A DNA stretch of 64,000 nucleotides, taken from positions 124,001 to 188,000 of the IMG/VR virus record IMGVR_UViG_3300033141_006329; one strand, 5' to 3'. The notes beneath the pieces are model-generated. The model was not told the origin of the DNA and did no database searches. It saw only the letters and a list, made by a program, of their open reading frames with translations. Each line of letters begins with the position of its first letter. Positions within the stretch are counted from its first letter, which is position 1. A program made the position numbers and the translations under genes. Shown one piece after another: positions 1 through 64,000 of the stretch.

Positions 1-1
1 A

Positions 2-1387
2 CTCAGTGAAGAAACTAACCGAATGGAAGAATCCGTAGTGACAATGAGCGAAGTAGATGTAACTCTTAAGGGACATGCAATGAATGAGTTTGGAAAAGTT
101 GTGGAAGAAAGTCAATCCATGAGAATAAGACCTACCATAATCGAAGATACAAATAGTGCAAGTACAATTCCCATAGAAAATGTAAGACTGATAATCCACG
201 ATCCCAGATATATAATAAAGTTACAATCCAATAGGTTCAAAATGTGTTTAGGATATTTAGTATTACCTAGACCTAGTGATGGCGGCGGATCAAATGGTAT
301 ACCAGGTGCAAGTTGCGGTAGTTCTACAGGATCTTCAGGGTTACAATTTTATGGATCACACAGTATGCGACCAATGACAGGTATAGATAGATTATATTCA
401 GAAATAATAACATCTATAAAGAAAAAGTTAGGAACCAAAGAATTATCGATTCAGAAAAAAGAAATATTGGATATGTTAACCAGAGTTGTTAAGGAATATG
501 ATGCTCAGGAAAATCTCCAATTTAATATAAGATATGTCCCACCAGAAAGAATGGAACATTTCAATATAGAAAGTAGAAGGTTTTTTCCATACGGTGAAGG
601 AATATTTTATAAATCCTCATTCTCAGCTAAATTATTGGCAGTATTTGAAACGGCATTGGTAATAAAAAGAGTATCTGACTCTAGTGATAAAAGGGTAATA
701 TATGTAGAATCCGGTTTACCCAGAAATGTAAGGAATCTGATCGAAGAACTTAAAGAGTCAATGCAGAAGAGGAAATTTAGTATGGATACTATGGGTAATA
801 TAAGTAGTGTTGTATCAATGATTACAAGCTATGAAACCTATTATATTCCTCAAAAACAAGGCAAGCGATATGTAGAGTTTGATCAAATCCCATCCAATAT
901 AAATATAAGAGATTTACATGACGAACTAAAAACCTTTAGAGATCAATTAATATCATCATTAGATGTACCACCTGCATTTGTTAATGTTGATGAAAATACA
1001 CCAAATAAGAATGCCCTATCACACGAGTCAATGTTATTCGCAAAAACTATTGTAGGATATCAAGATCAATTGTCAAGACCAGTGCAAGGCTTATTTTCAA
1101 AAATATATAAGCTGGTGCATGATCAGAAGATACCTTTAGGTATAAATATAACCTTCTTTCCTCCAAGGATGTTGGAAATAGAGAGGGATGCGGAACATAA
1201 TGAGACTGTAGTTAGATTAATCAATGCTTTAGCTGAAGTTGGTATTGATAAAGAATATCTCAAGAGGAAGTATTTATCTATTGACTGGGTCGAACATGAA
1301 GAATATAAGACTAAATCCGAATTAGAGAATAAAACAGAGGGTGAGAAGAAGGATGAAGAAGGTGGAGGTTTTGGTGGTGGATATTAA
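2..1387 (+). CDS. gp20: Portal (head vertex) protein, T4 gp20-like; 5' end lies outside the window
   Basis: Frame is open from the window edge; PYGEGI, ALVIKRV..S.DKRVIYVESG, ETYYIPQKQG and SSLDVPP motifs resemble T4-like portals; followed by scaffold and protease genes. Confidence 0.85.
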   Translation, partial: LSEETNRMEESVVTMSEVDVTLKGHAMNEFGKVVEESQSMRIRPTIIEDTNSASTIPIENVRLIIHDPRYIIKLQSNRFKMCLGYLVLPRPSDGGGSNGIPGASCGSSTGSSGLQFYGSHSMRPMTGIDRLYSEIITSIKKKLGTKELSIQKKEILDMLTRVVKEYDAQENLQFNIRYVPPERMEHFNIESRRFFPYGEGIFYKSSFSAKLLAVFETALVIKRVSDSSDKRVIYVESGLPRNVRNLIEELKESMQKRKFSMDTMGNISSVVSMITSYETYYIPQKQGKRYVEFDQIPSNINIRDLHDELKTFRDQLISSLDVPPAFVNVDENTPNKNALSHESMLFAKTIVGYQDQLSRPVQGLFSKIYKLVHDQKIPLGINITFFPPRMLEIERDAEHNETVVRLINALAEVGIDKEYLKRKYLSIDWVEHEEYKTKSELENKTEGEKKDEEGGGFGGGY

Positions 1388-1411
1388 CAGGAAACTACTG
1401 TTAAATAAGGC

Positions 1412-1426
1412 AGGACAAACTATAAA
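1412..1426 (+). promoter_or_regulatory. Putative late promoter motif AGGACAAACTATAAA
   Basis: One of 9 near-identical intergenic copies upstream of genes. Confidence 0.7.
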
Positions 1427-1444
1427 CAATAGAAGGAGAAATAA

Positions 1445-1897
1445 ATGAGACTTTACGATCTGTTGGAAGATATCCTGCTTTACACTGAACAGGAACAAGA
1501 AGATCCACCCGAAGAACAAGAGGCTCCAGATGAGGAAGCTCAAGCGGAACCTCCTGCAGAGGAATATGAAGAAGAACCCGCAGCGGGTGGGGATGAATTT
1601 GGAGAACCAGAAGTATCTCCTGAAGAAACAATCACAATCATAGATAAGGCATATAGACTTAAGAAGATATATTCGCGGCTAATAGCCCTATCTCGTATAT
1701 TAGATTATGAAACAGATCCTAAATTAGAGGAAATTAGAGATAAGACCTTGGAAGCTATAGACCTCTTTCATATCATCGTTTCAAATTTCGATAGTTTTAA
1801 GGATAAGTTAGACAATATAATAGATGGATTTTATAAATTTTTAGAGAAAGCGACAGAAGAGCTGGATAAATTAACGAAGGAAACGAAGGAAGAATAG
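1445..1897 (+). CDS. Acidic prohead core/scaffold-like protein
   Basis: Very acidic N-half with LLE motif; between portal and prohead protease; AGGAG RBS. Confidence 0.5.
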   Translation: MRLYDLLEDILLYTEQEQEDPPEEQEAPDEEAQAEPPAEEYEEEPAAGGDEFGEPEVSPEETITIIDKAYRLKKIYSRLIALSRILDYETDPKLEEIRDKTLEAIDLFHIIVSNFDSFKDKLDNIIDGFYKFLEKATEELDKLTKETKEE

Positions 1898-1906
1898 GAG
1901 AGAGAT

Positions 1907-2593
1907 ATGTATATAATTTCTGAAGCATCAAGTGTAAGAACAATTCCTAAGAAATTAAAATCACTGAAAGAAGGTAGAATCCGATTGAAAGTTGGTCTTC
2001 AAACAGGTGATGTTATTAATAGGAATAGAAGGAGATATAGTAAAGGTTTACTAGAGAACGGAGTTAAGAGTGTCAGCGAAAGAGTTAAAGAAGGTAGTTT
2101 TTTAGGCGAGTTGGACCATCCTACAGATAAGCAAAATCCATCACGCCAAATAACAATTTTATATAAGGAAGCATCTCACAAATTCTGCGAACTCGGATGG
2201 GAGGGCAATAAGCTCGTTTCGGTTATAGAGACTTTAAGAACCCCAAATGGAACCATTCTTAAAAATTTAGCAGAAGATGGTGTACCAGTAGGCTTCTCTT
2301 TTCGGGGGATGGGGGATTTACGACAATGCCACGAAGGAGGCAAGACCTTCTATGAAGTACAAGGACCTTTACATGTAATAACCTGGGATGCTGTATCTTA
2401 CCCTTCACACGATGGAGCGCGTCTAATAGAAATTACAGAAGGTGTAACAAAAATGATATATGAATCTACAGGATTGACGGAATCCGCCGATGGGATGATT
2501 TGTACAGAAGAAGGTCATTGTTATTTTCCCAATGATTTTGACAAACTTGTAGAACAACGAATATTTAGATTAACGAATAAATTTCAAATTTAA
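1907..2593 (+). CDS. gp21: Prohead protease, T4 gp21-like
   Basis: NRNRRRY, GELDHP, ASH, TPNG.IL, GFSFRGMG and WDAVSYPS motifs. Confidence 0.92.
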   Translation: MYIISEASSVRTIPKKLKSLKEGRIRLKVGLQTGDVINRNRRRYSKGLLENGVKSVSERVKEGSFLGELDHPTDKQNPSRQITILYKEASHKFCELGWEGNKLVSVIETLRTPNGTILKNLAEDGVPVGFSFRGMGDLRQCHEGGKTFYEVQGPLHVITWDAVSYPSHDGARLIEITEGVTKMIYESTGLTESADGMICTEEGHCYFPNDFDKLVEQRIFRLTNKFQI

Positions 2594-2612
2594 GGAAAGG
2601 AGGAAATAAATT

Positions 2613-3170
2613 ATGGCTATAACTGCACCAGTACAAGAACGAGCTGTAGACCCTTATAGTTCAAATAGATATTCATCAATAATCAACAGGCTATCTAGAA
2701 TAGTTACTAGTGGGAGCGATGTGATCCTTTATCCTTTTCAATCATTCCAGTTAACACGTTTGAGTGATACAGAGATTAGCGTGGGTCCAGGAATGTGTAT
2801 TAAGGATGATGTATTGATACATATAAAGGAAACATTTGCTTTGGATTTTGAAGACAATGCTCATTATATAGATGATGATTATGCTATGGATTCTGCTGGA
2901 TATTACTATATGGTTTTACAATATTACTATGCGAGATCTTTACCTGCTCCTCGTGCATGGATTAAGATAATTAGAGATACAGCTGGATTATATAGAGCAG
3001 ACAATAAATCTGATAGTTATATTTTCTTAGGAGCTGCAAAAATAGTAGATGATGGTGGATATAAATTGGAAGATCCCGATTGTTTATATTATTCAGATCC
3101 TGACTATCCCTCTGTGATAAGATCTACCCAAAGTGGAAATTGGACATATGTTGATGGGGGGACATTATAA
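2613..3170 (+). CDS. Putative virion structural protein (paralogue of next gene)
   Basis: Shares G.C.I..V.I.IK, Y.FLG and terminal DGG with 3170..3799; late operon. Confidence 0.5.
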   Translation: MAITAPVQERAVDPYSSNRYSSIINRLSRIVTSGSDVILYPFQSFQLTRLSDTEISVGPGMCIKDDVLIHIKETFALDFEDNAHYIDDDYAMDSAGYYYMVLQYYYARSLPAPRAWIKIIRDTAGLYRADNKSDSYIFLGAAKIVDDGGYKLEDPDCLYYSDPDYPSVIRSTQSGNWTYVDGGTL

Positions 3171-3799
3171 TGTCAGAGAGAACTATAACATTGCCACCCA
3201 CAGAACAATATTCTATTATAGAGACCTTTAGTGCAAACACTGCTGATATAATAAACCAAGCAATAATTCATATGGTAGGAAATCCTCCAGTGACAGGTAG
3301 CAACTCTATATATGGAGATGTTTATGACCTAACAGAAGATATTGAATATAACCCCTGTGTATTACCAGACTCATTTATAATTACAAAAACAAGTTCCACA
3401 ATTTTGACAGTGGGATTAGGAGAATGTTTTATCAATGGTGTATATATTAAAATTAAAGCTGAAAAGTCATTATCTGCAAATAGTGCGGATTCATATATAG
3501 ATGGAGCAGTAGCACACTCTGGAGATATATATGTCGTCGTAAAATATGATCCTACAGAGATTGCACCGAATGCATATGTTGGCCTCATTAAAAAAGCTAC
3601 ATATGTTGCATTGTCAGATTCAGATAAAAAGAAATATTTGTTTCTAGGATCTTTAGATGCAACTTATATATCATCAACAGTGAGTGATATTATAACATAT
3701 TATTATGATGTAGATGATGATACACAAACCAGAAGTTACCCCCATAATTTTTTAGATGGTGGTTGGCTTGATTTGCCACCAGATCTATGGCACCCATAG
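3170..3799 (+). CDS. Putative virion structural protein
   Basis: Paralogue of 2613..3170; TAATG coupling. Confidence 0.5.
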   Translation: MSERTITLPPTEQYSIIETFSANTADIINQAIIHMVGNPPVTGSNSIYGDVYDLTEDIEYNPCVLPDSFIITKTSSTILTVGLGECFINGVYIKIKAEKSLSANSADSYIDGAVAHSGDIYVVVKYDPTEIAPNAYVGLIKKATYVALSDSDKKKYLFLGSLDATYISSTVSDIITYYYDVDDDTQTRSYPHNFLDGGWLDLPPDLWHP

Positions 3800-3810
3800 G
3801 AGAAGATAGT

Positions 3811-4512
3811 ATGGAAGGTATAAATATGGAGAGATTGAAGGATATGCAGGAAATATGGAGAGAAGCACTTGATATGATATGGGAGGAAGGTCTGGAACAA
3901 GTCAATATCAACAAAAGTGGAAGACACGGTAGTTATAAAGGAACGCCATTTCATCATTGGACTTGGAATCTCTATCATCCTGATGATCCTAAAATATTAG
4001 GTGATAGTATGCATATTCATCATAAAGATTTGAATCATTTAAATGACCATATATCTAATCTTCAAAAAATGACTAGTGCCGAACATACGAGCTTACATAT
4101 GACCGGCCATTGCCCATCAAAAGAAACCAGACAAAAAAGGTCTGAATCACAAATGGGTGAAAAAAATCACATGTACGGGCGTATAGGTAAGGATAATCCT
4201 CGAACTAATACACATCATACAATTGAATCTAAGCTATTAATGTCACAAAATAAAAAAGGTAAGTGCTGCGGAAAAGATAACCCCTTTTATAATAAACATC
4301 ACACGATAGAAAGTAGACAAGCAATGTCTATTAATCGTACTGACGTTTCGGGTAAAAATAATCCTAATGCAAAGGCTGTAGTGGCGGAATATAAAGAATA
4401 TTCCACTATGAAATCGGCTGGTGAGGCTTTAAACGTGAGTCCAGATACCATAAATCATCGCATCAAAACAAACAAACCAGGATATTCATATATTCCTAAA
4501 AACAAAAACTAA
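3811..4512 (+). CDS. HNH homing endonuclease with NUMOD3-like repeats
   Basis: HIHHKDLNHLNDHISNL...EH..LH HNH motif; GKDNPFYNKHHT repeats; start chosen from GGAG RBS. Confidence 0.85.
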   Translation: MEGINMERLKDMQEIWREALDMIWEEGLEQVNINKSGRHGSYKGTPFHHWTWNLYHPDDPKILGDSMHIHHKDLNHLNDHISNLQKMTSAEHTSLHMTGHCPSKETRQKRSESQMGEKNHMYGRIGKDNPRTNTHHTIESKLLMSQNKKGKCCGKDNPFYNKHHTIESRQAMSINRTDVSGKNNPNAKAVVAEYKEYSTMKSAGEALNVSPDTINHRIKTNKPGYSYIPKNKN

Positions 4513-4533
4513 CTCAAATAAAGGAGAACAAAT

Positions 4534-7500
4534 ATGTCAACAAAAATAAAGTTAAAACGCGGTACTAATGCTGCTGTTCTTGCATATACAGCTGATATTG
4601 GTGAGCCCATCTTGGATACAGACAATATGCAAGTCAGAATAGGAGATGGCTCCACGCCAGGTGGTATACTTCTCAGTAAATCTGATTCGCTATATCAAGT
4701 AGAAAAGAATGCAGAGCAGATGAGAGCAATTACACCTTCTGGATTTTTACCACCTCATCAAAATGCTGAGGATGCTGTAGGATTAGTAAATACTACTACT
4801 GTATTATACACTGCTACAACAGCAAGATCAACTGGGATACCTTCCCTATTAACCAAAGCTAATGCATCTGTAGTCTCAGATGATAGTAATAAATTCTATC
4901 TCCACAATGCTCCTCAGAAAGTGAATGTGAACGGATATTCTATAGTTTTGGAAAATCAACCATCAAAATATTGTAATAATATAATAGAGCTTCCTGCTGC
5001 TCCTTCCTCAGGTACACGTCAAGATCTCATCATACTAGAGGTTTGGAAGGAAATGGTCACCCCAGGCGCTTCTGATGATGCATTTTTACCTTATGGATCA
5101 GTAAATTACGATCCCAAGAATTATGAAAGTACTTATGATTCCTGCACTCTATTCTCAACAGTTCAAACAGGCGGAAATTGGCCCTTATATTTAGCAGGTA
5201 CTTATGGCAACCCCTCAGAAGATTCCTCCTATCATGGAAAATATGTGAAGGCTAATGATGCAAACATAGCAACTTTCATAGCTAATCCAGAAAATAATGT
5301 AGGAATAACAGATGATGGTAAGTTCTTTCAAATTAGGTGGAGAATTGCTACATTAGAGAATATAAATCCTGATAGGGCAATCCCTACGGGTACCCAGTGG
5401 GTATTTAATGATAATAATGGTGATAATTTTAGACCTCAAGGCCAAAAAGCCTCAAGACCAATATCTGGTTCTTCAACAGGTACTGATGGTGTATTGGGTG
5501 TGCAGCTAGGAGGATATGCAGTTAATTCTACTATTTTAGATTCTGGGTTGTATCTTGGTGGTAAATATACCAATGGCAATACACCTCTGACTGCTATATC
5601 TGGTGTTTCCTTAGATGGCTTTACTTATAATATCCCAATCTGCGCAGTCCATCGTAGAAACTCAACTGCCTATTCTCTCTCAAATCCAAACGGAGCAGGA
5701 TCAATAGCTTCTGGTATATCTGGTAGACCTGACGATAAATATTATGATGAAGTTAATAAAGATGATATACTCGATTTAAGACATAGAGTAAGCCCTAATG
5801 GATTTGATGTGAAGGCTTTACATGAAGAGACTCAGCAACAATTATTGAAGAGTGATTTGACAACTAACTGGGAAAATTTGAATTCAGATCCTGGTGGATA
5901 TGCAGTTTATTCTGATAGTGATGTGTATGGTACTAAGATATTAAGAAGTGAGGGTGTAACGGGCGAAGATAAAGTGCTCGGTGATAGTATGTTCGGAACT
6001 ACTGGAAGTGAATTAGTTACTAATGGTGATTTTACAACTGATTATTCTGGATGGACTGACGGTTCTAGTGGGTCAGGATCAGTATCAGTTATTTCTAGTC
6101 AATTAAATATTACTGGAATAGATACTAATAATAGAGGAATAGCTAAACAAAGTGTTTCTGTTACGATAGGTAAATTATATAAAGTGTCTATAGATATAAT
6201 TAATGCTGGGGTTGATGCAAGAGTAAATATGGGATCTATAAATGGTGCTTATGATTATGCTCAATTTGACTGTAAAGGAACATATAATTCTTTATTCAAA
6301 GCAACAACAAGCACTGCTTATATATATGTGTCTGAATTAGGTAATGGAACTATGATTGTAGATAATGTTTCACTTTATGAAATCGATGCAGGAACTGAAG
6401 CTGCTTTCACACAAATAGATGAAACCAACAATTCTGTACCAGCTCGTCTTGACGGTCTTCGTAATTATTTTTCTGATCGTCCAGGTGAACAAGTTATATA
6501 CGGAGTTGTAGAAGATACTTCTAATGCTGCTGAAAATCCAAACCCACAAGGATTCTTTGATTTTGGCACACCAGCAACGGGAAATATGTGGAGTTTAAGT
6601 AAGGCTCAGATGGTTATAGATATAGGTGATGAAGGCACCTATGATGTATCACATGCCTCTGCCCCATCAGTAATTCTTGATGGTAGTACTTATAAATGTT
6701 GGTATTCAGGATATGGTGTAGGTGCTTATAGAACTATTTATGCCGAAGGACCAGATGGTATAAATTGGTCAAATCATGAAATGGTTATAGATAAAGATGT
6801 GGAAGGCACTTATGATACATCATATGCCTATCAACCATCAGTAATTCTTGATGGTAGTACTTATAAATGTTGGTATACTGGATATGATGGAAGTACTTAT
6901 AGAATTCTTTATGCTGAAGGACCAGATGGTATAAATTGGTCAAATCATGAGATGGTAATAGATAAAGATGTGGAAGGCACTTATGATACATCACATGCCT
7001 ATACACCATCAGTAATTCTTGATGGTGGTACTTATAAAATGTGGTATGCTGGATTTGATGGAAGTAATAATAGAATTATTTATTGTGAAGGTACAGATGG
7101 TATAAATTGGTCAAATCATGAAATGGTTATAGATAAAGATGTGGAAGGAACTTATGATACATCATATGCCTATTCTCCATCAGTAATTAAAGATGGCAGC
7201 ACTTATAAATGTTGGTATGCTGGATTAACTGGAAGTAATTTTAGAACTCTTTATTGTGAAGGACCAGATGGCATAAACTGGTCAAATCATGAGATTGTTA
7301 TAGATATAGGGACGGAAGGTACTTATGATACAGTACGTGTCTATTCTCCATCAGTAATTCTTGATGGTAGTACTTATAAATGTTGGTATTCTGGATATGA
7401 TGGAAGTAATTATAGAATAATCTACAATGAAGCCTGCTATGGCGTCCGTCTAGATTCCCGTTCACTAAATGCCGCTGGTACTAGGCAGGATTTAGAAACA

Positions 7501-9810
7501 GATAGACCTCATTTCTCTGGAAGAACTCCTGACATATATTGGTCAGATGATGTTAATAATTCTGATTATGCTGGTAAGGGCTGTAAAGCTGATGTGAACT
7601 GGTGGACAGATGGTAGCCTGACTATGACGGGGGATATGTTGTATGGTGAAGTTTTGGAGCCTACATGGACTAAACTTACAATCAATGCAGCTTCCAGTTT
7701 AGTAGCTGGTGATACATATACTGTTGATGCTGTAGTATGTACTGTTAAATGTTGGAATACTGCTAAAACAATCTTATGGGTAACTTATGCTGGATCAACT
7801 ATTGTAGATACTACAGGTGCATCCTCTGCTCATACAGGAAGTGGTGATGCTTCTATAACTGTAACAGCAATAGTAACAGGAGAAGGTAATCTTGATATGA
7901 GTGGCAATGCCGTTTCTGGTGTTACTGATTTGGCTGGTAGTTATGTCGGAGAAGGTGAAGATCTTCATGCTGGCAAATCCCTCCTCATGAATGCTTATGT
8001 CGAATATAATGCAGGTTCTGGATTTCTAACTCGTGTTCCTTATGATGATCATACCACTACATATCCTGACGGTAGAGAAAGCATAAAAGCATGTCAATTT
8101 TATATTGATGGTACACAAGTATTACCAAATGATGGTATTGATTTTCAACCATTTGGAACACCAATAGATCCTACCACTGACGATGCTGGTGAGCCGGATA
8201 CACATTGTAAGAGTACTGGACTTATGGGATTTGTTAAGAGAGGTGCTGTGATTGATATAGGTGCGGAAGGCACTTATGATACATCACATGCCTATCAACC
8301 ATCAGTAATTCTTGATAGTGGTACTTATAAATGTTGGTATGCTGGATATGGTGCAAGCGCTTATAGGATTCTTTATGCTGAAGGACCAGATGGTATAAAT
8401 TGGTCAAACCATGAGATGGTAATAGATAAAGATGTGGAAGGCACTTATGATATATCACATGCCTATACGCCATCAGTAATTCTTGATGGTAGTACTTATA
8501 AATGTTGGTATTCAGGACATGATGGAAGTAATTATAGAACTCTTTATTGTGAAGGACCAGATGGCATAAACTGGTCAAATCATCAATTGAGTATAAATAT
8601 AGGCGATGAAGGAACTTATGATACAGGACGTGCCTATTATCCATCAGTAATTCTTGATGGTAGTACTTATAAATGTTGGTATACTGGATTTGATGGATCT
8701 TATCTTAGAATTATATATTGCGATAGTGCAGATGGTATAACTTGGACAAATCATCAAATGGTTATAGATAAAGATGTGGAAGGTACATATGATACATCAC
8801 ATGCCTATCAACATTCAGTAATTCTGGATGGTAGTACTTATAAAATGTGGTATGCTGGAGAGGCGTCAGGTATTAATAGAGTTCTTTATGCTACATCTAC
8901 AGATGGTAAGAACTGGGCTAAACCTGTATTATTTATGGATATAGGAACAGAAGGTAATCAAGATAGTGTAGATTTATCGAAAGTAAGTATAATAAAAGAT
9001 GATGCTGCATATAAGGTGTGGTATACTGGGTTTAGTGGCTCTTATTTGAGAATATTCCACTCAGTTCTCACTATGACAGATCCTGCCAATACTGGTTCCT
9101 CCACTACTGGTGTGTATTCTACTACTGGAAATATGAATTTTGCTCCAGGTAAAGATGACTCGGTATTAATTCAATATGAGCATCGTGCATTGCAATTTGA
9201 TACAAGTAGATTGGGTGGAAGTGATCCTTCTCATACCCTGACTTATACATTGAAGTATTTACCTGATACTGCTATGGTGACTACGTTGGGAACTGGTGGT
9301 AAACCAGCGGATAATACATACTATGAAGATTATAGAGATTTTACTAACGAAATTGGTTATACAGCTTATAGCGACTATATGCTTACAGGTGTAGAATTAG
9401 AGATGGACCCACAAGGTGGTAATATTGAATTTAGTTCAGCATCTTTTGATAAACCTTGGCTCACTCTCGATACACATGTCCCATATAAATTTTCTAAATA
9501 TTATGGAAGGAGCAGTTATTCATATAAAAGCTTAGAAGGGGATTATATAAGTCTGAGTAGTCTTGATATGTATAGCTTTAATGGATTATCAACTTTGGTA
9601 ACTGATATATATTATCCAGCATTTGGAAGTTTAGGCATGTTGCCACCAGTCGCAATAGCTGGTTGTGTTATTATGTTACCAGGTATAGGTGAAAAAAATA
9701 AGGAGTTATTTATTATTATGGGACTGAATCTATACGGGAATATAACAGAGACAACTAATGTAAGCTCTGTTACAATGTACAATCTAATAGGCAGACCTGT
9801 AACAAAATAG
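4534..9810 (+). CDS. Large tail fibre / receptor-binding protein with CBM-like domain and two 5-bladed beta-propellers
   Basis: N-terminal KIKLKRG...GEP..DTD...IGDG (Mtd_N-like); ELVTNGDF..W CBM-like segment; 57-aa repeats PSVILDGSTYKCWY.G...I.Y.EG.DGINW. Confidence 0.75.
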   Translation: MSTKIKLKRGTNAAVLAYTADIGEPILDTDNMQVRIGDGSTPGGILLSKSDSLYQVEKNAEQMRAITPSGFLPPHQNAEDAVGLVNTTTVLYTATTARSTGIPSLLTKANASVVSDDSNKFYLHNAPQKVNVNGYSIVLENQPSKYCNNIIELPAAPSSGTRQDLIILEVWKEMVTPGASDDAFLPYGSVNYDPKNYESTYDSCTLFSTVQTGGNWPLYLAGTYGNPSEDSSYHGKYVKANDANIATFIANPENNVGITDDGKFFQIRWRIATLENINPDRAIPTGTQWVFNDNNGDNFRPQGQKASRPISGSSTGTDGVLGVQLGGYAVNSTILDSGLYLGGKYTNGNTPLTAISGVSLDGFTYNIPICAVHRRNSTAYSLSNPNGAGSIASGISGRPDDKYYDEVNKDDILDLRHRVSPNGFDVKALHEETQQQLLKSDLTTNWENLNSDPGGYAVYSDSDVYGTKILRSEGVTGEDKVLGDSMFGTTGSELVTNGDFTTDYSGWTDGSSGSGSVSVISSQLNITGIDTNNRGIAKQSVSVTIGKLYKVSIDIINAGVDARVNMGSINGAYDYAQFDCKGTYNSLFKATTSTAYIYVSELGNGTMIVDNVSLYEIDAGTEAAFTQIDETNNSVPARLDGLRNYFSDRPGEQVIYGVVEDTSNAAENPNPQGFFDFGTPATGNMWSLSKAQMVIDIGDEGTYDVSHASAPSVILDGSTYKCWYSGYGVGAYRTIYAEGPDGINWSNHEMVIDKDVEGTYDTSYAYQPSVILDGSTYKCWYTGYDGSTYRILYAEGPDGINWSNHEMVIDKDVEGTYDTSHAYTPSVILDGGTYKMWYAGFDGSNNRIIYCEGTDGINWSNHEMVIDKDVEGTYDTSYAYSPSVIKDGSTYKCWYAGLTGSNFRTLYCEGPDGINWSNHEIVIDIGTEGTYDTVRVYSPSVILDGSTYKCWYSGYDGSNYRIIYNEACYGVRLDSRSLNAAGTRQDLETDRPHFSGRTPDIYWSDDVNNSDYAGKGCKADVNWWTDGSLTMTGDMLYGEVLEPTWTKLTINAASSLVAGDTYTVDAVVCTVKCWNTAKTILWVTYAGSTIVDTTGASSAHTGSGDASITVTAIVTGEGNLDMSGNAVSGVTDLAGSYVGEGEDLHAGKSLLMNAYVEYNAGSGFLTRVPYDDHTTTYPDGRESIKACQFYIDGTQVLPNDGIDFQPFGTPIDPTTDDAGEPDTHCKSTGLMGFVKRGAVIDIGAEGTYDTSHAYQPSVILDSGTYKCWYAGYGASAYRILYAEGPDGINWSNHEMVIDKDVEGTYDISHAYTPSVILDGSTYKCWYSGHDGSNYRTLYCEGPDGINWSNHQLSINIGDEGTYDTGRAYYPSVILDGSTYKCWYTGFDGSYLRIIYCDSADGITWTNHQMVIDKDVEGTYDTSHAYQHSVILDGSTYKMWYAGEASGINRVLYATSTDGKNWAKPVLFMDIGTEGNQDSVDLSKVSIIKDDAAYKVWYTGFSGSYLRIFHSVLTMTDPANTGSSTTGVYSTTGNMNFAPGKDDSVLIQYEHRALQFDTSRLGGSDPSHTLTYTLKYLPDTAMVTTLGTGGKPADNTYYEDYRDFTNEIGYTAYSDYMLTGVELEMDPQGGNIEFSSASFDKPWLTLDTHVPYKFSKYYGRSSYSYKSLEGDYISLSSLDMYSFNGLSTLVTDIYYPAFGSLGMLPPVAIAGCVIMLPGIGEKNKELFIIMGLNLYGNITETTNVSSVTMYNLIGRPVTK
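6610..7424 (+). repeat. Five tandem 171-bp coding repeats (propeller 1)
   Basis: Units start at 6610, 6781, 6952, 7123, 7294. Confidence 0.9.
8245..9060 (+). repeat. Five tandem ~171-bp coding repeats (propeller 2, last unit diverged)
   Basis: Units start at 8245, 8416, 8587, 8758, ~8929. Confidence 0.88.
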
Positions 9811-9822
9811 TAACAATTTTTT

Positions 9823-9850
9823 TGGGAGGAGTTCTTCTGGACTTCTCCCA
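9823..9850 (+). terminator. Hairpin after fibre gene
   Basis: TGGGAGGAGT/ACTTCTCCCA stem; weak U tract. Confidence 0.4.
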
Positions 9851-9913
9851 TTATTATAGGAACCCTAATTCTATGGCTGGATTATTTGGAAGGGATTAGG
9901 GGGTAGGTAAATA

Positions 9914-9950
9914 AATGGACGAACTCTGAATTATCAGAGTGGAAATTAAC
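9914..9950 (+). promoter_or_regulatory. Motif AATGGACGA-hairpin-GGAAATTAAC, copy 1
   Basis: Stem ACTCTGA/TCAGAGT; flanks identical to 10843-10875. Confidence 0.5.
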
Positions 9951-9973
9951 AATTTTATTTAAGGGAGAAGGAA

Positions 9974-10765
9974 ATGAGTAATTTAATTAATGGTTACAGT
10001 GATATATTGAGTAGAAATAATTTGACAACTAATGGTAGTTTCAGAATAAATCAAAGAGGGAATTTTACTGGTTGGGCACCTTGTGCTGTGAATGATTATG
10101 TGGCGGATTGTTGGCGTGTTATTTATAATGGTTTAGATTATTGTGAAGCTATACAAAACTCAGATGGTTATTTGGGATTAAAAGGATATGGTAAAAAAGG
10201 CCAATACTTTAGACTTAAAAATAAAGATATTAGTAATTTTGGACAAAATGGTAATAACTCCCTGGCGGCGATAACTGGGACAGTAGTAGCATATAACGCA
10301 GTAGGTGGGGGTCCTTTATACGTATCAGGATATCCACGATTTAACAGTAGTGGCGACACAATGATTTTTATAAAAGATACTATATTAAAATCTGGTGAAA
10401 CAACTGAAAATCTGTCTGTTTATACAACTTTATCACACAATTTTAATTACGACCCTCAAATTTTCTTATCATTGAAGGTAACAGGTCAATTTGAAGTTTA
10501 TCTTTATAATTATAGAGAACTAGCCGGTGCATTTAGAAATCCACCAAGTTTTGTTCCTGTCCCATATGCTGAGGATTTACAACGAGCTGAAAGATATTAT
10601 CAGGAAGGTTCTTTTAAAGGTGATGTTTATGTTCCATTTAGAACCAAAATGGCAGGAACCCCCTCAGTTACCTTAAGTTCGGGTAGTGCAAGTGATATAT
10701 CGGCTGATGGGTTTGTAACTGGAAGTAGTACTGGCGTTTATACTTGGACAGCAGAAATAGCATAA
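9974..10765 (+). CDS. Tail fibre-associated protein
   Basis: N...NG.F.I.QRG, Y.ADCW, YAEDLQRAERYYQ and V.F...M...P motifs typical of phage fibre modules. Confidence 0.6.
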   Translation: MSNLINGYSDILSRNNLTTNGSFRINQRGNFTGWAPCAVNDYVADCWRVIYNGLDYCEAIQNSDGYLGLKGYGKKGQYFRLKNKDISNFGQNGNNSLAAITGTVVAYNAVGGGPLYVSGYPRFNSSGDTMIFIKDTILKSGETTENLSVYTTLSHNFNYDPQIFLSLKVTGQFEVYLYNYRELAGAFRNPPSFVPVPYAEDLQRAERYYQEGSFKGDVYVPFRTKMAGTPSVTLSSGSASDISADGFVTGSSTGVYTWTAEIA

Positions 10766-10819
10766 CTTTAACAAAAATTAAAGTCCTACAAAGAGGGGTT
10801 AAAATTCCTTTAACCCCTA

Positions 10820-10834
10820 AGGACAAACTATAAA
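10820..10834 (+). promoter_or_regulatory. Putative late promoter motif AGGACAAACTATAAA
   Basis: Identical to 1412 copy; follows hairpin GGGGTTAAA/TTTAACCCC. Confidence 0.7.
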
Positions 10835-10842
10835 CAATATTG

Positions 10843-10875
10843 AATGGACGAAGGGAAGGTTCCCTGGAAATTAAC
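10843..10875 (+). promoter_or_regulatory. Motif AATGGACGA-hairpin-GGAAATTAAC, copy 2
   Basis: Stem AGGGA/TCCCT; same flanks as copy 1. Confidence 0.5.
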
Positions 10876-10910
10876 CGACTTCAATACAAATTATAAAGGA
10901 GTAAGAAGAA

Positions 10911-11990
10911 ATGAGTTTATTACATGTAACATTTGATGGAGAAACAATTTGTGCAATGAGACCAGAGGATCCCACTAAGACTTTTTCAAGTAGTGATGTT
11001 CCTAGTGGTACGGCATCTGTTATTTATAAGGCTGCCAAAATCTCATCTAAAAGTCATGGTAAAACCTTAACCACTGGTCTACCCACCCTCACATCCGCCG
11101 AAATAGCCACCAAAATATCCGATAGAGTAGATGCCCTTACAGCCGTTACACCCGGCGAAGTTATATATGATGGTACTAGTGATACAATAGGTACTATATC
11201 CACTTATGACGCCGACTTAGACGCTATAGATCAGACAAAAGTCCTAAAACCCACAGCCGCAGAAATCCAAGCAAAAATAGATGAAACAAGAGGATTCACC
11301 GAAGCAGAAGCCCAGCAACATGCTGATCAAGAAAATCATGTAAATTTATGTTCAAGCCTCACGGCAAAATCCACAGGTACTTGTACTATAGATGGTGTTA
11401 CACTTAGTGACTCATCCGCTGATTTTGTTACTGATGTAGTAGCCGCAAATGATACAGTAGTTATTGGTAGTGATATGGCATTTGTTGTAGATAGTACCAC
11501 AGATGAAATTACATTATCACATGCTATCGCTGAAGGTGATTACAACGTATATACACCAATGAGTTTATCCGACGCTATGGCTGCGATGAGGACCAAAGAT
11601 AATGATGGTGATACCATTGATGACTTAACTGATAACGAAGCAGATACAGCCCTTACAGTCGCATCTAAGACCGCTCTCGCAACACAGCAAGTTAATGTTG
11701 TTGTTGATGGTTGTTTAGAAGTTCCGACTCTTTATACAGAATTAGAATCCGGCAATTGTACAACGTCCACTACTACTCTAACTGATGGTACCGCTGACTT
11801 TGTTACTGCTGGTGTAGCTGAAGATGATTTAGTAAAAGTTGATGGTGGTATGTATAAGGTAGCCTCAGTAACTAGTGCTACGGTTTTAGAATTGAAGGTA
11901 GCCCCAGCTCCAGAACTTGCAGAAGCCACATCATATTCCGTATTGAACAGTGCATTTATGGCACAATTTGATTATATAAAATCCGCGTAG
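10911..11990 (+). CDS. Putative virion structural protein with internal duplication
   Basis: Thr/Ala/Asp-rich; TL.D..ADFVT..V...D.V occurs twice; late motif upstream. Confidence 0.5.
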   Translation: MSLLHVTFDGETICAMRPEDPTKTFSSSDVPSGTASVIYKAAKISSKSHGKTLTTGLPTLTSAEIATKISDRVDALTAVTPGEVIYDGTSDTIGTISTYDADLDAIDQTKVLKPTAAEIQAKIDETRGFTEAEAQQHADQENHVNLCSSLTAKSTGTCTIDGVTLSDSSADFVTDVVAANDTVVIGSDMAFVVDSTTDEITLSHAIAEGDYNVYTPMSLSDAMAAMRTKDNDGDTIDDLTDNEADTALTVASKTALATQQVNVVVDGCLEVPTLYTELESGNCTTSTTTLTDGTADFVTAGVAEDDLVKVDGGMYKVASVTSATVLELKVAPAPELAEATSYSVLNSAFMAQFDYIKSA

Positions 11991-12008
11991 TTTAAGAGGA
12001 GATAAAAT

Positions 12009-12341
12009 ATGCCGCCCGATGGTTTGAACCGAGATGATTTAGTCCTGCTCATGGATTCCTATAAGAAACAAGTAGAAGTAAATACTCAGTTACAGAATGC
12101 GCAATCTCATCTTTTAAGTAAGATGAATATGATAATAGATATCCAGAAAAGAACTTGTGAGATTGTAGAACAAAGTTCCAGTAGTTTTTCAATTGGAATG
12201 AATAAACTTGTAGACAGGATGGGTCGAGACAGGGTAGAAAATGTTAGAGATCATAGTGCAATTAAAAATCGTATTTATATCTCAATGATTGGTATGGTAA
12301 CAATAATTGCAACATTAATAGCTTTATTTGTAAAAGGGTAA
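12009..12341 (+). CDS. Small protein with C-terminal TM helix (possibly lysis-related)
   Basis: Coiled-coil-like region plus terminal hydrophobic helix. Confidence 0.4.
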   Translation: MPPDGLNRDDLVLLMDSYKKQVEVNTQLQNAQSHLLSKMNMIIDIQKRTCEIVEQSSSSFSIGMNKLVDRMGRDRVENVRDHSAIKNRIYISMIGMVTIIATLIALFVKG

Positions 12342-12416
12342 TAATATAATCTTTAGGGGGGAGTAAAATCATTATTCCTCTCTGAAGAATTCTAAAAAAA
12401 TCACCAGTGATGTAAC

Positions 12417-12431
12417 AGGACAAATTAAAAA
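12417..12431 (+). promoter_or_regulatory. Putative late promoter motif AGGACAAATTAAAAA
   Basis: Motif copy upstream of lysis genes. Confidence 0.65.
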
Positions 12432-12464
12432 AGAATAAAAATTTAATAAGAAGGAGGGGAAATT

Positions 12465-13025
12465 ATGATACCTATATTAGGTGCGTTGATTGGGGGCCTG
12501 ATGAAGAATGGCTTAGGATTATTGGCTAATGTAGCAAAGAAAAAGGGTAAAGAATTTATAGAAGAAAGGACAGGAATAAGTCTTGACGACACAGATAATC
12601 TTACAGAGGAACAATTGCTAAAATTGAAGCAATATGAGATGGATCATGAGGAAGAATTGCTGAAAATAGCAATAGAAGATAAAAAGCTAAGTATAGAAGA
12701 ACAGAAGATGTTCTTGGGGGATGTTCAAGACGCTCGGGGCATGCAAAAACAGGCTCTGACGGGGCAAGGAGATTTGTTCTCAAAAAGATTTGTGTATTAC
12801 TACGCCGCATTTACTACTATATTTACGTTTATTTATATCTTTTGGATTACTTTTGGAACTATACCAACTGCGAATATTCGCTTTGCTGATACAATTCTGG
12901 GATTTTTAATTGGTTCAATTATTTCGGTTATTATCAACTTTTTCTATGGCAGCAGCGAGGGGTCAAAAGAGAAATCGGAAGAGCTTAAGGATAGTATAGC
13001 TAGTAAGATTAAAGGGGGAAATTAA
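12465..13025 (+). CDS. Holin-like membrane protein
   Basis: DVQDAR.MQ motif, two C-terminal TM helices, FFYGSS; directly upstream of endolysin. Confidence 0.65.
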   Translation: MIPILGALIGGLMKNGLGLLANVAKKKGKEFIEERTGISLDDTDNLTEEQLLKLKQYEMDHEEELLKIAIEDKKLSIEEQKMFLGDVQDARGMQKQALTGQGDLFSKRFVYYYAAFTTIFTFIYIFWITFGTIPTANIRFADTILGFLIGSIISVIINFFYGSSEGSKEKSEELKDSIASKIKGGN

Positions 13026-13027
13026 AA

Positions 13028-13405
13028 ATGGGTATGGTAAGTAAACAGTGGGAATTTCTCCAAGACTTGTGTAAATTGTTAGACAGAGCTAAAGATTTAG
13101 GATTCACGGTAACCGGAGGCGAATTACAAAGACCAATTTCTCTACAGCGTCTTTATGTAAAGACGGGCCGTTCGAAGACTATGCGATCCAGCCATCTAAA
13201 CAGATTAGCTATAGATTTAAACTTCTTTTTAAAGAATGAAAAAGGTAGGTTAAGATTAACTTGGAATAGAGAAGATATCCGACCACTCGGTGATTACTGG
13301 GAAAGCCTTGATCCTAAAAACGTATGGGGAGGGTCATGGCGTGGCCTAATCGATAAAGGTAAATCCACCTTTGTAGATGTTCCTCATTTCGAGAGAAGAT
13401 TATAG
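13028..13405 (+). CDS. Endolysin, peptidase M15 family
   Basis: R...Q..LY..GRS, SSHLNRLAID, WGGSW and DVPHFE zinc motifs. Confidence 0.88.
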   Translation: MGMVSKQWEFLQDLCKLLDRAKDLGFTVTGGELQRPISLQRLYVKTGRSKTMRSSHLNRLAIDLNFFLKNEKGRLRLTWNREDIRPLGDYWESLDPKNVWGGSWRGLIDKGKSTFVDVPHFERRL

Positions 13406-13407
13406 TC

Positions 13408-13833
13408 ATGAAACACCTACAAATAAAATTAACTAAAGCTCAATCAAAATTCTTTTCAAATATATACAAAAAATATGCTTGGATGAAAATGACTACAAAA
13501 AATGATGTCGTATATTTTCCTGAAGATAATATTGTAGATGTTTGTATGTTAGTTGATAATGGAGGAACGGGTAATAGTTTTAGATCACTGAGGACAAAAT
13601 TGGATAAGGTCATTAAAACATATGATCCGCTCATACAAGCTGGTATAAAAGAAAGTATAGAAACAGGTAAGGCTTTACAATTAATCAAATTAGAAAAGGA
13701 TTTAGCTAGACTTACAAAAAAAGAAGAGCAAATAAAAGAGTTAGAGATCAAGAAGAATTTCAATGCCAAAATTACCGAAGAGAAGAAACAAGAAGGATAT
13801 AAAACAGTAACTATGGAGGTATATGAGATATAA
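13408..13833 (+). CDS. Hypothetical protein
   Basis: 141-aa ORF in operon. Confidence 0.55.
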   Translation: MKHLQIKLTKAQSKFFSNIYKKYAWMKMTTKNDVVYFPEDNIVDVCMLVDNGGTGNSFRSLRTKLDKVIKTYDPLIQAGIKESIETGKALQLIKLEKDLARLTKKEEQIKELEIKKNFNAKITEEKKQEGYKTVTMEVYEI

Positions 13834-13914
13834 TGGGTATAAGAGGTTCACAGATAAAGGGTAAAGAGGAAGAGTCCGAGATAAAAGAAAAACCAGAAGA
13901 AAAGGAGAAAGACA

Positions 13915-14439
13915 ATGAGTAAAAAGAAAAAGTTAACAACCGAAGAAATTTTAGAAGATATGAAAACTCGTATAGTGGTTAAGGATCACGAAAGAACAAA
14001 AGAGTTTAAAAGTGCTTCTAAATTATTAGAAGAAGGAACAATTTCTAAGGGTGTGTTTAAAAAGATATTGGAAGCTGACCGAAATATAAAAGTCATGACG
14101 CCACAAGAATATGATAACTTACCTACATTTGATGGACAGTTTATAAAAACCAAAACCAAAGAAGAGATTAGTAAGTATATAGAAGGACCATTTAAAATGG
14201 GTGAGAGAGCCTCAGAGAAATATGCCATGATAATGATAGGCGAGCTTGAATCGTATGGCCAACTGCATGAGTTGGATACTGAACCAGATGGCATCGAACC
14301 TCATATAAGATTTAATACTCGTATGATAGCCCTCACCGATACAAAATCTACGACAGAAGAAGCAGGTGAAGTTGTATGGTCAGATGATCCAGATATAATT
14401 GAAAACAGGATAAAAGAAATATCCAGAGATATATCTTAG
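13915..14439 (+). CDS. Hypothetical protein
   Basis: 174-aa ORF with AGGAG RBS. Confidence 0.6.
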   Translation: MSKKKKLTTEEILEDMKTRIVVKDHERTKEFKSASKLLEEGTISKGVFKKILEADRNIKVMTPQEYDNLPTFDGQFIKTKTKEEISKYIEGPFKMGERASEKYAMIMIGELESYGQLHELDTEPDGIEPHIRFNTRMIALTDTKSTTEEAGEVVWSDDPDIIENRIKEISRDIS

Positions 14440-14453
14440 TTAGGAGAAATAAA

Positions 14454-14699
14454 ATGGAACAAAAAACAGAAACGAAATCAGGAATAAAACCAGGTTGGCA
14501 ATCGACAGAATTTTGGATAACAATTGGGTCTATATTATTGGGCATACTTGTACTGACAGGAGTATTAACCCCTGCTCAATCCGCAGCAAATATGGTTATA
14601 GTAGAGAGAATAGCAGCCTCCCTAATGGTAATATTACCTCAATTGGGTTATAGTATTTCTAGAGGGAAAGTAAAATCTTTAGATGTATTGAACAAATAA
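14454..14699 (+). CDS. Small two-TM membrane protein (holin-like)
   Basis: KPGWQSTEFW then two hydrophobic helices and YSISRG. Confidence 0.5.
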   Translation: MEQKTETKSGIKPGWQSTEFWITIGSILLGILVLTGVLTPAQSAANMVIVERIAASLMVILPQLGYSISRGKVKSLDVLNK

Positions 14700-14740
14700 T
14701 AGGCGCGTCTCAGAGGGGTGACGATTCCTCTGTTTATCAT

Positions 14741-14777
14741 AGGGAGGAGGAAGATTTTATACTCCTCCCCTTTTTTC
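14741..14777 (+). terminator. Intrinsic terminator
   Basis: GGGAGGAG/CTCCTCCC stem followed by T6. Confidence 0.7.
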
Positions 14778-14803
14778 ATATATATAGGACCAATCATCTT
14801 AAA

Positions 14804-14818
14804 AGGACAAACTAAAAA
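14804..14818 (+). promoter_or_regulatory. Putative late promoter motif AGGACAAACTAAAAA
   Basis: Motif copy. Confidence 0.65.
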
Positions 14819-14830
14819 TAGGAGGTGATA

Positions 14831-15013
14831 AATATGGCAGTAGCAGAAGAATATATTAATAATTTACTTAAGAACATTATAAACCAAAGAGAAGTACCCG
14901 TAAGAGCTGCAAAATTTATGGTTGGAAAAATTGGAAATGATGATGATCCGAATACTAAATTAATACAGAATAGATGTGATTGCAAACAGGCCGATGTAAA
15001 GGATAAGGAATAA
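14831..15013 (+). CDS. Hypothetical protein
   Basis: Short ORF after GGAGGTGA RBS; exact start uncertain. Confidence 0.45.
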   Translation, partial: NMAVAEEYINNLLKNIINQREVPVRAAKFMVGKIGNDDDPNTKLIQNRCDCKQADVKDKE

Positions 15014-15035
15014 TCTATAATTAACGAGGGGCGAA

Positions 15036-15329
15036 ATGAGGATAGATAAAATTAGACAAAAAAAAGAAAACAAACCTATCAATGAAGGATTTATAACTGA
15101 CGCTATAAATAACTATATTGATAAAGTCATATTCCCAAAAAATTTGGTATTTAGAAAACTTGCCCTTATAGAGAGTAAGTTTAATAAAGAATATGAAGAT
15201 GTCACTAAGTTAATAGTTCAAGGAAATAAATCTATCAACGAACTTATAGGCAAATCAGAGGTTTTAAACAACCGTTGCAATAGTTTGTTATACAGATTGC
15301 GAATGGAATTTTCTGGTAGTGAACATTAG
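15036..15329 (+). CDS. Hypothetical head-associated protein
   Basis: INE motif; upstream of capsid gene. Confidence 0.45.
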   Translation: MRIDKIRQKKENKPINEGFITDAINNYIDKVIFPKNLVFRKLALIESKFNKEYEDVTKLIVQGNKSINELIGKSEVLNNRCNSLLYRLRMEFSGSEH

Positions 15330-15365
15330 TGAAAATCCATATCCCGACGGCAATGACATTTACAA

Positions 15366-15380
15366 AGGACAAACTAAAAA
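15366..15380 (+). promoter_or_regulatory. Putative late promoter motif AGGACAAACTAAAAA (capsid operon)
   Basis: Motif copy followed by AGGAGG RBS. Confidence 0.7.
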
Positions 15381-15399
15381 ACAAGGAGGATATTTCCTG

Positions 15400-15807
15400 A
15401 TGGAAATTTCGAAACTTATAGAATGTAACGGACACAATACATCTACCGAAGATTTATTATCATACTTGTCTCAAATAGTTCTCACTCAGACAGATGAAAA
15501 GATTGAACAGAAGAGAAGAACTTTGGACACTGTTAAGGAGTCAGTCTCTGAGTCAAAGGATGATTTAAAAATCTTAAAGGAGAGATTAATACGTGTGAGG
15601 TCTGAACAACGACGATTAGATGCGCTTTATAAGGTACTCAAATTAATCGACAACCTAAAACAAGAGGGTGTCATGATTGGAGCCAATAAAGCAAAGATCT
15701 CAAATTTATTGTACAAGGTTCAGGATCAAGATGTGAAGAGTTTGATTAAATTAAAATCTAGGCTCTCTACATATATTCCCGATCACAGCAAAATAACTAT
15801 GTCCTAA
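15400..15807 (+). CDS. Coiled-coil protein, possible scaffold
   Basis: Start moved to ATG 15400 (RBS and promoter motif lie upstream); immediately before capsid gene. Confidence 0.55.
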   Translation: MEISKLIECNGHNTSTEDLLSYLSQIVLTQTDEKIEQKRRTLDTVKESVSESKDDLKILKERLIRVRSEQRRLDALYKVLKLIDNLKQEGVMIGANKAKISNLLYKVQDQDVKSLIKLKSRLSTYIPDHSKITMS

Positions 15808-15821
15808 AGGAGGATAACTTA

Positions 15822-17282
15822 ATGAAACATTTATTGAAAGAAACTTACGACCGAACCAAAAGGATGACTGGTATTGATGTACGGTCTCCACAGGGGTTCA
15901 AACAAACTTTAGCAGATCCTAATGCATTTAAGGTTTATGCAAAATCATTATCCGAAGGTCTTGACAAACAAGATCAAGAGGATTTCATGCTGTTAGCAGA
16001 GTGTACTCGTCAGGCATTGATGGAAAATTCTATGTTCCAACTCAATCCTTATGAGACATTAACTATGCCTGTATTACGTAACTTTTATCCCCGCCTTATA
16101 GCTAGGGAATTAGTAAACGTTATGCCTATTGATAAACCTGATGTAATTAAGGGTTTTATTCATGCGAAATTTAAGAAACATGGCGAATCCGCTTTTGATC
16201 ATAATTTCCCAAGTACAGCTACAGATATTTCTCGTGGTCCTTCTGTTGGTATTAATGTAACTAAGACTGCCAATATTGGTACTACTGATATTCTAGCTGA
16301 AGCTGGACTAAGTTCAAGTCAGAGTCATGTGGAACACGATTTTCATATCACTGGTATTTATGATGCAACATCTGGTAGCCCAGCGGTTGTTGATATTATT
16401 CCTACTGTCGATGGTATGTTTTCAGAGACGGTTACTACAGCAAGTCATGAGACTGATGTAATTTCTGGTCACATCGACTTTTTGAATGGAACAATTACGT
16501 GGTCTTCTGCTAATGGTGCGGTTACAGCTATTCGTTATACTGCTGTATGTTCATTAGAAGAGAATCAAATTAATCCTACTGTGAAATTTGAAGTAGAAAA
16601 AATTAGATTTACGACCGTAGATCGAAGAATATCTGCTGAATGGACAATCAACATGGAGCAGGATGTGAAGGCTCTGTGGGATCTGTCATTACAGGGAGAA
16701 TTCGTTAATATAATTGGTGAGCAGATTGCATTGGATATCGATCGTGAGATCATTAATGCTCTCGTGGCTGCTAATGCTGCTTTAAACCCAGCATCTCATA
16801 CACAAACATTTAACCTTTATCCGCCTACAGCTTTTACGTGGGGAAGGAAAATGTGGTATGAGAATGTTATTCCTACACTCAATAACTTAAGTGCACAAAT
16901 TTATAATAGTACATTAATGGGTCCTGCTAATACTTTAGCATGTAATCCTCTTGATGCTGCTGTATTTGAGTCTTTAAATAGTTTTGAGTATACTGGTAAT
17001 AGTGTTGACGGTGGTGATGTTGGATATAGAAGTGCAACTGTAACTGGTGGAAAATGGAAAATACTGGTAAGCTCTATTGTACCACAAGGTAAAGTAATAG
17101 CTAAATATCGTAGTTCTGATTTATCTCGTGCGGCATACGTGTATGCCCCATACGTGCCAGCCCTACTTTCGCCGTATCCTTTGGGAAATATTCCCTCATT
17201 GACAATTTTAACTCGCTATTCGAGTAAAGTTATTCGTCATAAGGCTCTTGGTGTTCTTAATATTACTGATGTTGCTCCTTAA
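15822..17282 (+). CDS. gp23: Major capsid protein, T4 gp23-like
   Basis: P.LIARELVNV.P, R.ISAEWT...EQD..A, IA..IDREII, YVYAPYVP and LTRY motifs. Confidence 0.93.
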   Translation: MKHLLKETYDRTKRMTGIDVRSPQGFKQTLADPNAFKVYAKSLSEGLDKQDQEDFMLLAECTRQALMENSMFQLNPYETLTMPVLRNFYPRLIARELVNVMPIDKPDVIKGFIHAKFKKHGESAFDHNFPSTATDISRGPSVGINVTKTANIGTTDILAEAGLSSSQSHVEHDFHITGIYDATSGSPAVVDIIPTVDGMFSETVTTASHETDVISGHIDFLNGTITWSSANGAVTAIRYTAVCSLEENQINPTVKFEVEKIRFTTVDRRISAEWTINMEQDVKALWDLSLQGEFVNIIGEQIALDIDREIINALVAANAALNPASHTQTFNLYPPTAFTWGRKMWYENVIPTLNNLSAQIYNSTLMGPANTLACNPLDAAVFESLNSFEYTGNSVDGGDVGYRSATVTGGKWKILVSSIVPQGKVIAKYRSSDLSRAAYVYAPYVPALLSPYPLGNIPSLTILTRYSSKVIRHKALGVLNITDVAP

Positions 17283-17324
17283 TAAATCAAAAAATAATTT
17301 TGGCTAATATGCCTAATTAAAAAT

Positions 17325-17360
17325 AAAGTCCCTAGATCATTTCTGGTATAGGGACTTTTT
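17325..17360. terminator. Intrinsic terminator between convergent genes
   Basis: AAAGTCCCTA/TAGGGACTTT stem with T tract. Confidence 0.75.
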
Positions 17361-17384
17361 CTTTCAAAAACCTAATTTAAATAA

Positions 17385-18830
17385 TTATTCTATCATTATT
17401 ACATTTTGATCTGAACTCTTAAAAAGTTCAATATTATGTATAACGATATCATCAATGGGTACACTACTAACATTATCCATATTTTTAAATCTTATAACTC
17501 TCCAACCTATCTGATTAAACTGAAAATCTCTATAATCATCTCTATCTTTATCTTGATGATATCTTGATCCATCTGACTCAACAATTATATTTAAACTTGA
17601 AATCACTATATCAGCAGTTCTGTTTATTTCAAAAAACGGTACTTCTAACTCTGCGTCTGGATAATATTTCTTAATAATCTTATATAAAGCTTTTTGGGGC
17701 TTGGTGGTGTTTGTAGTGTTAAATGAATTTACATATGTTGCAAATCCGCTTAAAAACTTCAAACTCTGCTTTTTTCTATATTCATCACTCCCAGTATAAC
17801 CTTCATATTTGACCCCCTCCCTTTTGCACTGTGGGCACCGGGTAAAACTATCTGCACATAATCTTGATTTAAATACTACATTACAATGTCTACAAGTCAT
17901 AAATTTAAAACCAATCGGATGACCCAACGAACCACCAATAATGCCACCAATTCTTGACATTTCTATAAAATGTTTACTAAAAAGAGGAGCATTTGAATAT
18001 TTTAATTTATATTCACTTAATGTCATATCATGTTTAGCCAGATGTTTATGATCTATTCGACCATAAGCTTTCCAACAAACCTGACAAACTATTCGTTTAT
18101 CATCAACCTCCAGTTGATTGGGATATGTCATATTATTACAATCTGGGCATATTTCATTTTCATAGTTTATAGCAACTCTAACCTCTCTATCACATACTGT
18201 GCATTGAATAGTTTTATTTTTAAATTTCTCAATATGCATAGCGTTTTCATTATCATATTCGTTTAACATGGTTCTCCTAGTTTTATCTCCAGAAGACCCA
18301 GCCATACCTATACCGCCATATCTTATAGTACAGGTTTCTAAAATTTTATCATTGACCCCATCTATACCACGGGCATTTGTTACATCCTCACCATATCTTT
18401 TTTGTAACGTTTCTATACGAGCTACATTAGCATGTTCATGAGTTCTCCCATCAGGATCTTCTTTTCCAGCCCTTTTACAATGATCACAAAATCCAAATTT
18501 TCCATGATTGCCATTAACTGTTAAATCATCATCGGGACAATCATCATCTTCATGATAAAAACATTTTACTATTTTGGATGCAACTGCACTATTCTTTCCC
18601 CTCATAACTCTTTTTTGTTGCTGTTCATACGTCATTGTTATCCAATCAGGAAATTCTGTCCTTACATCCTCTAATGTTTTTCCATGCTTTCTTACATGCT
18701 TCCCATCTAAAATTTGTTTACCTTTCCCATCCAATTCCTTACAATAAGGACAGGTTATAGCTTCCGCAACACCAATTAAATTCTTTCCTTTTGCAAATGG
18801 TATCATACTTCTTTTCCTCTCTTCTCTCAT
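17385..18830 (-). CDS. Free-standing homing endonuclease: zinc fingers plus C-terminal Vsr/DUF559-like nuclease
   Basis: Multiple CxxC; ADIV.....IIVESDG..YH...D..RD...GWRVIRF; start may be 18806. Confidence 0.75.
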   Translation of the reverse strand: MREERKRSMIPFAKGKNLIGVAEAITCPYCKELDGKGKQILDGKHVRKHGKTLEDVRTEFPDWITMTYEQQQKRVMRGKNSAVASKIVKCFYHEDDDCPDDDLTVNGNHGKFGFCDHCKRAGKEDPDGRTHEHANVARIETLQKRYGEDVTNARGIDGVNDKILETCTIRYGGIGMAGSSGDKTRRTMLNEYDNENAMHIEKFKNKTIQCTVCDREVRVAINYENEICPDCNNMTYPNQLEVDDKRIVCQVCWKAYGRIDHKHLAKHDMTLSEYKLKYSNAPLFSKHFIEMSRIGGIIGGSLGHPIGFKFMTCRHCNVVFKSRLCADSFTRCPQCKREGVKYEGYTGSDEYRKKQSLKFLSGFATYVNSFNTTNTTKPQKALYKIIKKYYPDAELEVPFFEINRTADIVISSLNIIVESDGSRYHQDKDRDDYRDFQFNQIGWRVIRFKNMDNVSSVPIDDIVIHNIELFKSSDQNVIMIE

Positions 18831-18956
18831 TTAAAATTATACTTTAAAACCTACCATTCTTTAACCTTCTTATTTTTAACATTCATCACACCTCTCTTAA
18901 ATTTGTCCACACCATCATGTGGGATTTTATCCACTCAAAGCAATTTCCTCCTTATA

Positions 18957-19310
18957 TCAGATAATCACTCCTAAGTTAAATAGATCCATAAGACAATCAT
19001 CCAAATCAATTGTTAAATAATAATTAGACTTTATATTTATAATTAATATATATAAATCCTCAATAGAGTTCAACAACAAAAATTTATCAACTATATTAAT
19101 TAGTTCTAATATCATTCTTCTATCTCTCGTAATAATGTAAATATCTATATATTGCATTATTCGTATAGTTGAAATAATCCCGACTGTTAATGTAACATCA
19201 TTATAATCATAGAGCGCATCGATTCTATCGTAAACATAAACAACATGACCATATTCATCATGTAGTTCTTGCCTGTGTATCTGACAATCCCATTTCCACT
19301 TGCTATTCAT
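18957..19310 (-). CDS. Array family protein
   Basis: Ends IDLDDCLMDLFNLGVII. Confidence 0.6.
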   Translation of the reverse strand: MNSKWKWDCQIHRQELHDEYGHVVYVYDRIDALYDYNDVTLTVGIISTIRIMQYIDIYIITRDRRMILELINIVDKFLLLNSIEDLYILIINIKSNYYLTIDLDDCLMDLFNLGVII

Positions 19311-19322
19311 AAAAATATCTCC

Positions 19323-19757
19323 TTATAATTCAGCTCCTTCCTCAAGTAATATATCAAGTGCATTGTGAACATTTATATGATTGGACGATTGCTCTCGCAC
19401 TAATCCAAAAAGAAGTTCAAAACCATAATGCTCAATATATTTTTCTGCTATTTCCATTAGTACTAAAGAAAATCTATCATCAGAAATTTCAAACCATATT
19501 CCATCAGAACTCCTATTAGAACATTTCCAAATAATTATAGCCCACAAAAATCTTCCAGTACTCATAAATTTATATTTTTTTACAATAATCCAGTTATCCC
19601 CTATATTTTTACTTATACCACCTTTATAAATGTCTCCAATATTTTTATTTATATCATACTTAAATTTTTCATCAAAACATTTTATCACATCATACCCTAA
19701 GAGTGACATCAAATATAGTTCCCAACCAAGTTTTTCATAATCTCCTATATCTACCAT
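19323..19757 (-). CDS. Array family protein (YEKLGW subfamily)
   Basis: DYEKLGW...WFEIS.D.F..VL; ends LDILLEEGAEL. Confidence 0.7.
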   Translation of the reverse strand: MVDIGDYEKLGWELYLMSLLGYDVIKCFDEKFKYDINKNIGDIYKGGISKNIGDNWIIVKKYKFMSTGRFLWAIIIWKCSNRSSDGIWFEISDDRFSLVLMEIAEKYIEHYGFELLFGLVREQSSNHINVHNALDILLEEGAEL

Positions 19758-19759
19758 AA

Positions 19760-20152
19760 TTATAATTCAGCTCCTTCCTCAAGTAATATATCAAGTGTAT
19801 TGTAAACCCTTATACGGTAGGATGATCGTTTTCGCAGTAACTCAAAAAGAAGTTTAAAATTATAAGGTTCAATGTAGTTCTCCATAACATCCACTAGTAC
19901 CAAAGAAAAATCATCATTAGAAACTTCAAACCATATTGTACTAGAATGTTTTCTAATGCGGTCCCAAATAATTATGCCCCAACAATGTTTTCCGGTATCC
20001 CTAAATTTATATTTTCTTATAATAACCCTAAAGTGCTCGGTGTACGCACTTCCTTTTTCAAAATGCCCACCGTAACATTTTTCTAGATCGATTAAATCAT
20101 TAAACGATTTTTTTCTCCAGCCAAGTTTTTCATAATCTCCTAAATTTATCAA
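19760..20152 (-). CDS. Array family protein (YEKLGW subfamily)
   Basis: Close paralogue of 19323..19757 with identical 38-bp 3' end. Confidence 0.7.
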   Translation of the reverse strand: MINLGDYEKLGWRKKSFNDLIDLEKCYGGHFEKGSAYTEHFRVIIRKYKFRDTGKHCWGIIIWDRIRKHSSTIWFEVSNDDFSLVLVDVMENYIEPYNFKLLFELLRKRSSYRIRVYNTLDILLEEGAEL

Positions 20153-20200
20153 AACTACCCCCTTCCTCAGTTCACAGTAGGATTAAATATCCTTTATGAT

Positions 20201-20515
20201 TTACATAATTTGCCCTTCATCTACCACACTTATCAATAATTCATCCTCATTTGTAGTTACCTCCCCTAGATTTAATATAACATCTATCATACTAGGACCA
20301 TATCGATTTATAGCTTCTGATATAATTATTTTCAATTCTTCTCTAAAGGATGATGTAGTATACAAACGAGTAGTTCCATCATAATAATGATTTAAAATAC
20401 CCCAAAAACCTTCATTATAAAATGTATGAAACAACTCTCTAAAGTCATTATGATATTCATCTAAATTGTCCCAACAATTCTCCCTAAAATTATGCACAGT
20501 AATCCATTTATTCAT
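20201..20515 (-). CDS. Array family protein
   Basis: Paralogue of 24562..24894 (LDEY....ELFHTFY, SFREELKII). Confidence 0.65.
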   Translation of the reverse strand: MNKWITVHNFRENCWDNLDEYHNDFRELFHTFYNEGFWGILNHYYDGTTRLYTTSSFREELKIIISEAINRYGPSMIDVILNLGEVTTNEDELLISVVDEGQIM

Positions 20516-20901
20516 AAGATAATCCCTTCCTCAAGTAATATATTAAGAGCATCGAGAGTAGTTACATGAGGGCTTATATTATAATCATTGTCCATTGGGA
20601 TATTTCGTATTGTATGCACAAGAGATTTGAAACCATAAATATCAATATAGCTTTCCACTAATTCCAGTAGTACTAAAGCAAAATTATCTTTTGATATTTT
20701 AAACCATACGGCATCATTATTTTTTGTAACATTAGTTATAACTATACCCCAACAAATATTATACTCAGGTCCATATCGAAAGCCCCATTTTCTTACAGTA
20801 ATTTTTCTATCATTGTTAAATTTTTTCACTGTATCAACATACGATGAATAATCATTATATACAGCAACCCAGCCTAAATTCTTATAATCTCCTATATTCA
20901 T
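20512..20901 (-). CDS. Array family protein (YEKLGW subfamily)
   Basis: MNIGDYKNLGW; ends LNILLEEGIIL. Confidence 0.7.
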   Translation of the reverse strand: MNIGDYKNLGWVAVYNDYSSYVDTVKKFNNDRKITVRKWGFRYGPEYNICWGIVITNVTKNNDAVWFKISKDNFALVLLELVESYIDIYGFKSLVHTIRNIPMDNDYNISPHVTTLDALNILLEEGIIL

Positions 20902-20921
20902 AAAAACTATCCTTCCATAAT

Positions 20922-21164
20922 TTACCCATCCAAATCTGCATCCAGGTAATCGCCAACCCACCCAATTATAAATACAAGAACAATTGCAAATACCGTAAAG
21001 AAAATACGGTTTGTCATCAGATCCTGAATCATATATCTTTCATAACCACTCTCTACCATATATACAAAGCGACTATAATGCCAAGGAACCCACCAACATA
21101 ATAACCCTATATCTACAAACAATGCTCCCAACTTCCCCTTATGTCTATTTAGAAATTTTATCAT
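20922..21164 (-). CDS. Small membrane protein
   Basis: Two hydrophobic segments. Confidence 0.5.
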   Translation of the reverse strand: MIKFLNRHKGKLGALFVDIGLLCWWVPWHYSRFVYMVESGYERYMIQDLMTNRIFFTVFAIVLVFIIGWVGDYLDADLDG

Positions 21165-21499
21165 TAGTTTTCCTCCAATATTTCATACCAACCACACACC
21201 TCAGCTCTTTCTTGAGCCACAGTTTGTGACATGTCCTCTAACTCCTCATTTGTTATACTATCATCAATCTCAACATCTTCATATTCTTTTTGGTGACCTC
21301 TCCAAGAATACCAATATCTTACTTTCATCTTAATTATCTCCTTACATATGTCCAAGTGCGTAAAATATCCCTGACAATACTGTGGCAATCAAAGCAATAA
21401 ACAACCCATCAATATCCTGTGTCCCTATAGAAGCAATAGCTCCACACATCAAACACCCTATATTTAACATTACCCAATTATTCATTATTTTTCCTCCAG

Positions 21500-21961
21500 T
21501 TAAATAATCATACCACTCAAATCTCCCAATAACATATCAATATCCAGCCTCATAATATTATCGTCGCAACCTATAATATCAGAAACACAATCAGCATTCT
21601 CCATCTTCCTATCTATATAATTCATGATGTCATTTCCTAGTTTTTCCTTCAACGGGAAATGAGAAAGGGTTAATATGTTATCTAAAAATATATTAATCAT
21701 AGCATAAGAGGAGGAGTGATAATAGATACCATTCCTATGTATACAGATATGTACCCCACCTCCTTTTCGTCTTTCTTCTTCTAAAAAGAATATACCCACG
21801 CCGTAGATATTTATAGTGATATACCAATGTTGTGAGATACAAGCTTCCCACACACCAACACGGATATTTTTCCACTCTAATTTATCACGCCGTTTCCTAT
21901 GTACAAATTCATTATCCATAAATTTTCCATCCCTAACTACAGGGAATTCCATCTTCTTCAT
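21500..21961 (-). CDS. Array family protein
   Basis: Ends LDIDMLLGDLSGMII. Confidence 0.55.
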   Translation of the reverse strand: MKKMEFPVVRDGKFMDNEFVHRKRRDKLEWKNIRVGVWEACISQHWYITINIYGVGIFFLEEERRKGGGVHICIHRNGIYYHSSSYAMINIFLDNILTLSHFPLKEKLGNDIMNYIDRKMENADCVSDIIGCDDNIMRLDIDMLLGDLSGMII

Positions 21962-22254
21962 GATTTATTTTCCTTATAGTAATTCTCGATTCTTCTTTTC
22001 TCATCTCTTTCTTTTTCCTCTTCCAAAAATACCTTATCAATAACAGCATCTATACCCTTCTCGATTATACTTCTGACCATTTCGCTATCCTGTCCTTCTA
22101 TTTCTATTATAGACTGTTCTCTTAAAGTTGCCAGCCATCTTTTTCTTTCTTCATATGCACCTGCATCCCAAGCGTCCTGCGCTATTGCCTCTGATCCTCG
22201 AAATCTCCAAGTTAAATTACCTATCCATTTATTCCACCATTCTTTAAATTTCAT
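21958..22254 (-). CDS. Hypothetical protein (not array family)
   Basis: FKEWW...AQDAWDAG; coupled ORF. Confidence 0.55.
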   Translation of the reverse strand: MKFKEWWNKWIGNLTWRFRGSEAIAQDAWDAGAYEERKRWLATLREQSIIEIEGQDSEMVRSIIEKGIDAVIDKVFLEEEKERDEKRRIENYYKENKS

Positions 22255-22619
22255 AATTCTACCCCTCCCTCAATCATAGAGTCCAGAAAGTTATCTTCTA
22301 TCATCTTATGTATAAACTTGAATATGTTTTTTGTTGGTATAAGGTAGATATTATAATCATCTCCTTCAATATATAAAACTCTGTTTAACATATCCAAACA
22401 TTGGACCAAAGCTTCACTGAGTGGAGTATATTCTGGAGAACAACCATTTGTCAATTGGTCAAATAAACCTTCAACTGTTCCAATTATATGATCCTCAATT
22501 TCCTTCACGTGTCCATCTTCAACATAATATTCAATCTCCACCTTAATAATTTCGTTCGCAAGCAATAGAGGTATCAATTCTTCAAAGTCTAATCCTTCAA
22601 CATTAACTATTGTTGGCAT
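22251..22619 (-). CDS. Hypothetical protein with array-type tail
   Basis: Ends FLDSMIEGGVEL. Confidence 0.55.
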   Translation of the reverse strand: MPTIVNVEGLDFEELIPLLLANEIIKVEIEYYVEDGHVKEIEDHIIGTVEGLFDQLTNGCSPEYTPLSEALVQCLDMLNRVLYIEGDDYNIYLIPTKNIFKFIHKMIEDNFLDSMIEGGVEL

Positions 22620-22685
22620 ATTATCTCCTTTTCTTTTTTGAAAACATCACCTGAAAAGTCAAACCAACCTAACGTTCTGTATTTT

Positions 22686-23054
22686 TCAAGATTCATAACC
22701 AACTCCTTGTTCATTATACATACTAAAGATATATTCCACATCGCACCTACTTATAAGAAATTTCTCACTTGCTATATCATAATGTTTTAATATTTTTAAG
22801 AGTGCGTTGAACCCTTTGTTTCTTATAACATGATCTGCTATTTTCATTAATTCCAATCTAAATTCATTACTAAAAATATCAAACCATATTGCTCTACCTT
22901 GGCATGTATGTGATTTCTCGCCTACAATTCCTATATATTTTTGAAGAGCAGATTTTCTTATCCACATCCAATCAGTTGTTGTGCGAAATGATAAATCTTC
23001 AAAACCACATTGTTCCCAACCCCTCATTCTATATTTTTCAAAGTCCACAACCAA
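22686..23054 (-). CDS. Array family protein (FEKY..GW subfamily)
   Basis: DFEKYRMRGW...AIWFDIF. Confidence 0.65.
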   Translation of the reverse strand: MVVDFEKYRMRGWEQCGFEDLSFRTTTDWMWIRKSALQKYIGIVGEKSHTCQGRAIWFDIFSNEFRLELMKIADHVIRNKGFNALLKILKHYDIASEKFLISRCDVEYIFSMYNEQGVGYES

Positions 23055-23427
23055 ACCCCCCCCACATTATATTGATTAATAGATCAATATTAATATCGAC
23101 ATTGTTATACCTTTGCATATAATGATCTAGTATATCTGTAACCATTTTTATATTTCCTCTCTTCTCAGACTCTTCGATAATATCTAATAAAACCAAACCA
23201 AACTTATCAGTTCCAATATCAAACCACATGGAACCAGTTGTCGGCCCATCACTTTTCCCGCTAAGAATACCCCATTCCGGAATGTTGTTCAATTTAAATT
23301 TTCGCAGTAGTATCCAATGATTACCAATTACTTTTATCGCATTTATCCTCTGAGATGCTGTTTTGAAATTACTTAGAGCCCAGCCTTTCTTAGCATACTG
23401 TTCAGATATTATATCCTCTAAATCCAT
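23038..23427 (-). CDS. Array family protein
   Basis: YAKKGW...HWI...WGI...WFDI. Confidence 0.65.
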   Translation of the reverse strand: MDLEDIISEQYAKKGWALSNFKTASQRINAIKVIGNHWILLRKFKLNNIPEWGILSGKSDGPTTGSMWFDIGTDKFGLVLLDIIEESEKRGNIKMVTDILDHYMQRYNNVDINIDLLINIMWGGFGCGL

Positions 23428-23822
23428 ATCGTACCCTCCTCTAAAATTATATCACATACTTTTTCTGCACATACTTTGATAGGATTTGTTGGTATACATC
23501 CTTCTTGTTTGGGATTTTTATTGCGATTCCATATTAAACCTACAACCTCTGAAGTATTATTCTTCTGTTCAGCATCATCTACTATATCCATCAGGATATG
23601 AGGAAAGTCATTATTACTCATATCAAACCATATTGCATTACCATTATACTCGTCGTATAATGGACCTACAATGATGCCCCAATTTGGTATATTTCTTACA
23701 ACAAACCAATGATGACCAGTTTCTTTTACCATATCTAGATTATCAGGATTATATTCTTCAGGGTCATCTTCATTAAGTTTGTTTATTTCCCACCCCTTTT
23801 TCTCATATTTTTCAAAGTTCAT
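23418..23822 (-). CDS. Array family protein (FEKY..GW subfamily)
   Basis: MNFEKYEKKGW; ends IILEEGTIWI. Confidence 0.7.
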   Translation of the reverse strand: MNFEKYEKKGWEINKLNEDDPEEYNPDNLDMVKETGHHWFVVRNIPNWGIIVGPLYDEYNGNAIWFDMSNNDFPHILMDIVDDAEQKNNTSEVVGLIWNRNKNPKQEGCIPTNPIKVCAEKVCDIILEEGTIWI

Positions 23823-24204
23823 TGCAACCCCCTTCAAATATTATATTGATTGTTTTGTTTAGGTCACTATTTATATTGCAAACCTTTATATTATAAGTCT
23901 TTTTATTATAATGAGTTTGAATATAATCTATTAGTGTTTTAATATCTTTAACATTGTAATCAACAACAATATTAAATAAAACTGAAATAAAATCCTCTGT
24001 TAATATATTAAACCATATTGTGACAGTAGTATCCTCTTTAATTTTTCCAATAATAATACCATATTTATAATGTCCATCTAATCTTCCATTTAATTTTCTT
24101 GCAATAACCCAATGCTCTCCAATTATGGTTGATATGTCTATACTATTAATAAACTTATTTTTGCACCCATCCCAACCCTTCTCAATGTATTTTTCAAAGT
24201 TCAT
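23812..24204 (-). CDS. Array family protein (FEKY..GW subfamily)
   Basis: MNFEKYIEKGW; ends IIFEGGCNEL. Confidence 0.7.
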   Translation of the reverse strand: MNFEKYIEKGWDGCKNKFINSIDISTIIGEHWVIARKLNGRLDGHYKYGIIIGKIKEDTTVTIWFNILTEDFISVLFNIVVDYNVKDIKTLIDYIQTHYNKKTYNIKVCNINSDLNKTINIIFEGGCNEL

Positions 24205-24565
24205 AACCATCTCCTTCGAATATTAGATCACACAATTCATCTGTATTTATATCGATACAATGAAGAGAACTACTCATAGAAACTAAGTCTATCAGCCCCC
24301 TAAGAGTATTTTCTTCCTCATGATCTATAATTATATCCAACAAAACAGTGAGGAAATTTTCAGAAGAAATCTTAAACCATATCGATCTTCCAGATCCTAC
24401 ACCTGTCCTACCTATAATTATACCACACTCATCTCCAGTACTAATTCCCCATATCTTTCTTACAATAACCCAATGACTTTCAATTGTTTTTGATATGGTT
24501 ACTGTATTACTGGTAATGTAATCCCGACTGTTCCACCCTAATTTCTCATATTTTTCAAAGTTCAT
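24194..24565 (-). CDS. Array family protein (FEKY..GW subfamily)
   Basis: MNFEKYEKLGW; ends LIFEGDGYEL. Confidence 0.7.
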   Translation of the reverse strand: MNFEKYEKLGWNSRDYITSNTVTISKTIESHWVIVRKIWGISTGDECGIIIGRTGVGSGRSIWFKISSENFLTVLLDIIIDHEEENTLRGLIDLVSMSSSLHCIDINTDELCDLIFEGDGYEL

Positions 24566-24894
24566 AATTGATAACCTCCTTCTAATATCCTCATAAGAGT
24601 ATCATCAATATCTAATTCTATAAATAACTCACATCCAGATAAAAATTCTATGGGGAAATCGTCTAGTTTTTCCACCATTTCAGATAAAATTATCTTTAGT
24701 TCTTCTCTGAATGATAATGGTGCTACTATACATAAATTACCACTATAATTATAATCCTTTACACCCCAGCATAATTTGGTTTTCCACCTACTATAAAATG
24801 TGTGAAACAATTCTTTATGATCCTTATAATATTCATCTAAATTTCTACAGTTTCCACAATAATCATTTATTTTCATCCACCCATTCATTTTCAC
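24562..24894 (-). CDS. Array family protein
   Basis: Ends LDIDDTLMRILEGGYQL. Confidence 0.65.
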   Translation of the reverse strand: MKMNGWMKINDYCGNCRNLDEYYKDHKELFHTFYSRWKTKLCWGVKDYNYSGNLCIVAPLSFREELKIILSEMVEKLDDFPIEFLSGCELFIELDIDDTLMRILEGGYQL

Positions 24895-24897
24895 CTC

Positions 24898-25263
24898 CTA
24901 TAGATTTATTCCTTTATTATATGACTCCACACAAAATCTATCTATATCAAAATTGATATAATTATAAAAATATTTTCCAGATGATATGAAATCGCACCCT
25001 GACAATTGTATAGGATTATTAATGATATTGTATAACTTATGTAATACTCCTTTATCAACATAATCTTGAACTAACCTCTTTAAAACCTTTTCAAAATTCA
25101 AACCATATCCATCAAACACAATAGAAGGAGATAGTGGATTCCAATTCCCCTTACATATAGATATATCCCAATATTCAAAATGAGATGCCCAACAAATACG
25201 AATCCCATATTCCTTGTAATTTGTTTCATGCCACAAATATCTAGTATTTGTCCAGACTAACAA
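24898..25263 (-). CDS. Array family protein
   Basis: W.I.I...IVFD....F..VL core. Confidence 0.6.
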   Translation of the reverse strand: MLVWTNTRYLWHETNYKEYGIRICWASHFEYWDISICKGNWNPLSPSIVFDGYGLNFEKVLKRLVQDYVDKGVLHKLYNIINNPIQLSGCDFISSGKYFYNYINFDIDRFCVESYNKGINL

Positions 25264-25604
25264 TTTGCACCCCCCTCCAATATAATATCCAATGTATCTC
25301 GCATGCTCATCCTAGTGTAACCATAATCGTCATGTAGGTTCACATAGTGAATCCGGTTCAGTAATTCGGCACACCCAAATCTCTCGATATAATCACTTAA
25401 TACATCAAGTAAAATATATTTGAGTTTGTTACCAGTATCCATAAAAATCATAGCTTCCCCACCCATAGATATTTTTCCAATAGATAATATCCAACCATTC
25501 CAACAAGAAGCTTTGGAAATACATATCCAATATTCATCTTTTTTGATATGAGTCCCTGCATAATCCGTAATCCAAGTTAATCCTATATCCTCATTTGATA
25601 TCAT
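25257..25604 (-). CDS. Array family protein
   Basis: Ends LDIILEGGANC. Confidence 0.6.
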   Translation of the reverse strand: MISNEDIGLTWITDYAGTHIKKDEYWICISKASCWNGWILSIGKISMGGEAMIFMDTGNKLKYILLDVLSDYIERFGCAELLNRIHYVNLHDDYGYTRMSMRDTLDIILEGGANC

Positions 25605-25999
25605 AATATTAATCCTCCCATATCGAACATACTATTTAGTATATCTTCCTCAGCCTCAATATTAATATATTGCGCATTGTTGGAGTTGAGATCGCTAATC
25701 ATCTCAAAAAGCTCTTCGAGCTGATTATTTGTTATACACTTGTCCACGATATTCATGAGAGTATCAAAAAAGTTTTTACAACACAACATGAAAGTTATAG
25801 TATTGGTGGAGTTGGTCTGCCACTGATCTTTATATAATGTTAATCTCCAAGCGTCCTTTCCCATATACCATCCAATCTGCATAATATATCTTCCGTGTAT
25901 TTTGTTATAATTCCCTGCACACTCATTCCAACGATCTGTCATATTTCTTATCACTTCTTCGCCCAAATTCTTAAATAAACCCTTCTTTCGAATAATCAT
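25601..25999 (-). CDS. Array family protein
   Basis: Ends ILNSMFDMGGLIL. Confidence 0.6.
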   Translation of the reverse strand: MIIRKKGLFKNLGEEVIRNMTDRWNECAGNYNKIHGRYIMQIGWYMGKDAWRLTLYKDQWQTNSTNTITFMLCCKNFFDTLMNIVDKCITNNQLEELFEMISDLNSNNAQYINIEAEEDILNSMFDMGGLIL

Positions 26000-26220
26000 A
26001 ATATTAATCCTCCCGCAGTAAGTAAATCTAATAGATCCTCAATATGAATACCTATGAAATGTGTTCCACCATTCTTTACGAATTCCGTTCTTTTAGTACG
26101 ATCCGAATTCAATATATCTTTAATCTTTTCTGAGTTTTCAGGTGTAGTTGTCATATCAAAATGCAATGTAGTACCACCATAAAAAACGAAGGTCATATCT
26201 TTAACCCATTTTTTAAACAT
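25996..26220 (-). CDS. Short array family protein
   Basis: Ends IEDLLDLLTAGGLIL. Confidence 0.55.
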   Translation of the reverse strand: MFKKWVKDMTFVFYGGTTLHFDMTTTPENSEKIKDILNSDRTKRTEFVKNGGTHFIGIHIEDLLDLLTAGGLIL

Positions 26221-26539
26221 CCATATTTCCTCCCATAAATTGATTCAAAAGATCATCTATATCAAGCGCGACAGTATCATCACATGCTTGTATTGTTTTC
26301 TTAAAGGTTTCTGAAAAATCATCATATATTTTCTCAATGCATTCGATTATAACATCTCTAAAATTATGGCCAATAATATCAAATATAATATGACCATCAT
26401 TATCTCCGCCGGGCCATTTGATTAATTCCACCCCACTATAAGGATCTCCATCGTCCCAAACTGCAATATCACAACCATGTGTACTATGTATCAGGGCACC
26501 ACATACATCCCAGCCCCAATGAAGTTTTTGCTTATACAT
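26213..26539 (-). CDS. Array family protein (DI.VWD subfamily)
   Basis: Paralogue of next two ORFs; C...V.LDIDD.LN. Confidence 0.7.
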   Translation of the reverse strand: MYKQKLHWGWDVCGALIHSTHGCDIAVWDDGDPYSGVELIKWPGGDNDGHIIFDIIGHNFRDVIIECIEKIYDDFSETFKKTIQACDDTVALDIDDLLNQFMGGNMDV

Positions 26540-26541
26540 GT

Positions 26542-26880
26542 TTATATCCCTCTTCCAATCATGATATTCAAAATATCATCTATATCAAGAGTAACAACAT
26601 TATCACAACTACAAATCAAATCCCTAAATTTATCAATATTACCATCAAATACTTTTTTGATACATTCAATTATAACCTTATCAAAATGTTGGCCGGCAAT
26701 ATCGAATAAAATAAAAGCATCAGTATATTTGTTCCAGTTACCATCATCTATCTCCATGCCACTAACCATTCCGTCAATAGCATAAAAACTATTTTCATTA
26801 TCCCAAACCACTATATCACAATCTGGGAATTCGCAAATAAAATCACCATCTTCTTTAGTCCATTTAAAATTTCTAGTCAT
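26542..26880 (-). CDS. Array family protein (DI.VWD subfamily)
   Basis: FDKVIIECIKKVFD...LDIDDILNIMIGRGI. Confidence 0.7.
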   Translation of the reverse strand: MTRNFKWTKEDGDFICEFPDCDIVVWDNENSFYAIDGMVSGMEIDDGNWNKYTDAFILFDIAGQHFDKVIIECIKKVFDGNIDKFRDLICSCDNVVTLDIDDILNIMIGRGI

Positions 26881-27202
26881 CGCACCCTTCCTCCATCAAA
26901 TCATTTAACACATTATCTATATCAATTATAACTTGAGTATCACATTTTCCTATATGCTGTTGAAATGTATACGCAGAATCAAATATTTCCTCAATACAAC
27001 TGATTAATACTTTATCAAAATTGGGATTATTGATATAAAATTCAATATAATCTATTGTATCAGCAGATTTTCTACATACTAATTCTAGTCCCATGCGGTC
27101 AATACCATCGTTCCATATGATAATATCATAATGTTCTGTAGTATGAGTAAGACGATCATCACCCCATATATCGTTATACCAACTAAGTTTCCTCATACAC
27201 AA
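26873..27202 (-). CDS. Array family protein (DI.VWD subfamily)
   Basis: FDKVLISCIEEIFD...LNDLMEEGCDD. Confidence 0.7.
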   Translation of the reverse strand: MCMRKLSWYNDIWGDDRLTHTTEHYDIIIWNDGIDRMGLELVCRKSADTIDYIEFYINNPNFDKVLISCIEEIFDSAYTFQQHIGKCDTQVIIDIDNVLNDLMEEGCDD

Positions 27203-27350
27203 TCCCGCCCACTACAAAATAATCCAACATAATATCTACGTTATCCTTTATAAAACAATGACAAGGCGTGATTTGTGCTATATATGTACGAGACATCCCT
27301 GCAAATCTATATAAAGGCGTCAGCACCACCTTCTCATTACAATTTTTCAT
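27183..27350 (-). CDS. 55-aa ORF with array-type tail (not in ORF track)
   Basis: AGGAG RBS; MKNCNEKV...VDIMLDYFVVGGIVYEET. Confidence 0.45.
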   Translation of the reverse strand: MKNCNEKVVLTPLYRFAGMSRTYIAQITPCHCFIKDNVDIMLDYFVVGGIVYEET

Positions 27351-27487
27351 AATTTCTCCTCAATAAATCTCACCTTTATTATTAATCAACTGTATCATTG
27401 TCTCTAATTTATATGGAAAATCTACCATATCCTTTCGTGCTAAACCGTCCCAAATTCTATTTTCTTCTTTCCTCCATTCTTTTTCGG

Positions 27488-27823
27488 TCATAATATATTA
27501 TATCCCTCCTCCATAAATTGATTTAAAATATTATATTGACTTATCTGTATATTCAATTCATAAATCTCTTTGACTAACTTTTTAAATTTTTGCAAATTAT
27601 ATTCCTCGTCGCGAGATTTGATAATAACCATTAACTCTTTTCTGAACGATGAAGATTTAATGCAGAAACGGATATGACCAAAACCCGAAGCTGAGATGAT
27701 CCAATCCTTCTCGCTAGGAAACAATCGAAATAATTCAATGTGCTCTTCTCTATAGACTGCATCTGTAGTAATATAACTAGGGTAATGTTTACGGTTCTCA
27801 AAGCTAATCCACCGGCTGCTCAT
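27488..27823 (-). CDS. Array family protein (Y.TTD subfamily)
   Basis: Ends ILNQFMEEGYNIL. Confidence 0.65.
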   Translation of the reverse strand: MSSRWISFENRKHYPSYITTDAVYREEHIELFRLFPSEKDWIISASGFGHIRFCIKSSSFRKELMVIIKSRDEEYNLQKFKKLVKEIYELNIQISQYNILNQFMEEGYNIL

Positions 27824-28151
27824 AACGACATCCCTCCTCCATAAATTTCATCAATAAATCATTGTCATATATTTTCACATTCACTGTTTTATTAATACTT
27901 TTCCGCACTACATATTTAAAAAATTCGACACTCTGACTTATATTCGATTTGGTAATAACTGATTTTAAACACTCTCTAAATAATAATGAAGTGGTATAAA
28001 ATTTAATAACACCTCTTCCAGAACCCGAAAGGATCCAATAATAAGTACCTTGATATATACGTAGTTGATCCCGGCCATTTATCCTAAATGTATCCGTAGT
28101 ATAATAACTTTTGGGAGGACCTTCTTTTTCCTCATTCCAACCATCTATCAT
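27804..28151 (-). CDS. Array family protein (Y.TTD subfamily)
   Basis: Ends LLMKFMEEGCRYEQPVD. Confidence 0.65.
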   Translation of the reverse strand: MIDGWNEEKEGPPKSYYTTDTFRINGRDQLRIYQGTYYWILSGSGRGVIKFYTTSLLFRECLKSVITKSNISQSVEFFKYVVRKSINKTVNVKIYDNDLLMKFMEEGCRYEQPVD

Positions 28152-28461
28152 CTCCTACTCCTTTCACTAATAATATTTCTAATATATCGTCTTTTACTTC
28201 TATATATTTACAAGACTCATCATTCACAATAGGTTCAATTCCGCACTTATTAAAAAATTCAGATAATACTGTTTTTATAACAACTTTTATCTTAGGTGAA
28301 AATATTTTAAATACAAGAATACAATAATTATTGTGTGGAGTTACAACATTCCAACCATCATTATCTGGAAAGAGATTAAATTGTTTTACATCATCCTTAT
28401 AATATCGATCCGTTGTATTATAAGAACAAATAGTATTAGTAATAGATTTCCAACCTGTCAT
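28132..28461 (-). CDS. Array family protein (Y.TTD subfamily)
   Basis: GW......SYNTTD; ILEILLVKG tail. Confidence 0.65.
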   Translation of the reverse strand: MTGWKSITNTICSYNTTDRYYKDDVKQFNLFPDNDGWNVVTPHNNYCILVFKIFSPKIKVVIKTVLSEFFNKCGIEPIVNDESCKYIEVKDDILEILLVKGVGDDRWLE

Positions 28462-28781
28462 AATTCTTCTCCCTCATTTATAATTGTGATTAGTATATCT
28501 AGTTCCAATTTTATACTTGGATAACTATTCATAAACAGATATAGGCTGTCTAATCCATGTTTTTCAATATATTCTGATATAATTGTTTTTATCACTTCTC
28601 TAAAAGATAATAGACCAGTATAAAATTTAATATTGCCTAAGTTTATATGTTTTGATAACAACCAACGATATTCGGTAACATATAGGTATAGAAAATATTT
28701 TTCACCGATCCAATATTTATCACAAGCCGTGTATCTAAAAACTTTATCTGTTAATTCGAGCCAACCGTTGCTATAACTCAT
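28458..28781 (-). CDS. Array family protein
   Basis: Ends LDILITIINEGEEL. Confidence 0.65.
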   Translation of the reverse strand: MSYSNGWLELTDKVFRYTACDKYWIGEKYFLYLYVTEYRWLLSKHINLGNIKFYTGLLSFREVIKTIISEYIEKHGLDSLYLFMNSYPSIKLELDILITIINEGEEL

Positions 28782-29094
28782 ATCCTTTCTCCATCAAACT
28801 GTTTATATTCTCATCGATATTGATTTTCACAACAATTTTATGCAGATTTCTCATCATCATTGTTACACCTTTAAAATCATGAAAAATTTGATCCCCTATA
28901 GCATCACGTATTTCATACTTAAAATCTATGGATGATTTGGGAGGAATCTTGAACCAGAAAAGATTTATAATACAACCGCCTCCTCTAAATACTTCACGTA
29001 GGCTCACACACCAGTAAACATAATCAACCGCAGAGATAGATAGGGTGTGGTCGCCATAATTAAAGCGTATACCATTCTCACATTTTTTCCACAT
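28771..29094 (-). CDS. Array family protein
   Basis: MWKK..NG; paralogue of 30207..30554 (E.RD.IG.QI..DF). Confidence 0.65.
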   Translation of the reverse strand: MWKKCENGIRFNYGDHTLSISAVDYVYWCVSLREVFRGGGCIINLFWFKIPPKSSIDFKYEIRDAIGDQIFHDFKGVTMMMRNLHKIVVKINIDENINSLMEKGYEL

Positions 29095-29455
29095 ATTGCG
29101 CCCCTTCCTCTGACATATTATAAAATAAAGATTCCACACTCATGTCGATATTAATAATAATACCATTGGGATTATGTGTTTTTACAATATTTAACATTTT
29201 TGCACGGAATGTTTCGACTGATTTTGATTTCAAATTCTCATATATAATATCCAACAAAATAGGAATAAAATCATCATTTATATTTTTGAATATAATAGCA
29301 ACGCCACTATAATCTTCGTATCCAATAGCTATTCCCCAACCAGATCCTAATCCATACCTGATTGCTATCCAATATGCCCCTACTCTTGTGCCCATCCCAG
29401 TATGCCCATATTCTACAGACCAGCCTTCCCTTACATAACACGAAATATCATTCAT
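29078..29455 (-). CDS. Array family protein
   Basis: GWGIA.GY.D..G.AIIF shared with 30555..30917. Confidence 0.65.
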   Translation of the reverse strand: MNDISCYVREGWSVEYGHTGMGTRVGAYWIAIRYGLGSGWGIAIGYEDYSGVAIIFKNINDDFIPILLDIIYENLKSKSVETFRAKMLNIVKTHNPNGIIINIDMSVESLFYNMSEEGAQYVEKM

Positions 29456-29844
29456 GTCCTTCTTTCCCTCCCCAATAAAATGTTTCCAATGTATCCTCCA
29501 ATCTCACAGCAATAAAATCTTTATTATTTTTTATAAAGTTATAAAATTTATCATAATTTTTTTCAATAGCCTTCTCAACAATAAGTATTATTTCGCCAGG
29601 AAATTTATCATCTGAAATTTCAAAATCAATACCACCAATAAAAGTGTTACCATTGTCTAATTTCAAACGAAGGGATCCATCAGAATTACTTTCCTCCCAA
29701 AAATCTAAAAAAATACCACCCATCCGTCCACATGATGCAATAATTATTCCCCTCATAAACAAGATCATCACCCTCAGCAGGGCTCATCTGCGCTTTTCCT
29801 TCCTTTATATGAGCATAATATTCATACATCTCATTTGAGTCCAT
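29448..29844 (-). pseudogene. Array family gene apparently split by a frameshift in a T7 run
   Basis: Removing one base from 29707-29713 joins MDSNEMY...DGWY to LDFWEE...FYWGG in one 131-aa ORF. Confidence 0.45.
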
Positions 29845-30220
29845 AACAACCTCCCTCAAAAAATTCTTGTATAACCAAATCAAATACATCATATTTGTAA
29901 TCATAAGATGTATAAGGAGCAATTGTCTCATATAAATCCTCTACAGATCCAGACCTTAAAAATTCTGTCATTAGATCCAATAATATATACATGAAATCAT
30001 AATCATTTGTATTAAATACGATATATTTGCAACCAAAAGCGAATTCAGATCCTCGTATAGTCCTCTTAATATTTGATGTCATTATAGCAATCTTGGTGGG
30101 ACCAAAACTATTGACATCATACATGACCCCTATAGTATATGGATTTTTTTCATAAAAGAATCTTTCTCCATGATCCTTAACGGACCAACCAAAATCAATA
30201 TAATGTTTAACATTGTTCAT
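29831..30220 (-). CDS. Array family protein
   Basis: HYIDFGW; ends IQEFFEGGCYGLK. Confidence 0.65.
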   Translation of the reverse strand: MNNVKHYIDFGWSVKDHGERFFYEKNPYTIGVMYDVNSFGPTKIAIMTSNIKRTIRGSEFAFGCKYIVFNTNDYDFMYILLDLMTEFLRSGSVEDLYETIAPYTSYDYKYDVFDLVIQEFFEGGCYGLK

Positions 30221-30554
30221 ATGACCCTCCCTTCAATAACTCATTCAAACAATTATAGATATCAACATGTATAACCTCATTATAATTATCCTTCATAATA
30301 TCTAGAACACTTTCAAAATCCTGATAAATCTGTTTCCCTATAATATCTCGTAATTCGCATTGAAAAGAATTAGTCATATAAGAAGGCATTACAAATTTTA
30401 TATAAACCATCATCGAGCAACTACCCCTACTATACCAATGCCGATGTTCCAGATATACGCTCTCTTTATATCTATCTTTTTCATATGTTTGCGATATGAC
30501 TATCTCATCTTTATCATATGCGAACCACATGCCATTATAGAATTTTTCCCACAT
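30207..30554 (-). CDS. Array family protein
   Basis: Ends LNELLKGGSYEQC. Confidence 0.65.
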   Translation of the reverse strand: MWEKFYNGMWFAYDKDEIVISQTYEKDRYKESVYLEHRHWYSRGSCSMMVYIKFVMPSYMTNSFQCELRDIIGKQIYQDFESVLDIMKDNYNEVIHVDIYNCLNELLKGGSYEQC

Positions 30555-30917
30555 TTATCTTCCCCTCTCTAATATATCAAAAAGAAATTTATCTATATCA
30601 ATTTTTATATAAACAGTACTACCTATACAAAGATCATTTAGAACTATATCTATCAATGTGGATTCTAACTTATGTAGTGTATTTGTCTGTATATATTGTT
30701 CTACAATATCCAATAATAGAGGAATGAAATCAGTACCAACTTTCTCAAATATTATAGCAAGTCCTTTACAGTCTGTATATCCCATAGCAATTCCCCAGCC
30801 ACAACAATTAACTCCACATATCACAGCCACCCATATATCATCAATATTTTTATACATACCCACCCCATGCCTACTATCAAATATCCAATCATTTCTGCGA
30901 TATTGTTCTAGATTCAC
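30555..30917 (-). CDS. Array family protein
   Basis: Ends IDIDKFLFDILERGR. Confidence 0.65.
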   Translation of the reverse strand: MNLEQYRRNDWIFDSRHGVGMYKNIDDIWVAVICGVNCCGWGIAMGYTDCKGLAIIFEKVGTDFIPLLLDIVEQYIQTNTLHKLESTLIDIVLNDLCIGSTVYIKIDIDKFLFDILERGR

Positions 30918-31216
30918 AATTCACCTCCCTCAGCCATAAAATTCAAAATACTTTCATCGTCCATAAACAGACCACCACCATCATAATTCATAATATTGTT
31001 GATATTCAAATTCACATCATCTATAGCCTTGCGTAAAATATTTTCAAGTATATACATAAAATCATTGTGATATTCTTCATTCATAAGAAAAACAAAACGT
31101 ACTAAAAACGTAATACCATCAGATATATCCAAACCAGGATAATAACCAGTGAAACAATTCCTCAATCCTATATTTATCTGATATTTTTTATAAGGTGTAT
31201 ATATGTTACTAATCAT
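30914..31216 (-). CDS. Array family protein (YPG subfamily)
   Basis: YPG..I.DGI, M.EEYH..FM.IL and MDDESILN shared with next ORF. Confidence 0.7.
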   Translation of the reverse strand: MISNIYTPYKKYQINIGLRNCFTGYYPGLDISDGITFLVRFVFLMNEEYHNDFMYILENILRKAIDDVNLNINNIMNYDGGGLFMDDESILNFMAEGGEL

Positions 31217-31560
31217 TATAATTTCTCCCAATATCCTTCACTCATTATACAATTTAAAATACTTTCATCATCCATCCACATTTTACACAACTCTTTACTA
31301 TTCATCTCATGGATCAAAATCTTCATATTAATATCTATAGAATTAATAGCTTTTTGTAGAGTTGAATTGAGTATATCCATAAATTCAGGATGATATTCCT
31401 CATCCATATAGAAGACAGGAGTAGCTATAATTTCAATACCATCATCTATATACATTCCAGGATATTCAGGACCAGCACAATCTTTCATACATATGTGTAT
31501 ATTGTATTTGCCATATTTTTTACTTTCGTATTTTTCTATCTCATATTCGTACGATCTCAT
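31216..31560 (-). CDS. Array family protein (YPG subfamily)
   Basis: Tandem paralogue of 30914..31216. Confidence 0.7.
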   Translation of the reverse strand: MRSYEYEIEKYESKKYGKYNIHICMKDCAGPEYPGMYIDDGIEIIATPVFYMDEEYHPEFMDILNSTLQKAINSIDINMKILIHEMNSKELCKMWMDDESILNCIMSEGYWEKL

Positions 31561-32308
31561 TATAATCCTCCTTCTTAGGATACCAATTCCATATAGCTTC
31601 TTCTCCCGATCTCTCAGGCAGATATATACCATCCCTTTTATCCAGCCTAACATATTTACATAAAAAATCAACTACCCATCTTCTATCACCTCTCTTATTT
31701 ATTACCTTATTCCGTTCAACTCGCCATACGGCCCCCTCCACCTCATCAATGGCTCCATGGAATCCATACTTACCTAATCTTACCATTATATCAGCCACAG
31801 ATATAGCCCCACCAACATGAAGGATATGAGGAGTTATGAAATCGAATTGTCCTACTCTTGATTTTAAATCATTAAAAAGAATGCGCTTATAATTGGAAAA
31901 TAAATCAAATGTAACAAATGGTTCATGCGTTAGATTATATCTTGTACTATGAGCTTGTGCTAACCACTCTCCGCAAATCCTCTCATCATTATTAAGAAGC
32001 TCATCAAAGCGAGTTCTATTCCTCTCAACCCAATCAGCAAAAAATCGATGTTGTTTATAATCAGAGCTAACGGCTAAATAACCTGCTCTTATGAGAGGGT
32101 ATATTATTCCATCCTTTTTTGCTACACCGACATTTGTTCCGTCCAATTTTTCCAGGACAGTTATTAAATCATGTTCGTCTCTGGTCTTTTTTATAGCTAT
32201 ATTTCCTTGTCTCTCAGGACAATGATGATCACCGTATCCTGTTCTACTGTTGGGTAGATGCGGAATGTGACCATAACATTTAATTCCTAACGGTTTTTTA
32301 GGTCTCAT
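31541..32308 (-). CDS. ATP-dependent RNA ligase family protein
   Basis: Nucleotidyltransferase motifs EKLDGTN, ICGEW, FVTFD, EGAVWR, CKYVR. Confidence 0.8.
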   Translation of the reverse strand: MRPKKPLGIKCYGHIPHLPNSRTGYGDHHCPERQGNIAIKKTRDEHDLITVLEKLDGTNVGVAKKDGIIYPLIRAGYLAVSSDYKQHRFFADWVERNRTRFDELLNNDERICGEWLAQAHSTRYNLTHEPFVTFDLFSNYKRILFNDLKSRVGQFDFITPHILHVGGAISVADIMVRLGKYGFHGAIDEVEGAVWRVERNKVINKRGDRRWVVDFLCKYVRLDKRDGIYLPERSGEEAIWNWYPKKEDYNEIVRI

Positions 32309-32600
32309 ATTGTTTCCCTTCATACATAAAATCAATATCATGATATTCAAAGTAACTATATTTTTCCAATACATTTAAAAATCCACTCTTATCACCCACA
32401 TCAACCAGAGCCTCAATAAATTCTTCCGCCTCCTTAACATCAAAGTTTTTTAACATACCAATGTGTGTTTCGGTCGTTTCTCTCATATCATGATATATAA
32501 TATAACAACCAGGATGATTACATAAAATAACAGATAATTCCGAATTCTCCTGACACGATACCTTATCTTCCCAATGACTATTGATAATATTTGAGTTCAT
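32298..32600 (-). CDS. Array family protein (PGC...LKNFD subfamily)
   Basis: Ends LEKYSYFEYHDIDFMYEG. Confidence 0.7.
   Translation of the reverse strand: MNSNIINSHWEDKVSCQENSELSVILCNHPGCYIIYHDMRETTETHIGMLKNFDVKEAEEFIEALVDVGDKSGFLNVLEKYSYFEYHDIDFMYEGKQYET
32317..32366. repeat. 50-bp repeat, copy 1 of 3 (others 32610-32659, 33919-33968)
   Basis: CCTTCATACATAAAATCAATATCATGATATTCRAAGTAACTATATTTTTC. Confidence 0.9.
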
Positions 32601-33094
32601 AATTCAACTCCTTCATACATAAAATCAATATCATGATATTCGAAGTAACTATATTTTTCCAATATATATTGAAATCCTCCTCTACTGCACCCATTGATTA
32701 ATATCGTGATAAATTCTTCCGCTTCCTCAACATCAAAGTTTTTAAGTATACAAATATGTCTTTTCCCTGAGTATAAAATATAATGAGTCAATAACCAGCA
32801 ACCAGGATATTTGTTCAAGAAGACAGATAATTCTTTGTTCTCACAATACATTTTGTGAGTTTTCCAACTACCAAATCCTACCGCTTTCATAATAACTTCC
32901 CCCTCATTCATAATAATCTCAAATAACTTCTCATAATCAATATTCACAGAATGCATTTGATAATTAGTATTATTAAAATCATCTCGTTCTATAGTGAACA
33001 TCATCTTTACTGCACCACTACCGACTTTCCAATTTCGAATAACCATATCAAATCTCCCTTCAATAATATCATTAACTAATGTAACATTACACAA
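32597..33094 (-). CDS. Array family protein, apparent in-frame fusion of modules
   Basis: Internal tails DIIEGRFD and IIMNEGEVI precede a PGC...LKNFD module. Confidence 0.6.
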   Translation of the reverse strand: MCNVTLVNDIIEGRFDMVIRNWKVGSGAVKMMFTIERDDFNNTNYQMHSVNIDYEKLFEIIMNEGEVIMKAVGFGSWKTHKMYCENKELSVFLNKYPGCWLLTHYILYSGKRHICILKNFDVEEAEEFITILINGCSRGGFQYILEKYSYFEYHDIDFMYEGVEL

Positions 33095-33476
33095 GTTGAT
33101 ATCCCTTCCCCGAAAACCCTTCTAATAACTCATAGATTTTTATCCTTACTGTATGTGGTGATACAGGATGGTGATCATATATTAGGTTGTCAGTTTCGTA
33201 AGGTTTTAAAGTCTGTTCAGACATTAGAAATATAAGATGCTCGTTAAAAGCTTTGTATTTTTTATCCGATAACAATATATCAAATACCAATACCTTACGA
33301 GGGAGGGTATTATGATTAGTATAAAATCTAATTGTTGGAAATGTGTTATTAACCATCATCCAAATCTCATAATATAAATCCTGTAATACATAAGCACCTA
33401 TAGGGCAATATTTCCATGTTACACCATTAATATTAATACTCTTCTCACAGTTATCAGATCCCGATCGATTAATCAT
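33087..33476 (-). CDS. Array family protein
   Basis: INGVTW; ends IYELLEGFSGKGYQLV. Confidence 0.6.
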   Translation of the reverse strand: MINRSGSDNCEKSININGVTWKYCPIGAYVLQDLYYEIWMMVNNTFPTIRFYTNHNTLPRKVLVFDILLSDKKYKAFNEHLIFLMSEQTLKPYETDNLIYDHHPVSPHTVRIKIYELLEGFSGKGYQLV

Positions 33477-33909
33477 ACTGACATCCTCCCTTATAAAAAA
33501 TATCAAAAAGAATATGTAGAGAAGTATGTGCATTATATACTTTTCTGACCCCAGTAAAATCAAAACGATCTATAGGAAATCTATCAATATGCACTAATGC
33601 ACTTCGGCCTATTTCCAATATTTCCCCATGAAACTTGTCATTAATTGGTTTGAATAATATGGACAATATTGTAGTTCTTGGAGATGGCTCATCTTGATTA
33701 TAACCCCATTTTCTTGTAGGATTTACCTTAGAGATATCCAACATCGATATGAATATATACACTATATGTGGTCTGCATACAATACCTGCCTCTAATGTGT
33801 AACCATTGTATTTTCTCTGATATCTGCCAGAAGTTTTGTTCCATTTTATCTCACCCTCTTTTAAGGTCAGATAAGAATAATCAAATATATCAACATACAA
33901 ACTTTTCAT
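33469..33909 (-). CDS. Array family protein
   Basis: Ends ILFDIFYKGGCQYD. Confidence 0.6.
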   Translation of the reverse strand: MKSLYVDIFDYSYLTLKEGEIKWNKTSGRYQRKYNGYTLEAGIVCRPHIVYIFISMLDISKVNPTRKWGYNQDEPSPRTTILSILFKPINDKFHGEILEIGRSALVHIDRFPIDRFDFTGVRKVYNAHTSLHILFDIFYKGGCQYD

Positions 33910-34880
33910 AATTCAACTCCTTCATACATAAAATCAATATCATGATATTCAAAGTAACTATATTTTTCTAGTGTGCGCATGAATTGTTGTTCACCACCGA
34001 CTGCAAACAATGCTACAACGAAATCCTTTGCTGTTCTGATGTCAAAGTTTTTTAACACAGCAATATTTAAAAGAGATGTTGAACTTAGTCGCTTGGTATA
34101 TGTCAACTCAAAACAGCCAGGATATTTGTATAAATTAATAGATAATACGCGATGGTCGTAACTCGTGCAATTATCATACCACTCATCGCCAAATGCCGTG
34201 CCCCCGACACTCTTAAGCTTTTGAAGTTTACCTTCCTTAGTCAAAGATAATAATTTGGCAAATGTATTTACATCGTACCGACCATTAAACGTTTCTATAT
34301 TTTTTAATTTCGAAAGAGGTTCATAAGGAATATCTAATCTCTTATTGAAATCAACACTAAGATATTCTAAATTTTCTAACTTGCCTAGAGTATTCACAGA
34401 AGTTGCCGCACCACCATACAAATAAAGATGTTTTAACGACCTAAGATTTTTTAAGAAAGACATATCCATAATCTCACCGTTATTTAAAGATAAATATAGC
34501 GATTGTAATTGATTCAATTTCCCAATGTGCGACACACAACCAGAACAATTTGTAATTTTCAAAAAAGTCAGATTTGGAAGTAAAGATAAGAAAGGTTTAT
34601 CCCCTAAATCGAAATTTCTCATGGTGAGAGATTTTAAATTACTTAAAGTATTTATATTACTGAGATCCCATTTATCAATGCAATAATTTGCCCCTGATAT
34701 ACTCAATTCTGTCAGAGATTTAAAATATGGTAATATATTCGATAAATCTCTATTATTGCATAATCCAATGCTATCTATATGTTTCAAATGAATAGGTAGG
34801 ATGGTTCCATTTTTTGATAACCCGTTCTTTTTTCTTATCAACCTTCTTGCACTAAGTCCTTCAATGTTTAAACTCTTCAC
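33906..34880 (-). CDS. Leucine-rich repeat protein fused to array-family module
   Basis: LxxLxxLxL repeats, then YPGC...LKNFD...YHDIDFMYEGVEL. Confidence 0.8.
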   Translation of the reverse strand: MKSLNIEGLSARRLIRKKNGLSKNGTILPIHLKHIDSIGLCNNRDLSNILPYFKSLTELSISGANYCIDKWDLSNINTLSNLKSLTMRNFDLGDKPFLSLLPNLTFLKITNCSGCVSHIGKLNQLQSLYLSLNNGEIMDMSFLKNLRSLKHLYLYGGAATSVNTLGKLENLEYLSVDFNKRLDIPYEPLSKLKNIETFNGRYDVNTFAKLLSLTKEGKLQKLKSVGGTAFGDEWYDNCTSYDHRVLSINLYKYPGCFELTYTKRLSSTSLLNIAVLKNFDIRTAKDFVVALFAVGGEQQFMRTLEKYSYFEYHDIDFMYEGVEL

Positions 34881-35200
34881 AATTCAAATCCTCCCTCATT
34901 CATAATCTCTAATACGTCATATAGATCATAATGATCCCCGTTTTTCCTGTTCATGACATCAACCAAATTCTTTATGCTTCTTGTTTCCATAAATGAGGAT
35001 AATATTTTGGCTAATTCGTTGTCAAATCTTTTCGGCATATTGTAAAAATATAGTTTAAGAAATCTTCCACCCCTACTCAGATATACAAGTCTATGATTTG
35101 AAAATGTAAATGACCCAACCCATAAAGAACTTTTCCGATTATTACTTGATATCATATCAGAATGTTTTCCCACACTGCTTTCCTTCCAAATCAATTTCAT
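34877..35200 (-). CDS. Array family protein
   Basis: Ends LYDVLEIMNEGGFEL. Confidence 0.6.
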   Translation of the reverse strand: MKLIWKESSVGKHSDMISSNNRKSSLWVGSFTFSNHRLVYLSRGGRFLKLYFYNMPKRFDNELAKILSSFMETRSIKNLVDVMNRKNGDHYDLYDVLEIMNEGGFEL

Positions 35201-35565
35201 ACCCAGACTCCCTCAAAATAAAATTGTTGTACAAGATGTTCTACAATACATACAGATATTCTTGTATTTGTTTTAATATTTTTTATTAACTCAAGATTCT
35301 CCTCGATAATTATAAAAGGTTGTAGTATATCCATTATCTCACAGTAGAATATATCATTTCCAATATCAAATAAGAAGTATGCACTAGTACTACCATCATA
35401 ACTTATTCTTGCCCACCATGTTTCAGGGGATATTGTACTTAAAGATATGGTAGCATTTACATTAAATTTAGAATTGGTTCTATATGTAATATAACGTTTC
35501 CTGCTATTGTTATTACTATAAGATTTGATTGTCCATGTTATACCATTTCGTTTGAAACGATTCAT
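35197..35565 (-). CDS. Array family protein (first of array)
   Basis: NGITW...WW..I...FDIGND.F; ends QQFYFEGVWV. Confidence 0.6.
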   Translation of the reverse strand: MNRFKRNGITWTIKSYSNNNSRKRYITYRTNSKFNVNATISLSTISPETWWARISYDGSTSAYFLFDIGNDIFYCEIMDILQPFIIIEENLELIKNIKTNTRISVCIVEHLVQQFYFEGVWV

Positions 35566-35722
35566 AAGGTCTCCCAAAAAAATTAAAACTAATAATCCGT
35601 AATTTCTCATTAAAAGAAATTCCCCGCCACGATAATGACAGGGAAATAATATATTATCACATGATATGATATAAAAGGGCTCTACCCCTGAATAGAACCC
35701 TGATTATAAACAGATTGAAATA

Positions 35723-37516
35723 CTAACCAATCATTTCCATAAATGCATCCAGCGTCACTACAGGCACATTATATTTTATAGCCTTATCAATTTTACCCGA
35801 TGTAAAATCTGAGTCGGGTTTAACTAATAATGATAGAGTCTTAGTAACAGATTTAGAAGGTGACCATCCCCACACCTCTGCTAATTTGTGATAATGCGCT
35901 TTCTTTTTAGGAAATGTTCCTGTAAAACAAATTGTTTTTACTTCCATGTTTATTTCCTCCTTTTTGCGAATTTTTAATATGCTTTTTAACGCATCGATAT
36001 AATTCCCTAATATATTTAAACTCAGGAAAATTTCCCCTGAGCGTTCTATACCAATGCCCTCAATTTCCATTAATTCATCTGTTGACATTTTCCTCAGATC
36101 CGATAAAGAACGAGTTTTGAGGACAGATTCACTCATTCTTATCCCAACGCCCTCAATATTAAGAGAGGCGAGGATTTGCCATTCATATACTCCATTGTCT
36201 ATAACCTTATGTATTTCATCATATAGGTTTTGAGCCGAACTATTTGCAAATCCATCCAGCTCCAAAATATCTTCTTTAGTGAGATTAAAAATATCAATCA
36301 GACTGTTACAGTCCTTATTGTCTATTAATTTTTTCAGGGTGGGTTCTCCTAATCTCTCTATGCCTATACGAACAACAGAATCAGAGAGGCATTGTAATAG
36401 CTTACCAGTACACTCATCGTTACTACATCTCAATACAGGCTCGTCATATATGACTTTTTCACCACAAGCAGGACACATGTCCAGTTTTATCTCAATTCTA
36501 TTCTTGCCTGGAATAACTTTTTGGACATCAGGAATTATATCACCACATCGTTCGACTATGATCTCATCCCCTATATGTATATCGTTATCCAATACATACT
36601 TATAGTTATGAAGATTGACATTAGATACTATGACTCCACTAATCTCTACAGGCTCAACTTTGCCTACGGGGGTAATAACATTCTTTCCCGAACTCCAGAA
36701 TATATCTATCAACTTAGTTCTACCTGTAGGGTTTTTGAATTTTAGTGCCATCTGCCCTTTTGGATGATGAGAGGTTGCGCCTAAAGATTTAGAATATTCC
36801 TCATCATGCAATTTAATGACCAGACCATCTGTGGGATATTTATTCATGATAGCTTTTTGTATCAAAGTATTCCAATCTAATTTGGCCATGTGTTTATATT
36901 TCACAGATAGATTGACATGATTAAATGGAACAAAGGTTAATATTTTTCCTAAAGAATCATCTATATCATCTCTATTAAACAAACCAGCACACGCGTTCCT
37001 AGGAGTCTTATATGCCTCACCATTTTTTCTACAGATCTTATCTCGTATTCGATCAAAATCTTTAAGGGTCATAACAATCTCACCGACAACATATTTGGGA
37101 TTTTCATTGCCCTCAAATTTGATTATTGGTAATTTATCGGATATATTCACACCTATATATCCGTTACCTCTTGTCGATAAAACACCAGCATTAAACTCAC
37201 CAGTTGCTCCATCCAATTTTAATTGAATGTCAAATAATTCATTATCGGTCCTCGCTGTTTTTCCACACCATTCTAATATTTCATTTACAGAATATTTTTT
37301 GGCTAATGATAGCATAGGATTTTTATGTGTAATCTTACCTGCTGGTATGGATACAGGTGTATTAATCTCATTTAATAGAGGATGTTTTGGATCAATTGCT
37401 CGCAACTCTTCTACCAGTACATCATACTCTGAATCAGATATGTTCGAGTCATCATCCTCCCAATATAGGCGATCGTGATAGGTAATTAATCTTTCTAATT
37501 CTTCTTTTCTATTCAT
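35723..37516 (-). CDS. ligA: NAD-dependent DNA ligase
   Basis: ISDSEYD, H..PMLSL.K, KLDG, TRGNG..G, PRNA.AG, DGLVIK, ALKF, R.GDIIP, Zn finger, HhH and BRCT. Confidence 0.95.
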   Translation of the reverse strand: MNRKEELERLITYHDRLYWEDDDSNISDSEYDVLVEELRAIDPKHPLLNEINTPVSIPAGKITHKNPMLSLAKKYSVNEILEWCGKTARTDNELFDIQLKLDGATGEFNAGVLSTRGNGYIGVNISDKLPIIKFEGNENPKYVVGEIVMTLKDFDRIRDKICRKNGEAYKTPRNACAGLFNRDDIDDSLGKILTFVPFNHVNLSVKYKHMAKLDWNTLIQKAIMNKYPTDGLVIKLHDEEYSKSLGATSHHPKGQMALKFKNPTGRTKLIDIFWSSGKNVITPVGKVEPVEISGVIVSNVNLHNYKYVLDNDIHIGDEIIVERCGDIIPDVQKVIPGKNRIEIKLDMCPACGEKVIYDEPVLRCSNDECTGKLLQCLSDSVVRIGIERLGEPTLKKLIDNKDCNSLIDIFNLTKEDILELDGFANSSAQNLYDEIHKVIDNGVYEWQILASLNIEGVGIRMSESVLKTRSLSDLRKMSTDELMEIEGIGIERSGEIFLSLNILGNYIDALKSILKIRKKEEINMEVKTICFTGTFPKKKAHYHKLAEVWGWSPSKSVTKTLSLLVKPDSDFTSGKIDKAIKYNVPVVTLDAFMEMIG

Positions 37517-37528
37517 ATTTTTCTCCTT

Positions 37529-37798
37529 TTAATCAGGGTATTTCCCTTTTTGTATGTCCTCAACACTTCTAGACTTTTCTTTTTCCTTAGCCTCACATTC
37601 TTTTTTAGAACAACCTTTCTTAGCATAGTCGTTGCAATAAAACCCTGCCCCTTTAAAAATTATACCTGTACCACCTGTAATAATCCTTCTTATTTCCTCA
37701 CCACATTTTGGACAAATTGTTAGAGGTTCTTCAACCATTTTTTGGAATATCTCAAATTGGTATCCGCATCCTTCACATTTATAATCATAATTTGGCAT
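37529..37798 (-). CDS. FmdB-family zinc ribbon protein
   Basis: MPNYDYKC..CG..FE......CP.CG......FKG.GFY.NDY. Confidence 0.85.
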   Translation of the reverse strand: MPNYDYKCEGCGYQFEIFQKMVEEPLTICPKCGEEIRRIITGGTGIIFKGAGFYCNDYAKKGCSKKECEAKEKEKSRSVEDIQKGKYPD

Positions 37799-38027
37799 TC
37801 GATTTCTCCTTATTGATAATTGAACCTACAATGGCTCCATATGTAACACAGCATAAACATGCTACTATGAAAGGAAACCAAGGTATGCCATTGTTCTTCG
37901 TGGTACATAGCCACCCAATATATATGGGCGCACCTATAGCAGCAGGTATAAAAAGGTATCTATCCTTTCCTGTAGTTTTGTATTTTCTTGCGGGCCAAAT
38001 AACAATATCCTTTAATTTTTTAAGCAT
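37785..38027 (-). CDS. Small two-TM membrane protein
   Basis: AGGAG RBS before MLKKLKD; two hydrophobic segments. Confidence 0.45.
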   Translation of the reverse strand: MLKKLKDIVIWPARKYKTTGKDRYLFIPAAIGAPIYIGWLCTTKNNGIPWFPFIVACLCCVTYGAIVGSIINKEKSNAKL

Positions 38028-38251
38028 TTTCTTTCTCCTTATTGATAAGATATTTGCACATTTGCGGGTAAAAGAATGCAAATACATACCATATCCCCAT
38101 AAACGAAATGGAAAATAATCTTTCATCAAATATACCAAATATCACAAACACACAAATAGGCGGGACAAAGACAAATATTAAAAATAATAATATCTCTATG
38201 TAAGTGGTTCTGGCCCCTGTAAATTTTCTCCAATACCAAGTAAACATCTTT

Positions 38252-38782
38252 TTAAACATTCTGCTCCTCCTTTATTTTTTGAATATATGGTTTTAATTCC
38301 TCAAACGATACGGGTTTATAATCCCAAACATCTACTCCCACATTTATTACATTTTTTTGAATTTTAAACAGATCGTGTACATGGGCACATATAAAAATCT
38401 TAGATCTGTCAATACAACTCAAGGCAGGATCATGACACAATATTAAATCAATACCATCAATAGTAATTTCTAAACTTGTATGTACACTCCGAAACCCTAT
38501 ATTATTTACATATGAAAAAGGTTTAAGGGTATCATGATTTCCCAATATTAAAATTTTTATTCCTTTTAATTTTCTAATAACCGACTGATAATAATTCATA
38601 TGTTGGTTTGATCTGAGACTTAAATCACCAACAATATAAACAGTATCATCTTTTCCAACGACCTCATTATGATTTTTTATTAAAGCTTTGTCCATCTCTT
38701 CGCTGGTTTTGTATGGGCGATTACAATACAGAATTGCATTGTAATGACCATAGTGTGGATCCGCCGTAAAGTATATACTCAT
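38252..38782 (-). CDS. Calcineurin-like metallophosphoesterase
   Basis: DPHYGH, GD, GNHD, H and HVH motifs; INVGVD. Confidence 0.9.
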   Translation of the reverse strand: MSIYFTADPHYGHYNAILYCNRPYKTSEEMDKALIKNHNEVVGKDDTVYIVGDLSLRSNQHMNYYQSVIRKLKGIKILILGNHDTLKPFSYVNNIGFRSVHTSLEITIDGIDLILCHDPALSCIDRSKIFICAHVHDLFKIQKNVINVGVDVWDYKPVSFEELKPYIQKIKEEQNV

Positions 38783-38870
38783 TATCCTCTCTCCTTTCTT
38801 TAAAAATAAAATTAGCAAACAAGGTTCTTCATTCATAATTTAATATATATAGTTGAACCGCATATTAGGT

Positions 38871-38885
38871 AGGACAAACTATAAA
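38871..38885 (+). promoter_or_regulatory. Putative late promoter motif AGGACAAACTATAAA
   Basis: Motif copy at divergent junction. Confidence 0.7.
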
Positions 38886-38916
38886 GAAAACATTGAATTA
38901 GGAGGGTATATGTATT

Positions 38917-40164
38917 ATGGGGTTTTGTCCTTTTTTATCATTGAGAAAAATAATACAAGTGAATGTTGCACCAAGGACAATTGGTGGTAGCATCACAAGA
39001 GATAATGGGAGTACGGTAACGTCGTGGATTCCAGGAACAGAAGAAGCTGTTTATAAACCCACATCTATTTCTGCTGCTATAGACACAGTAGATTACAATT
39101 CGGCTATAACATATGAACCTTGTCAAACTACAGCATGTCAATTATGGGATGATAAAAATAGTAGATGTGGCGCAAGAAGTTCAGATTTTATATACAATGG
39201 CAACACAGTTGAATCTGATGCAATAGTTAATATTATAAAAGCTGTAGTAGGTTCATACAGTCAAATAACTTCAGGTAATACATTGGTCCAAGAATTTCAA
39301 GATGTTGTAGGAAAAAGCACAGAGCAAGATAATTCAAGTAGTTTATATAAATATCTTCAGGATGTTATAGGAACACATGCTGAGAAAGATGGTATTAATA
39401 ATTCAACTAGTCTAATAAACTATCTACAGGATGTTGTAGGAAAAAATGCAGATAAGGATAATGATAAAAGTCTGTTATCATTCCTATCATCAATATTAGG
39501 GGCAAATACAGATAAGGATTCTGGTAATTCTTTTCTTAAACAGTTTACAGAAATAGTAGGATCAATAACAGACAAAGATGTAGCATCAGCTGATTGGGGA
39601 ATTTTAACCAGTCTCCTGAGTACATTCAGATTAACACATGTACCATCTGGAGAAGCACCCGCACCCTCAACACTGATAATGGAATTTTTAAATAAAACAG
39701 ATGCAGATAAGGTGGATTTTAGTTCATTGGGAGTTTCGGGTAGTATATATGGTCACGAGTTTATGATATATGAATCAAACCCGGATGATTTACCACCCAT
39801 ACTTAAAACGATACAGGAACATCCAGATTTTAAAACAGATGATATAGTAGATTTAGCAAATAGTAATTGTTCAGTGACTAATACTGTACCAGGGCATGAT
39901 AGTACTGATGAATGGGAATATACAATAGAAGCGACTGATGGTACAACAGATTTTGTAGTTGATGGTATAACTACGGATATGTATGTATTCGTTGAAAGCA
40001 TAAATAAAGTGGGAACCATAACTGAAGTTGCTCCGGATAGTGTTGCTACAAAATTAAAAATAAATATGGGCGTATATGATATTGATCCTTTACCAAACCT
40101 GTCATATTTCTTTATAGCAGGTAGGAAAAGAATATCATTTGCAGAATATGAATCCATGTTTTGA
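38917..40164 (+). CDS. Putative virion (baseplate/spike-associated) protein with internal repeats
   Basis: FCPF...C....CQLW motif; QDVVG...D...SL repeats; next to PAAR-like gene. Confidence 0.45.
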   Translation: MGFCPFLSLRKIIQVNVAPRTIGGSITRDNGSTVTSWIPGTEEAVYKPTSISAAIDTVDYNSAITYEPCQTTACQLWDDKNSRCGARSSDFIYNGNTVESDAIVNIIKAVVGSYSQITSGNTLVQEFQDVVGKSTEQDNSSSLYKYLQDVIGTHAEKDGINNSTSLINYLQDVVGKNADKDNDKSLLSFLSSILGANTDKDSGNSFLKQFTEIVGSITDKDVASADWGILTSLLSTFRLTHVPSGEAPAPSTLIMEFLNKTDADKVDFSSLGVSGSIYGHEFMIYESNPDDLPPILKTIQEHPDFKTDDIVDLANSNCSVTNTVPGHDSTDEWEYTIEATDGTTDFVVDGITTDMYVFVESINKVGTITEVAPDSVATKLKINMGVYDIDPLPNLSYFFIAGRKRISFAEYESMF

Positions 40165-40179
40165 TAAGGATAATATAAT

Positions 40180-40494
40180 ATGCCAGCAAATAGTAGATTG
40201 TTCGATCTATATGCAGGGGTAACACCATTACCTCCCCATCCACCAATCCCGCCTCCACCAATGGTCGGAGCAATAATAGCATTATGTTCAGGCGATCATA
40301 CAGTAGAATCTTTTAGTCAAGCCACTATCGGAAGTATGGGGTTGGACAACTGTATGATTCATGTGACATTCATAGTAGCAGGAAGCGGGACATCTAAAAC
40401 AAACGGGAAAGCAAAAGCTCGTGTTGGAGATCCTGTTGTCGGTGGTACTATAGGGGTAATGGTAACAGGCGCAGGGACAGAACAGACAGGATGA
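40180..40494 (+). CDS. PAAR-like spike tip protein
   Basis: MPANSRLFD...H; GS....NG...ARVGD.V. Confidence 0.7.
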   Translation: MPANSRLFDLYAGVTPLPPHPPIPPPPMVGAIIALCSGDHTVESFSQATIGSMGLDNCMIHVTFIVAGSGTSKTNGKAKARVGDPVVGGTIGVMVTGAGTEQTG

Positions 40495-40514
40495 TGATAA
40501 TCATCTCAGCCACA
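40494..40514. repeat. Left arm of long-range inverted repeat (partner 41392-41411)
   Basis: ATGATAATCATCTCAGCCACA pairs with TGTGGCTGAGGTATTATTAT. Confidence 0.6.
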
Positions 40515-40531
40515 CATATTAACAAACCAAT

Positions 40532-40569
40532 CTATCTTTAAAAATAATAAGCGTTTAGATAGTGCGCTT
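40532..40569. promoter_or_regulatory. Pseudoknot-like element upstream of RBS
   Basis: Interlocked pairings CTATCT/AGATAG and AAGCG(T)/(G)CGCTT. Confidence 0.45.
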
Positions 40570-40582
40570 TGAGAGGAAAGTT

Positions 40583-41383
40583 ATGAACATGTATCAAGAA
40601 AAATTTGTAGCAGTGGTTAAATGTAATGGAAAAATTATGAGAGAAAGGGATGGAGTTATATCCTTACCATTTGGATCAGAATATTCTATATTATTAAAAA
40701 ATCTTAATACAGTAAAAGCATCTGTAGATATATCTGTAGATAGTATGGATGTGGTTGATGGTCATTCTATTTTAATAGAACCTGAAAAATCTGTAGAGTT
40801 AGAAGGATTTATGAGAGGATCTGTTGCGAGGAATAGATTCAAATTTATAAATAAAACTAAGGAAATATCTGAATATAGGGGTGATAGAATAGATGATGGG
40901 TTAATACGAGTAGAGGTTACATTTGAGAAGAAAATAGAAAAAACAATTACAATATCAGATGGTACTTATTATACTTATTATCCTCCAGTTTATAATCATT
41001 TTACATGGACAGATGGTGGAAGTGGCAGTACTGGTGGTTTATTATCAGAAATGGATTTTTCGATCTCTAATACATGTAGTACCAAATTGGGATCAGGTCA
41101 TGTATCATGTAGTGCCGCCCAGAGTGACATGAGCGAGCCATTATCAGATGAGGGTATAACAGTTAAAGGATCTTCTTGTAATCAAGCATTCGCCCCGGCA
41201 TCAATAGGAATGTTGGAAGATAATTCCTCAGTTATAATATTACAGTTGAGTGGTTATAATGCTGAGGGTATTAAAGTAAAAAGTCCTATAACAGTTAACA
41301 CCAAGATAACATGTGAAACCTGCGGTAAGGGTTCCAAATCTAATTTAAAATTTTGTGGGAATTGTGGAACCTCACTAATATAG
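40583..41383 (+). CDS. Hypothetical protein, beta-rich N-domain and C-terminal zinc ribbon
   Basis: LPFGSEYSILLKN...DGLIRVE...EGITVKGS...C.TCG......FC.NCG; start from GAGAGG RBS. Confidence 0.75.
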   Translation: MNMYQEKFVAVVKCNGKIMRERDGVISLPFGSEYSILLKNLNTVKASVDISVDSMDVVDGHSILIEPEKSVELEGFMRGSVARNRFKFINKTKEISEYRGDRIDDGLIRVEVTFEKKIEKTITISDGTYYTYYPPVYNHFTWTDGGSGSTGGLLSEMDFSISNTCSTKLGSGHVSCSAAQSDMSEPLSDEGITVKGSSCNQAFAPASIGMLEDNSSVIILQLSGYNAEGIKVKSPITVNTKITCETCGKGSKSNLKFCGNCGTSLI

Positions 41384-41459
41384 TACAATCTTGTGGCTGA
41401 GGTATTATTATATTTTTTGAGGATATTATTTTTTATAGTTAATTATCGGAGGATTAAAA

Positions 41460-41738
41460 ATGAAAGAACAAACCGTTAAACAATCTGAGGAATTAAAACA
41501 AGCAATAGAATCAAGGGATAAATTTTTACAAAGACATCCTAACCTAAAAATATTTCAAATGGAAATCGACAATGCTTTAGATAGGGTAAAGGACCCCTTA
41601 GAGAGATTGAGAATTCTATTCAAGTTAATAACTAAAAGAAATAATGAGCTACAGGAGGCAATAAACGAATACAAAATTGAATATACTTCATTACCTGAGG
41701 ATGTCAAGAAAGAAGTAGAACCTGTAACAATGTTGTGA
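41460..41738 (+). CDS. Hypothetical helical protein; stop codon supplied by IS end
   Basis: GGAGG RBS; TGA lies inside the IS right end. Confidence 0.6.
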   Translation: MKEQTVKQSEELKQAIESRDKFLQRHPNLKIFQMEIDNALDRVKDPLERLRILFKLITKRNNELQEAINEYKIEYTSLPEDVKKEVEPVTML

Positions 41739-41880
41739 ACTACCACAACTTCAAGTTGCAGCTTCCTGCTTCGCTGAAATCCACTTGACAAGGTTCTATA
41801 CAAGCAACCAAGTTAGAGGTTGATCTCTCAGCAGGCGTTGAACTGATGCGTCCCGCACCAGTTTGATTTAACCCTTTATA
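41735..41880 (-). ncRNA. Predicted omegaRNA/reRNA scaffold overlapping tnpB 3' end
   Basis: Position at right end as known for TnpB; 5' boundary approximate; guide would start at 41734 (AACAUUGUUACAGGUUCUAC). Confidence 0.55.
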
Positions 41881-42990
41881 GAGGATGTTCTTTGCAGCAT
41901 GAATGTCACGATCTTTTCTATAACCACAGTCGCAGACGAACATCCTATCTTTTAAGGTTAGTGATTTGTTAATTGCGTTACACGCAGGACATAATTTAGT
42001 GGAGGGATAGTATCTATCTACGAGCCTTAGAGTATGTGACTTTTTCTTTAAGTCACTCATTATTCCTCCAAGGATTGAATGTTGAACTGATTTTCCAAAC
42101 CACTTCTCGCTCCACCCTTTAATATTCTCGTCTTGCACACAGACAATTTTATACTTCTTTGTGATATGCGAAACAATTTTGTTTTTCGCATCTTTCTTCT
42201 GATTAGTTAACTTGTTGTATTTCTTAGCTATCTTCGAATTGAGTTTCCTATTATTCTTAGAGCCTTTCTTCTTGTGTTTCTTCTTTCGTTGAAGACGTTT
42301 TAGACTTTCTGGTATTGGGAATGAGAAGCTATGCTTCTCACCATTATCAAAAGTAAGAGAAGTCTTGATGCCGAAGTCAATGCCTATAGCTTCCTGTTCA
42401 AACACTTTCTCTTCCTTCGGTAAATAGCAAGTGACATGTAAGAAATAATCTTCGCATTTTCGTACGAGGTTCGCTGTTGCAATCTCTGCATTTGAAGGGA
42501 TTTGTTTCAAACCTATCAGTTTGAAACTACCCTTAAATCCTTGCAGCTTGAGATACTTGCCTCGCAGCTTATGCGTACTATTGAATTGCTTCAGATAAAT
42601 GCTATTCGATCTACTCTTGAACTTCAATCTACCTACTTTCTTACCTTTCTTCTTCTTAGCAGATAGTCCACAAATGTTGTGAAACAACCTCTCTCGAACG
42701 CCCTGCTTCATCTGAGAAGAAATCGCTTCAAGCGAACGAGTTTCGGCGATTTTATCTTTTCCGCAAATTGAGATCTCGTTCACTTTAGTATTAAAATTTA
42801 CCGGGTTATCTGTACCTAACATACAATTATACAACCACTTAGCTTCTAAGAATAAACGATCCAGGTACTCTCGTTTTTTCTTGGAGAGATGTGATTTATC
42901 AAACTTCAGCTCGTAAACTTTACAAATCAAAGACTTACGTCTTTCTCTTGTAGCCTTACCAGCCAGTTTGATTCTTTCGTTTTTTGTCAT
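41740..42990 (-). CDS. tnpB: TnpB RNA-guided endonuclease
   Basis: AIGIDFGIK (RuvC-I), YYPSTKLC.AC, C.CG...DRDIHAAKNI (RuvC-III). Confidence 0.93.
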   Translation of the reverse strand: MTKNERIKLAGKATRERRKSLICKVYELKFDKSHLSKKKREYLDRLFLEAKWLYNCMLGTDNPVNFNTKVNEISICGKDKIAETRSLEAISSQMKQGVRERLFHNICGLSAKKKKGKKVGRLKFKSRSNSIYLKQFNSTHKLRGKYLKLQGFKGSFKLIGLKQIPSNAEIATANLVRKCEDYFLHVTCYLPKEEKVFEQEAIGIDFGIKTSLTFDNGEKHSFSFPIPESLKRLQRKKKHKKKGSKNNRKLNSKIAKKYNKLTNQKKDAKNKIVSHITKKYKIVCVQDENIKGWSEKWFGKSVQHSILGGIMSDLKKKSHTLRLVDRYYPSTKLCPACNAINKSLTLKDRMFVCDCGYRKDRDIHAAKNILYKGLNQTGAGRISSTPAERSTSNLVACIEPCQVDFSEAGSCNLKLW

Positions 42991-43008
42991 TTACAGATTT
43001 CCTCTTTA

Positions 43009-43023
43009 TTTGTAGTTTGTCCT
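43009..43023 (-). promoter_or_regulatory. Late promoter motif AGGACAAACTACAAA inside the IS, upstream of tnpB
   Basis: Reverse complement of TTTGTAGTTTGTCCT, followed by GAGG RBS and ATG. Confidence 0.65.
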
Positions 43024-43133
43024 CTGAGAAGGCTGGGAAAAAACAACAGAATTCATCCACAGCTTCAGGTTGTGGTATTCTTCTTGGATGGGAGGAATAA
43101 TATCCTTAGATAAAAATGTGTCTGATTTTATAA

Positions 43134-43148
43134 AGGACAAACTGTAAA
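43134..43148 (+). promoter_or_regulatory. Putative late promoter motif AGGACAAACTGTAAA
   Basis: Motif copy. Confidence 0.65.
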
Positions 43149-43235
43149 GAAGAATTTAAATTTTATTTCTTGTGAGGAAATAGAAATTAAGAGTTAGTTT
43201 TATAAGGAACTCAAAAAATTGAAAGGAGAATTAAA

Positions 43236-44273
43236 ATGAGTTTTGAATTATTAGATGATGTTTTGTTAGAGTCTGGGTATAAAACTCCAGATGAAGAGAA
43301 AAAAGAAGAGGAAGTTGTCAATACTGAAGATAATGATATATTCGAGGAATTAGATGGAATGATCGAAGGGGCTATGAGAGAATCCCTGAGAAATACTGTT
43401 TTTTGTAGTGAAAATGATAGTGATGTTAAATTAGAGCATCTCGAAGTAGTTGAGAGTGCTGAATTTACCGAAGAGCAAATGACTAAGTTTATGGATACTA
43501 CGATATATCCTATATTGGAGATGTCTGGTTCATTAGAAGATAATGATAATGAAACTGTATCGTTGCCAATATTTGAAATAGTTGGTCTCTTAGAGGATTT
43601 AGGTTCAGATGAAATAACTGAGGAAAATGCTGATATAGAATTAGAAGCAATATGCGAATTCTATGGTATAAATGATGAAGATAGGGAAACTATCATTGCA
43701 GAGGCTACAGAATTGTTAGAATCACATGGTATAGATAAGCTTGATCCTTCAATGCAGGATGTTAGTCTTTTAGTATGTGAGACTATAGTTATTTTAGGCG
43801 AAGTTGATACGAGTGAAAATTTGGAAGAAGCAAAGAAGAAGGGTGGACGACCTACAAAGAAACAGGTTCAAATGAGAATACTCAGAGGACGCATAAAAGA
43901 TGCACCTGGAAAGGCTTTGGCTTATAGTAAAGAAAAAGGAAAAGAAGTTGGAAGTTGGGTTGCTGCTAAAGGTAAGGCAGGTTTGGCTAAAGGAAAAGAA
44001 GCTTTGGGTACGAAAAAAGGTAAGATTATAGCTGGTGCTATTACAATGGCTGCTGTAGCTGCTGCTGCTGCTCTTGCATATAGACGTAAGGGAGATAAAT
44101 GTAAAGGTCTTGATGGCGATGCGAAATCTAAATGTAAAGCCGCCGCTGTTAATGATGCAATCAAAGCATTGAACCAACAGAAATCACAATGTAAAAAAGC
44201 AAAAAATCCCGCCAAGTGTGCTGCTGGTGTTGATAAACAAATAGCAAAATGGAAAGGCCGCATGGCTGCATAA
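43236..44273 (+). CDS. Putative internal head protein: acidic N-half, basic C-half with hydrophobic helix
   Basis: Charge switch at LEEAKKK; many L-x-E sites; late motif upstream and terminator downstream. Confidence 0.55.
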   Translation: MSFELLDDVLLESGYKTPDEEKKEEEVVNTEDNDIFEELDGMIEGAMRESLRNTVFCSENDSDVKLEHLEVVESAEFTEEQMTKFMDTTIYPILEMSGSLEDNDNETVSLPIFEIVGLLEDLGSDEITEENADIELEAICEFYGINDEDRETIIAEATELLESHGIDKLDPSMQDVSLLVCETIVILGEVDTSENLEEAKKKGGRPTKKQVQMRILRGRIKDAPGKALAYSKEKGKEVGSWVAAKGKAGLAKGKEALGTKKGKIIAGAITMAAVAAAAALAYRRKGDKCKGLDGDAKSKCKAAAVNDAIKALNQQKSQCKKAKNPAKCAAGVDKQIAKWKGRMAA

Positions 44274-44303
44274 GTAAGGATAAATATATTTTATAGGATA
44301 GAA

Positions 44304-44336
44304 GGGGTCGGGTTTTAAATCCTGACCCCGCTTTTT
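44304..44336 (+). terminator. Intrinsic terminator
   Basis: GGGGTCGGG/CCTGACCCC stem followed by T5. Confidence 0.7.
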
Positions 44337-44356
44337 CTTAAGAGGAGTTTTGAAAG

Positions 44357-44746
44357 ATGCATTATTTAAAAAGATGGTTCGAGGAGTTAGGTAGTGGTAA
44401 TTGCTCACAATCCGTATCCACATATGAGACTCCTGCCAAACCCATTTTGAGACCCGAAACTGAAGATGAAATTACAACCGAAGAAGATGATGAACAAGAA
44501 GATATAAATGAAGGCACCACAGATAGGATAGATAAAAAAATACATGGGAGAAAAGATTATTGGGACCGACGAATAGAATATATTAGCAAGTTAATGGATG
44601 ATATAAAGACAGAGAGTAGGAAATGCAGAGATATGGGAGACCCCAAGAAATCTAGAGATTGTGTAGAGAAATGGAGAAAGGAAATGATTAGGGCTAGAGA
44701 GAGTATGGATAAAGCACAGACTGCATTGAGAAAGACAGAAGACTAG
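44357..44746 (+). CDS. Hypothetical protein (acidic then basic)
   Basis: GAGGAG RBS; charge switch at DINEG. Confidence 0.55.
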   Translation: MHYLKRWFEELGSGNCSQSVSTYETPAKPILRPETEDEITTEEDDEQEDINEGTTDRIDKKIHGRKDYWDRRIEYISKLMDDIKTESRKCRDMGDPKKSRDCVEKWRKEMIRARESMDKAQTALRKTED

Positions 44747-45432
44747 TGTCAATACCAAAACATCTCAATACAGTAGTGGTAAAAAATAAATACTACCCTG
44801 GAGGTTTAACCGAAGGTCAAGTTTGGTCACATTATCTAAAAAATAAACCTGAGATATTAAAGGAGATAAATAGAAAACCCGTAACTCTATTTATATTTAC
44901 AGATATAAATGAATGGATCGTCAAAAGAAAATTATTTAATTCTCCGTTCACATTAGATAATAGTAATTTTTCCTCAGTTCTTACGGGTCGCACTGTTTCA
45001 ATATCCGCCGAACAAGGAAAGATGACAGAATTTTGGATAATAGATATAGACCCCGGTCCAAGTGCAAATGAGATGTTGTTGAAGGATTGTATAACAGATT
45101 TAATATCCTCAACTATTTTTAAGATCCCTACAGTAAAGGGTATGAGAATAATTTCTACTTCTAAAGGATATCATTTTTATGTTTTATTAAAAAAGAAAAT
45201 GAATATCGATGTATCTAGAAGGATATTATTTAAAATGCTGACCTCAGAATTCACCGGCAAATATCTAATCAATAAAAAAAGTCCTAAAGGTCCAGAAATT
45301 AATTTGGATTTATCTCCCACTTCTTTTAGAGGATCTCATGTAGTTCCTGGTGCCCTTACAAGAAATGGTTTAGTGGCAGTAGATTGTACAAGAAATTGGG
45401 AATCCTTTACCAGACAAAGGGCGATAATATAA
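44746..45432 (+). CDS. Archaeo-eukaryotic primase domain, LigD polymerase-like
   Basis: YYP.GLT...V..HY, IIDIDPG (DxD), TSKGYHFYV motifs; GTG start. Confidence 0.7.
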   Translation: MSIPKHLNTVVVKNKYYPGGLTEGQVWSHYLKNKPEILKEINRKPVTLFIFTDINEWIVKRKLFNSPFTLDNSNFSSVLTGRTVSISAEQGKMTEFWIIDIDPGPSANEMLLKDCITDLISSTIFKIPTVKGMRIISTSKGYHFYVLLKKKMNIDVSRRILFKMLTSEFTGKYLINKKSPKGPEINLDLSPTSFRGSHVVPGALTRNGLVAVDCTRNWESFTRQRAII

Positions 45433-46373
45433 TGAAACAATATATACCTGAGCTGGATTATCATTTCGATCAATATTGGTCAACCAGAGGTGAGATACGT
45501 ATTAATAATGTGTTTCTTCCCGAAGTCGAAACTGAAGAAAACAATATCCCGACTGGATCATTTATAGAATTATTATTTAGTCAGGCATTTGTATATGATG
45601 ATTACAAGTATCGATTTGAGGAAATTGCATATACTTTATTTACTAAACCCATACGAGAAAGATTACAAAATAGTTCCACCCTGATAAATTGTTATATATC
45701 CACAGACTCGACATCTGAAACTAATTTATTTTCCTTAGAAACAACCGACCTTATTCTATTGGATAAACTTAAGGATTATAGACAAGATGTTGAGGGTTTA
45801 AATTTAGATGATGTAATTTATGATGACCTCACCACAGCATTATCAAAACTAATTTATATATATTTGGATATAATGCTACACAATTCATACGAACGATTTA
45901 ATACAATTGATACCTTAAGTACTGAGGATAATCTATTGTGTAACTTGTTTGAAACATATGTAGTTAACGAAGCATACAAGGCTATGAAAAACTGGTCATT
46001 CTTAATAGATGCTAATTTATTGGAATTAAGATTGGTACATGACGCAGTTGTTTTGAATGAGGAGCAGATAGAAAACGAACAAGCTCCAATGTCAACCTCT
46101 ACATATGATTTGGATATTTGGGTTTGGTGGAATGGTAGAAAATTAACATATGAAGAGGAGTATGATTTGTATAGGATATGGGATGGTCAAGATGGCCGCT
46201 TCTATACGCGAGTTGGTTGGCACGATAAGGGATTGGATATAAAATTAGGACATACTATAACTATGGAATATTATGTTGTTGTTCAACCATTGGATGCAGA
46301 AAAAGATCCTTTTGTTGATGGTGAAGAATATTCAGAAATAATGACCTGGTTACTAGATGGAGGTCTTTTTTAG
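45432..46373 (+). CDS. Putative baseplate/virion protein
   Basis: Acidic; V.WNG.KL....Y domain; terminal DGG; start by TAATG coupling. Confidence 0.45.
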   Translation: MKQYIPELDYHFDQYWSTRGEIRINNVFLPEVETEENNIPTGSFIELLFSQAFVYDDYKYRFEEIAYTLFTKPIRERLQNSSTLINCYISTDSTSETNLFSLETTDLILLDKLKDYRQDVEGLNLDDVIYDDLTTALSKLIYIYLDIMLHNSYERFNTIDTLSTEDNLLCNLFETYVVNEAYKAMKNWSFLIDANLLELRLVHDAVVLNEEQIENEQAPMSTSTYDLDIWVWWNGRKLTYEEEYDLYRIWDGQDGRFYTRVGWHDKGLDIKLGHTITMEYYVVVQPLDAEKDPFVDGEEYSEIMTWLLDGGLF

Positions 46374-48785
46374 ATGGCTAATGAACATGAGAGAATAGAT
46401 CAATTTTTCGAACTATTGGAATGGTTAAAACAGACTGACAGTATACCAGAAGAAGATATAGAAACATGGTTACACAGAAGTCCTGAACTCGAATATAAAC
46501 AAAAGCAACTGGCATATGATGATAAACAAAAAACAGTAGAATTTTTTGAAACAATTATAGATCAACCCGCATTCTCCTCCAACGATCATAAAAGATTAAG
46601 AAAATTCCTCATAGATTGGTATGCGAGTCATAGGTCATATGTAACCCAAATGTTTAAAAGTACTGATCCATTCAGTATGAGTTCAGAAGCCTTAAATGAA
46701 ATAATCCTAAGTTTTGGTTTTCCTTACCCTCAGAAAATAATATCAACCTCAAGAAAAGCTCAGTTTATATTAGATCTTATAAACATGTATCAAAAGAAAG
46801 GCACACCATCAGTTCTAGTAAAAGCACTACAAACGTATTTTGGTTTAAGCAATGTTATTTTATCTGAGTGGTGGATAAATAGAAGACCTAACGGTGAATT
46901 TTATGCTGTATCTGAACCAATATTTCCTGTAGGTTTGCAAGGGAATCCTTTATATAGAACAGAAATAAGTTATAGTGCATTTGCAGATGTCGATCCACTC
47001 TGGCATTTGAGTGAAGCAGAGTTGATATCAACTTATGCCAGTGCTAAAATTAAATTACCATCTATAACCTCACATATATCATTACAAGCAACAGTTAGTA
47101 TATTTGGAGTAAATGCAGCTCTGGCAATATTAAATAGAAAATTACAGGAATCATATGAATATTGGTCAGGGACAGGAGACCTTAATAGAGATATATCGTT
47201 ATCAAAATATGCGTGGACAATATCTCCTTTAGAATTAACCTTACTGATTGATTATGTTTTTAACAGCACAACTGATACTGCGGATAAGAGATTTATATTT
47301 TATAATGGTAGACATACACCCTTAGACATACCCGAATTAGATGAATCACGGGACGATATCGATGATGTGGAATTTAGTCTCATCATAGATGAATATAATC
47401 AAATAGTAAGGAAACCCGGAACCAGAGCAGAACGAGATGAATTATTAGCATTAAAAAAAGAAAGTTTTTCAGGAGTTATATCAGAACAATCTGTAACTGA
47501 TACCCTTAGAGATTCGGGTACCGTGTTAAATAGTATAAATCCAGAACTCAAAAGTGAATTTGATATATTGCTTGCAGCTGTAGGTAGTAATAGAAGAGAT
47601 ATATTAGATTCTCTATTGAGAGATTTGGAATATTATTTAATGGATACTTTAGGTGTCATGGAATATCCTATAAGTTATCTCATAACAGGATCTCCTATAC
47701 AAGATACATTAAAGGATGTTATGGATTTCTTTAAACCTTATAGAGCAAGAATAAGAGAATTTATAAGTTCTATGGCATTTGATGATCCTTTGGAAGATTC
47801 ACAGAGGGTTGATGATAGTCACTTTTATAATATGTATCTTCAAATGGTTGATAAAGGATATCTATCAGATTTAACGTTTGAACAATGTATGGTGGAAGAT
47901 CGTTTATACTTAGCATTGAATATGCCTTTCCATGAATATCTACTCAGTATGGGTGGGATTAAAGATTACCTATTTACAACAATTACTCACATGGCATCAT
48001 CTGTATCAGAAGTAGAAGATAGTAAACTCATAACACTAGATCAATGGTTTGTGGAACAGAATTATAACAAATTTGATTGGGGTATAGTTGAAGATAATTT
48101 GAGACATACCTTGATAACACAGAGATTGGGGTCTATATTACATATTCCTTACGACGCCACAACTGAAAATTATGGAGAGCAATTAGAAGATAATTTAGAG
48201 GCAATAATATATCACACAGAGAGATCTCACCTAGAAGATTTGCGTGATTCAAAAATAATTTCAATAGGTAATTCATTTCTAGAAACTAAACAGTTTGGAT
48301 TCAATTGTGGTTTCAATAAGGACAAACTCTTGATAGAACAAAATCAATTGATATACGATAGAGTTATTTATCCTGATGGATCTATAGGAACAATTAAGTG
48401 TGGAACAGATAGTTTAGGTTTATCTATTATTAGATTCTCCAACATAACTGATAATATTACACTTTCTGAAAATAGAATATATACTATTAATCAGCAATTC
48501 GTTGAAGAAGATAATAGAGGCTGGTGGGAAGATGGATTCTATTATGATAACATGATACCCGCAGTTAACAACATAGTTCATGATGATGCTTTTAGAAACG
48601 GACTCGATGAAGGTGGTTTGGATTATTTTATAGAGCATATGGCGCAAAGGTTATCAGATACTTATAATCCAACTGAACAACCAATAATAGGAACACATAT
48701 ACGTTTAATAGAGCCCTCAAATAATGACTTCTTAGATATGTCTCATGTTGAGGATTCTATTGAAATAGAGATTATAGATTTATAA
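46374..48785 (+). CDS. Putative baseplate wedge protein
   Basis: L......GF, YQKKGT...L and FFKPYRAR motifs seen in wedge/tail-I-like proteins. Confidence 0.55.
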   Translation: MANEHERIDQFFELLEWLKQTDSIPEEDIETWLHRSPELEYKQKQLAYDDKQKTVEFFETIIDQPAFSSNDHKRLRKFLIDWYASHRSYVTQMFKSTDPFSMSSEALNEIILSFGFPYPQKIISTSRKAQFILDLINMYQKKGTPSVLVKALQTYFGLSNVILSEWWINRRPNGEFYAVSEPIFPVGLQGNPLYRTEISYSAFADVDPLWHLSEAELISTYASAKIKLPSITSHISLQATVSIFGVNAALAILNRKLQESYEYWSGTGDLNRDISLSKYAWTISPLELTLLIDYVFNSTTDTADKRFIFYNGRHTPLDIPELDESRDDIDDVEFSLIIDEYNQIVRKPGTRAERDELLALKKESFSGVISEQSVTDTLRDSGTVLNSINPELKSEFDILLAAVGSNRRDILDSLLRDLEYYLMDTLGVMEYPISYLITGSPIQDTLKDVMDFFKPYRARIREFISSMAFDDPLEDSQRVDDSHFYNMYLQMVDKGYLSDLTFEQCMVEDRLYLALNMPFHEYLLSMGGIKDYLFTTITHMASSVSEVEDSKLITLDQWFVEQNYNKFDWGIVEDNLRHTLITQRLGSILHIPYDATTENYGEQLEDNLEAIIYHTERSHLEDLRDSKIISIGNSFLETKQFGFNCGFNKDKLLIEQNQLIYDRVIYPDGSIGTIKCGTDSLGLSIIRFSNITDNITLSENRIYTINQQFVEEDNRGWWEDGFYYDNMIPAVNNIVHDDAFRNGLDEGGLDYFIEHMAQRLSDTYNPTEQPIIGTHIRLIEPSNNDFLDMSHVEDSIEIEIIDL

Positions 48786-48976
48786 GGAGAGGGGCTAATG
48801 GGTAAAGTTAAAAGGATTCCAATAATAATTGGAGACAATCAAAGGAAAAATATCAGAGATGAGTTTATTTCTGGGGATATTAAACCAAAAATAAATGTCA
48901 TTAAAAAAGATATAGAAAAAAATGATGGAACAAAGGATAGTTTATACATTGTCAAGGAAAAGAGGAGGATTGAATA

Positions 48977-49708
48977 ATGGGTAGTAAATATGAGACCCCT
49001 ATAGTCGTGCCTAAAGATTATATTGTAAATCCCAAAGAACGTGGAATGTTTGGAAGGACTAATCTTGTTAATATTAAGGTTCGAAATATTGTAACAGGGG
49101 AAATAGAAAGTGATCAAAATAGTAACCTTATAGTATACAGAGGAAGAGACTGGCTATTACAAAGGGCTTATAATGCTGGATTTGGAAGCGGCACTAGAGA
49201 TGGTGAACAATGGGAAGCTATGTGGATAAATTGGTTAGCAGTAGGTACGGGTGGGTCAGTAGGTGGAAATCCATTGACTCCTACAAGTCCTGCATTACCA
49301 GATTATGTATTAAATACGCATGGAACTGTTGATGTGGGAAGTAATTATATTACAGTTGGCGGAAAGGAATATCATACATTTGATTCTGGATTCCCAAAAT
49401 TCTTACACGATACGGATGTAACGGAGACTGTATATGGTCCTTCTTTTACTGATTATAACGGTACAACTAATCCTAGTGACAGCGTATTGATAGGGCTGGT
49501 TAAAGTGACGCTCTCATCTGAAGAATGTAATGGTGGGGCACTGGATACAGATTATCAGGATATTTCTGAGGCAGGTTTATTTATAAGCAGCTCGGCTAGT
49601 GTTGGATCTCCTCCTACTCAGTTGGAATTATTTGCAAGAGTGTGCTTTTCAACAGTAAGAAAGAACAACGAAAGGGAAATTATCCTAAGTTGGTTCACGT
49701 ATTTCTAA
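48977..49708 (+). CDS. Baseplate / tail-fibre attachment protein
   Basis: NLIV..GR..L, AVGTGG, ISEAGLF, LFARV.F....K motifs. Confidence 0.65.
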   Translation: MGSKYETPIVVPKDYIVNPKERGMFGRTNLVNIKVRNIVTGEIESDQNSNLIVYRGRDWLLQRAYNAGFGSGTRDGEQWEAMWINWLAVGTGGSVGGNPLTPTSPALPDYVLNTHGTVDVGSNYITVGGKEYHTFDSGFPKFLHDTDVTETVYGPSFTDYNGTTNPSDSVLIGLVKVTLSSEECNGGALDTDYQDISEAGLFISSSASVGSPPTQLELFARVCFSTVRKNNEREIILSWFTYF

Positions 49709-49759
49709 TGATTTCAATGAGTTGGAATATATCAACTCATTTCATGGTAAAAATCAAAC

Positions 49760-49804
49760 AGGACAAACTCTAAACTTAAACAATTTAAGAGAGGGGTTTG
49801 TCCT
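49760..49804 (+). promoter_or_regulatory. Late promoter motif forming an RBS-sequestering hairpin
   Basis: AGGACAAACTCT pairs with GGGGTTTGTCCT directly before ATG; inner stem CTTAAA/TTTAAG. Confidence 0.65.
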
Positions 49805-50998
49805 ATGGTTAGTTGTAAATTATGCGGTAAAAAATTTGAAACTTTAAGAGGTGTTGCTACGCATCTAAGATTTTGTAAAAAGAATCTGAATGAAATGAAA
49901 ATTGTAGATTATTATAATCAATTTATAAAACAAGGTATTGAAGGAAAGTGTGTACTGTGTGGAAAATATACTAGATTTAACGGATTAGATATAGGTTTTT
50001 CTACGTATTGTGGGAGTCGATGTGCAGCACTTGGTGTAAATAAAGGATTAAAGGCAAATCCCAGAATAAATGAACCAAAAAAGAAATCGGTTATCTGCAA
50101 AATGTGTAATAAAAAATTAAACAATATAAATAGCTTGGGGAACCATCTTAAATATTGTAAATCTAATATTGATAGATTAAATTCAAACCAATATTATAAT
50201 AAATATATAAAGAAAGATGATGAAGAATTATGTAAAACATGTGGAAATGTTACTAAATTCAAAGGTCTGGAGAAAGGTTATGATGCATATTGTAGTAAGA
50301 TTTGTTCAAACAGAGATAGACCGATTTCAGAAAAATTAAATAATACTATTATGTATACAGATAGATTACAAAAAATTGGACTTGAACCTATATATGAAGG
50401 TGAATATTTTACCGGACGCCAAGAGATAGAATTCAAGTGTTCAAAATGTAGTCGTATATTTAAAAATTATACATTTAATATATTAAAAATTAGAAACAAA
50501 TGTCCATTTTGTACAGATAAAAGTAGATCAATATCTGAAAGATTAATATATTCATATCTAAAACATAAATTTCATAAATATAATGTTTATAACAATTATA
50601 AAAAATTATTATATCCATTTGAAATAGATATAATAATGCCTTCTCTTAATATATCTTTAGAATATAATGGTCTTTATTATCATTCAAGTCAAAATTCTCA
50701 AAATAGAGATTTGTGGAAATCACATGGATGCATCAAAAATAATTTCAAGCATGTGGTTATATGGGAAGACGAGTTTAATATACATAATAAAGATTATAAA
50801 TTTATAGATACCATAATAAAAAATGCTATGGAATGTGATGTTAAAAAATACATGAAAAATACAAAATATTTTACAACATTTCCTATCAGTATAGCCGATA
50901 TAGACAACTTCGATAAAACTAAAAGATTTAAACTTTTACAGTTGAGTGAATGTAATAAAAACTTTAAAAGACCTCCAAGATCATTATTCGTCCCATAA
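49805..50998 (+). CDS. Free-standing homing endonuclease: duplicated zinc-finger module plus Vsr-like nuclease
   Basis: Two C..C...HL..C...C..CG....F.GL..G...YC modules; EIDI......LEYNGLYYH...IWED. Confidence 0.75.
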   Translation: MVSCKLCGKKFETLRGVATHLRFCKKNLNEMKIVDYYNQFIKQGIEGKCVLCGKYTRFNGLDIGFSTYCGSRCAALGVNKGLKANPRINEPKKKSVICKMCNKKLNNINSLGNHLKYCKSNIDRLNSNQYYNKYIKKDDEELCKTCGNVTKFKGLEKGYDAYCSKICSNRDRPISEKLNNTIMYTDRLQKIGLEPIYEGEYFTGRQEIEFKCSKCSRIFKNYTFNILKIRNKCPFCTDKSRSISERLIYSYLKHKFHKYNVYNNYKKLLYPFEIDIIMPSLNISLEYNGLYYHSSQNSQNRDLWKSHGCIKNNFKHVVIWEDEFNIHNKDYKFIDTIIKNAMECDVKKYMKNTKYFTTFPISIADIDNFDKTKRFKLLQLSECNKNFKRPPRSLFVP

Positions 50999-51024
50999 TT
51001 TCTAAAAATAATCAAAAAGATATT

Positions 51025-51052
51025 AGGGAGGGGCTTTCGCCCCTTCCTTTTT
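51025..51052. terminator. Intrinsic terminator
   Basis: AGGGAGGGGC-TTTC-GCCCCTTCCT followed by T tract, between convergent genes. Confidence 0.75.
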
Positions 51053-51791
51053 ATCCAACCATTTCTCCGGATCCTAACCGTATATCCCAAGAATACTTCC
51101 CACTTATATCCGATAGTTCATCGCTTATTTGATCTTTACTTTTAACCACAACTCCGCTAAAACATCCTAACGCAGTGTCTTGAAAACAACCTCTAATATG
51201 TTCGAATTGTGTCATATAGATCTCCTCTTGTATTGACTTGTTAATAGATAAATCGTTAAATATATCAATCAATGATGGTTTCTTAAAATCTATCCATACA
51301 TAATTTATGATACTTTCTGCTTCACCTTTAGTCGCACAATACTCATCCTCAAGAAGTTTCTCCTGAAGATCTTTCCTAGTAACTAGACATAAATCTCTAT
51401 CATTTGAACCACAGATATTAGATATAAGTTCTCTGGGATTTATACTTATATTAAATTTCTTCACCAACTCATGTAAAATAATACACATAGTCTCTGCTTT
51501 ATCGTATTCTATTCTACGCAATAACCCAATTGCTCTCTGCCCTGGTTTTATTATCAATGCCTCTATACCTTCCGCCGATATAAATTTAATGGAAGGAATA
51601 ATATTAATATTCAAATTATTACCTAAAACTTTTAAAGGATATTTAGTATACAAATCAAAATTTTCCGGAACATTAAAACTGACGGTTATAGGTGAATTAT
51701 TATATTTTATTGAACACACCTTCAGCCAATCAGCAACAGCAGAATAATTAGGAGAAGTTAAGCATACATTAAAGTCCTCTAAACATGTCAT
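51051..51791 (-). CDS. Hypothetical protein
   Basis: 246-aa ORF overlapping end of LRR gene. Confidence 0.55.
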   Translation of the reverse strand: MTCLEDFNVCLTSPNYSAVADWLKVCSIKYNNSPITVSFNVPENFDLYTKYPLKVLGNNLNINIIPSIKFISAEGIEALIIKPGQRAIGLLRRIEYDKAETMCIILHELVKKFNISINPRELISNICGSNDRDLCLVTRKDLQEKLLEDEYCATKGEAESIINYVWIDFKKPSLIDIFNDLSINKSIQEEIYMTQFEHIRGCFQDTALGCFSGVVVKSKDQISDELSDISGKYSWDIRLGSGEMVG

Positions 51792-52584
51792 CTTTGTCCT
51801 CCTCTTCTACTAGTTCTGTCCCTAATAAATTTTCATCTACTCCTAAATTAAAATATTCAGGACAAGATGTAATAAACTCTTTTTGTATAACTTCTTTGGT
51901 TTTGAATAAACCTTCAGTCATTAACATTTCCTCTACTATTGTGATAGCATCATTTATAGATATATTCTTAATATGAGATACTCTGGGTAGAAGACTGAAT
52001 ACAATGCGATCAGAACTATGCCTAGTGTGAGTTTTTATTTCAACTCCACCAAAAACTGCCATTATGAAAATATCACCACCTACTAAATTTACTACAAATT
52101 CATCATCCAACCAAGTGTATCTTTTAGATATAAAGGGTTTACCATTGAAGGTTTTTAAATTTGGTAGAGCTTTTAAAATATAGGATTGATGAAAAGGTAT
52201 ATCTGCATAGAGATGAACTAAATTTTTCAAATTACATAATGGAAGATAATTGTTGATACTATTGTTAGATATGTTTAGATATTGTAGAGTAGTCATATCT
52301 TTTAAGGGTGCTATATCACCTATACAGTTACTATACAAATCAATATGTTCTAAAGGAAGATTTTCTAAGGGTGTTAAATCACAAGCATACCCATTCTGCA
52401 TCCTAAGAGATATTAAATTTCTACATTTATGTAATCCTGTAAGATTAGTAATATTATCCTTTATTATTAATGATTTAACTTTTAAAAAATCCTCTTTAGT
52501 CAGTTTATGCATACAACTTAAACCAAGCATATGTTGTATACAACGCTTCATTACAGGATTAAGTGTTTTATATTTGTGTGTCAT
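51769..52584 (-). CDS. Leucine-rich repeat protein
   Basis: ITNLTGL..C.NL..L, DLTPL..L.L..IDL..N.I.DI.PL repeats; start from GGAGG RBS. Confidence 0.8.
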   Translation of the reverse strand: MTHKYKTLNPVMKRCIQHMLGLSCMHKLTKEDFLKVKSLIIKDNITNLTGLHKCRNLISLRMQNGYACDLTPLENLPLEHIDLYSNCIGDIAPLKDMTTLQYLNISNNSINNYLPLCNLKNLVHLYADIPFHQSYILKALPNLKTFNGKPFISKRYTWLDDEFVVNLVGGDIFIMAVFGGVEIKTHTRHSSDRIVFSLLPRVSHIKNISINDAITIVEEMLMTEGLFKTKEVIQKEFITSCPEYFNLGVDENLLGTELVEEEDKDDMFRGL

Positions 52585-52676
52585 TTTTATTTCCTCCATT
52601 TTTAAATTTTTTAAAACCACCTTTATATATCTGTTTTTTAATGAGTTCCTCCTATTCAATCCAAACCCTTTTATAA

Positions 52677-52691
52677 AGGACAAATTAAAAA
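52677..52691 (+). promoter_or_regulatory. Putative late promoter motif AGGACAAATTAAAAA
   Basis: Motif copy upstream of sheath gene. Confidence 0.65.
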
Positions 52692-52753
52692 GACTAGGAT
52701 AAACGTTTAGGATGATAATCCTATTTAAAACACTCATAAAAAAGGAGATTATA

Positions 52754-54448
52754 ATGGCTCATGTAGCACCCGGTGTATACACCAAGATAATTGACCTTTC
52801 CGAATATGTTGCAGGAATTCCCTCTACTATAGGGTTCCTACCAATCATATGCGAACAAGGTCCAGACAATCAGTTAATTCAAACTAATGCTAAGGATTTC
52901 TATGTTGATTTTGGCGAACCTAACATTAGTTATGCAGGAAAAGCAGCAGGACAAGGTCCTTATATTGCAGGATCTTATCTAAGAGAAAGTGATTCTCTTT
53001 ATGTAATCAGGTGTTTACCTGAAGATGCTAATTTTTCGAACTTAAGTATTTTAGCGGAAGCAGAAGGCGGCTATGGGGCGGATTCCACATCAGATGTAAC
53101 CATTGATAGTGATACTGGTATTAACACAACTGGTGAGCTAGAAACATTACTAACGAGCGGTGACGCATGTATAGTTTTTTACGGAGTAGGAAGAGGAGAT
53201 TTTTATAATAATTTCCAAGTTAGTATAAGCAAACATTCTAATCCACAACTATCTGATCCTGCAATTATGGGTCATTATGATATGGTTTATGTGCTGGATT
53301 TATATAAGAGACAATCTGAGGATGATGAGGATGGTTTACCACAGTATGAAATCATATCTTCCTTTGAGGTATCATTTAATCCTGTCCGGCTAGATGCGAG
53401 TGGAGAAAGTATGTTCATCGGGGATATCATAGATAGATATAGTCGATATGTAAAATGCGTTGTTGATAGAGATAAATGTGGCGTAGCCGTTAATGCTGGA
53501 CATGCCGATTTTTCTCAACCATTTGTATCAGGTGCTATTAATCTGGACAATGGCGATGTGGGTAGCCTTTTTACTGCGACTGGTATTGACCTTGATGTTG
53601 CGAAGCAAATATTAGGTAAGGCTTATACAGGTACTTTACCTAAGACTCAGACAGGACTTTACGTTGACGAAGTTTTGGATACAGAAGATGTCTATTTTAC
53701 TATCGTTTTGGATGGTGGATATGCAACGGATGTAAAGAGTCAGATATATACGCTAGTCCAAACTAGGAAGGATTGTGTTGCCCTGATTGATAACGGCGAC
53801 AATACAACTCCTGCTAATGCTATAGTAGCTCGTGATGATAACCATACTTATAATACTAAGTATATGGCATTATATGAGAGCTACAGTAAAATATACGATA
53901 CTTATACCGGACGTGATATATGGGTCAGCCCAATATATCATATGGCTAATATCGTTCCTTATACTGATAATGTAGCTGAGGTTTGGTGGGCACCTGCAGG
54001 ATTTAATAGAGCCACTATCGGAACTATTAAGGAACTGCGTTATAGCCCCCGTCTAGGAGAGAGAGATAATTTTTACTTAAAACAAATAAATCCAATCGTG
54101 AAATTTAATGTTGGGTATACAGTGTTTTCACAATTAACCACACAGAAGAGACCAAGTGCATTACAAGATTTAAATATCATACGTTTAGTGCTATATTGCA
54201 AAAGGGCCATAGAACAATTTGCCAAATTTTTTATTTTTGAGCAAAATGATGCCCTCACATGGTCATCAATTTCTATACAAGTAAATAAATTCTTAAAAGT
54301 TATACAAGATAAGAGAGGTTTGTATAGTTACAGTGTTGATGTTGGGGCCTCAGAATATGAGTTAAAAAGCAAGCAAATACATCTGAACGTTACCCTTGAA
54401 CCTACCCGCGTGGTGGAACAAATTTATCTAAATTTCTTCATTAAGTAA
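52754..54448 (+). CDS. gp18: Tail sheath protein, T4 gp18-like
   Basis: APGVYTKIIDLS, FGEP, RKDCVALID, WWAPAGFNR, INPI, FEQND..T motifs. Confidence 0.93.
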   Translation: MAHVAPGVYTKIIDLSEYVAGIPSTIGFLPIICEQGPDNQLIQTNAKDFYVDFGEPNISYAGKAAGQGPYIAGSYLRESDSLYVIRCLPEDANFSNLSILAEAEGGYGADSTSDVTIDSDTGINTTGELETLLTSGDACIVFYGVGRGDFYNNFQVSISKHSNPQLSDPAIMGHYDMVYVLDLYKRQSEDDEDGLPQYEIISSFEVSFNPVRLDASGESMFIGDIIDRYSRYVKCVVDRDKCGVAVNAGHADFSQPFVSGAINLDNGDVGSLFTATGIDLDVAKQILGKAYTGTLPKTQTGLYVDEVLDTEDVYFTIVLDGGYATDVKSQIYTLVQTRKDCVALIDNGDNTTPANAIVARDDNHTYNTKYMALYESYSKIYDTYTGRDIWVSPIYHMANIVPYTDNVAEVWWAPAGFNRATIGTIKELRYSPRLGERDNFYLKQINPIVKFNVGYTVFSQLTTQKRPSALQDLNIIRLVLYCKRAIEQFAKFFIFEQNDALTWSSISIQVNKFLKVIQDKRGLYSYSVDVGASEYELKSKQIHLNVTLEPTRVVEQIYLNFFIK

Positions 54449-54465
54449 AATAATCAAAATTTAAT

Positions 54466-54498
54466 AAAAAGGGAGAGCAATATTACTCTCCCTTTTTT
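54466..54498. terminator. Bidirectional intrinsic terminator
   Basis: AAAAAGGGAGAG/CTCTCCCTTTTT. Confidence 0.8.
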
Positions 54499-54534
54499 CT
54501 TCGTTATAAAATTACATTCTCTTTCAAAAACCTA

Positions 54535-55644
54535 TTATTCCATTAAAATCTTTTTAAATTCTTTATCATTTATATCTAAAATACTACCTTTTTTATTAAC
54601 TTTAATTCTAATAAATCTACAACCCAACTCTTTAATTATTTCTTTCTGTCTTCTAACATCTTCAAGTTTGAGACACCCTCCCAGATAATGGTGAGACTCG
54701 TCTATTTCTATAGCAATATTTCTTTTCTTATCATACCCATCTAGAAAATACCCAATGACTCTATATTCACCACCCCTCTCAGCATGCTGAAAATCAAATC
54801 CTTTATCATTTAGAATTTCTATTATATGGCAACCCTTAGAATTATAATAGGGAGTCACTTGACCATTACAATTTTCAATTTTAGATAATGTCATTTCCCT
54901 TCTCTGTAGTCGAAATTCTTTTGTTTTTGAATAACTGTCTACACCATATTTTTTTAAACAAGTTTGTTTTCTATTAATTATTGCTTCGGGACTAAGTAAT
55001 ATTGCAGCCGCATCTCTATCTAAAGAAGCACAACTAATATTACAATAACTATCAACTGCAAAACCCTTAATAAGACTAATAAATTTGGTAGCATTATTAC
55101 AACTGTCTCTTTTACATTTTGAAGGTTTACCTCCTAAATATTTGATATGATATTCTTCCAGCTCTTTGTCACCAAATCGATGTATACCATTATGAATAGA
55201 AAGATGTTTAGATAAATCATATTTATTTTCAAATCTTTTCTCAATACTATTCTCTAAACAAATCATACAAACTTCTGGTAGTTCATAATATCCTTCCTCT
55301 ATTTTCTTATGTTCTGCTTTATCCTTCCAGTTTTTAGATCTAATTTTCTTGGAGTCAGGGTTTAGATTTCTACAATGTTTACAATATTGATTACCGCTAT
55401 TGCTTTTATTTGCCCGGTAACCATTATTTGTCTCATAAAAACTCATCTCCCCACCACAAACACAACAATATTTTTCTTTCTTTAATTCATTAGGGTTATC
55501 TATAATATAAACATCAAAATATTTATTTTTTATATTTTTCAAACCCTGAATATTATGTGCATTTCTTAAATGTTGTGCCAAACCATTTGCATTTGCAACC
55601 AGTTTTCCACATATTGCACATTTAGTTTTAAATTCTTCTCTCAT
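54535..55644 (-). CDS. Free-standing homing endonuclease (C2H2 fingers plus Vsr/EDxHD-like nuclease)
   Basis: QHAE.GGEY...GYFLDGYD...IAIEIDE.HH. Confidence 0.75.
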   Translation of the reverse strand: MREEFKTKCAICGKLVANANGLAQHLRNAHNIQGLKNIKNKYFDVYIIDNPNELKKEKYCCVCGGEMSFYETNNGYRANKSNSGNQYCKHCRNLNPDSKKIRSKNWKDKAEHKKIEEGYYELPEVCMICLENSIEKRFENKYDLSKHLSIHNGIHRFGDKELEEYHIKYLGGKPSKCKRDSCNNATKFISLIKGFAVDSYCNISCASLDRDAAAILLSPEAIINRKQTCLKKYGVDSYSKTKEFRLQRREMTLSKIENCNGQVTPYYNSKGCHIIEILNDKGFDFQHAERGGEYRVIGYFLDGYDKKRNIAIEIDESHHYLGGCLKLEDVRRQKEIIKELGCRFIRIKVNKKGSILDINDKEFKKILME

Positions 55645-56639
55645 ATACTACTTCCTTTAAACAACTCACTCTCAAAATCAAAACTAATAACAGGATTATC
55701 CTTAAGATAAGTCTTGAGTTTACATCTGCTCATACCTAAAATAAGAACCTTTAAAAAATCAAATAATTCATATAAATTCACATCTTTGATGGTTGAATGT
55801 ATATTTTCATCATTATCCTCAGGAGAATATAAAATTTCCCAATATAATTTCGACATAGGATAAATTGTCAATATAGAATAAATCTCACCATAATATTCAT
55901 GTGTTTCTTCCAACCACCATCTCTTCAAATTAGGTTGTGTGGCCCACACTACTCCATTTATAAATACATTATCATAGTTTATACGGTTTAGCCCAGAAAC
56001 ATTATATAATTTTTTAACGATGTCATTTGAAATTCCACTGCCTTCATAATCAATATCCAATTCAGTCAGCTTTGGTAACTGTTCTAATATACTTAAATCT
56101 AAGGAAGAATTATTTGGAATACCTAAATAACTCAATTTATCTAAATTAGAAATAGGATATACATTTTTTAATAATTCACAATATTGCAAATCCAATCTCC
56201 TCAATTTTAATAACCCACTGATTGGACATATATCAGTAATTGGATTATTGCTTAAATTCAATTCTTCTAAATTTAATAGATTTTCAATCCCGCATATTGT
56301 GGGAATTTTATTATCAGCAATGTATAAGTATTTTAAATTATATAGACATACTAACGGGGATATGTCCATAATTCTATTTGAAAATAAATCCAGTTTCTTC
56401 AGACTGATAAGATTTTTTAAAGGCTTTAAATCTGTTATTGTATTGTTAAACAAATCCAACTCTACCAAATTAATAAAATATTCTAATCCACCTATCGATT
56501 CTAATTTCTTTTCAGATAAATCTAATTTTGTTATACTCTCTACTTCATCCTTATATACAGGATCATCAGATCTTTTATTTAAAATTTCTTTTATAATATC
56601 TCTTAATTTTCCATATTCAAATTTCAATTCTTCTCTCAT
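55641..56639 (-). CDS. Internalin-like leucine-rich repeat protein
   Basis: About 7 LxxLxxLxLxxNxIxDLxPL repeats; C-domain INGVVW...W.I.Y. Confidence 0.85.
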   Translation of the reverse strand: MREELKFEYGKLRDIIKEILNKRSDDPVYKDEVESITKLDLSEKKLESIGGLEYFINLVELDLFNNTITDLKPLKNLISLKKLDLFSNRIMDISPLVCLYNLKYLYIADNKIPTICGIENLLNLEELNLSNNPITDICPISGLLKLRRLDLQYCELLKNVYPISNLDKLSYLGIPNNSSLDLSILEQLPKLTELDIDYEGSGISNDIVKKLYNVSGLNRINYDNVFINGVVWATQPNLKRWWLEETHEYYGEIYSILTIYPMSKLYWEILYSPEDNDENIHSTIKDVNLYELFDFLKVLILGMSRCKLKTYLKDNPVISFDFESELFKGSSI

Positions 56640-56749
56640 AACCCAACTTTATTCCTTCCTCTCTATTTAACCTCTTGTTTTCTTTAGTATGTCCTCTTCC
56701 TACTATGGTTTTCCATTCATTCTATCCTTTTTAATAGATTTTTTGGATA

Positions 56750-57136
56750 TCATGGGTGAATATCTACAAATGTTAGGCTATCTCCCGGCCGACCATGATA
56801 CCAAAACTGGTCACGTGTAGAATATTGATCTTTTTTGTATACAGCTTTGACGTGGTTGCGGAATTCCATATAGGTTTCGGGTTTATCATCTTCCCATTTA
56901 TATTTTATGTCATGTAAATCAGTAAAAAAGTATACTTTCCATGTTTTGTCAGTAACAACCTTACTTAGAATTTGGGCCAAACAATGATGACAATCTAGTA
57001 TAGATGGTGTAACATATATATTTTGAATTGTCCCACCAAATCTTGACCAAGTTATTCCTTCTACATATGCACATTGCCCCAAACTACTATATAGTAATAT
57101 AATTCCCAATAATATAATTATTATTTTTTCTTTCAT
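56750..57136 (-). CDS. Secreted or membrane-anchored hypothetical protein
   Basis: N-terminal signal-like MKEKIIIILLGIILL. Confidence 0.55.
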   Translation of the reverse strand: MKEKIIIILLGIILLYSSLGQCAYVEGITWSRFGGTIQNIYVTPSILDCHHCLAQILSKVVTDKTWKVYFFTDLHDIKYKWEDDKPETYMEFRNHVKAVYKKDQYSTRDQFWYHGRPGDSLTFVDIHP

Positions 57137-57236
57137 TTTAAATCTCCTATTATGTTATGATTTTTATTTGCAATTTTCTTTCTCATCCATTCTTATTTTT
57201 TAATACATTTCACCATTATTTTAAAGATCCAGCATC

Positions 57237-57596
57237 TTATCTTTTCCGACACTTCTCTTTAATTTTCATTCTTAACTCTGGAGATGGGAATGGGTTTTCT
57301 ATACCATATTTTAGAGCTGTTGCTTTAATCTTCTCCTGAACCATATTCTTCTCCTTTTCAACCTTCAGTTCTTCCTGCTCCTTCTCATGTCCCCCACCAA
57401 ACCAATATTCATGCAGTTCTGTTTTTGCCTTTTCTACTGCTTTATTATATTCCTTAAGTTTATATTTATATATACTACTGCCCTTATCATCTCCAACAAA
57501 TTTATGGGTTGAAAAATCATATTCTTTTCCATAATGCTCTGATATGTATTCTTTTATTTTCTTCTGTGTTTTTGATCCATAGTCGTCACCTAACAT
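57237..57596 (-). CDS. Hypothetical protein with one KYG.ENP endonuclease-type repeat
   Basis: KYGIENPFPSPELRMKIKE. Confidence 0.45.
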   Translation of the reverse strand: MLGDDYGSKTQKKIKEYISEHYGKEYDFSTHKFVGDDKGSSIYKYKLKEYNKAVEKAKTELHEYWFGGGHEKEQEELKVEKEKNMVQEKIKATALKYGIENPFPSPELRMKIKEKCRKR

Positions 57597-57610
57597 TTTA
57601 AATTCTCCTT

Positions 57611-58621
57611 TTATTGTTTATAATTTTCCATCAAAATATTTTTAAATTCTTCATCGTCTACATCCAAGATATTATTATCTTTATCAACCTTAACTCTCAC
57701 AAATCTACACCCTAACTCCTCAGTTATCTCTTGTTGTCTTCTGATATCTTTCTTTTGACGATAATTATAAGAATGTTCGGGTTCATCTATCTCTATAGCT
57801 ATATTCTTTTCCTCATCATAACCATCCAAAAAGTATCCTATAACTCTATACTCACCACCATTTTCAGCATGTTGAAAATTAAAACCATTATCATTCAAAT
57901 TTTCAATTATGTTGCAACCGCTTGGATTGTAGAGAGGTAAAATCTGACCATGACAATTTTTTATCCTTCTTAAATAACTATCACGGGCTCGTTGACGATT
58001 TTCTTTTGTTTTGGCGTAACAAACTTCACCATATTTTCTTAAACAAGTTTTTATAATTTTTTCTTTAATCATTTCTGATTGTAGTGAACACCCCACACCA
58101 TATTTTTTAAAACAAGTTTTTTTTACTTTCAATTTGAACCATATTGTCTGAGAGGGGTGTTCTACGTTATATTTTTTCAAACAAGTCTTTTTTATTTTAT
58201 CCTGTATTTCATCATATTTTTCTAAACAAGTTTGTCTAAGTTTTTCTCTTACCTCTTCGATTTGTAACGGACAACATACGCCATGGTTTTTAAAACAAGT
58301 CTTTTTCTTTTTTTCTTTTATTTCCTTAGACTGTGACGGATTTTCTACACCTCTATTTCTCATATTAGTTTGTTTCTTTTTTTCTTTTATTTCTTTAGAC
58401 TGTGAGGGATGTTCTACATTATGATTTTCTAAACAAGTTTGTCTACGGTTTTCTCTTACCTCTTTTGTCCATGCTCTTTGTTTTATTTTTTTTCTTGTTT
58501 CTGGACATTTACTTTGATTGGTTTCACAACACCACTTACCATTCTTAAACCTATGCTTCGCTTCCCTGCCACATCCATACTCACACAACCTTACATTCTC
58601 TTTAACCTTAACTTCTTCCAT
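57611..58621 (-). CDS. Free-standing homing endonuclease (TC..KYGV repeats plus Vsr/EDxHD-like nuclease)
   Basis: CEYGCG N-terminus, about 7 basic repeats, nuclease closely similar to 54535..55644. Confidence 0.78.
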   Translation of the reverse strand: MEEVKVKENVRLCEYGCGREAKHRFKNGKWCCETNQSKCPETRKKIKQRAWTKEVRENRRQTCLENHNVEHPSQSKEIKEKKKQTNMRNRGVENPSQSKEIKEKKKKTCFKNHGVCCPLQIEEVREKLRQTCLEKYDEIQDKIKKTCLKKYNVEHPSQTIWFKLKVKKTCFKKYGVGCSLQSEMIKEKIIKTCLRKYGEVCYAKTKENRQRARDSYLRRIKNCHGQILPLYNPSGCNIIENLNDNGFNFQHAENGGEYRVIGYFLDGYDEEKNIAIEIDEPEHSYNYRQKKDIRRQQEITEELGCRFVRVKVDKDNNILDVDDEEFKNILMENYKQ

Positions 58622-58676
58622 AATTTATTCCTCTCTATTCTTCCTCTCGTATCCTTCCTACAAAATTAGATTTTCC

Positions 58677-59081
58677 TTATATCTTCTCATATTTATTTTC
58701 AGCCACCTCTAATAATTCAGGAACTGTCCTTATCATCCTTAATAAAGTTACTCCGGCAGCTGGTATTAAATCACCCTCCATCCACACTGTTAAAGTCCGT
58801 TGAGGTAAATCTAAAATTCTTTCCATAGTCGATAAGCTAACACCGGCCTCAACAAAATAATTTAATATATTTATTACCGCTCTTTTTCTTTGTCTGATAA
58901 TGACAACATTAATTTTTTCATCATTTTCACCGAAGAAATCGCCCTCTGTAAGACAAGTATTACATTTATAATTAACAATAGTAATATATTCCTCATCAGA
59001 ATAAGGTAATGAAATTAATTTTTTTTCTTCGGATTTTATAATATGCCCTGAACCACATGCTGGACAAATATTGTTAGTCAT
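58677..59081 (-). CDS. MqsA-like zinc-ribbon plus HTH protein
   Basis: CPACG...CNTC; LS..ER.L.L...TL..W..G.....TLLRMI...PELL. Confidence 0.7.
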   Translation of the reverse strand: MTNNICPACGSGHIIKSEEKKLISLPYSDEEYITIVNYKCNTCLTEGDFFGENDEKINVVIIRQRKRAVINILNYFVEAGVSLSTMERILDLPQRTLTVWMEGDLIPAAGVTLLRMIRTVPELLEVAENKYEKI

Positions 59082-59343
59082 TTTTTCTCCTCCAATCTTT
59101 TATTCACTAATTCCCCATCCACCCATCTACTATAGATTTTGCTTTAGTATATTGTACCATTTTTTCTATTTCATCTCTAAAAGCATACTTAAGTGCTTCT
59201 AAGAATTTTTGGTCTAATTTTAGCTTAGCATATTCTTCTTCACTTATTGTTATTGTTTTTTTATTATCCAATTTATTTCTTCCCATTATCTGTTTAACTT
59301 ATTTATATTTTTTAATTTGTTCAACCATCTCACTGGATTTCTC

Positions 59344-59667
59344 TCATTCATATTCTCCTCCTACCTCATAAAACGTTGTCAATAAATCCCCCACAATTAT
59401 TTGACATCTATTAGTATATTCATTATTTTCATTTTGAAAGTCTCTAGGATTACATTTACTTAAATAATTATGCACTATCATTTTTAATTCTGCTTCAAAT
59501 CTTTCATTTGGTTCTTCAAATATACAATCCCAGCAACAATTGTCCCACTTACCAACTATCAGATACAAAAAACCAGATGCTTGCCCTCTGAAGGTACTCA
59601 TAATACAGTTGTCAGTACAATCATTACACATCATATCCATCATCAGTATTCCTCCCCCTCCTCCCAA
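59344..59667 (-). CDS. Array family protein (second cluster)
   Basis: FE.P.ERF...L..IV.NYL; ends LLTTFYEVGGEYE; true start probably near 59646. Confidence 0.55.
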   Translation of the reverse strand: MGGGGGILMMDMMCNDCTDNCIMSTFRGQASGFLYLIVGKWDNCCWDCIFEEPNERFEAELKMIVHNYLSKCNPRDFQNENNEYTNRCQIIVGDLLTTFYEVGGEYE

Positions 59668-59933
59668 AATATCCTAAATAAATTATCCTCAATATTTATA
59701 AATACGTCATCATTATATAAGTTGATCCGATATTTAAGTTCTTTACATGTATGATCCTTCAAATAATTAGAAACAATATTTCCCAACACATTTTTGAACT
59801 TTTCACTTCTCGTCTCAAAAGGATAAGAGGAATAAACCGAACCTCCACTATCCATCATTAAATACCAATAATTACTGATTGGACCTCTGACAATAGATAT
59901 GGTCCAACTATCTATATGAATTAATTTGTTCAT
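59643..59933 (-). CDS. Array family protein (second cluster)
   Basis: WYL...FE...EKF...L..IV.NYL; ends LFRIFWEEGEEY. Confidence 0.6.
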   Translation of the reverse strand: MNKLIHIDSWTISIVRGPISNYWYLMMDSGGSVYSSYPFETRSEKFKNVLGNIVSNYLKDHTCKELKYRINLYNDDVFINIEDNLFRIFWEEGEEY

Positions 59934-59945
59934 TTTTCCTTTACC

Positions 59946-60242
59946 TCAATATAACCCCACACTTGTCTTTTTCCCTCTAAACTTTTTATTGTTGACTTTA
60001 GAAGGTTTAGTAATATATTTTCTAACTTCTGGTCTATTTTTAATAATGTCACAATAAGTTTTAGCCCAATATGAATTAGTTATTCTTCTCCACATTTCCT
60101 CTATATCATTTATATGTCTACAATATAAAAAAGCATCATTACTCTCGGTGATTAGTTTTCTTAGTTGTTCTGTCTCGACTCCTCTCAGACATTCGTTCAC
60201 TGCCCAGTGACTCTTTTCATATTTGTTTGTTAATTTATTCAT
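59946..60242 (-). CDS. Small helical-repeat protein
   Basis: IT.S..A..YC..I repeats. Confidence 0.5.
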   Translation of the reverse strand: MNKLTNKYEKSHWAVNECLRGVETEQLRKLITESNDAFLYCRHINDIEEMWRRITNSYWAKTYCDIIKNRPEVRKYITKPSKVNNKKFRGKKTSVGLY

Positions 60243-60250
60243 AGTGCCCC

Positions 60251-60523
60251 CTAAAATGGATCCTTCCTCACACTTATAAAATTTTCTGCATATCCTGAAA
60301 AATTCATTTCATAAACATCATCCACATCCGCCATCTCCTCTATAAAACCTTTCTCAATCATCCATGCAATCAATGGTACACTGTAAGGATCTTTCCCAGT
60401 ATCATCAGTATAATCAGTCTGGATAGAATTTTTATCTATTTCCTTTAGTGTCCTATATAATCCAAATATTACAGAATCAGCACCCGCAGACGTTACAAAT
60501 AATTTTCCTTTAGGTATTTTCAT
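60251..60523 (-). CDS. Hypothetical protein
   Basis: Coupled ORF. Confidence 0.5.
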   Translation of the reverse strand: MKIPKGKLFVTSAGADSVIFGLYRTLKEIDKNSIQTDYTDDTGKDPYSVPLIAWMIEKGFIEEMADVDDVYEMNFSGYAENFISVRKDPF

Positions 60524-60963
60524 TTTATTTCCCTTACCATATAACGTTTTTGCTCTACTAAATTTAGTTTCTTCCCTCTAATAACTGCTTCGGGGCGATC
60601 ATCGATATAATCTCCTTCATCATCTTTTTCAAATTCCTGTAAAAACTTTAAAACTTTATCTTCATCATCAACCCCAAATTCTTCAATCCTATAATAATTT
60701 TCATCGGGTCTATCTATACAACACGCCACATAAATCTTATCTGATTTTCTTGGCTTACTGTTTCCAAAATCTAAAATATATTGATCTAACACCATAGGAT
60801 TGGATTCTATTCCTCTAATCACACCGATAACATCTCCATCTTCATTGTCAATTTCATTTGCCCAATCCTCTGCTTTTTTTATTGTATCACACGATCCCGA
60901 TTGTTGATAATGATGAGGATCTTGAAATATTACATATATTTTTTCACTATTTTCTTTTTTCAT
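60520..60963 (-). CDS. Hypothetical protein with internal duplication
   Basis: S.KIYV...VIRG occurs twice. Confidence 0.55.
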   Translation of the reverse strand: MKKENSEKIYVIFQDPHHYQQSGSCDTIKKAEDWANEIDNEDGDVIGVIRGIESNPMVLDQYILDFGNSKPRKSDKIYVACCIDRPDENYYRIEEFGVDDEDKVLKFLQEFEKDDEGDYIDDRPEAVIRGKKLNLVEQKRYMVREIK

Positions 60964-61373
60964 TTTAATTCTCCTTCATAAAATATTCCTAATAAATTGT
61001 CTAAATCTATGTCTACTGGTTTCAATCCAACACGCCTAAAACTAACATTAGGCTCTCCACATCCCAATGTTGTAGATATTATTCTTGCTATGCTACCTTT
61101 TGATTTAAGATCCGTTTCACTAGATATCAATTCAGAAATTACCCTTGCCAAAACATAACCAAACTTAAAGTCATTGGTATCAAATCTTTGAGTATATAAA
61201 CAACGACTACTAATATATTCAATGCACCATGCCTCTGGAAATCTTTGTAGAATAATACGAATATTATAGGATACTTTTGGTGTAAAATAATCTACAACTA
61301 ATCCTTTATGCTTCTCCCATATTATTCCTTCAAATTGTCTACATGTGGGTAATTCTTTTTCGAGGTTGCTCAT
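60960..61373 (-). CDS. Array family protein (second cluster)
   Basis: Ends IDLDNLLGIFYEGELK. Confidence 0.6.
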   Translation of the reverse strand: MSNLEKELPTCRQFEGIIWEKHKGLVVDYFTPKVSYNIRIILQRFPEAWCIEYISSRCLYTQRFDTNDFKFGYVLARVISELISSETDLKSKGSIARIISTTLGCGEPNVSFRRVGLKPVDIDLDNLLGIFYEGELK

Positions 61374-61675
61374 CTTAATTCTCCTCCACCATTAAATATT
61401 TCTCCCAACAAATTATTGGTAACATAATCATCAGTTCCGATATCTAATGCGCGATGAATCATGGGATCAACATTAAAATAGCTATTGTAGTGAGATTTTA
61501 CGTTTACATGCCAACCCTTATCATCCATAGATATACTATGAAATATCAAATACTCGAACTCATAGATTAGAGAATTTGCATTTGTACTATAACCAGTATA
61601 TACATTTTCTTCCCCACAATTATGATCCAGCCAGAGTTCATTTTTTGTAAATCTTGCTTTTGCAAATTCTATCAA
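61370..61675 (-). CDS. Array-tail protein (LIF...M...GW subfamily)
   Basis: Ends LLGEIFNGGGELR. Confidence 0.6.
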   Translation of the reverse strand: MIEFAKARFTKNELWLDHNCGEENVYTGYSTNANSLIYEFEYLIFHSISMDDKGWHVNVKSHYNSYFNVDPMIHRALDIGTDDYVTNNLLGEIFNGGGELR

Positions 61676-62010
61676 TACGTTCCTCCCTCATAATAAACTC
61701 CCTCTATCAGTTTATCGATCCCTATATGTTTATCAACCGCAGTATCCAATGCTCGAAATAAAAATGCAGGAATAGTAGAATGTTCATAAGATGCTGACAT
61801 TTGAGCCTGCCAACCTTTTTGAGTCATAAACAATCTATCAAAAATTAAATCCTTCTCGTAAAAATAATAAGTGAGAGGCTCTATGCGTTCCAAACGACCT
61901 CTACTTTGATGATAATTTTGATTTCCAAAATCATAATCCATGATAATCCCGGTTTCGTTGAAGTTCGCTTCTATAATATACATCAATATTTTTCTCCCTA
62001 TATCATCCAT
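61672..62010 (-). CDS. Array-tail protein (LIF...M...GW subfamily)
   Basis: Ends LIEGVYYEGGTY. Confidence 0.6.
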   Translation of the reverse strand: MDDIGRKILMYIIEANFNETGIIMDYDFGNQNYHQSRGRLERIEPLTYYFYEKDLIFDRLFMTQKGWQAQMSASYEHSTIPAFLFRALDTAVDKHIGIDKLIEGVYYEGGTY

Positions 62011-62318
62011 CTCACTACAGTTACCTTTAAATCATCTCCGGTCCCAGGATACATTATCTTAAAGAAGTTTAACATTTGTTCCCTGCCGGCAAAGCCATGA
62101 TCAATACTGTCCCTTCTTTCTACTTCTCCTATAGTGATATGCTTAACAGAAATTATCCTTCTTATAACTGCCCAGCTGGGATCCTCATTTCCTATCAGGA
62201 CAGTTCCTAGTTCATAATGACGATGACCTTTTCTTATAACCGTACTTTTCTTTTTATTTTGAACATCATCTCGCATATGATGTCCTCCTATTAATATTGC
62301 TTGTACTGGTGGTTTCAT
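61998..62318 (-). CDS. ASCH/PUA domain protein
   Basis: KK.TVIRKG...G...I...D....GF......FF..MYP. Confidence 0.7.
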   Translation of the reverse strand: MKPPVQAILIGGHHMRDDVQNKKKSTVIRKGHRHYELGTVLIGNEDPSWAVIRRIISVKHITIGEVERRDSIDHGFAGREQMLNFFKIMYPGTGDDLKVTVVRWMI

Positions 62319-62737
62319 TTTTCTTCCTCCTTTCCTATCTCCATAAATTGTGTCAATAATTTATCTATAGTTATTTCATAATCTTCATCCTTTAAAATCT
62401 CATTCTTCAAAATTTGGATCCCACCCTTCTTCTTTGTAAGATCTGAAACAATTTGAAATAATATCTCACCAAAATTAAAATTACGAACGACAAAGAACAA
62501 CCAACCTTGATTAACGAAACGAGTTGAAGAAAGATCGATAATATAGTTACCATCTATATTGGGAAATAATTCAAACTTACACTTATTTTCATAATATAAA
62601 ACCCAGCAATCATAATTACCATGTCTCTGATTCTTTATTTTATGCCATTTCAAATTATTCTCCCTCCTTTTCCCATTCATCCAAAAGATTTGCTGCATCA
62701 CTACATCCTTCCCAATTATCAAGTCCAGATTGTTCAA
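62315..62737 (-). CDS. Array family protein (second cluster)
   Basis: ELFP...F..IL..IV; ends IDKLLTQFMEIGKEEEK; start uncertain. Confidence 0.55.
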   Translation of the reverse strand: MNNLDLIIGKDVVMQQIFWMNGKRRENNLKWHKIKNQRHGNYDCWVLYYENKCKFELFPNIDGNYIIDLSSTRFVNQGWLFFVVRNFNFGEILFQIVSDLTKKKGGIQILKNEILKDEDYEITIDKLLTQFMEIGKEEEK

Positions 62738-62822
62738 GTGCTTGTAACCATAGTCGATCCTTCAATAATTCATCATATTCTTTTTTGCTTATAGTTATTT
62801 GTTCTTCCATGATCTTCTCCTT

Positions 62823-63323
62823 CTAATATCTCAACTTATATAATCTGTTAAATTCATTACTCGGTTTAGCCCCTTCTATAATATCAATTAGTTCTTTCAA
62901 TTGTTTAAGATATCTCATATTATAACCTTCCCATATATTTCGTTCCTTAAACTCACCATATCCCCTAACTATACTAAAATCGATACCTAAACCAAAACGT
63001 ATTTCAATGATAGCTGGTAGATTATACTTATTAGAGAAATAGTTTTTCCATCCCTCACAGGGTGTTCCATAAAAATTATAATGATTGTTTTTTAATACAT
63101 AATCAGATAGGTTGATATAAGTAAAACTATATTTATTTTCTGGATCTTTTCCTAATGGACCATATTTATAACGTTTTGCCCAACTCTGTAATTTTTCTTC
63201 TGTTTTCTTTCTTTTTTCACAGTATAAAAAATGATATTCTGCATCATTGTTGTTTTCAAATGTATTTTTACAAATGGGACATTCGTATTCAGTTAAGATA
63301 GTTTTTATCTGTTTGATTTTCAT
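62823..63323 (-). CDS. Hypothetical protein with N-terminal zinc finger
   Basis: YECPIC...F.....A..H...C. Confidence 0.55.
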   Translation of the reverse strand: MKIKQIKTILTEYECPICKNTFENNNDAEYHFLYCEKRKKTEEKLQSWAKRYKYGPLGKDPENKYSFTYINLSDYVLKNNHYNFYGTPCEGWKNYFSNKYNLPAIIEIRFGLGIDFSIVRGYGEFKERNIWEGYNMRYLKQLKELIDIIEGAKPSNEFNRLYKLRY

Positions 63324-63350
63324 TATTCTCCTTATTCAACTTAAAATTGT

Positions 63351-63575
63351 TCACCAAAACTTAAGGTCATGTTTTGTTGCACTCACCATAAATAATGTAA
63401 ATAATGTTATAGGTCCAAACAAACTCAGAAATAAAGATATTTTCATATTTGTCCAATAGTTTCGTTTTGCAAAGATGGGCCATTCTCCTTGGCACCAAGC
63501 AAAGTAAAAGCCGTGAGATAAAACACTACATATTAACCATCCTAAAATTATTACTATTATTATAATCTCTTTCAT
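63351..63575 (-). CDS. Small membrane protein (paralogue of next)
   Basis: W....V.S.G..FA; ends LKFW. Confidence 0.6.
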   Translation of the reverse strand: MKEIIIIVIILGWLICSVLSHGFYFAWCQGEWPIFAKRNYWTNMKISLFLSLFGPITLFTLFMVSATKHDLKFW

Positions 63576-63591
63576 AAGTCAACTCCTTTCT

Positions 63592-63813
63592 CTACCAAAA
63601 TTTTAAACCATACTTAAGCCTGTGCATTAAAAAACTAATTACCAATCCTGGAAATCCAAAACCAAACCCTATAATCATAGAACCAATCATATATCTATAA
63701 TAATCTTTTTCAAAATATCCTGTAGGTTCTCTTATGAAATAGGCAAAGTTAATACCGTAAGAAATCACACCACTCACAATCCATATAATAATAATTACCA
63801 TATTCTCACTCAT
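63592..63813 (-). CDS. Small membrane protein
   Basis: W...VISYG..FA; ends LKFW. Confidence 0.6.
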   Translation of the reverse strand: MSENMVIIIIWIVSGVISYGINFAYFIREPTGYFEKDYYRYMIGSMIIGFGFGFPGLVISFLMHRLKYGLKFW

Positions 63814-64000
63814 ATTTTATACCTCTCTCCCATATCTCCTCTAATAAATTATCAGTTACATATTCATCAACAGCATTTGATACAAGATTTAACAATTGTT
63901 CACACCGACTTACTAAGTTTTCGTTCTGATACATATCGAAATGCCAACCATTCTTAGTCATAATCAAACCACTGAATACTAAGTCGTGAAATCTATAATA
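63806..64000 (-). CDS. Partial array-tail protein (LIF...M...GW subfamily), cut by window edge
   Basis: Manual translation YYRFHDLVFSGLIMTKNGWH...DEYVTDNLLEEIWERGIKYE. Confidence 0.6.
   Translation of the reverse strand, partial: YYRFHDLVFSGLIMTKNGWHFDMYQNENLVSRCEQLLNLVSNAVDEYVTDNLLEEIWERGIKYE

Follow-up and report, generated by a model that had tools for sequence, protein, structure and literature searches.

The 64-kb window, meaning the whole stretch of 64,000 nucleotides analyzed, is part of a 223-kb IMG/VR phage record (33% GC, ~71% complete) and harbors a tnpB gene that lies antisense to the flanking phage operons. The gene belongs to a complete insertion sequence with a GC content of 38%. 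The parts of this element and its immediate surroundings are listed here; coordinates are those of the window unless the genome record is named.

41735..43096, minus strand: whole IS200/IS605-family tnpB-only insertion sequence, 1362 bp, delimited by empty-site comparison
43097..43101, minus strand: TAM ATTAT, core TTAT, flanking the left end (TTAT in four of four copies)
43076..43096, minus strand: left-end terminal segment, 21 nt (TCCTCCCATCCAAGAAGAATA), where homology with the relatives L006 and L007 begins
43057..43075, minus strand: left-end subterminal hairpin CCACAACCTGAAGCTGTGG, near-identical to the right-end hairpin
43058-43049, minus strand: box GGATGAATTC after the left-end hairpin, also present in the left ends of relatives
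43009..43023, minus strand: promoter-type motif AGGACAAACTACAAA, class 1, from sequence and conservation in four left ends
43001..43006, minus strand: ribosome-binding site AAGAGG, 10 nt before the ATG, read from the sequence
41740..42990, minus strand: tnpB, 416 aa, ATG at 42990..42988, from Pfam and structure matches
41735..41865, minus strand: putative RNA scaffold (omega/right-end RNA) that overlaps with the 3' end of tnpB, from RNAalifold
41761-41743, minus strand: right-end hairpin
41739-41735, minus strand: terminal TTCAC
41715..41734, minus strand: 20-nt flank AACATTGTTACAGGTTCTAC, the predicted guide, on the strand opposite the final codons of the 92-aa gene
41460..41738, plus strand: neighboring phage gene, 92 aa, whose last codon and stop (TTG TGA) are finished by the element
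43134..43148, plus strand: resident phage motif AGGACAAACTGTAAA for the gene at 43236-44273, unchanged at the empty site of L101

The ends of the element were set by an empty site in the sister contig L101, a 9.3-kb contig of a marine-sediment run found through a protein database and contig look-up. L101 encodes a homolog, 91% identical, of the 345-aa neighbor protein of the window, and there the 92-aa gene is followed directly by this homolog with no element between. The contig reads ...ACAATGTT/ATAATACCC... (the slash marks the joint), and in the window positions 41735...43096 stand between ACAATGTT and ATAATATCC. In an alignment of metagenome contigs to the locus, the L101 joint was reproduced in run X1 and a second vacant allele appeared on a contig of the cold-seep run X3, which belongs to a separate study. 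The vacant alleles of L101 and run X3 join 41734 straight to 43097 (ATAATA...), and skip-joints from 41734 to 43114/43119 occur in two metagenome runs of different studies (X1 and X3). The same locus is therefore filled in the window and empty in L101 and the X3 contig, a presence/absence polymorphism. In run X1, the interior of the element reaches 3-10x the depth of its flanks and comes in several sequence variants.

On the strand of the element, the junctions read TATTAT/TCCTCCC... and ...GTAGTTCAC/AACATTG..., so that the insertion lies 3' of TTAT, with no target duplication and with TTCAC as end motif. Hairpins with near-identical stems stand at both ends (43075-43057 and 41761-41743), and terminal inverted repeats are absent. 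The lack of inverted repeats and of target duplication, the T-rich TAM, and an end motif unlike the TAM are shared with IS200/IS605 elements. The arrangement follows a logic like that of ISGst2, in which the TAM is TTTAT and differs from the end motif at positions 3 and 5 (Meers 2023, PMC10055086); here the TAM is TTAT and the right end TTCAC. The right end of the element supplies G+TGA to the 92-aa gene, whose product ends ...TML* and has equal length in filled and empty alleles.

TnpB matches the Pfam families OrfB_IS605 (PF01385, 4e-13) and Cas12f1-like_TNB (PF07282, 4e-12), both above curated cut-offs, and aligns with solved TnpB structures, including 8H1J and 8EXA of ISDra2 (1e-14). The RuvC D/E/D blocks (GIDFG, QDEN, DRDIHAA) are intact in a block-wise alignment with the solved TnpB chains, as is the zinc finger CxxC...CxC; the catalytic triad of ISDra2 TnpB is D191/E278/D361. 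With its RuvC-fold TnpB, zinc finger, and similar subterminal hairpins at both ends, the element resembles IS1341-type, tnpB-only members of IS200/IS605, for which the lack of tnpA is normal. No match to tnpA (PF01797) was found in the element or in the 223-kb record, which spans 223 kb of a 306-kb parent contig, and no second tnpB was found in the record.

Several minor features surround the insertion. On the plus strand, the left-end hairpin followed by TATTCTTCTT (43057-43085) scores as an intrinsic-terminator-like site, which could stop antisense read-through from the upstream plus-strand operon before the next promoter. Genes for a PAAR-motif protein (40180-40494, plus strand) and for a 273-aa protein with a C-terminal zinc ribbon (40562-41383, plus strand) are located a short way upstream of the insertion site. 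The latter has homologs at 15 IMG/VR loci (36-48% identity) that are non-syntenic and without the promoter motif, and for the protein at 43236-44273 no relatives were found in IMG/VR. Positions 1-64 of L101 hold the right end of another tnpB copy at another location, immediately preceding the C-terminal part of the 273-aa gene homolog; the terminal hairpin sequence differs, and upstream of this right end the homolog is unalignable with the window.

Promoter-type motifs in the element and in the phage

The motif AGGACAAACTACAAA is located 74-88 nt inside the left end of the element and 18 nt upstream of the tnpB ATG, and is followed by a GAGG ribosome-binding site. A preliminary description of this DNA had placed such a motif, with its GAGG, between the left-end hairpin and the tnpB start of an insertion sequence without tnpA, and had matched it to the motif before the capsid and sheath genes. 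All of this holds: AAGAGG occupies 43006-43001, the tnpA search was negative, the motif falls within the empty-site boundaries, and the same motif occurs at 15367 before the head operon and at 52678 before the sheath gene. The resident phage motif AGGACAAACTGTAAA is external to the element, separated from its left end by 38 nt, and is directed away from it. Donation of the tnpB motif by the phage intergenic region was considered and rejected, as the empty site has only the plus-strand motif at 43134. The empty-site boundaries thus place the tnpB motif inside the mobile unit.

The motif is a recurrent element of the phage genome. The 15-mer (<=3 mismatches) is present in 18 copies in the window, compared to 3.1 +/- 1.6 in shuffles, and none of 100 shuffles reached 18. 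The core GGACAAAYT has 50 copies in the 223-kb record, and 40 of these are intergenic and co-oriented with a gene, the intergenic share of the record being 6.3% by the ORF map. Thirty-six of the intergenic core sites sit 25-107 nt upstream of a co-oriented start codon. Back-to-back divergent pairs, 36-44 nt apart, occur at 87276/87312 and at -16778/-16734 (relative to the window), a spacing that leaves no room for other promoters.

Three classes of motif can be told apart. Class 1 has the consensus a.A GGACAAACT AtAAA, with A at -1 and C at core position 8, and is without an upstream A-tract or CCACAC box. It stands upstream of virion genes, namely the major-head operon, the sheath, the baseplate hub and wedge, a 1914-aa tape measure, and a virion protein, co-oriented with them, as expected of a phage late promoter. 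Class 2 consists of an A-tract, a CCACAC box, and then ACT GGACAAATT AAAAAC, and is found upstream of the clamp loader, a purD-type GAR synthetase, a glycosyltransferase, and other non-structural genes, which suggests a middle class whose core is common to the late class. The third motif, ACTATATATATTAAATTATGAA, is AT-rich, has 5-6 genome copies, and heads long blocks of small ORFs, such as a block of ~50 ORFs running from 38836 to 18957; by analogy with other RNAP-encoding jumbo phages, it is likely an early-promoter class. The sites and genes in question are the following.

15822-17282: major head protein (PHROG major head protein, 5e-41), class 1 motif at 15367
52712-54448: tail sheath (PHROG, 1e-57), class 1 motif at 52678
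12418 (plus strand) and 18908 (minus strand), and 58-118 kb of the genome record: class 2 sites
38832-38849, and 27014, 44164, 195892, and 219714 of the genome record, minus strand: third motif ACTATATATATTAAATTATGAA
27565-37867 of the genome record, outside the window, minus strand: operon of RNAP beta and split beta'

The phage encodes RNA polymerase (RNAP) genes of its own, a divergent beta subunit (1350 aa) and a beta' subunit split into pieces of 269 aa and 1544 aa, the larger of which contains LAGLIDADG and intein-splicing domains. A class 1 motif lies upstream of this operon (genome 38411). The head protein shows a distant likeness (21% identity) to those of AR9/PBS1-type jumbo phages, and the motifs may, by analogy with that group, be read by phage polymerases (PMC7598289). 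The two systems have in common a short motif near the presumed start and phage-borne beta/beta' genes. The consensus here, GGACAAAYT A[T/A]AAA, differs from that of the AR9/PBS1-type motifs, shows much stronger conservation, and occurs before two gene classes. A match to the AR9 late consensus was tried and set aside, the fit (GACA...TA) being unconvincing. A search of the phage for other polymerase candidates found no sigma70 region 2 (PF04542) and no T7-like RNAP (PF00940), the latter search being uninformative since the control genomes gave no match either. Cultured relatives of the locus were not found by megablast against 50,697 GenBank phages, and the jumbo phages of the clade in which the element resides are uncultured and come from marine sediment. 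IMG/VR labels the 223-kb record a 'provirus'; GC is uniform across it (31-36%), its content is typical of jumbo phages (own RNAP, sheath, tape measure), and a metagenome contig of 306 kb has the identical tnpB as well. Trimming may have produced the label as an artefact.

The antisense position of the element means that read-through from the flanking operons cannot express tnpB. A search for a sigma70-type promoter inside the element upstream of the gene yielded no candidate, the scan being no better than in shuffles. Together with the retention of the motif in a drifting spacer (described below), these observations make an internal start recognized by the phage the economical explanation. The phage transcription machinery would then start at or just downstream of AGGACAAACTACAAA, the polymerase probably being the phage-encoded multisubunit RNAP or else a host polymerase with a phage factor. 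Promoter function and a start at this position are suggested by the association of the motif with gene functions.

The motif might instead be a real cis-element of the phage that is not a promoter, that is, a signal in the 5'-UTR for RNA processing, stability, or translation, or the site of a regulator, with tnpB transcription starting elsewhere. The distance of only 15-20 nt between the motif and several Shine-Dalgarno sequences (for example at 14805 and 86002) is in keeping with this idea, since a start downstream of the motif gives very short leaders. However, the closely spaced divergent pairs provide no space for separate upstream promoters, and an element that lies antisense to its neighbors and has no sigma70-like site needs some internal start. 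The variable distance between motif and ATG also fits a start signal at the DNA level better than a fixed RNA operator. A non-promoter role is accordingly considered unlikely, if still worth weighing.

The timing of expression is a separate matter. The tnpB motif carries the discriminators of class 1 (A at -1 and C at core position 8; no A-tract, CCACAC, or ACT). It departs from the ATAAA of most class 1 sites in having ACAAA, a variant seen at one other intergenic site. It also has CCAG at -14, like some class 2 sites, so that its assignment to class 1, as read from the sequence, is not airtight. If the motif were a general or middle promoter, tnpB would be expressed through much of the infection and the argument of the preliminary description from abundant genome copies would fall. 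The core GGACAAAYT common to all classes, the ACAAA and CCAG of the tnpB copy, and the existence of continuously expressed genes in AR9 (PMC7598289) speak for such a broader promoter. Against it, all four motif-bearing copies (window, L006, L007, L110) show the class 1 state at the discriminating positions, and the head, sheath, baseplate, and tape-measure genes are preceded by class 1 sites. General or middle expression thus seems distinctly unlikely, and late expression from a class 1 promoter, as suggested by the functions of the genes behind such sites, is the preferred reading.

Relatives of the element and retention of the motif

A protein search returned four close TnpB relatives (79, 77, 74, and 72% identity), the next being at <=56%. 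In a maximum-likelihood tree, P0001-P0005 form one clade with support of 100/100 and a long stem. The preliminary description proposed that close tnpB homologs be checked for restriction to phages and for retention of the motif, and cellular copies for its absence. Both turn out as predicted: clade members with readable context reside in sister phages and every intact left end in the clade keeps the motif, and it is found in none of 53 homologs at 28-53% identity, searched within 350 nt upstream. These distant copies come from other viral contigs, metagenomes, and GTDB genomes (bacterial and archaeal, including Spirochaetes, Synergistota, Desulfobacterales, archaea, and others). Several of them retain the hairpin and a GGATGAATT box, and the GGATGAATTC box is also present in the left ends of the distant relatives L010, L011, L013, and L105. 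The motif is likewise missing from L103-L105 (53-56% identity). In L103, and with the nearest outgroup TnpB (P0006), tnpA lies directly upstream of tnpB.

Four left ends carry the motif: those of the window, L006, L007, and L110. L006 (P0002) and L007 (P0003) have complete left ends (TTAT/TCC..., hairpin, GGATGAATTC), with GGACAAACT before tnpB followed by CTAAA and TTAAA, respectively. Their contigs are shorter than 2 kb, too short to prove a phage context, and their flanks gave no PHROG match and no tblastx match to the phage. The L110 left end lies at the end of a 31.9-kb IMG/VR contig, which cuts off tnpB; this contig shares sequence with L002 and uses the motif elsewhere. It was the only real case among 21 matches of an IMG/VR pattern scan for the left-end box plus motif, the other 20 being chance matches in unrelated coding sequences. 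The left-flank TAMs are ATTAT in the window, GTTAT in L006, and TTTAT in both L007 and L110. Between the GGATGAATTC box and the motif, the spacer measures 26 nt in the window and up to ~92 nt across the left ends; it has diverged or expanded and the motif has been retained. The ~92-nt spacer of L007 is unalignable, as is that of L110. The TTAAA variant of L007 and L110 is a common variant in the sister phages L002, L005, and L110.

The pattern in these spacers bears on whether the motif is a chance resemblance, or phage sequence that hitch-hiked passively and has no function. Such an origin could draw on the AT-richness of the spacer and on the relatedness of the clade copies by descent. The 9-mer core, however, is expected only ~3e-4 times per 100-nt spacer (estimated from base composition), four copies have kept it although the spacer is otherwise unalignable in L007 and L110, and its enrichment across the genome is extreme. 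Chance or hitch-hiking is therefore extremely improbable.

Other clade members are found in sister phages of the window, at L002/L003/L004 (P0004) and L005 (P0005). These phages have a sheath 83% identical to that of the window and other genes at 60-77%, and the same motif before the sheath and other genes; their tnpB is inserted at different positions. In P0004 (L002), the left end and the motif have been lost, and tnpB lies 16 nt behind a phage ORF. P0004 is nested in the tree within motif-bearing copies, which are paraphyletic to it, indicating that the motif is ancestral to the clade. The position of P0004 directly behind phage ORFs without a left end also indicates that an own promoter is not indispensable. 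A short remnant occurs at L002:2760-2810 (minus strand) and L129:1520-1570 (plus strand), where a solo sequence of ~45 bp has a left-end-like start, the hairpin, and TAGTTCAC, and no tnpB. Judged from its sequence, the remnant seems to have been left when recombination between the left- and right-end hairpins, which are near-identical, deleted what lay between.

A copy such as P0004 raises the question of domestication, in which an immobile TnpB would serve the phage in guide-directed repression or in defense against competitors and the motif would be ordinary phage gene regulation. The embedding of the L002/P0004 copy in a phage operon without its left end, the failure to find tnpA in the record, and the recruitment of phage TnpB-like proteins as Cas12r (10.64898/2026.04.20.719267) are in line with this. 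The element in the window nevertheless has both ends intact, with TAM and end motifs, is precisely inserted opposite a matching empty site, and keeps its catalytic residues. The right flanks differ in all close copies (at least six different flanks), which means that the copies are independent insertions and their guides differ. The guide is the flank itself, with no CRISPR-like array, and the excess depth of the element interior in run X1 also speaks for mobility. Domestication is for these reasons held to be very unlikely, and a mobile element remains the favored interpretation.

Predicted guide, vacant alleles and homing

The last ~130 nt of the element form a putative RNA scaffold that ends in the right-end hairpin and TAGTTCAC. 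RNAalifold on seven homologs predicted 53 pairs, 17 of them with compensatory changes, and the homology shared among copies stops exactly after GTAGTTCAC. A search of Rfam with the element found no family, with one chance match at E = 0.92. Past this point lies the flank AACATTGTTACAGGTTCTAC, the predicted guide. It agrees in 18 of 20 positions with the vacant allele of L101, where the matching stretch follows TATTAT directly. The mismatches fall at positions 11 and 12 and may reduce cleavage of this sequenced allele. At the sequence level, a guide match at a vacant site is the signature that would be expected of TnpB homing into, or cutting of, unoccupied sites (PMC10055086; PMC13565253), and the role of an RNA-guided homing endonuclease envisaged in the preliminary description is consistent with this fit of flank guide and TTAT to a sister phage.

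The locus is thus probably best explained as a complete, tnpA-less IS605-family element with an internal phage promoter-type motif, for which RNA-guided homing is proposed. The transcript would run from tnpB through the structured 3' scaffold into the flank, of which ~20 nt would serve as guide. A complex of TnpB with this RNA would cut vacant insertion sites flanked by TTAT, whether these belong to sister phages infecting the same cell or to sister copies of the genome from which the element has been excised. Repair of the cut by recombination with an occupied copy would restore the element or spread it, which amounts to transposon homing. Against this reading, no tnpA that would take the element to new sites was found in the record.

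Homing of this kind is reportedly a property of the TnpB/omega-RNA transposons ISDra2 and ISGst2 (Karvelis 2021; Altae-Tran 2021; Meers 2023). Like such TnpB/omega-RNA elements, the present one has a putative scaffold that overlaps the tnpB 3' end and would run into the flank, and a guide predicted to fit the vacant donor joint. Unlike these, it resides in a jumbo-phage replicon, and neither the element nor the record yielded a tnpA; unlike distant members of the family, its left-end spacer contains a clade-specific, non-sigma70 motif of phage promoter type.

A second precedent is provided by phage T4. The preliminary description invoked T4 homing endonucleases with late promoters, and the literature agrees, as genes such as I-TevI, I-TevII, and SegB are equipped with middle or late promoters of their own (Edgell et al. 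2010, PMC2988022). Some T4 homing endonuclease cassettes are promoter-less (PMC2988022), and the P0004 copy resembles these. In both systems, a selfish nuclease gene sits among phage genes with a promoter, or promoter-type motif, of the resident phage immediately upstream, and related phages are polymorphic for its presence, the vacant allele being the target (here a predicted one). Insertion spares the neighbors in both, here by rebuilding the stop codon of the adjoining gene. Unlike the T4 enzymes, the element is predicted to recognize its target through a guide RNA rather than a protein, and it is a transposon with defined ends of the single-strand type rather than an intron or free-standing ORF.

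A third comparison is with Cas12r of the Thermus Lalka phages, a phage-encoded nuclease derived from TnpB (10.64898/2026.04.20.719267). The element likewise combines a TnpB-like nuclease with a promoter predicted to follow the phage program. Cas12r has a CRISPR array, is a middle gene, and is used against other mobile elements, whereas the present element has no array and has kept its transposon ends.

TnpB genes are common in phage genomes. TnpB in phages, TnpB homing, and homing endonucleases driven by late promoters are each already known separately. The literature search found no report of an IS200/IS605 element with a clade-specific phage promoter in its left end, none of filled and vacant TnpB sites among sister phages, and no description of the expression of a TnpB element in a virus that possibly does not use host sigma70 promoters. 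Homing from one co-infecting phage to another is a purely theoretical proposal (PMC13565253). The locus offers a natural case, with exact ends, a vacant allele in a sister phage, a matching guide, and a clade-specific promoter-type motif conserved within the element. It makes two questions testable: whether IS605/TnpB elements act as RNA-guided homing endonucleases in phage populations, and whether transposon ends evolve host-specific promoters. It also supplies a compact TnpB whose TAM, TTAT, is simple, and a well-defined set of putative promoters, in three motif classes, from a jumbo phage that is uncultured and encodes RNAP.

A more general idea is conceivable, though rather doubtful at present. 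TnpB insertion sequences of jumbo phages might be phage-specialized, TnpA-independent, RNA-guided homing elements, in which the left-end spacer serves as an exchangeable promoter slot that tracks the non-sigma70 machinery of the resident virus. The nuclease would then be made only late in infected cells, where it would convert or destroy co-infecting sister genomes. If so, these elements would be an RNA-guided equivalent, found in nature, of marker exclusion in T4, and type V CRISPR effectors carried by phages would likely have evolved by way of them.

The window contains another nuclease gene, encoding an HNH/homing-endonuclease-like protein of 397 aa (49760-50998, plus strand; PHROG, 4e-18). 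The gene has a class 1 motif to itself (GGACAAACTCTAAA, at 49761). The sister contig L101 contains it (96% aa identity) with the same motif, and it is missing from the homologous interval of the sister phages L002/L003. This is a second selfish nuclease gene with the same promoter type as tnpB.
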